DNA of 29,543 bases from Abditibacteriaceae bacterium (GCA_031425655.1 JANPJS010000100.1:1-29543), one strand, 5' to 3'. Shown: positions 1 to 29,543, counted from the stretch's first letter. Numbers and translations are program-made. The notes: generated from the letters alone by a model not told the origin.

Positions 1-3
1 GAG

Positions 4-20
4 GGCGATAGCCCCGCCCC
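4..20. repeat. REP-like hairpin, left inverted repeat of the RAYT gene
   Basis: GGCGATAGCCCCGCCCC matches the reverse complement of 598..614 at 16/17 positions; internal GGGC-GATA-GCCC mini-hairpin at 3..14. Probably truncated by the window edge. Confidence 0.65.
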
Positions 21-57
21 AATAACTTCGCTCCAATAGCCCCATTCTGAAAAAGCC

Positions 58-597
58 ATGAGCCAGCGTTTCAATCGGCCAGACAGTGCGGGAGTGTTGC
101 ACTACGTCACGCTCAACGTCCGCGAACGCCGACCAATTTTCTCGCGCGGAGCTTACGCCTCAGAGATTCTCGTCATTTTGCGTGCCGTTTGCGATGAATA
201 TCCGGCCAAACTGGTGGCTTATGTTGTCATGCCGAATCATCTGCACTTCATCGCGCATCCCAAAGATGGGCAGTTAAGCCATTTCCTCACACGCTTCAAA
301 CCGGCAGCGACTAAAGGCGTTGATGCTTTAGCCGCTATGAAAAATCATGAAAAAGCGCGGGCGTGGCTCCGCACTCCACAAGGACGCTCTCTGTGGCAAG
401 ATGGCAAGCACAGTCTGCATTTATGGAGCGAAAAATTAATCCGGCAAAAGATTAACTACATTCACGACAACCCGGTTCGCTCCGGCTTGGTAACGCAGCC
501 CGCTGATTATCCCTGGTCGAGTTATGGAGCCTTCGTGCCTGAGTCCGGGCATCGAATTCCTGTTGCTGTGGATTCGGATTGGTGGTGGGAAGAATGA
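58..597 (+). mobile_element. REP-associated tyrosine (Y1/HUH) transposase, RAYT / IS200-like
   Basis: N-terminal HYVT..R motif, AYVVMPNHLH (HUH motif), LWQ, catalytic-Tyr motif NYIHDNPVRSGLV and DYPWSS; flanked by inverted REP-like hairpins. Confidence 0.9.
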
Positions 598-614
598 GGA
601 GCGGGGCTATCGCC
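598..614. repeat. REP-like hairpin, right inverted repeat of the RAYT gene
   Basis: GGAGCGGGGCTATCGCC directly after the stop codon; inverted copy of 4..20. Confidence 0.65.
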
Positions 615-625
615 GCAACCAGCTT

Positions 626-667
626 TTCCAGCCCCGCCGCATCGCTCGCCACGATGTTGAGCGCGTG
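626..667 (-). pseudogene. Relic duplicate of the C-terminal segment of the LamG protein gene
   Basis: Translates HALNIVASDAAGLE versus QVLNIVANDVVGLE at 774..733; 29/42 nt identical by hand count, with many synonymous differences. Confidence 0.6.
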
Positions 668-669
668 AA

Positions 670-3600
670 TCAAAAACCGATGTTAGCTAAGACGCGGAGA
701 TAGGAGCCAAAAGCAATCTGTTGCACGCCTTGCTCAAGGCCCACCACATCATTTGCCACGATATTCAGGACTTGCCGCTCGCCGACGAACGGCGAAAACG
801 TGACGCTCACGCCGGACTCCGCACTCAGCAATCCGCCGCGCGATTGATCGTAAAGCAGCGGATTATTTTGCGTGTTGCCGAGCAGAATCAAATCGGCGTC
901 AATGGTTTTCCAGCGCGGGAATTTTTGCAAATCGAGCGGCTGCAAACTTTCGATAACATCGCCCGGCGCGAGGCTGCGAATCGTCGCGTTGCGGCCCTTT
1001 TGCGCATAATAATCGCTGAGCTTTTTCGCCACCGCTTGCATTTTGGCATCCGCCTGTTGTTCGGGCGTTAGCGCGATGACAAGCGGCACGGTTTTGCGAG
1101 CGACGAATTGCTTAAAGGCTTCGTAATCTGCAAGCGAAAATGACAGAGAGTGGAAAATTCCACCAGAACGCAATCCCATGCTAATTGTAGTGCGCGGCGG
1201 TGCCAGCTTGCGATTCAAAAGCGTGACAAACTGACCGTCGAGAGGAACCCTAGCCTCTGAGGCCGGCAAAGCGAAAACCGCGAAGCCGTCTTTGGTCAAA
1301 TCCACGCTTTGCGCTTCTTGCGGCGACAGCTTCTTGCCACCGCGAAGATCGTAAATCGGGCGCGTGGTATTCCAAATCAGCTTGCCCGTTTGCGGCTTGA
1401 CGACTTGGCTGGCGTTTTTGCCGTCTTCGTAGCCCCAGTTGACGACTGTGACGTATTGCACATCGCCTGTTTGGTGCGGAATGGCCCAAATCGTCGGCTC
1501 ATCGGAAGTGACAAAGGGCTTTTCAGCGGTATTTAGCGCCGCGCGCAGTTTTTGGATGTTGTCGCGGTTGCGCGCGAACAATTTCGGCGTCCAATCGGTG
1601 TCGGATTGCGGGACATAGGCGCGAATCTGCAAACCCGCCGCTGTCGCCGCGATGCCTTGCGGCACAACCGATTCGTCGTCGAGAATGATTTTTCCGCCGC
1701 CCGCGACGAAGGCTTTAAGCTGAGTTTCCAAGCCGTCCGACCACGCCCATGTTTCGTCGAAGCGATTTAATCCGGTTAACAGCAAAACCTTCATTTCCGG
1801 CGCTAATCCGCGCTTCAATTCTTCGGGCGTGACGATTTTCGCGGGCCAGCCGGCAGCGTGGCACAGCCAATAGGCTTCCGTTGTTTTGCCTTCGTGCGAG
1901 GCGCGCAAAATCTGATCGTCCGGCGCGTTGTTGTCTTGGTTGGCGCGGCGCAAAAGCGCTTGGGGATGCACGTAAAGCACGCCGACGCTGGCCAAAGGCC
2001 GCGTGCCTTTGTAAACGCCGCCGTATTTGTGAATCCACGAGAACAATTCTTTTTGTTCGGCGATAATTTGCGGTTTGGCTTCATCGCCCGTCGGCGCCGC
2101 TAAAAACGTGGTGCCGATGCTTTCGATGCCGCGTGTTAAAGCCAAAGCGTAAGCGCGTTGGCGCGCTTCTCGTCCGAAAAACAAACGAAAATCGTCCACC
2201 AAACCCCACGCGGCTTTTTCGGGATGATACGATTTCAGGCGGTCAATCAAAGCCGGCAAATGCATCGGCTTGGACGACGAAAGCTCGTTCCAATCGTAAG
2301 CCTGCATCACGTCCAAACCTTCGTGCATCGGCTGTCCGGGAACCGTGGCCCACGGCCAACCGCCGCGCCCGCCCACGCCCGGCGAACTTCCAAAACTGCC
2401 GCTGAAAAACTTCAGTTTCGGGTCAACGCCGCGCACCGCTTCGGCGAAGTAGCCGTATTGCTTGAACGTCGCATCGTAGCGCGCGATGTAATCCACAAAT
2501 TCGCGCGTCGTGGCCTTGCCGCCCATGTGTTTCGGCAGAGGAAATTCCAACCCCCCTTTGTCCCCCCTTGCCAAGGGGGGATTAAGGGGGGTCTGAAACT
2601 GCACGAAGGCTTCGCCCCACGGACGGTTGGGAATCGGCGGCGCCCAATCCCAGAACGAAACGTAGCCGCCGTTATCGGCGCCAATCGAAAGGCCGGCAAA
2701 GTTGGGATATTTCTTCAGCTTTTGCGCTGTCACCTGCAAATCGCGGTAAAGCGGCGCGTGATGGTCGGGCAAATTGGCCGCAAGAAACGCGATATTCGGA
2801 TTCGCCAAAAACGGGCGGCCCCAACTCGTGCCGGGAATAAAGCCGAATTGGATATTTTTTTCGTTCAGCGCGCGGGCGTATTCGTCGTTCCACTGCTTTT
2901 CCCACACGCCGTCAATGCCCAAATTCGCCAGATAATCGGCATATTGCGACACGCTGCCGGAGAATTTCTTCAGATGCTCGCCGCCGAAATAAAACGCGCC
3001 GCCGCCCATGCCGTGCGGCGGATTGATGGCGTAAATCGAAATCGGCGAACGCGGCGCGTTTGCATTGGCGATGGGCACGGTAGTCGGCGGCGCAGTCGCG
3101 GGCGCGGCGGCCAGCAACGCCAAATCGCGCACGCGCGGCGTAATGCCTTCGGGCGCGCGAACCGGCAGCGTGCCGTTCAAATCGGCCTGAACCTGCTCCG
3201 GCGTCAGCGCGGCGGCGTAGAATTTGGCTTCATCAATGAGGCCCTGAAAACCGGAGCGAGCGCCGCCGGGAAAGTCGCCGCCTTCTTCGTAACCGAAAAC
3301 AAGCGGTTCCCCGTTGCCGGTCAGTTTTTGCGGCGCTTTGGCGCGCTTGACTTGCTTGCCGTCCAAGTAAAAAACCACGTCGCCGCCGGGCGCGAAACTC
3401 ATCAGAACGTGCTGCCAGACGCCGGTTTTGAGGCGCGATTCGCTCCATTGCTGCTGCCACCCGCCGTCGTGCCCTTCAAAACCCCAGTTGGCATCGGGCG
3501 ACAAGCGCAGCGACCACGGTTTGGTCGTGTGCCAGCCGGCGCGCGTGCTGGCGATAAAGGCGCTGGTGTCGGGGCGCGGCATTCCTTCGGGACGAACCCA

Positions 3601-5358
3601 CGCGCTGAATGTCCACGCGCCGCCCGGCGATGTTAAAGCAGCCGCTTTTTCGACGATGGCGCGGGCTTTGTTGCCGTTCAAACGCAAAGCGTTGTCGCGC
3701 TTGCCGCCGCCATCGTAAAGTGCGCCGTCCTGCAATGTTCCATCAAGTTGCGACGGCCCGAAATCGAGCAAAATACTGGGATTTTTCGCCGGCTCCATCG
3801 GATAATATGCGGCTAAGGGAACAGCGCCAGCCTCACCCGAAAACGCCACGCTTTTGAGGCGCGTGGCCAGCACATCTTTGGCGTTTTGCGGTAACTGCAC
3901 GGCGCGCATGGCCGCTAAATCTTCGTCCCATTCTTTGGTGTTGCCAAAAGTCAGCGGCGCGTTGGAAACCGTGATTTTTGGCTCGCCTTCAAGGGTGAAA
4001 TTCACCGGAATCAACGCTTCTTTCGGCGCGCCGACAATAATCGGCTGCAAACCGGCCTCGAACGCAACCGCAGCGCGTCCGGCGACCGATATTTCATACT
4101 TTTTGCCGATTTCGCTTTGCGGCAACACCAAAGTCAGCGAACGCAGCGGCCCGGCGTTGCGATAAATTTCGCCGCCGTTATATTTCAAAACCACGTCTTT
4201 GACGGCATTTTCGCCCGCGCCTTTGATGAGAATAGGGAAAGTCCACAATTCGTAATCGTTGTGCCAGGTGCGCGCGGTGCGGTCGGTGGTGTAGGCGTAG
4301 CGTTGGCCCCACATCCACTGCACGGCGCGCAGCCAGTGATTGCCGGGCTGCAAAACCTGATCGTAAGTTTGTTGAAACAGCGGACGCTCTTGCCCTTTTT
4401 CGCGCAAGGGCAAGTCGCGGCGTTCTTCGCTGCTGGCCATGAAAACCGGCTTGCCATCTAAGGTGATTTGCGGCCAATCAAACGCGTCCGGCCCGGCAAC
4501 TTTTTGCGCGGCGCGGCGCGTGCGGCCATAACCTTCCTGCGCTCCAATCGGCTGATCGAAGCGCACTAAAGCCATGCTCACGGGATGACTGGGCGCCGGA
4601 AAATCTTCGTTTTTCGCGGCGCGCACCGGCACAGCTTGCCCGTTCATTTCAGATTGAATTTGCGCGGGCGATAAAGCGGCGGCGAACAGTTTTACTTCGT
4701 CCAGCGCGCCGCCAAACGGCCCGCGAAATGGGTCGCTGCCCAAAATGAAATCCTGATCATTGGAAGCTAAAGCGCGGCTCATTTTCTTAGACGCGACCTG
4801 TTTCGTGTTCACGAAAAACCGCGCTTCTCCGCCCGCCTCGTAAGTGAACGCCAGATGAAACCATTCGCCGGTGGGCGCAGCCTTCGGGTTGGAAAACAAG
4901 CTTTCCCAACCCGCTCCGTTGTTGCCTTCAAAACCGAGTTGCCCTTCTTTGCCGATGGACAAACTAAACGGCGCGGCCACGTTGTCGCGCCGCTTGGCGA
5001 TGATGCCTCCGGCATCTTTATAATCATCAATTTTCACCCACGCCGTGACGGTGAGTTTGTCGCCCAATTTTCCAATCAGGCCAACATTGCCGACAGCCGC
5101 GCGCGCATCGCCCGTCCGCGAAAATTGCAGCGCCTGCCCGACTTTGCCGGGCACAAACTTCGCGTCTTTGCCGATGGTGCCATTGAGTTTCAGAGGCCCG
5201 GCGTCGGTCAAGACCCCCCTTTCTCCCCCCTTGGCAAGGGGGGATGAAAGGGGGGTCGCGTTCGGTTCCAGCGGATAATGCGCCACAAGCGGCACGTCCT
5301 GCGCCCAAACAGGAGTCTGCAAAAGCAGGGCGGCGGTTAAACAAAGAGAGATTTTCAT
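670..5358 (-). CDS. Large secreted protein with two LamG-like jellyroll domains and a C-terminal region possibly of glycoside-hydrolase type
   Basis: Signal peptide (MKISLCLTAALLLQTPVWA). Two LamG signatures: TVTAWVK..WFHLAFTY..F.GALDEVKLFAAALS and TFSAWVR..WQHVLMSF..FQGLIDEAKFYAAALT. The C-terminal LKAFVAGGGKIIL resembles a GH42-type trimerisation/GATase-like domain (weak). Confidence 0.75.
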   Translation of the reverse strand: MKISLCLTAALLLQTPVWAQDVPLVAHYPLEPNATPLSSPLAKGGERGVLTDAGPLKLNGTIGKDAKFVPGKVGQALQFSRTGDARAAVGNVGLIGKLGDKLTVTAWVKIDDYKDAGGIIAKRRDNVAAPFSLSIGKEGQLGFEGNNGAGWESLFSNPKAAPTGEWFHLAFTYEAGGEARFFVNTKQVASKKMSRALASNDQDFILGSDPFRGPFGGALDEVKLFAAALSPAQIQSEMNGQAVPVRAAKNEDFPAPSHPVSMALVRFDQPIGAQEGYGRTRRAAQKVAGPDAFDWPQITLDGKPVFMASSEERRDLPLREKGQERPLFQQTYDQVLQPGNHWLRAVQWMWGQRYAYTTDRTARTWHNDYELWTFPILIKGAGENAVKDVVLKYNGGEIYRNAGPLRSLTLVLPQSEIGKKYEISVAGRAAVAFEAGLQPIIVGAPKEALIPVNFTLEGEPKITVSNAPLTFGNTKEWDEDLAAMRAVQLPQNAKDVLATRLKSVAFSGEAGAVPLAAYYPMEPAKNPSILLDFGPSQLDGTLQDGALYDGGGKRDNALRLNGNKARAIVEKAAALTSPGGAWTFSAWVRPEGMPRPDTSAFIASTRAGWHTTKPWSLRLSPDANWGFEGHDGGWQQQWSESRLKTGVWQHVLMSFAPGGDVVFYLDGKQVKRAKAPQKLTGNGEPLVFGYEEGGDFPGGARSGFQGLIDEAKFYAAALTPEQVQADLNGTLPVRAPEGITPRVRDLALLAAAPATAPPTTVPIANANAPRSPISIYAINPPHGMGGGAFYFGGEHLKKFSGSVSQYADYLANLGIDGVWEKQWNDEYARALNEKNIQFGFIPGTSWGRPFLANPNIAFLAANLPDHHAPLYRDLQVTAQKLKKYPNFAGLSIGADNGGYVSFWDWAPPIPNRPWGEAFVQFQTPLNPPLARGDKGGLEFPLPKHMGGKATTREFVDYIARYDATFKQYGYFAEAVRGVDPKLKFFSGSFGSSPGVGGRGGWPWATVPGQPMHEGLDVMQAYDWNELSSSKPMHLPALIDRLKSYHPEKAAWGLVDDFRLFFGREARQRAYALALTRGIESIGTTFLAAPTGDEAKPQIIAEQKELFSWIHKYGGVYKGTRPLASVGVLYVHPQALLRRANQDNNAPDDQILRASHEGKTTEAYWLCHAAGWPAKIVTPEELKRGLAPEMKVLLLTGLNRFDETWAWSDGLETQLKAFVAGGGKIILDDESVVPQGIAATAAGLQIRAYVPQSDTDWTPKLFARNRDNIQKLRAALNTAEKPFVTSDEPTIWAIPHQTGDVQYVTVVNWGYEDGKNASQVVKPQTGKLIWNTTRPIYDLRGGKKLSPQEAQSVDLTKDGFAVFALPASEARVPLDGQFVTLLNRKLAPPRTTISMGLRSGGIFHSLSFSLADYEAFKQFVARKTVPLVIALTPEQQADAKMQAVAKKLSDYYAQKGRNATIRSLAPGDVIESLQPLDLQKFPRWKTIDADLILLGNTQNNPLLYDQSRGGLLSAESGVSVTFSPFVGERQVLNIVANDVVGLEQGVQQIAFGSYLRVLANIGF
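2550..2592. repeat. Palindromic poly-C/poly-G element lying in frame within the CDS (copy 1)
   Basis: ACCCCCCTTTGTCCCCCCTTGCCAAGGGGGGATTAAGGGGGGT; read as TPLNPPLARGDKGG in the host protein. Confidence 0.75.
5212..5257. repeat. Palindromic poly-C/poly-G element lying in frame within the CDS (copy 2, opposite orientation)
   Basis: GACCCCCCTTTCTCCCCCCTTGGCAAGGGGGGATGAAAGGGGGGTC; its reverse complement closely matches copy 1; read as TPLSSPLAKGGERGV. Confidence 0.75.
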
Positions 5359-6542
5359 AGTTTTCCTGTGTCTTTCACATGAATCAGGCGAGGCGAAACC
5401 ACGCGGCGCTGAGGGCCGTCGGGAAGGCGTCCCGCCACGCGGTCGAGCAGCATTTTCACGAGTTCGCCGCCCATTTCTTCGTCGCGTTTGTCAACCGTCA
5501 CCAAAGGCGGCGCCGGAGAAAATTCGCGTTCGCTACAGTCGTGCCAAAAGTTGTCGTAGCCGGCAATCGCCACGTCTTCGTGCGGCGTTTTCCCGAATAA
5601 CAGGCACGCGGCAGACGCGGCCAATGCATCAATGTCGGTGGACATCAAAAGCGCATCTACTGGTCGCCGCGCCGAAAAAGGCTCGATAAAATAGCCTGCC
5701 AACTGCCGGACTCCACTTTCAAAGGAAGCGCGATTTCCGTGCGTAGGCGTGAACGGCGGCACGATTAAATCCGGCAGAGGCTCAAGGCCGGCTTCAGCTA
5801 AAGCGCGTTCGTAACCGGCGCGGCGGCGCGCAAACCAGTAGCCCTGAGCCGGCGCCGTCCACACATTGAGCAAGCGTTGCCGCCCCTGCGCCATGAGAAA
5901 GCGTGTCAGTTCGTAGGAACCCGCTTCGTGATCCGAAACCACGCGGTCGTAAGCGGCCAGTTGCGGCGCATCGCCGTAAACCACAAGGGGCACGCCGCGC
6001 CGCGTCAATTCGCGCGCCACTTTCAGCGCGCGATCCCATCGAGGATGCAATTCCGTAAACACCACGCCAAGCGGTTGTTCGTTGGCCAAACGCTCAACTT
6101 CACGGCCTACAAAGCGGTCGGGATGCAAAGCGAAAGCGTGCCTTTCCGCTTCACGAATAGCACGACCGGCACCCAATCCAATGTCGCGCCACCAACTGTG
6201 CGGCATTTGAGCATCCACCTCAATCGGCAACTGCGACAGCACCGCGATAGCATCGCACAGCAAGCCGGAAACGGCGGAATTTTTCCCGTATTTCTTTTGC
6301 TCGCTAACGAAAACCCCGGAACGCGGTCGGCTTTCGACAAGGCCATCTGTCACCAACTCGCGCAGCGCCGCACGCACCGTAATCGTGCTGACGCCGTAGT
6401 TCCGGCTGAGCGTATTGATCGAAGGCAAGCGCGCACCGGGCATCATTTCGCCGCGCGCAATACGCGCCTGCAAATCCTGCACGATTCCCTTATACAAGGC
6501 GGGCGTTGGGCTGGAAGATAATTGAACAGCATTCTCTTTCAT
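5355..6542 (-). CDS. GntR-family transcriptional regulator with a LacI/periplasmic-binding-protein-like sensor domain
   Basis: wHTH motif PGARLPSINTLSRNYGVSTITVRAALRELVTDGLV; C-terminal RRAGYERAL and DVAIAGYDN..LVTVD typical of LacI sensor domains; 4-bp overlap with the LamG gene start. Confidence 0.9.
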   Translation of the reverse strand: MKENAVQLSSSPTPALYKGIVQDLQARIARGEMMPGARLPSINTLSRNYGVSTITVRAALRELVTDGLVESRPRSGVFVSEQKKYGKNSAVSGLLCDAIAVLSQLPIEVDAQMPHSWWRDIGLGAGRAIREAERHAFALHPDRFVGREVERLANEQPLGVVFTELHPRWDRALKVARELTRRGVPLVVYGDAPQLAAYDRVVSDHEAGSYELTRFLMAQGRQRLLNVWTAPAQGYWFARRRAGYERALAEAGLEPLPDLIVPPFTPTHGNRASFESGVRQLAGYFIEPFSARRPVDALLMSTDIDALAASAACLLFGKTPHEDVAIAGYDNFWHDCSEREFSPAPPLVTVDKRDEEMGGELVKMLLDRVAGRLPDGPQRRVVSPRLIHVKDTGKL

Positions 6543-6551
6543 GAAATCGAG

Positions 6552-6565
6552 CTAAGTATACTCAG
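6552..6565. promoter_or_regulatory. Candidate GntR operator overlapping a minus-strand -10 box
   Basis: CTAAGTATACTCAG is 12/14 palindromic with a GTATAC core; contains TATACT on the minus strand just upstream of the GntR ATG. Confidence 0.35.
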
Positions 6566-6754
6566 ATTCCAAGTGAAATTACATATACACAGAGTAATGC
6601 GCATAATTTTGCCGGGCTGTGAAAAATCACAACCCGGCAAAATCGAATTTTTCAGTGGATGTAACCCATCGCACTGCATAACTCATGTTACGCGGTGAAG
6701 CTATGGTAGTGGTGCCAAGAGCCGCTTTGCGACTCGCTGCCTCGCCCAACCCAA

Positions 6755-6873
6755 GGCAAACGCATGAGAACCCCATCGCCTTGTGCTTGTGCTGCTTGTG
6801 CTGCTTGTGCTGCTTGTGCCACTGGCGATTCATGGCCGAGTGGCCCGTGCCGTAAACCCCTCATGCGTTTGCC
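6755..6873. repeat. 14-bp inverted repeat enclosing a 9-bp tandem repeat
   Basis: GGCAAACGCATGAG (6755..6768) / CTCATGCGTTTGCC (6860..6873); TTGTGCTGC x3 plus partial units at 6781..6819. Confidence 0.7.
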
Positions 6874-7429
6874 CCTTCCCCAACTGCGTAATATGAGATG
6901 GTAATACCTTGCGATACAATTCCAGCGCGCGGCGCACCGAAGGAAACGCGATTTCATCGAGGTCAATTTCCTGCGGATGCAGCCAGAGAATCGCGCTGAC
7001 TTCCGCGTCGTCGCCGGTCGTTTCCAGCGATGCGACTTCGCACACGAAAAAGAAATCAACGACGGCGTAAACGCTGTCCCTAAATTGATACTGATTGGGA
7101 AACGAGCACAAAAAGCGCACCGTCGTCACGTTTAAACCAACTTCTTCGCGCACTTCGCGGCGCACCGCTTCTTCGGCGCTTTCGCCTTCGTCCACAAAGC
7201 CGCCGGGAATGGCGAATTTGCCTTTTCCCGGCTCCTTCGCGCGACGAATCAGCAGCACGCGCCCGTTTTCATCCGTAATGAAGGCGCCCGCCGCCGTCGC
7301 CGTGTTGAGATAAAAGCCAAAGTCGCAAGCGCCGCATACGAAAAAACGCGATGCCTTCGCTTGGAGATTCGCGGCGCCACAGCGCGGGCAAAAACGAAAG
7401 TGATCTTGGATGTTTATGGCGTCAGTCAT
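6830..7429 (-). CDS. Nudix hydrolase with N-terminal zinc ribbon
   Basis: FCPRCG...CGAC zinc ribbon; Nudix box GGFVDEGESAEEAVRREVREEVG. Confidence 0.92.
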   Translation of the reverse strand: MTDAINIQDHFRFCPRCGAANLQAKASRFFVCGACDFGFYLNTATAAGAFITDENGRVLLIRRAKEPGKGKFAIPGGFVDEGESAEEAVRREVREEVGLNVTTVRFLCSFPNQYQFRDSVYAVVDFFFVCEVASLETTGDDAEVSAILWLHPQEIDLDEIAFPSVRRALELYRKVLPSHITQLGKGQTHEGFTARATRP

Positions 7430-7737
7430 CGCCCCTCAACTTTGCCGAGAATGGCTTCCCGCGGCACCCAGCCATCTACGCGTCCCTGTCGGCTACCGAT
7501 TAAAAAGAGGTTCTCGCGGCATTCCAAAATCATATGCAAAACAAAATGTGTATAATGTCGCCCCTTCACTTGCGCCAGCACAATATCGCCAACTTGTAGA
7601 TTACTCTCAACTGGAGTCAGAGTTACCCAATCCCCATCGTTGATAAGCCCAGTCATCGAGTCACCACGCGGCTGCACACGCACAGTTTCACCAGCTTGTA
7701 GCAGAGAAATGGCATCGGTAGCCCAGTTGCGGCGCAT
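7426..7737 (-). CDS. S24/S26 peptidase-like small protein
   Basis: GDSM catalytic-Ser motif, INDGDWV, GDIVLA. Start reassigned to the ATG at 7737, just after the ndh stop; 4-bp overlap with the Nudix start. Confidence 0.7.
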   Translation of the reverse strand: MRRNWATDAISLLQAGETVRVQPRGDSMTGLINDGDWVTLTPVESNLQVGDIVLAQVKGRHYTHFVLHMILECRENLFLIGSRQGRVDGWVPREAILGKVEGR

Positions 7738-7747
7738 TTTGGTCAAC

Positions 7748-9187
7748 TCAGCGCGCAGCGCCCGCCGGATCAATGATGCGACCGCTGACCGTGCCGTCGG
7801 GCGATGCGACAATCGGCGCGGGAGCCGCCGCAACATCGGTGGATTCCGGCTGCGGATGCGAGGCCGGTTGATTGACCAGCGTTATCAGCCGCGAGCCGCG
7901 CTGATAAGTCGTATACGACCACGCCCAGCGAAACATGACCGCCACGCGGTTGTAAAAGCCGATGAGAAAATAAACGTGAATGAACGCCCACGCCAGCCAA
8001 GCCAGCAGCCCTTTAAAGCGATATTTGCCGACTTCGGCGACCGCAGCGGCGCGGCCAATGGTGGCCATATTGCCTTTATCCCAGTAAACGAAGGGCTTAC
8101 GCGGCTGTTTTTCTAAGGCAAGCGCGATGTTTTTCGCCGCGTGCTTGCCGTGCTGCATCGCAACCGGCGCCACGCCCGGCAGAGGCGTGCCACTTGGTTT
8201 TCCGTCTGCGCCGGGTTGGTGAAGGAACAATGCCATGTCGCCGATAACGAACGCTTCGGGGAAGCCCGGAACCGATAAATCGGCTTCGACCGGCACGCGC
8301 CCGGCGCGGTCAAGCGCGACGGTTAATCCTTTGAGCGCACGCGATAACGGCGCGGCCTGCACGCCGGCTGTCCAGAAGGCGGTGCGGGCGCGCAAAGTCG
8401 TTTCGCCGATTTGCACGGTTTCGCGCGTGATGCCGGTCACGCGCTGACTGGTAATGATTTCCACGCCGAGATCTTCCAAATGTTTAGCGGCTGAAAGTGA
8501 AGATTCCGGCGAAAACTGGCCCAAAACGCGGTCGCCGCTTTCCACGATGACCACGCGCGTTTGAGCCGGATCAATCGAGCGAAAATCGTGTTTCAAGGTT
8601 TGGCGCGCGATTTCAGCGATGGCGCCGGCTAATTCCACGCCGGTCGGGCCGCCGCCGACGATAACGAAGGTGAGAAATTCTTGGCGCAGCGGCGAAGTTT
8701 CCGGCTCACGCTCGGCCAATTCATAAGCGAGCAGAATGCGGCGGCGGATTTCCAAAGCGTCTTCAATGCTTTTGAGGCCGGGCGCCATCGGTTCCCATTC
8801 ATCGTGGCCGAAATAGGTTCCGGTCGCTCCGGCAGCGACGACGAGATAATCGTAGCGAAGCTCGCAGATTTCGCTGGTGGAATCGTGATCGTCGCGCAGC
8901 ATGATGCGACGGCCCGGCAAGTCAATTTCGGTCGCTTCGGCCATCAGCACGCGCGCGTTTTTCTGACGGCGCAAAATCGAGCGAATCGGCGAAGCAATTT
9001 CGCTCGGCGAAATCGCCGCCGACGCGACTTGATAAAGCAGCGGCTGAAACAAATGATAATTGCGCCGATCCAGAAGCGTGATTTGCACCGGCGCGTTGGC
9101 CAGTTCGCGCGCTGCGTTCAAGCCCGCAAAGCCGCCGCCGATAATGACGACGTGCGGCGCTCCGCTTGGAGTTTTGATCTCAGACAT
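7748..9187 (-). CDS. ndh: Type II NADH:quinone oxidoreductase (NDH-2)
   Basis: VVIIGGGFAG, HLFQPLLYQVA, VIVGGGPTGVELAG, FVIGD, VAPVAMQ, Y.DKGNMATIGR; ATG at 9187 preceded by GAAGGA. Confidence 0.93.
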   Translation of the reverse strand: MSEIKTPSGAPHVVIIGGGFAGLNAARELANAPVQITLLDRRNYHLFQPLLYQVASAAISPSEIASPIRSILRRQKNARVLMAEATEIDLPGRRIMLRDDHDSTSEICELRYDYLVVAAGATGTYFGHDEWEPMAPGLKSIEDALEIRRRILLAYELAEREPETSPLRQEFLTFVIVGGGPTGVELAGAIAEIARQTLKHDFRSIDPAQTRVVIVESGDRVLGQFSPESSLSAAKHLEDLGVEIITSQRVTGITRETVQIGETTLRARTAFWTAGVQAAPLSRALKGLTVALDRAGRVPVEADLSVPGFPEAFVIGDMALFLHQPGADGKPSGTPLPGVAPVAMQHGKHAAKNIALALEKQPRKPFVYWDKGNMATIGRAAAVAEVGKYRFKGLLAWLAWAFIHVYFLIGFYNRVAVMFRWAWSYTTYQRGSRLITLVNQPASHPQPESTDVAAAPAPIVASPDGTVSGRIIDPAGAAR

Positions 9188-9224
9188 AGGTTCCTTCACT
9201 CGCCAGTCGTTTTCAGCAGTTTCC

Positions 9225-9385
9225 GCCGTCCGCCTCGCAAAGGCAAAGGTTCACTGAACTATGGATGGTGCGGGTTTATTTTCAGGCCGGTTGAAACCGA
9301 CCTCTGGAAGAGCAAAGCCTGCCCTCGCAGGCTCAGAACTAAGGATTTGAGGCCACGAAGGTGGACCTCGCTTTTTACAGACGCC
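9225..9385 (+). ncRNA. ssrS: Probable 6S RNA
   Basis: About 160 nt rod-like fold by eye: AGGTTCAC/GTGGACCT, TGCGGG/CTCGCA and TTTCAG/CTGGAA stems around a central bubble. CACTGAACT and GGCTCAGAACT resemble 6S bubble-flanking motifs. G-U pairs mostly favour the + strand. Lies upstream of rny, a known 6S neighbourhood. Confidence 0.55.
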
Positions 9386-9462
9386 AGTTTTAACCGGCGT
9401 AAAGCCTAACCGCACTATTCGCCGGAAAGCCGCTTTGCAGGCTCAAAGAGCGTGTTAAAAAT

Positions 9463-9471
9463 CTGTTATAC
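9463..9471 (+). promoter_or_regulatory. Extended -10 promoter element
   Basis: TGTTATACT (TGn-TATACT) pointing toward rny. Confidence 0.45.
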
Positions 9472-9681
9472 TTCGGGCACTGCAAGTCGGGCGGCTTCAT
9501 CCTATCGCAGCCTTGTCGCGCCGTGAGAAATCGTCTCGTGGCACGCCGTCGTAGTCGGGGATGCCGCCGTGAGAATTTGAAAAACCTCGTGGTTGTTTCA
9601 CGAGATTTTTTCCGATGCCGGACGCCGAAGTTTGTTTTCGGCTCGCTTTACTGGAAATCAGTTGGCGCCTTCTTTTTCATC

Positions 9682-10020
9682 ATGCACGCTTCCCTTTTCT
9701 CTTGTTTCTGGCTGACGTTGTGGCTGCTCGCCTTGAGCGGCACGGCGCTGGCCTGGCACTTCGGAGCCAAGCGAAACCGTGCGCTTCTTTTCCAGCAAAC
9801 CGACGGCGTGGCGCCGCGTGATAATAACGCGGCGTTTAATAACCTCACAGCCCCTTTTTCGTTCCCGCCACAGGCATTTTTCCTTGTTTTCAACCGGACG
9901 CGCCCAGTTCATCGCTGCGGCGCAGCGTTTCGGCAACCTCGGCCTTTGCCCTCTGGATGGACGACCTCCCGCCTCGCAGGCACTGTTGACCGGCGCGCCA
10001 TGCGTCGGCAACCCCGCTGA
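9682..10020 (+). CDS. Doubtful small ORF with hydrophobic N-terminus
   Basis: One hydrophobic stretch (FSCFWLTLWLLALSGTALAW); no RBS and atypical composition, so it may be non-coding leader. Confidence 0.25.
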   Translation: MHASLFSCFWLTLWLLALSGTALAWHFGAKRNRALLFQQTDGVAPRDNNAAFNNLTAPFSFPPQAFFLVFNRTRPVHRCGAAFRQPRPLPSGWTTSRLAGTVDRRAMRRQPR

Positions 10021-10103
10021 ACTCGCAGCTTTGTTTTGGTGCCTGCCTTTACGGGCTACGCACTGAATAATCGTTGCAAGCGAGGCGAAATCGGAGGTTG
10101 ACC

Positions 10104-11684
10104 ATGAATTTAACACCGTATCTTTTGGCGGCTCTGTGCGGCCTTTTGGGCCTGGCAGCGGGCGCGGTCGCCGTGCATCTTATGCTGCGCGGCAAAACCG
10201 ACACGGCATCCGCGGCCAAAGCCGAAGCCGAAGTTGCCATCGCCGAATCCAAGCGCTTGGCCGCCGAAACCGACGCCACCATCGCCACGCGCTATAAAGA
10301 ACTGCAAGTCGAATCGCGCGAGCAAGTGCAAGTCGAAGTGCAGCGCCTGCGCGAAACCATCGAAAAAGAAAGCGCCGAGCGCCGCGCTGAAATCAAAGAA
10401 AACGAGCGCCGACTGCGCGAGCGCGAAGTTCAAATCGAACGCCGCAGCCGCCAACTCGAAGGCCGCGACAAAGCCCTCACCACACGCGAAGACGACATAA
10501 CCAAGCGCATCGAAGAAGCCGACGCGCTGATCGTAGAACAGCGCAGCGCGCTGGAAAAAGTGGCGCAGTTGCCGATTGCCGAAGCGCGCGAGTTGCTTTT
10601 AGCGCGCGTCGAAGAAGAAGCGCGCACCGAAATGAATCGCGTAGTCAAGCGTGTCGAGGAAGAAACGCGCGAAAACGCCGAAGAAAAAGCGCGCCGCATC
10701 ATCACGATAGCTATTCAACGCTGCGCCGTAGACCAAACCGCCGAAAGCTCGGTCGCGGTCGTGCCGTTGCCGTCAGATGAAATCAAAGGCCGCATCATTG
10801 GGCGTGAAGGCCGAAATATTCGCACTTTCGAGCAGATTTCCGGCTGCGATTTGGTCATTGACGACACGCCCGAAGCCGTCGTAGTTTCTTCGTTCGAGCC
10901 GGTGCGCCGCGAAATCGCGCGCATTGCCTTGACGGTTTTGGTCAACGATGGGCGCATTCATCCGGCGCGCATCGAAGAAGTGCTGAACAAAGCCAAAGCC
11001 GAAGTGGACGTAAAAATGCGCGAAGCCGCCGATTCAGCCACCACGCAGGCCAAAGTCCGCCTGCCGCGCGGCGTGATGGAAGTGTTCGGGCGCCTGCTTT
11101 ATCGCACCAGTTATGGGCAAAATATCTTGAAGCACAGCGTTGAAGTCTCGGTTTTAGCGGCCACGATTGCCGCCGAAGTTGGGGCCGATATCAACACTTG
11201 TAAGCGCGCCGGCTTGTTGCACGACATCGGCAAGGCGCTCGACTGCGATCAGGAAGGCACGCACGTTGATTTAGGCATGGAATTGCTGCGCAAGCACCGC
11301 GAAAGCGACTTGGTGATTACCGCAGCGGGCGAACATCACCTCGATCCCAGCGCGATGACCAGCTTGGAATCGGTCATTGTGCAAGTCGCCGACGCCATCA
11401 GCAGCAGCCGGCCTGGAGCGCGCCGCGAAAACGTCGAAACGTATATCAAGCGCCTGCAAAACCTCGAACGCATCGCCGATTCGTTCGAGGGCGTCGAAAA
11501 ATCGTATGCCATTCAAGCTGGGCGCGAAGTGCGAATCGTAGTCAAACCCGAAAAAGTGGACGATCTGTCGAGCCTGCGCATGGCACGCGACGTAGCCCAA
11601 CGCATTCAAGACGAAATGACGTATCCCGGCGAAATCAAAGTCACCGTCATCCGCGAAACGCGCGCGGTAGACTTCGCCAAATAG
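10104..11684 (+). CDS. rny: Ribonuclease Y
   Basis: N-terminal TM helix, coiled coil, KH domain (KGRIIGREGRNIR), HD domain (RTSYGQN..HS..LLHDIGK), C-terminal SRPGAR/YAIQAGREVR/YPGEIKVTVIRE; GGAGG RBS before ATG 10104. Confidence 0.98.
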   Translation: MNLTPYLLAALCGLLGLAAGAVAVHLMLRGKTDTASAAKAEAEVAIAESKRLAAETDATIATRYKELQVESREQVQVEVQRLRETIEKESAERRAEIKENERRLREREVQIERRSRQLEGRDKALTTREDDITKRIEEADALIVEQRSALEKVAQLPIAEARELLLARVEEEARTEMNRVVKRVEEETRENAEEKARRIITIAIQRCAVDQTAESSVAVVPLPSDEIKGRIIGREGRNIRTFEQISGCDLVIDDTPEAVVVSSFEPVRREIARIALTVLVNDGRIHPARIEEVLNKAKAEVDVKMREAADSATTQAKVRLPRGVMEVFGRLLYRTSYGQNILKHSVEVSVLAATIAAEVGADINTCKRAGLLHDIGKALDCDQEGTHVDLGMELLRKHRESDLVITAAGEHHLDPSAMTSLESVIVQVADAISSSRPGARRENVETYIKRLQNLERIADSFEGVEKSYAIQAGREVRIVVKPEKVDDLSSLRMARDVAQRIQDEMTYPGEIKVTVIRETRAVDFAK

Positions 11685-11765
11685 TTTTGAGTTTTGAGTT
11701 TTGAGTTTTGAGTTGAAGGCTAAAATCGGCCTCAACTCAAAACTCAAAACTTAAAACTCAAAACT
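11683..11765. repeat. Inverted arrays of heptamer tandem repeats (AGTTTTG)4 / (CAAAACT)4
   Basis: Directly visible between rny and spoVS (one right-arm unit is TAAAACT); can fold as a long hairpin. Confidence 0.85.
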
Positions 11766-11783
11766 CCCAAGAAAGGGAGTTTT

Positions 11784-12053
11784 ATGGATACTTTGCGAGT
11801 GTCGGCCAAGAGCAAACCGAATACGGTCGCTGGCGCGGTGGCGGGCGTGATTCGAGAAAAGGGTCAGGTCGAAGTGCAAACCGTCGGCGCCGGCGCGTTG
11901 AATCAAGCCATCAAAGCCATCGCCATCGCGCGTGGGTTTTTAGCACCATCGGGCGTGGAAATCGTGTGCATTCCTTCGTTTTCCGACATCGAAATTGACG
12001 GCGCCGAACGCACCGCGATTCGCCTCCTCGTCATCCCGCGCGACAGGAATTGA
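11784..12053 (+). CDS. spoVS: Stage V sporulation protein S family (SpoVS)
   Basis: LRVSAKSKPNTVAGAVAG, GAGALNQAIKAIAIARGF, IDGAERTAI; GGGAG RBS; near rny as in Firmicutes. Confidence 0.96.
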   Translation: MDTLRVSAKSKPNTVAGAVAGVIREKGQVEVQTVGAGALNQAIKAIAIARGFLAPSGVEIVCIPSFSDIEIDGAERTAIRLLVIPRDRN

Positions 12054-12135
12054 ATTAAAAATGCAAAATTAAAAATGCAAAAAATTTAGCGACGGCGCCG
12101 CTGTTTTTACATTTTTCATTTTGCATTTTACATTT
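12053..12135. repeat. AT-rich inverted heptamer-type repeat (AATTAAAAATGCAA x2 / TTTTGCA-like units)
   Basis: Visible intergenic imperfect inverted tandem arrays. Confidence 0.7.
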
Positions 12136-12139
12136 CCTC

Positions 12140-13114
12140 ATGGAACGCTTGGTCATTATCGCTAATCCGACGGCGGGCATGGCGGCGGGTGTGGCCGCGC
12201 GCGACCGACTCATCACGGCGGCACAGCACGATCTGGAAAAAAGCTTTGAAGTTGAACTCTGGCAGGACACTGATCCCGCCGTCGTCAGCAACCTTGCAGA
12301 GCAAGCCGCGAATGACGGTTTCACGCATATCGTGGCGGCAGGCGGCGACGGAACCGTCAACAGCGTCGCCAATGGCTTGATGCGTTGGCGCTCCGCGCAA
12401 AACCCTTCGACGCTCGACAGTCTGACATTAGGCGTTTTGCCTTTGGGCACGGGCAATGTCTTCGCTTTCAATCTCGGCATCCCGCGCGAATGGCGCGATG
12501 CCTGCCGCGTTATTCGCGCCGGCCATCGCAAGAAAATTGACGTGGGATTAGCCACATCGCTAACCCAAACGACGCGCCAGCGTATTCTTCCCGATCATCG
12601 TGGCGCCAGCCGCTATTTCCTGCTGATGGCGGGCATCGGCTACGACGCCAAAGTCATCGAAGACACCAGTTTGCGCTTGAAATATGTGCTGCGCGACTTC
12701 GCTTACGTGCTGCGAACTCTGCAAAACGTGGTTTTGCACGAAGGCACGCAAGTCACGCTGCGCTTTCCCGACGGGCGCGTTTACGCCAACATCGCGTGGC
12801 TGGTAATGGTCGGCAACGCTGCCAGCTATGCGTGGGACATCAAAGTCACCGCGCACGCCGAACTCGACGATGGCGTGCTTGATGTTTGCCTGATGCCGTT
12901 CGAAAACAAGCTCATCTCGATTCAGCAAGCGTTGCAGATTCTCACCGGTCAGCACATCGAACGCGGCATCGCGCAGTATTGGCAAACGCCCGGCGTCATC
13001 GTGGAAAGCGACCCGCCCATTCCCGTGCAGCTTGACGGCGATGCCTGGGCCTCCACGCCTGTCGAAATCAGCATTTTGCCCGGCGCGCTCCATGTTTACG
13101 CACCGCAAGCATAA
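12140..13114 (+). CDS. Diacylglycerol/lipid kinase family protein (YegS/DagK/BmrU-like)
   Basis: IIANPTAG, AAGGDGTVN, LPLGTGNVFA, GIGYDA, LDDGVLDV, QLDGD. Confidence 0.93.
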   Translation: MERLVIIANPTAGMAAGVAARDRLITAAQHDLEKSFEVELWQDTDPAVVSNLAEQAANDGFTHIVAAGGDGTVNSVANGLMRWRSAQNPSTLDSLTLGVLPLGTGNVFAFNLGIPREWRDACRVIRAGHRKKIDVGLATSLTQTTRQRILPDHRGASRYFLLMAGIGYDAKVIEDTSLRLKYVLRDFAYVLRTLQNVVLHEGTQVTLRFPDGRVYANIAWLVMVGNAASYAWDIKVTAHAELDDGVLDVCLMPFENKLISIQQALQILTGQHIERGIAQYWQTPGVIVESDPPIPVQLDGDAWASTPVEISILPGALHVYAPQA

Positions 13115-13131
13115 TCAGCATTTAGGAGAAA

Positions 13132-13449
13132 ATGCCCGTGCAAAAAGCTTGCGTCATTAGCCGACACAAATTCAGCAACTTCATCCGCGCATTTATCGCT
13201 GCGCTGCCTATCATCGGCCTTGCCTTGGCTGCAATGTTTGGCACACGCCAAATTTTTAGTCCCTATCTGCCCGACTGGGTCTTAAGAGCAGCCACGACTT
13301 GGGTGGGCGGCGGCATCATTATAGTGGGCGGCAATTGGGACAAGTTAAAACATTGCCCAAAACGCGAACGCTATTTGAAAATCGGCGTATTTCTTCTGGT
13401 GTGGGCAGTCTTTGCAATTGTCTGCGGACCACCTTTGGAGAAACCATAA
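13132..13449 (+). CDS. Hypothetical small membrane protein (about 3 TM)
   Basis: AGGAG RBS, three hydrophobic segments, followed by a terminator. Confidence 0.7.
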   Translation: MPVQKACVISRHKFSNFIRAFIAALPIIGLALAAMFGTRQIFSPYLPDWVLRAATTWVGGGIIIVGGNWDKLKHCPKRERYLKIGVFLLVWAVFAIVCGPPLEKP

Positions 13450-13452
13450 AGC

Positions 13453-13488
13453 AAAAAGCCCCGCCAATTAGCGGGGCTTTTCGTTTTT
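13453..13488. terminator. Bidirectional rho-independent terminator
   Basis: AAAAGCCCCGC-caatta-GCGGGGCTTTT with A and T tracts on either side, between convergent genes. Confidence 0.88.
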
Positions 13489-13497
13489 ACGACGTTT

Positions 13498-14334
13498 TCA
13501 AACTGGCTTTTCCTGTTCGCTGTCGTCCGGCGCGATTTCGACCGTATCGGGAGTGCCGTCGAGCGAAGTATCCATATGTTCGATGGGCGCGTGGTGCAGG
13601 TGAAAGGGCGAAACGACGTGGTCGTTGGCTTCGGTGAGTTTGGCGTTCGCGGCGCGCTCGGCTTCTTCGTGCGCGCCTTTTTGGCTCAGATAAGCCGCAG
13701 CGCGGCGGGCGGCTTCGACGCGCGTGCGTTGCGACGGCGCTCCTGAAGGCGTCGCGTTGCGCAAATCACTGGCTAACGCCGGCGCATCAGGGCGGCTGTC
13801 GCCGCCGGGGAAAAAACACTCGTCGTAAAGTTTCAGGCTGCGCGAGATGATGTTGTGCGCGTCTATGCGCCCGAAAAAACGCTCGATGCGCACCTGTTTG
13901 TTTTCCAGAGCCTTGTAATCTTCAAAAAAGCGCTGCAATTCGGCCAAAGTGTGTTCTGGCAAATGCGAAATGTCACGGAAGTGCGCGAAGGCCGGATCGT
14001 GCTCGTGAATCGCGATGATTTTGTCGTCTTCTTCGTCCTGATCAATCATCTGCATGATGCCGATGGGACGCGCCGTGACGATGCACATCGGCACGACTGG
14101 CTCCTGACCGAGCACTAAAATATCGAGAGGGTCGTGATCGTCGCAATACGTGTGCGGGATGAAACCGTAGTTCGCCGGATAAAAGACCGCCGAATAAAGC
14201 ACGCGGTCGAGGCGCAGCATTCCGCTTTTCTTGTCGAGTTCGTATTTGTTGCGGCTGCCGCGCGGCACTTCGATGATGCAATCTACGATTTCCGGCGCGC
14301 GGTTTCCGGGAGTAAGGTCGTGCCAGGGATTCAT
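13498..14334 (-). CDS. ppa: Family I inorganic pyrophosphatase with C-terminal extension
   Basis: [52 protein letters not shown]. Confidence 0.95.
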
Positions 14335-14397
14335 AGCAGTTTAACGGGCGGGTCTTGCCGCCCGGCCTTTGCCTTGTAAGAGGCGGTTTGAAAAATG

Positions 14398-14565
14398 GGC
14401 AGCGTGACTCCTCTCCCCTTTCGGGGAGACGGGTGCCCTCTGGGCAGGTGGTTAGGGGTCGAACCGCGAAGCGGTTCTTAAAACCGGATTTTCAGCGCCG
14501 CTTCGCGGCTCACCCCTCACCCTAACCCTCTCCCCAAAAGGGGAGAGGGGACTTTTCCGACTGCC
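14398..14565. repeat. Composite REP/BIME-like element (CCCTAACCCTCTCCCC..GGGGAGAGGG family)
   Basis: Two inverted hairpins (CTCTCCCC/GGGGAGA), an inner CCGCGAAGCGG/CCGCTTCGCGG pair and a nested CGGGTGCCCTCTGGGCA; related to 18786..18936. Confidence 0.75.
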
Positions 14566-14658
14566 TTTAAGGATGCCGCAAACCGGCGTTTGCGCCAACT
14601 GCGCCGGCCAAGTCGCGCCTGAAATTGCGAATTTGGGGCGAAACGGCTACAATCATTC

Positions 14659-16665
14659 GTGATGTTGAGCACAGGAAAACGCAGCGCGGCGCGCTCTTCG
14701 GCGGCGCGCTCCGGTCATGGCCCCGCTGGAAATTCCGGCCCCGGAAGTCCTCAGTGGCGTTCGGCGGCGGAACGCTACGAGGTTTTGGGACGCGCCGGAG
14801 AAGGCACGCTGTTCGCCGTTTACCGCGTGCGCGACCGCTCCAATGGGCGCCTGCACGCGCTCAAAGCCCTTAAAAACGCCTTCGTCAAGCACCAACGCCT
14901 CACGACGAATCTGGCGCATACGGCAGAGCAAACTTTAGCCTTCAATCACCCATATTTAGCGCGCAACAGCGATGTCGGAGTCGCTGAAGGCACGCTTTAT
15001 GTAGTCTCCGAATGGCTGCAAGGCGCTACCTTAGAAGACCGCCTGCGACAAGCGCCGCTTCCGCACACCGAAACGCTGCTTTTCACGCGCCAGATCGCCG
15101 AAGTGCTGAATTTTCTGCACGCTCAGGGCATGGCGCACGGCGATTTGCGCCCGCGCCAGATATTCCTCACGACCGGCACGCACCTCAAAATTACCGATGC
15201 GGGCATGGGCCAGGCGTTGCACCAATCCGGCATCGCGGCCTTCGATGTGCAGCCTGATACCGCCTACTTTTTGGCGCCCGAACGCTTCGACGGCGCGCCG
15301 CCGTCGGCTGCCGCCGATTATTATGCGCTGGGCGTCATTTTGTATCATATGCTGACCGGGCGCGTGCCCTTCGATGGCCCTTCGCCCTTAGTCATTGCGG
15401 CGCGCCATCGCAACGACGCTCCGCTGCGGCCTTCGCAATTCAACCCGAATTGCTCGCCGCAACTCGAAGAATTGGCCATGTGCCTGCTGGACAAACAGCC
15501 GCAAACGCGCTATCAGTCGGCGCAGGAGTTACTGCGTCAAATGGGCGGCGGCGATGCGCCGATTTACGAATCGCCTTACGTCGAAGTCACGCGCGAGGCC
15601 ATCGCCGCCACCGTTCCCGACGCGCCGCCGATGCCGCCACCTGCACCGCCGATGTCGCCAGCTCCCGCGCCACCGATGAGAACGGTCGTGACGCCGGTTG
15701 ACGAAGAGCCAATTTTCGCGCCGCAGCCGATAGTTGACGAAGAGCCGGTCGTGGCGCGGCCCGTTGATATTAAAGTCGCCAAGCGCAAACATCGCCGCCG
15801 CGAATTCTGGGGCGCGGTGCTGGCAATGTTCTGGTTTTTTGTGTCGGTCGGGCTTTTAGCGGGCATGGCCTACGGCGCTTATCACTTCTGGGTCGAGGGC
15901 ATTCCGCCCGAAGTGCGCGTGCCGAAATACGCCGGTTTGCGGCGCGGCGATGCCGAACAAGTGCTCCTGCGCGCCGGATTGAGCCTTCAAGTCGGCAGCG
16001 AAAAATACGTTCCCAAAACGGCGGTTGATACCATTCTTTCCGGCGACACGCCGCCCGGTAAAACCGTGCGAAAAGGCCACATCGTCACGGTGGTGGTTTC
16101 CAAAGGCGAAGAGCCGATCAAGATGTATGATTTCAGCGAGCTTTCGCTGAAACGGGCGCGTGAAATCATTGTCCGCGACGGAATGCGACTGGGCATGGTG
16201 ACCGAGCAGTATCACGACCGCGTTCCTGCCGGCTACGTGTGCGGCCAATATCCCGAAGCGGGCGCGCCGTTTCGCCGTTCGGAGCCGATTAATGTGACTG
16301 TCAGCAAGGGAGCGCCGCCCGCCGCCGGCGACATCCCGGAAAGCGACCCTCTGCCGCCGCCGCCCGTGCCTAACGTGCTGCCCGAAGAAGCGCCGCTGCC
16401 CGATACGAGCCAACCCGACGAAGCGCCGACTACTCCAATGGTGTCGCGCTCGGTCGCGGTGCGCGTGGCGCTGCCCAAAACCAGCATCGAGCAGGAAGTC
16501 AAAATCGTGGTCAACGACGCCGATGGCGAAGAAGTCGTTTATCAGGAAATGCACGATCCCGGCGACCTTGTAGACGAAAAAGTGCGCGTGCGCCGCGAAC
16601 AAGGCACAACGGCGCGCATTCGCGTTTACGTCGGCGGCAAGCTCTTCCGCGAACAGAGAATTTAA
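14659..16665 (+). CDS. PknB/PrkC-like Ser/Thr kinase with Pro-rich linker, TM helix and two PASTA domains (non-canonical catalytic motifs)
   Basis: RYEVLG, ALK, HGDLRPRQI, KITDAG, LAPE, DYYALGVILYHMLTGRVPF; TM WGAVLAMFWFFVSVGLLAGMAYGAY; PASTA repeats VPKYAGL..VVSKG and MYDFSELS..TVSKG. Confidence 0.9.
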   Translation: MMLSTGKRSAARSSAARSGHGPAGNSGPGSPQWRSAAERYEVLGRAGEGTLFAVYRVRDRSNGRLHALKALKNAFVKHQRLTTNLAHTAEQTLAFNHPYLARNSDVGVAEGTLYVVSEWLQGATLEDRLRQAPLPHTETLLFTRQIAEVLNFLHAQGMAHGDLRPRQIFLTTGTHLKITDAGMGQALHQSGIAAFDVQPDTAYFLAPERFDGAPPSAAADYYALGVILYHMLTGRVPFDGPSPLVIAARHRNDAPLRPSQFNPNCSPQLEELAMCLLDKQPQTRYQSAQELLRQMGGGDAPIYESPYVEVTREAIAATVPDAPPMPPPAPPMSPAPAPPMRTVVTPVDEEPIFAPQPIVDEEPVVARPVDIKVAKRKHRRREFWGAVLAMFWFFVSVGLLAGMAYGAYHFWVEGIPPEVRVPKYAGLRRGDAEQVLLRAGLSLQVGSEKYVPKTAVDTILSGDTPPGKTVRKGHIVTVVVSKGEEPIKMYDFSELSLKRAREIIVRDGMRLGMVTEQYHDRVPAGYVCGQYPEAGAPFRRSEPINVTVSKGAPPAAGDIPESDPLPPPPVPNVLPEEAPLPDTSQPDEAPTTPMVSRSVAVRVALPKTSIEQEVKIVVNDADGEEVVYQEMHDPGDLVDEKVRVRREQGTTARIRVYVGGKLFREQRI

Positions 16666-16668
16666 TTC

Positions 16669-16726
16669 ACCACAAAGGCACAGAGACACAAAGAGGAAAT
16701 TCTTTGTGTCTCTGTGCCTTTGTGGT
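16669..16726. repeat. Perfect 26-bp inverted repeat
   Basis: ACCACAAAGGCACAGAGACACAAAGA / TCTTTGTGTCTCTGTGCCTTTGTGGT with a 6-nt loop. Confidence 0.9.
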
Positions 16727-16746
16727 TAAGTTTGTCTTATTCCCTC

Positions 16747-18759
16747 ATGGATGCTTCGTTTCTGCTCGGCTCGAATCCTGTTCTCACGCGCGAGTTGCGC
16801 GTTTTGCTGCGTAACGCGCGCACTTTTGCGCTGCTGGCGATTTACGTCGCCCTTTTAGGCACGGTTGTCATGGCGCAGTTTCCCGCCGGGGACAACCTTC
16901 ATGTTGACGATAAAGGGCGCTCCGACATGGGACGCCCGCTGTTCTATACGTTTTTCGCGGCGCAAGTCGTGATGGTTTTGGTGATGGTGCCGGGCTTGGC
17001 CGCCGGCGCCTTAGCCCAAGAACGCGAACGGCGCACGCTGGAACCGCTGCTGCTCACGCCGATGACGCCGCTTGGCATCGTGTGGGGCAAAGCGGCGGGC
17101 GTTTTGGCCTTAGCCGGGCTGCTTTTGCTGTCCACGCTGCCGATAACGTCACTTTGCTTCGTCTTAGGCGGCGTTTCGCCCGGCGAGTTGATTTCCGCTT
17201 ACGCTTTTCTCTTAGGCATGGCGCTTTTCACGACGGCGCTCGGACTTTATTGCGCCGCCAAATATCCCAGCACCACGCAGGCGACGCTGCTTTGCTACGC
17301 GCAACTGCCGATTTTGCTGGCGATGATTTTCATCTTCGCCGCGCCGGGAATGCTCATCACCGGCATATTGATTTTCGTGTGGGCGTTTTATCGCATGGCG
17401 CTTTGGTGGAAAGGGTTGGGCGGGGCGCGCGTGCCCAAGCGACTCGGCCAATGGGTCTGGCGCCTATTATTAATCATCACACAAGTGCTGCTGGCTGTCG
17501 GGCTGATGGCGCTCATGCTGGCCAATTACGAAATCGGCATCGCCATCGTGGGCGTGGTGTTTTTGGCGTCGTATCTGGTGGCCGTCGCGTATTATATTTT
17601 GCGCGAAGCGGCGCGTGAAATCGCGCAGAAACCGACCACGAGCGGGCCGATGCGCGAACGCATTCAGGACTTTAAGGAAGAATGGCAGCGTGCGGTCACG
17701 ACGCCAACCGACGGCTACGTGCCGGCTCCAACCGGGCCATATTCGTATTCGCCCATCGCGCCGAATCAGCGCGATCCTTTCGCGGCTTTAGCCTACGATC
17801 AAATGCCCGACGCGCCGCTGCCGGGAATGCCGCGCCCGGCGCCGCGCCCCGATGTGCCGATTGCGACAATGGCGTCGGGGCGCGCGAAAGCGACGGCGAC
17901 TTATGGCATCGAACCATTTCTTTCCGACTCGCTGAATCCGATTTACGCCAAAGAAATGCGCACCGGACTTTTAGGCAAAGCGCGTTATTTCGTGCGATTC
18001 GGTTACGCCGCCATAATTATCAGCGAGTTGATGGTGCTGTTCATGGTGTGGCAGGGCAACTCGTCGCTGCAAATCTGGAATTTCGCCAATAGCTGGGGCA
18101 CAGCGCACCTTTTGCTGCTGATGACGGCGGGCGCGTGGTTCGGCGCCCGCGCCTTAGCGCCCGAACGCGAGCAGCAAACGCTGCCGCAACTGCTGACCAT
18201 TCCCCTGCCCGCCTCGGCCATTATCGGCGGCAAAATGATGGCGGTAATGACTTACACGCTTTACGTTTATTTAATGGCCTTGCCGCTGATGCTGTTGCTC
18301 CCGGCCATCGGCGAAGTGCCGTGGGGCGCTACGATTACGTTTTTAGAACTCGAACTTGTCTTCGGCGCGTTCGCGGCGGCGTGGGGTTTATATTGCTCGA
18401 TTCAAGCCGTCACAGTGCGGCGCGCTTTGAGTTGGGCACTGGGCGGAATGTTGGTTTTGATGCTCGGCGGGCCGATTATCACCAATCTCGTGCTGACCGG
18501 AATCGGCCCCGGTTTCGGGCCACAAGACCCAATTTTCCAGATGACACGGATTGCCAACGACCTTGTGCTGCCGCTTTCGGCGCTGGGCACCGGGCTGGGG
18601 CATTTTTTCCCCGCGCAGGTGTCGCCGCGTTATATCGGTTTCAACTCGGACGCAGCGTTGCTTATGACGCTCTGCACGCTGGCAATCTACGCCTTCGCCA
18701 CCTTCGTGCTGCTTTACGCGACTTCGTGCGCCTTCAAACGCTATGCTCAAACGAATTAG
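16747..18759 (+). CDS. ABC-2 type transporter permease with two tandem membrane domains
   Basis: NPVLTRELR..AQERERRTLEPLLLTP..GK is repeated as NPIYAKEMR..APEREQQTLPQLLTIP..GK; many TM helices. Start moved to ATG 16747, outside the palindrome. Confidence 0.85.
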   Translation: MDASFLLGSNPVLTRELRVLLRNARTFALLAIYVALLGTVVMAQFPAGDNLHVDDKGRSDMGRPLFYTFFAAQVVMVLVMVPGLAAGALAQERERRTLEPLLLTPMTPLGIVWGKAAGVLALAGLLLLSTLPITSLCFVLGGVSPGELISAYAFLLGMALFTTALGLYCAAKYPSTTQATLLCYAQLPILLAMIFIFAAPGMLITGILIFVWAFYRMALWWKGLGGARVPKRLGQWVWRLLLIITQVLLAVGLMALMLANYEIGIAIVGVVFLASYLVAVAYYILREAAREIAQKPTTSGPMRERIQDFKEEWQRAVTTPTDGYVPAPTGPYSYSPIAPNQRDPFAALAYDQMPDAPLPGMPRPAPRPDVPIATMASGRAKATATYGIEPFLSDSLNPIYAKEMRTGLLGKARYFVRFGYAAIIISELMVLFMVWQGNSSLQIWNFANSWGTAHLLLLMTAGAWFGARALAPEREQQTLPQLLTIPLPASAIIGGKMMAVMTYTLYVYLMALPLMLLLPAIGEVPWGATITFLELELVFGAFAAAWGLYCSIQAVTVRRALSWALGGMLVLMLGGPIITNLVLTGIGPGFGPQDPIFQMTRIANDLVLPLSALGTGLGHFFPAQVSPRYIGFNSDAALLMTLCTLAIYAFATFVLLYATSCAFKRYAQTN

Positions 18760-18785
18760 GCGCGTTGGGTAAGAAAACCTAAAAG

Positions 18786-18936
18786 GCAGTCTGAAAAGTG
18801 GCGGCGACTCCCTTCCCCTTTGCCGTATCAAGGGGAAGGGCTGGCGGGCGCTCTCTGGGCAGGGGGGTTCGGCTTTTCCAGAACCCCACCCTAACCCTCC
18901 CCTTAAACGGCAAGGGGAGGGGATTTTTCAGACTGC
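18786..18936. repeat. Composite REP/BIME-like element with 12-bp terminal inverted repeats
   Basis: GCAGTCTGAAAA/TTTTCAGACTGC ends; CCCTTCCCCTT..AAGGGGAAGGG and CCCTAACCCTCCCCTT..AAGGGGAGGG hairpins; nested CGGGCGCTCTCTGGGCA. Confidence 0.75.
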
Positions 18937-18960
18937 TTCACAAGGCGTTTTCGGATATTC

Positions 18961-21900
18961 ATGGCGCGCTTCTTCAGAAAATCGCAAACGCAACGCGCGC
19001 CCGGCACTTCGACGGGTGGCGCATGGCGTCAGGGGCCGCTGTGGGGCGTGGTTGTCGGCTGTCTGACCGGGCTGGCCACCATTTTGATGACAGCGCACCA
19101 TCCTTTAGGCGCGCGTTTGCAATATGACACGTTGGATTTCTGGTTTCGCCTGCGCGACCCGGCCCTGCCGCGCGATGTGGCGATTTTGGCCGTGGACGAC
19201 GAAACCGTGCAGCGCTGGCGCGGACGCGACTTCGATGCGCCGGAAATAGCGCGCTTGCTGCGTTTGCTGAAAAACTACCGCGTGCGCGCGACGGCTTTGG
19301 CATTTCCCGATTTAGCCACGATGCCGCAAAACGCGGGCGGACAAAAATCGCTGGCCCGCGCTCTGAAAAATACCGGCATCGGCCACTTGCCGATGCGCTT
19401 CCGTGACCCCAAAAGCCCGTTTTTGATGAAGGGCGGCGGCGTCCACGTTTTCGGAGTCGGTGCGCCGGGCGATGTCTTGAATTTGTCGCCGGCGCTGTCG
19501 GAATTTCGTGGCCTGCGTCTCGACCGGCCCGGCGAAGCTCTGCTGAGCCACGCGGCGGGCGCCGGATTTCTCAATTTTTCACTCGACCCAGACGGACGGG
19601 TGCGCGAAATTCCCCTGCTTTTGCCGCACGGTGCGCGCTTTTATCCTTCGCTGCCGCTTTCCGTATTGCTCGGTTCGGGGCGCGGCATGGCGCGCCGCGC
19701 GGTGCGCTTCACCGATTTCAGCCGCCATTTGGTGCCGCCCGAACACGCCGAATTATTGTTAGTCGGGCCGCGCGAAATTCCGGCCCGCGCCGGCGCGCTG
19801 CTCTTGAACTTTCCAACCGGCTCCGATGCGCCCTTCGACGGCGATGCGCGCCACGACCAAATGGCGACTTCGCCTTCGCCTTTTCACACGATTTCCGTCG
19901 CCGCCGCTTTGGATAACCCGCGTTTGCTGTCGCCGCTGAAAGGCAAAGCGGTCGTCGTCGGACTGACGGCGTCGGGGCACGCGCCGCTGTTTCAAGGCCC
20001 CGGCACACGCCGTCTCAGCGCTGTGGAAATCTACGCGACCGCTTTGGACAATATGCTGACCGGGCGCGCTCTGCGCCGGGCGCCGGCGTGGCTGATCTGG
20101 GTGCTGACCCTTGTGCCCTGCGGACTGATCGGCGGCTTTGTTTCGTCGCGTCGTCCGGCGTGGAGCGGCACCATTACCGTCACTTCGCTGGCCGCGTTGG
20201 CCTTGATGTCGCTGGGCTTATTTTCGCGCAACATCTGGCTCGACATCACGGCGCCGTGGCTGGGCGGCGCTTTGGCTTATCTCATCGGCGTCATCGGGCG
20301 AGCGCGCCGCCATGAACGGGAAAGCACGCGCGTGGCTTCGACCATCGAAGCGGTTTCGCAGGTTAGCGAAGTCATCGCGGCGCAGACTCAAACCACCGAA
20401 CTTTTGACGCGCGTATTGGACTGGGCCATGCATCTGCTCGATTCCAGCAGCGCGGCGGCGCTTCTGCTCGACGACAATCAAACCGAGTTGCATTTCGTGG
20501 CCGCAGGCGGGCCAAAAAGCAACGAGGTGATGCCTTTTACGGTAAAAATCGGTGAAGGCATCGCCGGATGGGTGGCGCAAACGGGCCGCACGGCCATCGT
20601 CAACGACGTGGCGCACGACACACGTTTCAAGCGCGACATTGACCAGGAAACCGATTTTCACACGCAATCGGTGCTGTGCGTGCCGCTGCGTGTGCGCGAC
20701 AAAATTTTAGGCGTGGTTGAAGTCCTCAATCGCGCCGACGGCCAGCCGTATACCGCCGCCGACGCCGAGCTTTTGCTGGCCGTAGCGAATCAGGCCGCGG
20801 TGGTGCTGGAAAACGCGCGCCTTTACGAAATGCTGAACCTGCGCGTCGAAGAATCGGAAAGCGCCCTGCAACGCACCAATCGGCGTTTGGAAACCGAACG
20901 CAATCTGTTCAGCACGATTTTGCAAAGCATGACCGGCGGCGTGATCGTGACCGACGCCGAAGGCATGGTGCAACTGGTCAATCCGGCAGCGCGGCGCCTT
21001 TTGCCCGACCTTGCCGGCTGGGACGATCAAGCTCCCGCGCGCCAGATCAGCCAACTGGTGCCCGATTATTTTTTGGCCGAACCCGGCGCGAATTTTCCTC
21101 CGGCGCCTTCGGAACTGCGGCGCGGCGACCCCGACGCACCGCGCTTAATCGCCGCGCAAGCCGCGCCTCTGCACGCGACATCCGATGCGCGCGAAGCACC
21201 CGCCGGCTGGATCGTGGTGCTTGACGACGTGACCGAAGCGCGTCAAATGGATCGCGCCAAAAGCGATTTCGTGTCGTTCGTGGCGCACGAAATGCGCTCG
21301 CCTTTGACCAGCATCGCCGGCTTCGCTTCGATGCTGCAACGCAACGAAAACTTGGGCAATACGGCTTCGCGTTCGCGCTTTTTGGGCATCATACACGGCG
21401 AATCCGAGCGCCTGACGCGCCTTATCAACAGCCTGCTCGACGTGGCGCGCATCGAAGCAGGGCGGCCTATCGAACTCAATTTGGAGAAGCTCGATATTCT
21501 TGATGTCGCCCAAGCCGCTTGCGAAGCGCAACGCGCTTATTCGAGCCGGCACAACATCGTGTGCGCGGTGCCGCCGGGCCTGCCGCTGCTGCTCGCCGAC
21601 CGCGACAAGCTCACGCAGATTCTGATAAATCTCATCGGCAACGCCTTGAAATACGCGCCGGGCGGCAACGTGACGGTCAGCGCGCGGCGCGCCGGAGAGT
21701 TCCTCGAAATCAGCGTGCGCGACGAAGGCCCCGGCATCGCGCCCGAACAGCGCCGCATCCTTTTCGAGCGTTTCGGACGCACGCCTTCGCGCCAGCCGGT
21801 AACGGGCACGGGGGCGCAGGCGAAACCGACGGGCACAGGACTCGGCCTGTTTCTCACCAAGCATTTGGTTGAAACGCACGGCGGCACGATTCGCGTCGGC

Positions 21901-21993
21901 AGCGGCGCCGGTGGCGGCGCCGTTTTCACCTTCACGCTGCCGATTGCCGAAATCGAATCTGAGCCGCCTATTGTTTTGCCGGAATCATTGTGA
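18961..21993 (+). CDS. Sensor histidine kinase, CHASE2-TM-GAF-PAS-HisKA-HATPase
   Basis: CHASE2 (VAILAVDDET, DPDGRVR, VEIYATALDNML), GAF (GEGIAGWVAQTG, SVLCVPL), H-box VAHEMRSPLTSI, N-box NLIGNALKY, DEGPGI, GTGLGL. Confidence 0.93.
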   Translation: MARFFRKSQTQRAPGTSTGGAWRQGPLWGVVVGCLTGLATILMTAHHPLGARLQYDTLDFWFRLRDPALPRDVAILAVDDETVQRWRGRDFDAPEIARLLRLLKNYRVRATALAFPDLATMPQNAGGQKSLARALKNTGIGHLPMRFRDPKSPFLMKGGGVHVFGVGAPGDVLNLSPALSEFRGLRLDRPGEALLSHAAGAGFLNFSLDPDGRVREIPLLLPHGARFYPSLPLSVLLGSGRGMARRAVRFTDFSRHLVPPEHAELLLVGPREIPARAGALLLNFPTGSDAPFDGDARHDQMATSPSPFHTISVAAALDNPRLLSPLKGKAVVVGLTASGHAPLFQGPGTRRLSAVEIYATALDNMLTGRALRRAPAWLIWVLTLVPCGLIGGFVSSRRPAWSGTITVTSLAALALMSLGLFSRNIWLDITAPWLGGALAYLIGVIGRARRHERESTRVASTIEAVSQVSEVIAAQTQTTELLTRVLDWAMHLLDSSSAAALLLDDNQTELHFVAAGGPKSNEVMPFTVKIGEGIAGWVAQTGRTAIVNDVAHDTRFKRDIDQETDFHTQSVLCVPLRVRDKILGVVEVLNRADGQPYTAADAELLLAVANQAAVVLENARLYEMLNLRVEESESALQRTNRRLETERNLFSTILQSMTGGVIVTDAEGMVQLVNPAARRLLPDLAGWDDQAPARQISQLVPDYFLAEPGANFPPAPSELRRGDPDAPRLIAAQAAPLHATSDAREAPAGWIVVLDDVTEARQMDRAKSDFVSFVAHEMRSPLTSIAGFASMLQRNENLGNTASRSRFLGIIHGESERLTRLINSLLDVARIEAGRPIELNLEKLDILDVAQAACEAQRAYSSRHNIVCAVPPGLPLLLADRDKLTQILINLIGNALKYAPGGNVTVSARRAGEFLEISVRDEGPGIAPEQRRILFERFGRTPSRQPVTGTGAQAKPTGTGLGLFLTKHLVETHGGTIRVGSGAGGGAVFTFTLPIAEIESEPPIVLPESL

Positions 21994-22016
21994 TTTCAGG
22001 TTCATCAAGCCAAGAC

Positions 22017-22137
22017 TTGTAATGGAACACGGAGCTTCGCTTCGCGGAAACGACACCGATTTTCACAGGTTTTCCGTGAATTGATCCGTGAAAATCGGTG
22101 TCGTTTCCGCGAAGCGAAGCTCCGTGTTTCACTACAA
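22017..22137. repeat. Long palindrome with perfect 41-bp arms
   Basis: 22026..22066 is the exact reverse complement of 22088..22128, with imperfect outer extension. Confidence 0.92.
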
Positions 22138-22300
22138 AGCGACTCAACTCAGGATTAATGACTATTCTCAACCTGCTTCTAAGAATGGTTTGAAAGTAAG
22201 CATTCAGCTCGCCACAACTCCGCCGAAGCTTGGCGCGACGGTTTGCGCGAGGCACACAGGTTCACCATACAGATTTGCGGCTTTCATCTATGATTTTTGT

Positions 22301-22348
22301 ATTACGCCGCAAAATCCCGATAATTTGCGGCATAATTCAGAGTTGGGC
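22301..22348 (+). other. attI-like primary recombination site
   Basis: GCATAATTCAGA-GTTGGGC. Its core GTTGGGCCG is complementary to the CGGCCCAAC that opens the next attC, and no attC body precedes it. Upstream imperfect palindrome ATTACGCCGCAAA/TTTGCGGCATAAT. Confidence 0.55.
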
Positions 22349-22515
22349 CGCTGCGCCCGCGTGATGCTTTGGAGCAAGGTTGTTCGGTCGCTGATATTTG
22401 GTGGCGTGAAGCCAGAGTTGGCGGCGTCGGGTCGTGGGGTGCTGTGACTTAGTCGCTCTGGCGCAGCGTTCTGGGTTTCGGGTGGCGCGGCTTGGCGGGG
22501 TCAATCTCGACATCG

Positions 22516-22630
22516 GCCCAACAAGGCGCTGCACCCGACCGCCCGCAGTTTGGCTGATTCTCATTTTTGGTCGCGCTGCGCCAAACTTGGTCGCAATTCG
22601 GCGGGCGGCGGGTGAGCTTGGTCGTTCTGT
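22516..22630 (+). repeat. attC site 1 (115 bp, long variant)
   Basis: GCCCAAC-AAGGCGCTGCACCCGACCGCC...GGCGGCGGGTGAGCTTGGTC-GTTCTGT; imperfect palindrome with R''/L''/L'/R' layout. Confidence 0.9.
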
Positions 22631-22696
22631 CGCTTGCGCGCGGCGTTGCTGTAAGCGATACTGTGGGCGCTGTTCAAAATCAGGATTGAGGTTGAG

Positions 22697-24577
22697 ATGA
22701 AAACCAAAACAGTAGCTAACGCCCCCATCTGCCTTTCATTCTTACTTGCTCTTGCCAGCTATCCTTTTATCGGCCAAAGTCATGCGGACGAGGTATTGCC
22801 TCGTAAGCGCGGCTTTGTCGTAACACCTTTATCCTATAAGCTTCGTGAGCAGAATGTTGGCGCAACGATTCGATTCGCGTCCGATAATTCAATTCGACGA
22901 GATATTGCTGTTGCTCCCTCAGCCTATCGTCTGGCTGAGATGACTGGATACCTAATCGTTCTGCGTAAGCCCACAGCCGCCTCTGATGTGCCAGCCTATC
23001 AAAAGGTGCGCGCAGAGTTTATTAAAAGCGGCTACATTGCATCGCCAAGGCGATTTGATCGCACGTCTGAATTCCTAATTCCGCGCGCTTTCTTGGGCAG
23101 TCCTGACGAACTGGATACGTTCCTTGATGGCTTAGCCACAGAAGAGATTATTGAATATCTCTTTGATTGGGAAGACAACGAGTCCGGGAGCGCCGTTGTT
23201 GCCTCGGAAAATAATACTTTAAGGGAGCGAGAACGTAGCGCCAACGAAACATTGACATTTGTTAATGATCAACGCACCAAGTATCAAGCAGAGAATGAAG
23301 AACTCCAACGGCATATTACACGGGTTCAAGCTGAAATCCAAATCTTGAATCAGCGTCTGAGCGGACAGAATTTTTTGGCTCTTCGGTCAAACAGAACAAG
23401 ACTTTCAACTGTTTTAAACACACCTGAAACCCCGGCGCGCAAAGTGAAACCCAATCCAGAAAAGGATTTTTTCGTTCCTGTCATCCAATCAAACATGACT
23501 TCAATTGCCGAGAAGCCATATGATGGCCCACAGGTTAGCCAAAAGTATCTTCAGCCGGAACTGGTTGAAGCATTGGATTCGTTTACTGAACAAGAGAGTG
23601 AAACACTTCGAGAGCTTGGTCTATCTCCCTTCACATTAGCCAGCGGCGCGCGATCACCTTTGCAGCAGGCTGGTCTTAGTAATCCCGTTGCGTCGGGAAT
23701 GTTCTCTTCTGGTCACGTTTACGGTGTGGCTACGGATATTTCCATGCAAGGCGGCACTTCCATTGATCTTAAGCCTTACTACCATATAAAAGCGGGCACA
23801 GGAATCCCCGTTGCGCGTCCCCAAGACCTTCAAGCCCTTGATGTGCCGAACCCCCGGTTTTCCAGAAACCCTAAAATCGCTGCACAGCAAAGGGCAGCAC
23901 TCGCACAATATCGGCAAAACCGCAACGCCTACAAAAATGAATACAAGCGTCGGTCTGACAACTGGAAGAAGCTTGGACAGGCGATGGCACGGCACGGCTT
24001 AATGTTGCGATTGCCTTTTGACCCTAATCACGTTGATTTAGCCAAGTTTCGTCAGGACAAGAAATACGCAAATGGCATCCGTGTCAAAATGCTTTCTGGC
24101 TACTATAACGCGATGCAGAGTGAGCGCGAGGCTCAACTTCTGATAAAAGAAAAACTGAAAGGCGAACAGCGCGATCTCAACACCCGAATCCAAAGGCTTG
24201 ATCAACAAATCAGCGCCGCACAAAATTTGTTGAATGCCGCCAAAGCAGAAAAGGCGCGCCTTGATGCAGAGAATACCAAAGCGCATCGAGAATTGGATTT
24301 GATCCGAAAGGCCGTTGCTTCCCAGCAAGCCGCGAAAGAACGTTCCAATGGACGCCAGCGCGAGATATGGCGAGAAGTATCACGAGAGCGGGAACAGCCA
24401 GGTAAGGAGCGATACTGGGAGCGTTACAGCAGAGAAGAAATTCACAGCCGAGAAGCAGATCGTGATTGTTTGGAAGTTCGTGAATCCCGCCAGAATAGTC
24501 GTGGAGAATGGAGAAATTCAATATCAATCGAATGTCGCCCATCAGCGAGTGAACGTGGGATGTCGCGTCTTCCCTAA
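22697..24577 (+). CDS. Secreted coiled-coil protein with an M15 (Hedgehog/DD-peptidase fold) zinc peptidase-like domain
   Basis: GAGG RBS; signal peptide (..SFLLALASYPFIGQSHA); SGARSPLQQ, SGHVYGVATD (H-x6-D) and DPNH motifs flanked by two coiled coils. Confidence 0.7.
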   Translation: MKTKTVANAPICLSFLLALASYPFIGQSHADEVLPRKRGFVVTPLSYKLREQNVGATIRFASDNSIRRDIAVAPSAYRLAEMTGYLIVLRKPTAASDVPAYQKVRAEFIKSGYIASPRRFDRTSEFLIPRAFLGSPDELDTFLDGLATEEIIEYLFDWEDNESGSAVVASENNTLRERERSANETLTFVNDQRTKYQAENEELQRHITRVQAEIQILNQRLSGQNFLALRSNRTRLSTVLNTPETPARKVKPNPEKDFFVPVIQSNMTSIAEKPYDGPQVSQKYLQPELVEALDSFTEQESETLRELGLSPFTLASGARSPLQQAGLSNPVASGMFSSGHVYGVATDISMQGGTSIDLKPYYHIKAGTGIPVARPQDLQALDVPNPRFSRNPKIAAQQRAALAQYRQNRNAYKNEYKRRSDNWKKLGQAMARHGLMLRLPFDPNHVDLAKFRQDKKYANGIRVKMLSGYYNAMQSEREAQLLIKEKLKGEQRDLNTRIQRLDQQISAAQNLLNAAKAEKARLDAENTKAHRELDLIRKAVASQQAAKERSNGRQREIWREVSREREQPGKERYWERYSREEIHSREADRDCLEVRESRQNSRGEWRNSISIECRPSASERGMSRLP

Positions 24578-24606
24578 GTGCAATCTGTGATTACCGCGAG
24601 GCTACT

Positions 24607-25275
24607 ATGAACTACATTTCTCGTTTAGTGACTTTGGCACTTCTGTTTAGCATCAGCCTGTATGGGCAAGGCTCCTGCATTGCTCAACCATCAAACGCGC
24701 TCACAGGAGTGCCGGTCGGTTTTGTTATGGCGTTCCCTGGCGAAGAACAGGCTCTCTCTCCACAAAAGGCGACATGGATGATCTGCGATGGCAGGTCGTT
24801 GGTCATTCGACAATATCCGTCGCTCTTTCGCTGCATCGGTTGGACATATGGGTTGGGTAAAGACCCTCAGGGGCGCACTACATTCAACTTGCCTGATTAT
24901 CGTGGCTACTTCCTGCGTGGTGCTTCCGAGGACACTGATCGAGACCCCGATAAGAATGAACGAAAAGAGCATTTCACCGGGCAACAGGTCGGCAATTTAG
25001 TAGGCTCGAAACAAGATGACACGCTGCAAAGCCATAAGCACGACGATAAAGGGCATACGCATCCGACGGATGCTACAAACGCCAGAGGCGAAGTCCAATC
25101 TGACAACTCTGATGAGAGAGCGGCTCCACCCAGTCCACCACAATCCATTCCTCAAGTTGGCAAGGCTGATTTAACTGATCCAACCGATTCAGGTTCAGGC
25201 GCAGGGAAGCCTCGGCACGGCAAAGAAACCAGACCCAAAAACATTTATGTGCATTGGGTTATCAAGGTGAAGTAA
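24607..25275 (+). CDS. Phage tail-collar domain protein with N-terminal signal peptide
   Basis: PVGFVMAF..WMICDGRSL..YPSLFRCIGWTYG..FNLPDYRGYFLRG, GSKQ.D..QSH.H..H.H, ETRPKNIYVHWVIK. Confidence 0.9.
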   Translation: MNYISRLVTLALLFSISLYGQGSCIAQPSNALTGVPVGFVMAFPGEEQALSPQKATWMICDGRSLVIRQYPSLFRCIGWTYGLGKDPQGRTTFNLPDYRGYFLRGASEDTDRDPDKNERKEHFTGQQVGNLVGSKQDDTLQSHKHDDKGHTHPTDATNARGEVQSDNSDERAAPPSPPQSIPQVGKADLTDPTDSGSGAGKPRHGKETRPKNIYVHWVIKVK

Positions 25276-25350
25276 ATGTTAATTTTGCAACCAGCAAATA
25301 TAGACCTTGCAAAAATCCAAGAGAAAGCAAGTAAAACTGATTAACAAGCG

Positions 25351-25444
25351 ACAGAACAAGGCGCTGCACCCGACCGCCTACAGCTTCGCTCCCTCGTTCC
25401 TCGGTCACTGCGCTTCCGGCGGCGGGTGAGCTTAGTCGTTGGGC
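25351..25444 (+). repeat. attC site 2 (94 bp)
   Basis: ACAGAAC...GTTGGGC; CAAGCGACAGAAC is the complement of the cassette start GTTCTGTCGCTTG. Confidence 0.93.
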
Positions 25445-25484
25445 GGCGGCGCGCAGCTTTGTTGTAAACTCACAATATCAAGAA

Positions 25485-25817
25485 ATGCAAAATCGAAACA
25501 ACAATCTCGATACTTCACCCCACTTGTCCAAGCGCGAGAAAATTTCTCAGTCGTTAAGCTCAACTTCAGTGGTATTGTTTCTTCTGGGGCCGCTAATTTT
25601 CGGCGCTACTTGGTTTATAGCAAATCAGAAAGGTAATGTTCATGTGGCAAGCAATTGGCAAATCGGCCTTCAACTGGCGCTATTCTTTCCCGTCTGCGCC
25701 TTTCTGTTTGCGGTTGCCTCGCTTATAAAACCCAATATACAAGCAATTTTAATCATTATCGCAAGTATCATATTTGATTTTATGGCCCTCGTGTATGTCG
25801 CTCGCATCACAGACTAA
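25485..25817 (+). CDS. Cassette-encoded hypothetical membrane protein (3 TM)
   Basis: Single ORF filling a 481-bp cassette; stop codon 15 nt before attC 3; three hydrophobic segments. Confidence 0.75.
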   Translation: MQNRNNNLDTSPHLSKREKISQSLSSTSVVLFLLGPLIFGATWFIANQKGNVHVASNWQIGLQLALFFPVCAFLFAVASLIKPNIQAILIIIASIIFDFMALVYVARITD

Positions 25818-25832
25818 AAGTCACCAACCGCC

Positions 25833-25925
25833 GCCCAACAAGGCGCTGCACCCGACCGCCTACAGCTTCGCTCGTCGTTCCTCGGTCGCTGCGCTTCCGG
25901 CGGCGGGTGAGCTTGGTCGTTAGGC
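25833..25925 (+). repeat. attC site 3 (93 bp)
   Basis: GCCCAAC...GTTAGGC; near-identical to attC 2 and attC 4. Confidence 0.93.
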
Positions 25926-25961
25926 CGGTGCGCGATATGTTGCTGCGTGCCGTTCCATCAT

Positions 25962-25992
25962 GTTCATCTTGATGAACGCGATGTGTTACAAT
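25962..25992 (+). promoter_or_regulatory. Cassette-internal extended -10 promoter with operator-like palindrome
   Basis: GTTCATC-TT-GATGAAC (25962..25977) and TGT-TACAAT (25984..25992), ahead of the AAGGAGGTG RBS. Confidence 0.55.
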
Positions 25993-26023
25993 TATGGGGA
26001 ATTTCGTAGAAAAGGAGGTGAAT

Positions 26024-26224
26024 ATGCAACGTCTATTCAAGACCGGCAAACATTTGCTGGCCCGCGAAGAGGGCACCAACTCCGACGTGAAGGGTTCCCA
26101 AGAGAGGACAGTCAATCCTCCTGCCGCCGACATGGGAGATGGTTTGCAGGACTTAGGAGCCGCCGTCCAACTCACTAAGAATTCGCGCGGAAACAATGCT
26201 GAGGGAAATCGGGGACGCACCTAA
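26024..26224 (+). CDS. Lasso peptide precursor (A), 66 aa; predicted core NSRGNNAEGNRGRT
   Basis: Strong RBS AAGGAGGTG; leader ends LQDLGAAVQLTK (L-x-x-x-G-x5-T at -2); Glu at core position 8; directly upstream of the cyclase and peptidase genes. Confidence 0.85.
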   Translation: MQRLFKTGKHLLAREEGTNSDVKGSQERTVNPPAADMGDGLQDLGAAVQLTKNSRGNNAEGNRGRT

Positions 26225-26266
26225 ACACCCACACAAGAAGAGATTTGCATCATTGTGTTGGTGACC

Positions 26267-26311
26267 AAATAACGGAAGGCACTTCTCAACAAGCTGCCTT
26301 CCGTTATTTTT
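26267..26311 (+). terminator. Stem-loop / attenuating terminator between lasso A and C
   Basis: Perfect 15-bp arms AAATAACGGAAGGCA / TGCCTTCCGTTATTT, 13-nt loop, ending in a T run. Confidence 0.75.
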
Positions 26312-26333
26312 GCTACGGCTTCGGCATGGAAAT

Positions 26334-28178
26334 ATGGCTCCTCTACGTATTGTCCTTGACACTCAATCATTGTTGGATTCCTCATCGTCATCAATACGAG
26401 ATTTTGACGATATTATGTTTTGGCCTGTTATTGCCGGGTGGAAGAAACTTCGAGCAGTATCGTTCGGCAGATGCACCTTTTCAATTTCAAATTCATCGTT
26501 CAGTCAGTTCTCACGGACAGAGCACAGGAAGATAGTTGCTAAGCCAGAAAACATAACTCCCTTGCGGGGAGAGATTCCGCAAGAGGTGGAAGAATTAGCA
26601 AACCAAACACCTTTTGCCGTTTGGGATGAAACGCATAATCATCTAAGGTGCTTTTCCCATCCTCTTGGACGGGGCACCTTTTTTTACTGCTGGCTCAATG
26701 GCTGCCTTCTCATTTCAACCTCATTGCCGGACATCGCGACTGTTTTAGAAGACGTGCAACTTGATCGGCAAATGGTCTTGGAATACTTCGTCTTGATTCG
26801 CAATACCAGTTGTGACCAGAAGCGCACTTTTATCCGGGGGATAAACCAACTTCCACCGGGCCATTGCCTGGAATGGGTAGACAACGATTTAAGAATTTTC
26901 CCTTATTGGAGTCCTCAAAGCGATTCGCAGGTTGAGAAACTGAGTTTGTCTGAGGCTGTGGAATATGTGCGATCAGCAATCGAGAAAACCATAGACGGGG
27001 TGCGGCCAGTTGCTAAAGTAGGATGCTTAGTAAGTGGCGGTTTGGATTCAAGCGTAGTAGCTGCGCTTGTGCAGCAGCGGCAGAGAGCTATAGGAAGTGA
27101 TGCGATCCTGCTCACTCTCGGACACGATATTGACTGCCCTGAGGAGCGCCAACTACAACACCAGTTAGCTGAATATCTTCACGCAGAACTTGTCGTGCCC
27201 TCACAGAATTCCTCAAGGTTGCAACTTGAGCCACTACGCACGTTGAATAGTTCCGCTAATGCTCCCTGCGGCGGACTTTTTACTGGTATTTACACGGCAA
27301 TGATAAAGGCGGCGGCAGATCGCGGGATCACTGTCCTCTTTGGTGGTGAAGGGGGAGACGAAGTATTTACCGCAAGTCCACACATACTGGCAGATTTCAT
27401 TCTTAAACATGAGTGGGGAGCGGCATTGCAGGCCCTTGGATTCTTTACATCATTAGATGCAGATAGCAATTCTCTACAAGTGCTTGCCAGCGAGGGACTT
27501 TTGCCAATATTATCTTCCAGCCCTTCAAGAATCGGAAAGCGAGTCGCTTGCTTAACCGAGTCGTCGCTCAAGGGTAAAACACGTAATCACCACAACTTAG
27601 CTTTTCTGGCTCGACTTCTGGGTGAGTCTCCTGAAGAATTGAATGGAGTAAATGCCTACACAGCCGAGGATTTCTGTCATAGACGCGCGAGCGGTCTCTC
27701 TTTTGCGACATACAGCAGTTACCGACAGGTTCTTGAGATACCTTTCTACGAGGCTGCTTGGCCTTATTATGAGTGTGGGTCTGGAACCGGCGTCCGCATT
27801 GTCAATCCTTTAGCAGACGTTAATGTCTTTCGGGCAGCGATGTCGCTACGCTTGGATCAGCGAGTCGGGACGTGGGTGGGATTTCGGCCTAAGCGTCTTC
27901 TTCGCCTTGCCGCAGGGGATAGCATCCCGCAGGAATTGAGCTTTCATCCAAAAGTAGGCGTTAGTAATCTCGTAGCTCAGATGACACAAGGCTTGGAGGA
28001 CGAACTGATTGAGATACTCCGATCAGGTCGCTTGGAAGAAATCGGAATAAATCCAGACCCACATCTTAGTGATCCTCGGAATGTCCCCGCAAGTGTGTCC
28101 CTCTATTGGGCACTTCTGCTCGTCTTGACTGTATGGTTTGAGGAGTTAAAAAATGGTGTGGCACAAAGAAGGGGCTAA
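26334..28178 (+). CDS. Lasso peptide cyclase (C), asparagine synthetase-like macrolactam synthetase
   Basis: PP-loop LVSGGLDSS, LFGGEGGDEVF, TFIRGINQLPPGH, NPLAD, KRLLR, HPK; lacks the AsnB Cys1. Start uncertain (ATG 26334 preferred over TTG 26310, which lies in the hairpin T run). Confidence 0.88.
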   Translation: MAPLRIVLDTQSLLDSSSSSIRDFDDIMFWPVIAGWKKLRAVSFGRCTFSISNSSFSQFSRTEHRKIVAKPENITPLRGEIPQEVEELANQTPFAVWDETHNHLRCFSHPLGRGTFFYCWLNGCLLISTSLPDIATVLEDVQLDRQMVLEYFVLIRNTSCDQKRTFIRGINQLPPGHCLEWVDNDLRIFPYWSPQSDSQVEKLSLSEAVEYVRSAIEKTIDGVRPVAKVGCLVSGGLDSSVVAALVQQRQRAIGSDAILLTLGHDIDCPEERQLQHQLAEYLHAELVVPSQNSSRLQLEPLRTLNSSANAPCGGLFTGIYTAMIKAAADRGITVLFGGEGGDEVFTASPHILADFILKHEWGAALQALGFFTSLDADSNSLQVLASEGLLPILSSSPSRIGKRVACLTESSLKGKTRNHHNLAFLARLLGESPEELNGVNAYTAEDFCHRRASGLSFATYSSYRQVLEIPFYEAAWPYYECGSGTGVRIVNPLADVNVFRAAMSLRLDQRVGTWVGFRPKRLLRLAAGDSIPQELSFHPKVGVSNLVAQMTQGLEDELIEILRSGRLEEIGINPDPHLSDPRNVPASVSLYWALLLVLTVWFEELKNGVAQRRG

Positions 28179-29037
28179 CGCTCCGCTTCACTTGGACTCG
28201 ATCATAGAGCTTATGCCTTGCGTATCAGCTATTATAGACCGCAGTCGGGAAGAATCAGTTTTATTAGACGAGCGTAAAGGGCGATATTGGCGGCTATCGT
28301 CGGACTTATTGAAAGTCACTTTGCTATTAGGCGAGTTTCCTAATGGTCAATCTATGCAGGATATGGTAAGACATCTATCGGCACATGATGTCTCTGAGGA
28401 GTCTTTCAAGAAAGCTATTAATAATCTTAAGGCGAGTGGATTAATCAAAATCAGCATTAAAGGGACTGGAACCCATCTTGAAGACTCTTCAACTTTCGAT
28501 TTTGATGAGATGAGAACACGCAAGGGAGCTTTAGACCAACCTACTTTATCTCGTTCAAAGCAGCTAATACTACCAGATGGATGCTTGGAAACAGATTTCA
28601 AGCAACCCGCGTTAAGGCTCGTGCTCCATTATGCGCTTCTAAATTATTGGTATCGAACCGCGCTCCGCTTAAGAGGATGGGCACCTGTATGGGCTGTAAG
28701 GTCAAGACAACTGACAGACTCCGTGAGGTTGTTTACTGATGACTATTCAACGGGCAACGCAGCACGACCAGAAGTAATTGAAGAGGTTATCGCAGCGACA
28801 CGCTTAGCTTGTGTCTTTCCCTGGGTGCGACCTCGATGCACTCAACACTCGCTGGCCCTACATCATCTTCTTAGCAAAATGGGTTATTCCCCTAAACTGG
28901 TTATCGGGGCTAAAGTCCTACCGTTTGAGCCACATATGTGGGTCGAGCTAAACGGTTATAGAATTGATTCAGGGGTAGATGAGCAATCACTGGACGAATT
29001 CACTCTTTTGCTACCTCAAAAGAAAATTCAGAACTAA
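28153..29037 (+). CDS. Lasso peptide B protein, fused RRE (PqqD-like) and transglutaminase-like leader peptidase
   Basis: N-terminal VLLDERKGRYWRL..L..GLI RRE pattern; C-terminal RCTQHSLAL..LVIGAKVLPFEPHMWVE..D (Cys-His-Asp); overlaps the 3' end of C. Confidence 0.9.
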   Translation: MVWHKEGANAPLHLDSIIELMPCVSAIIDRSREESVLLDERKGRYWRLSSDLLKVTLLLGEFPNGQSMQDMVRHLSAHDVSEESFKKAINNLKASGLIKISIKGTGTHLEDSSTFDFDEMRTRKGALDQPTLSRSKQLILPDGCLETDFKQPALRLVLHYALLNYWYRTALRLRGWAPVWAVRSRQLTDSVRLFTDDYSTGNAARPEVIEEVIAATRLACVFPWVRPRCTQHSLALHHLLSKMGYSPKLVIGAKVLPFEPHMWVELNGYRIDSGVDEQSLDEFTLLLPQKKIQN

Positions 29038-29075
29038 GCGGTTGAAATTGGCTCACTCGAAGCCGACTAACACCG

Positions 29076-29167
29076 GCCTAACAAGGCGCTGCACCCGACC
29101 GCCTACAGCTTCGCTCGTCGTTCCTCCTCGCTGCGCTTCCGGCGGCGGGTGAGCTTAGTCGTTGTGT
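29076..29167 (+). repeat. attC site 4 (92 bp)
   Basis: GCCTAAC...GTTGTGT; CACCGGCCTAAC is the exact complement of the cassette start GTTAGGCCGGTG. Confidence 0.93.
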
Positions 29168-29221
29168 GGCTGCGCGCGGCTTGAATGGTCGCTATTATTG
29201 AAAAGGGGTAGAATAAAACAC

Positions 29222-29431
29222 ATGAGCGAAATTCAAGATTTACGTAACCGCGTCCAAAAGTTGGAAACCGAAATCTTGCAGTTGAAGAAAGAGCGCGACC
29301 CTAAGCTGGAAGAAAAGTCACCACAACTGACTGATGGACTTGCTTCCGAGCCTAAACCGGGTGATTGGGTATTCTTGGCTTCATTTAATGAGGATTTACT
29401 GAATAACTCACCTTACGCGGTCAGGCTGTGA
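29222..29431 (+). CDS. Cassette-encoded hypothetical protein (69 aa, N-terminal coiled coil)
   Basis: ATG about 60 nt after the attC 4 core; heptad pattern IQDLRNRVQKLETEILQLK. Confidence 0.6.
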   Translation: MSEIQDLRNRVQKLETEILQLKKERDPKLEEKSPQLTDGLASEPKPGDWVFLASFNEDLLNNSPYAVRL

Positions 29432-29543
29432 TAGAGGCCGCTGCGTGGTTGGATTTGAGTTCGTTGAGTTGTCGAAAGGCGGTTTGGAGGGCCGCTTGAT
29501 AAAGTTTGGCTTTGAGTGCGAAGTGATTGAGATGGGTTGCGAT

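Follow-up and report, generated by a model that had tools for sequence, protein, structure and literature searches.

A probable lasso peptide operon carried in one integron gene cassette of an Abditibacteriaceae bacterium

Positions 25920-29161 of a 29,543-nt stretch of DNA from an Abditibacteriaceae bacterium (GCA_031425655.1 JANPJS010000100.1:1-29543, the whole of which is called the window here) are confirmed as one integron-type gene cassette. It is very likely a genuine cassette, fourth in an attI-headed array without an integrase, with a complete class-II-type lasso peptide operon as its cargo: genes for a precursor (A), an asparagine-synthetase-type cyclase (C) and a fusion of a predicted RRE domain with a B2 cysteine protease (B). 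An earlier note on this DNA had proposed a minimal A-C-B lasso cluster in one cassette, and this anatomy held on every test run. That the cassette is also active, being excisable by the integron integrase (IntI) and self-expressed from an internal promoter to give a 14-residue lasso peptide with an Asn-closed ring, and that integrons move whole RiPP pathways, is a tentative proposal.

Cassette boundaries and the attC array

The array comprises the following features, in window coordinates.

22212..22342, plus strand, attI-like site at the array head, crossover G 22342|TT
22343..22624, plus strand, cassette 0, 282 bp, without a notable ORF; attC0 at 22511-22624 plus a 6-nt R' tail
22625..25438, plus strand, cassette 1, 2814 bp, two ORFs, attC1 at its end; 12/12 R'/R'' match
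25439..25919, plus strand, cassette 2, 481 bp, 110-aa ORF at 25485-25817, attC2 at 25828-25919; 12/12 R'/R'' match
25920..29161, plus strand, cassette 3, carrying the lasso genes (the lasso cassette), 3242 bp, GC 48.4%
29071..29167, plus strand, attC3, R'' at 29071-82, crossover G 29161|TT
29162..29401, plus strand, cassette 4, incomplete, small coiled-coil ORF, entering a multicopy repeat
29402..29543, no strand assigned, terminal part of a multicopy element with 99-100% identity to the termini of 10 or more other contigs; the assembly stops here

The lasso cassette begins with G|TTAGGCCGGTG, the crossover G lying at 25919, and ends with an attC of about 92 nt whose last base is G 29161, followed by TTGTGT. 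The word GTTAGGCCGGTG at 25919-30 is matched by CACCGGCCTAAC at 29071-82, the opening 12-mer of this attC, so that the first 12 bases of attC3 are the exact reverse complement of the cassette start. The coordinates given earlier for a 3242-bp unit with complementary ends and an attC at its close were reproduced exactly. The same complementarity between a cassette start and the R'' of its own attC is 12/12 in all three complete window cassettes tested, the lasso cassette included (3/3), and the start of cassette 0, GTTGGGCCGCTG, has one mismatch to the R'' of attC0. Genome-wide, at least 10/12 positions are complementary in 19/29 consecutive attC pairs. Because the R'' words vary from cassette to cassette, this is cassette-specific covariation, and a shared repeat is excluded as its cause.

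A 24-nt attC core word occurs four times in the window versus zero expected from 100 dinucleotide shuffles. A profile built from these four window copies and run on the whole genome found 63 copies across 31 contigs; in the window it matched only 22508-22638, 25342-25454, 25825-25935 and 29067-29177. The interior of the lasso cassette (25936-29066) contains no attC by this search, in agreement with the earlier claim that none lies between the unit ends. The core sites of the lasso cassette, R'' GCCTAAC and, as joined in the circle, its own R' GTTAGGC, both fit the consensus (R'' RYYYAAC, R' GTTRRRY) given in the accessible text of PMC5027507. When attC3 was rebuilt as it would stand in the circle, its bottom strand formed an R box of 13 bp, an unpaired spacer (5/4 nt) and an L stem of 14 bp capped by a terminal loop, and two bases of the L stem were extrahelical on the arm opposite AAC. 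This fold has a free energy of -30.8 kcal/mol (z -4.1, 200 shuffles), compared with a less stable -28.6 for the top strand, and agrees with the attC features described in the accessible text of PMC5027507. An alignment of 38 attC sites has compensatory changes in 7/17 predicted pairs. Folding of attC sites as arranged in the array (z -2.6 to +1.6) was discarded as an unsuitable test, because in the array the R' beside each site is that of the cassette downstream.

The attI-like site at the head carries recurring TTGCGG/CCGCAA words and a -10-like hexamer, CATAAT, aimed into the array. It aligns with C103:5862-5992, which separates the intI start from the leading cassette of this genome's complete integron, and also with the sequences that open the arrays on contigs C211 and C193. 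The only integron integrase of the genome is encoded at C103:4880-5845 (TIGR02249, 428 bits versus a cut-off of 265); proteins about 60% identical to it carry the name integron integrase, and the gene is followed by four attC sites of the same family as those in the window. No intI is present in the window, including the 22 kb upstream of the array, where a histidine kinase gene ends at 21993, and the array is therefore filed as integrase-less and not as a complete integron. The array is chromosomal, has an attI-like head and no integrase of its own, and the lasso cassette is its fourth cassette (cassettes 0-3). Downstream of the orthologous kinase gene, no attC was found in three congeners. 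Cassette 1 encodes a 626-aa protein without assigned function and a 222-aa protein with a phage tail collar domain (PF07484, 59.6 bits). PADLOC, run on six cassette proteins, gave one weak LmuB match on the 626-aa protein (E 6.8e-4) and none on C or B.

Contigs of four public sequencing runs were compared with the window. Those of the likely source run break at every attC, the array neighbours of the lasso cassette were joined through repeats, and many other cassettes share these attC sequences, all of which would fit an assembly artefact in which a lasso cassette from another array or strain was joined via a repeated attC. We consider this improbable, as both cassette ends lie in one 3194-nt contig of run X1 that spans 25905-29098 at a depth of 9.47, close to that of the flanks (9.75-10.2); such an error would in any case alter the address of the cassette and not its nature. 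Contigs from a run of another study contain cassette 2 with nine differences over 25435-25861, and run X2 contains cassette 2 and attC sequences with the lasso cassette absent. Many apparent skips of 3.1-3.6 kb in public contigs were rejected as evidence of excision because their sides are short, the sequence between is undefined and they stem from other cassettes with the shared attC.

The lasso peptide operon

The operon within the cassette has the following parts.

25984..25992, plus strand, putative extended -10 TGTTACAAT, read by hand
26013..26018, plus strand, Shine-Dalgarno sequence AGGAGG, 5 nt ahead of the precursor ATG
26024..26224, plus strand, precursor gene A, 66 aa; leader residues 1-52 ending in LTK, predicted core residues 53-66 NSRGNNAEGNRGRT (nt 26180-26221)
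26267..26309, plus strand, A-C hairpin, perfect 15-bp stem followed by a T-run
26334..28178, plus strand, gene C, Asn-synthetase-type lasso cyclase with the motif SGGLDS; start uncertain (26310, 26334 or 26415)
28153..29037, plus strand, gene B, fusion of a predicted RRE and a B2 cysteine protease, 294 aa, with its own GAGGAG ribosome site

Four aligned precursors from three loci (the window, L008 and L089) have cores of 14-15 residues, all with Thr at position -2 and Glu at core position 8 (4/4). Residues T51 (-2), G56, A59, E60, R63, G64 and R65 are invariant (4/4), giving a shared core pattern of Gly4, Ala7, Glu8 and Arg-Gly-Arg. With the cleavage site placed after Leu-Thr-Lys, core position 1 would be Ser in L089 and Asn in the other three precursors, one from the window and two from L008. 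Lasso cores usually begin with Gly, Ala, Ser or Cys; Asn falls outside this set, and we know of no example of Asn as the ring-closing first residue. A core of 14 residues is towards the lower end of the range for threaded lassos. A profile search with the precursor recovered only the window peptide and the L089 peptide.

The A-C hairpin has a free energy of -26.3 kcal/mol (z -5.8), a stability equalled in 0/200 shuffles, and L089 has a hairpin at the equivalent position (-32.2 kcal/mol). The terminator scan missed the window hairpin because its loop limit was 8 nt. The hairpin probably acts as a terminator or attenuator and so adjusts how much precursor is made relative to the enzymes.

Gene C matches PF00733 (Asn_synthase) at 71.7 bits versus a cut-off of 21, and gene B matches PF13471 (Transglut_core3) at 46.7 bits versus 26, so both passed the profile checks that the earlier note had proposed. 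The ATP pyrophosphatase motif SGGxDS is invariant in 12/12 C relatives. A collection of 5.8 billion proteins yielded a C family of 11 relatives at 35-63% identity, and the C gene was found in 0/400 other sampled genomes of the phylum, the three congeners (0/3) among them. By sequence, C is outside the NF033535 and NF033561 subfamilies and belongs to a small separate clade. The B protein exceeds the cut-off of the lasso B2 model (NF033537, 51 bits versus 33). Its predicted RRE occupies residues ~16-102 and its protease residues ~154-290, with Cys229, His261 and Asp272; the first two are present in 35/35 rows of the B alignment and Asp272 in 31/35. The structural model of B has a pLDDT of 83.6, rising above 90 over residues 16-102. 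The best PDB neighbours of the predicted RRE fold in Foldseek are leader-binding domains from lasso and other RiPP systems, namely TbiB1 (TM 0.73 by target, rmsd 2.4 A), PqqD and TfuB1, with TM 0.67-0.73 by target across the three and weak E values of 8.9e-3 to 8e-2. A sequence search of the PDB with B found nothing significant (best E 0.12). A complex prediction of B with the precursor scored 0.19 versus a mark of 0.32 and was used neither for nor against the assignment. No transporter, immunity gene or isopeptidase is present in the lasso cassette.

Lasso-specific models score C and the RRE region below their curated cut-offs (NF033535, 75.9 versus 525; NF033561, 58.7 versus 300; NF033530, 20.8 versus 70), as might be expected if C were a paralogue of amidotransferase type and B a transglutaminase-like protease acting on some other substrate. 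Such a non-lasso origin appears highly improbable: the B2 domain is above its curated lasso cut-off, the predicted RRE fold is nearest to lasso B1 proteins, the C relatives are without the glutaminase domains that Pfam annotation assigns to true AsnB matches, and all three loci have, ahead of C, a small conserved ORF that encodes Thr(-2) and Glu8.

For a lasso operon, the parts suggest the following route. The 66-aa precursor would be translated from its strong ribosome site, and the A-C hairpin would allow the precursor transcript to build up beyond that of the enzymes. The RRE domain predicted at the N terminus of B would bind the leader, and the C-terminal Cys-His-Asp protease would cut after Leu-Thr-Lys. 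ATP-dependent C may then join Asn53, through its newly freed amine, to the Glu60 side chain, giving an 8-residue ring, which the 6-residue tail GNRGRT would thread, with its arginines as likely plugs. Any biological activity of the product is putative.

Relatives, origin and activity of the cassette

Two related loci were compared at the DNA level. Among the matches listed, each scan contained one true relative, L008 in genome contigs and L089 in metagenome contigs, and the other ~78 rows per scan were ordinary asparagine synthetases. Both loci have the A-C-B order of the window, with C and B overlapping. The attC profile had no matches at L008 or L089, and an inverted-repeat search found no attC-like hairpin at their cluster borders. 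A strict R''/R' scan also gave no candidates there, with an overly strict motif that rejects real attC sites of the window genome as well. A pair of 11-mers resembling a cassette signature around the L008 cluster was attributed to chance, having no adjoining hairpin; the same signature scan gave four false pairs in the non-cassette part of the window. Lasso B2 genes are present in 9/26 other genomes of the taxonomic family. Among 12 fetched lasso B2 loci (~1.5 kb on each side), none had an attC of the window family (0/12), a search that foreign attC families would escape.

Because L008 and L089 share the A-C-B order without attC, we infer that the lasso operon was captured whole. The earlier statement that cassettes normally hold one short promoterless ORF, which corresponds to the accessible text of PMC5371416 and PMC5027507, agrees with the median of 722 bp in this genome (n=27). 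The lasso cassette is the largest of the 27 measured, and its GC content is 48.4% versus 56.7% for the genome. Its unusual length (3242 bp versus the median) is what a fusion of single-gene cassettes with loss of the internal attC sites would produce. However, its interior holds no attC remnant, the C and B reading frames share 26 nt, the A-C hairpin is dissimilar to attC and the two related loci have the gene order without attC, and we give such a fusion very little credence in comparison with capture of one operon.

The activity of the cassette is less certain than its anatomy. The earlier note had called it integrase-mobilisable and self-expressing; the anatomy behind both descriptions stood, and the descriptions themselves are putative. 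Self-expression is argued from a perfect ribosome site and the hand-read TGTTACAAT, which the consensus promoter scan missed because of its weak -35. That scan listed no promoter ahead of gene A, and expression may therefore rely on read-through or be absent. As to mobility, the window has no intI, the sole integrase is on C103 and no excision or circle junction is readable in contig-level public data. Together with the multicopy element that interrupts the array after cassette 4, these findings are consistent with a fossil, a real cassette in a decaying integrase-less attC cluster that has lost excision and whose operon is silent or read through. This explanation is rather doubtful, as A, C and B are open with intact catalytic residues, neither the attC nor its 12/12 R'/R'' pairing has decayed, and an intact IntI with the same attC family is encoded elsewhere in the genome; further, synthetic cassettes of ~3 kb still undergo excision in E. 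coli, albeit at reduced rates, according to the accessible text of PMC5371416. If the cassette is active, the single IntI encoded on C103 would act in trans on the folded bottom strands of attC2 and attC3 and cut at G|TT, releasing a 3242-bp circle that could re-enter at any of the attI-like heads found in various parts of the chromosome.

Significance and comparison with known systems

Integron cassettes have mainly been seen as carriers of single resistance genes, small unknown genes and, lately, defence systems. A compact whole pathway in one cassette would be a new cargo class, with a small molecule that is secreted or bioactive as its product. No lasso or RiPP cluster in an integron cassette was found in the literature searched, a scope beyond which most subscription journals lie. 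The finding suggests natural-product mining of cassette metagenomes and integron recombination as a shuttle for minimal RiPP pathways. It also bears on how cassettes originate: an operon with ribosome sites, a hairpin and probably a promoter appears to have been captured whole, its relatives lying outside integrons, which is hard to square with cassettes arising from transcripts of single genes. The lasso family is itself of interest for its rarity, its short cationic core and its unusual first residue. Public contigs of 3.2-3.6 kb carry the nearest relatives, and if these are also cassettes, the lasso family would be spreading as integron cargo.

Clusters of attC sites without an integron-integrase were reportedly termed CALIN by Cury et al. 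in 2016. The window array resembles these in having no nearby integrase while the genome also holds a complete integron, as in the accessible text of bioRxiv 10.1101/2022.09.11.507474. Unlike CALIN as described in that text, it begins with an attI-like sequence of ~130 nt, as do several other arrays of this genome. Toxin-antitoxin and anti-phage defence cassettes occur in sedentary and mobile integrons, as reported in the accessible text of bioRxiv 10.1101/2024.07.02.601719. Like these multi-gene, promoter-bearing cassettes, the lasso cassette is attC-bounded, exceeds the length of the common cassette with one promoterless ORF, holds several co-operating genes, probably has its own expression signals and is part of a chromosomal array. 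Unlike the toxin-antitoxin and defence cassettes, it carries a biosynthetic pathway, consisting of a precursor and two maturation enzymes. Microcin J25, capistruin and caulonodin represent the proteobacterial type of lasso cluster with a fused B. The window cluster differs from this type in being without a D transporter or isopeptidase, in its 14-residue core with Asn1 (Ser in one relative) and in its C, which is far from the curated cyclase models and belongs to a rare family. It shares with that type the A-C-B order, a predicted fusion of RRE and protease, Thr(-2), a predicted 8-residue ring closed at Glu8 and a hairpin after the precursor gene.

The repeat array, its attC sites and the integron integrase

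The genome comprises 5.98 Mb in 327 contigs, and the window is one entire contig (C100, 29,543 bp). An array of repeats with units of approximately 92 to 115 nt extends from around position 22200 to the contig end. The features bearing on this array, in the window and on other contigs of the same genome, are as follows.

Features of the window outside the lasso cassette and of related arrays
1-22000: ordinary chromosomal genes, among them RNase Y, inorganic pyrophosphatase, a PASTA Ser/Thr kinase and an ABC-2 permease
58-597: IS200-like (Y1 transposase) ORF of 179 aa, at the contig start
21993: end of a CHASE2 histidine kinase gene
22212-22342: attI-like array head of approximately 130 nt, aligning with the stretch of contig C103 between intI and the first cassette
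22508-22638, 25342-25454, 25825-25935 and 29067-29177: matches to the attC profile, the only four in the window
22625-25438: cassette 1, 2814 bp, two genes
25435-25861: stretch compared for cassette 2, with a 110-aa hydrophobic ORF
29402-29543: terminus of a multicopy element, forming the contig end
C103:4880-5845, minus strand: intI, the integron integrase gene (TIGR02249)
C103:5862-5992, C211:16088-15923 and C193:54713-54567: sequences aligning with the array head of the window

A palindromic element of approximately 120 nt (22017-22137; 50-nt arms, 96% complementary) separates the kinase gene from the array head; dozens of copies of it occur, in both orientations, in this genome and three genomes of the same genus.

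A 24-nt word of the repeat occurs four times in the window, versus 0.00 expected (100 shuffles), and a profile built from the four window copies recovered 63 copies on 31 contigs in a search of the genome. Each repeat opens with a word ending in AAC (R'') and closes with GTT. Counting on from the G of this GTT, the next 12 bases (R') match the first 12 bases of the following downstream repeat in reverse complement. This holds at 12/12 positions in all three pairs of the window (GTTCTGTCGCTT/AAGCGACAGAAC, GTTGGGCGGCGG/CCGCCGCCCAAC and GTTAGGCCGGTG/CACCGGCCTAAC). Genome-wide, 19 of 29 consecutive repeat pairs are complementary at 10 or more of 12 positions, and 13/29 have at least seven contiguous matches counted from the G. 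The words vary between cassettes, and such cassette-specific complementarity is what would remain if each unit had once been a circle closed at G|TT.

The attC of the lasso cassette (cassette 3) was folded after rebuilding it as in the excised circle. Its bottom strand (-30.8 kcal/mol, z -4.1, 200 shuffles; top strand weaker, -28.6) pairs over 13 bp in the R box and, beyond an unpaired spacer (5 and 4 nt), over 14 bp in a second stem, which has two unpaired bases on the arm opposite the AAC and is followed by a terminal loop; PMC5027507 describes these features for attC sites. Compensatory changes occur at 7/17 predicted pairs in an alignment of 38 sites.

Exactly one protein in the genome scores above the curated cut-off for an integron integrase (TIGR02249, 428 bits vs 265), and homologues with approximately 60% identity to it carry the source name integron integrase. 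Its gene is on a different contig from the lasso cassette, and is followed there by four plus-strand copies of the attC family of the window. The attI-like heads share the crossover ...ATAATTCAGAG|TT throughout and contain repeated TTGCGG/CCGCAA words. A weaker head match was seen at C314:8150-8253; the weaker matches reach only the part common to cassette starts and are uncertain. Arrays with attI-like heads are scattered across the genome, with only one beside intI, and a single integrase may serve several of them in trans. Four independent lines of evidence (integrase association, R'/R'' pairing, fold and attI-like head) indicate that the window repeats are attC sites.

A lasso peptide operon within one cassette

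The earlier note had proposed that a minimal lasso A-C-B operon is packaged here as a single integron cassette with no attC in between, and the boundaries, the attC and the gene families confirm this; the profile search found no attC between 25936 and 29066. At 3242 bp, the lasso cassette is the largest of 27 measured in the genome (median 722 bp; runners-up 2814 and 2672 bp), and its GC content (48.4%) lies below that of the whole genome (56.7%) and that of the window's housekeeping part (58.5%).

Features of the lasso cassette
25920-29161: lasso cassette
25984-92: putative extended -10, TGTTACAAT, read by hand
26024: ATG of precursor gene A, a 66-residue ORF, with a Shine-Dalgarno AGGAGG 5 nt before it, preceded by a 92-nt leader region
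26267-26309: perfect 15-bp hairpin with T-run 3' of A (-26.3 kcal/mol, z -5.8)
26334-28178: cyclase gene C (Asn_synthase, 71.7 bits vs cut-off 21)
28153-29037: gene B, a protease with a putative RRE domain, overlapping C by 26 nt

A single 3194-nt contig of the probable source run covers 25905-29098, including both core sites of the cassette, at a depth of 9.47 versus 9.75-10.2 in the flanks. The lasso cassette is thus no assembly product; its array neighbours are joined via repeated attC sequence. Beyond cassette 4, the array is interrupted by the end of the multicopy element. At least 10 other contigs terminate in sequence 99-100% identical to it, and its depth in the probable source run is 124-216 versus approximately 10. 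This element is probably an unassembled insertion sequence that cuts cassette 4.

Following Asn_synthase, the next-best named models for C are lasso cyclases, with scores far under their cut-offs. Among 5.8 billion clustered proteins, C has 11 relatives at 35-63% identity that consist of the synthetase domain alone, and the true asparagine synthetases in the match list have glutaminase domains too. The SGGxDS motif of ATP binding does not vary among C relatives (12/12). P0340, which belongs to the cluster of the closest C relative (63%), and P0008 (47%) are encoded on public contigs only 3164 and 3583 nt long, sizes that would be expected if these contigs, too, were bounded by repeats such as attC.

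The B protein scores 51 against the lasso B2 model, above the cut-off of 33. Across 35 aligned B relatives, two rows of which duplicate the proteins of the relative loci L008 and L089, Cys229 and His261 never vary, and 31/35 have Asp272. Its AlphaFold model (mean pLDDT 83.6) has two domains with a disordered linker between them. In the PDB, the N-terminal domain is closest to the lasso leader-binding proteins TbiB1 and TfuB1, to PqqD and to the corresponding domains of further RiPP enzymes (TM 0.67-0.73 by target); the Foldseek E-values are weak, since the query comprises two domains. The lasso cassette contains no transporter, immunity gene or isopeptidase.

Lasso precursors typically have Thr at -2 and an acidic residue at core position 7-9. 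We aligned four precursor peptides from three loci (one from the window, two from L008 in a Planctomycetota MAG, one from L089 on a metagenome contig). The Thr at -2 is invariant, and the cores, 14 residues long in three precursors and 15 in one, follow (N/S)xxGxxAE(G/C)xRGR(S/T/A). Since the Thr and the acidic core residue are shared, we predict that the leader is cut off after Leu-Thr-Lys and that a ring of 8 residues forms; in the window peptide the ring would run from Asn53 to Glu60, leaving the tail GNRGRT. Asn is unusual at lasso core position 1. The two precursor genes in L008 (3799-4272) are in tandem and have nearly identical cores, one with an extra terminal Lys.

A strong hairpin is also found directly 3' of the L089 precursor gene (-32.2 kcal/mol); the post-precursor hairpin is conserved in position, not in sequence, between this locus and the window. 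The signals 5' of A suggest that the cassette could be self-expressed. The putative extended -10 would place a start approximately 25 nt before the ATG of A; its -35 is poor, and a consensus promoter scan did not list it. The attI-like head contains a CATAAT hexamer directed into the array, 3.6 kb upstream (TATAAT in the C103 counterpart).

Proposed capture, distribution and other cassettes

Two loci with relatives of C were compared, L008 (C 41% identical) and L089 (37%). Both have small ORFs just 5' of C, a tandem pair in the case of L008, and neither has attC-like structures at the cluster borders. From these borders, we infer that the lasso operon occurs elsewhere in the form of an ordinary cluster and was taken up here in one piece. 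The alternative, a fusion of single-gene cassettes, is disfavoured by the C-B overlap and by the absence of any internal attC remnant. L008 also contains a PLP-enzyme-like ORF of 316 aa just 3' of B.

Gene C was not found in a sample of 400 further genomes of the phylum, three congeners among them (79-93% completeness), and the attC family of the window was not found in stretches of 2.4-14.7 kb 3' of the orthologous kinase gene in these congeners. Lasso B2 genes are present in 9/26 other genomes of the taxonomic family, all of the split type, and none of the 12 loci compared (approximately 1.5 kb on either side) has this attC family nearby.

The 626-aa ORF of cassette 1 belongs to no known family (weak LmuB match, E 6.8e-4), and its second ORF (222 aa) has a phage tail collar domain. 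A sediment run belonging to another study has contigs that hold cassette 2, differing at 9 bases, so that this cassette occurs in a second sample; the lasso cassette is absent from that run. A 2672-bp cassette elsewhere in the genome (C243:15236-17907; positions 836-3508 of stretch L201) shares its R'/R'' words with the lasso cassette and encodes two ORFs, 487 and 337 aa in length, in the orientation opposite to that of the array. The 487-aa ORF has an SPPY motif like those of DNA methyltransferases (identified by eye), and the two may be a restriction-modification pair.

Comparison with known cassettes

In E. coli, IntI1 excised synthetic cassettes of up to approximately 3 kb, at lower frequency when a flanking site folded poorly (PMC5371416). 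This would make mobilisation of the lasso cassette feasible. No excision junction was readable in the public contigs.

The literature searched, which included few subscription journals and no supplements, yielded no RiPP or other biosynthetic cluster as a cassette; judged by title and abstract, the papers retrieved were unrelated, and the words lasso, RiPP, bacteriocin and biosynthe- are absent from a 2026 preprint that describes recovering cassettes on a large scale. Multi-gene cassettes with their own promoters have been described for toxin-antitoxin pairs and recently for anti-phage systems (bioRxiv 10.1101/2024.07.02.601719). The lasso cassette is likewise multi-gene and differs from these in its cargo, a biosynthetic cluster. 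It is a new joining of two known kinds, a lasso cluster and an integron cassette, which bears on the cargo classes of integrons and on how cassettes originate, and is relevant to natural-product mining.
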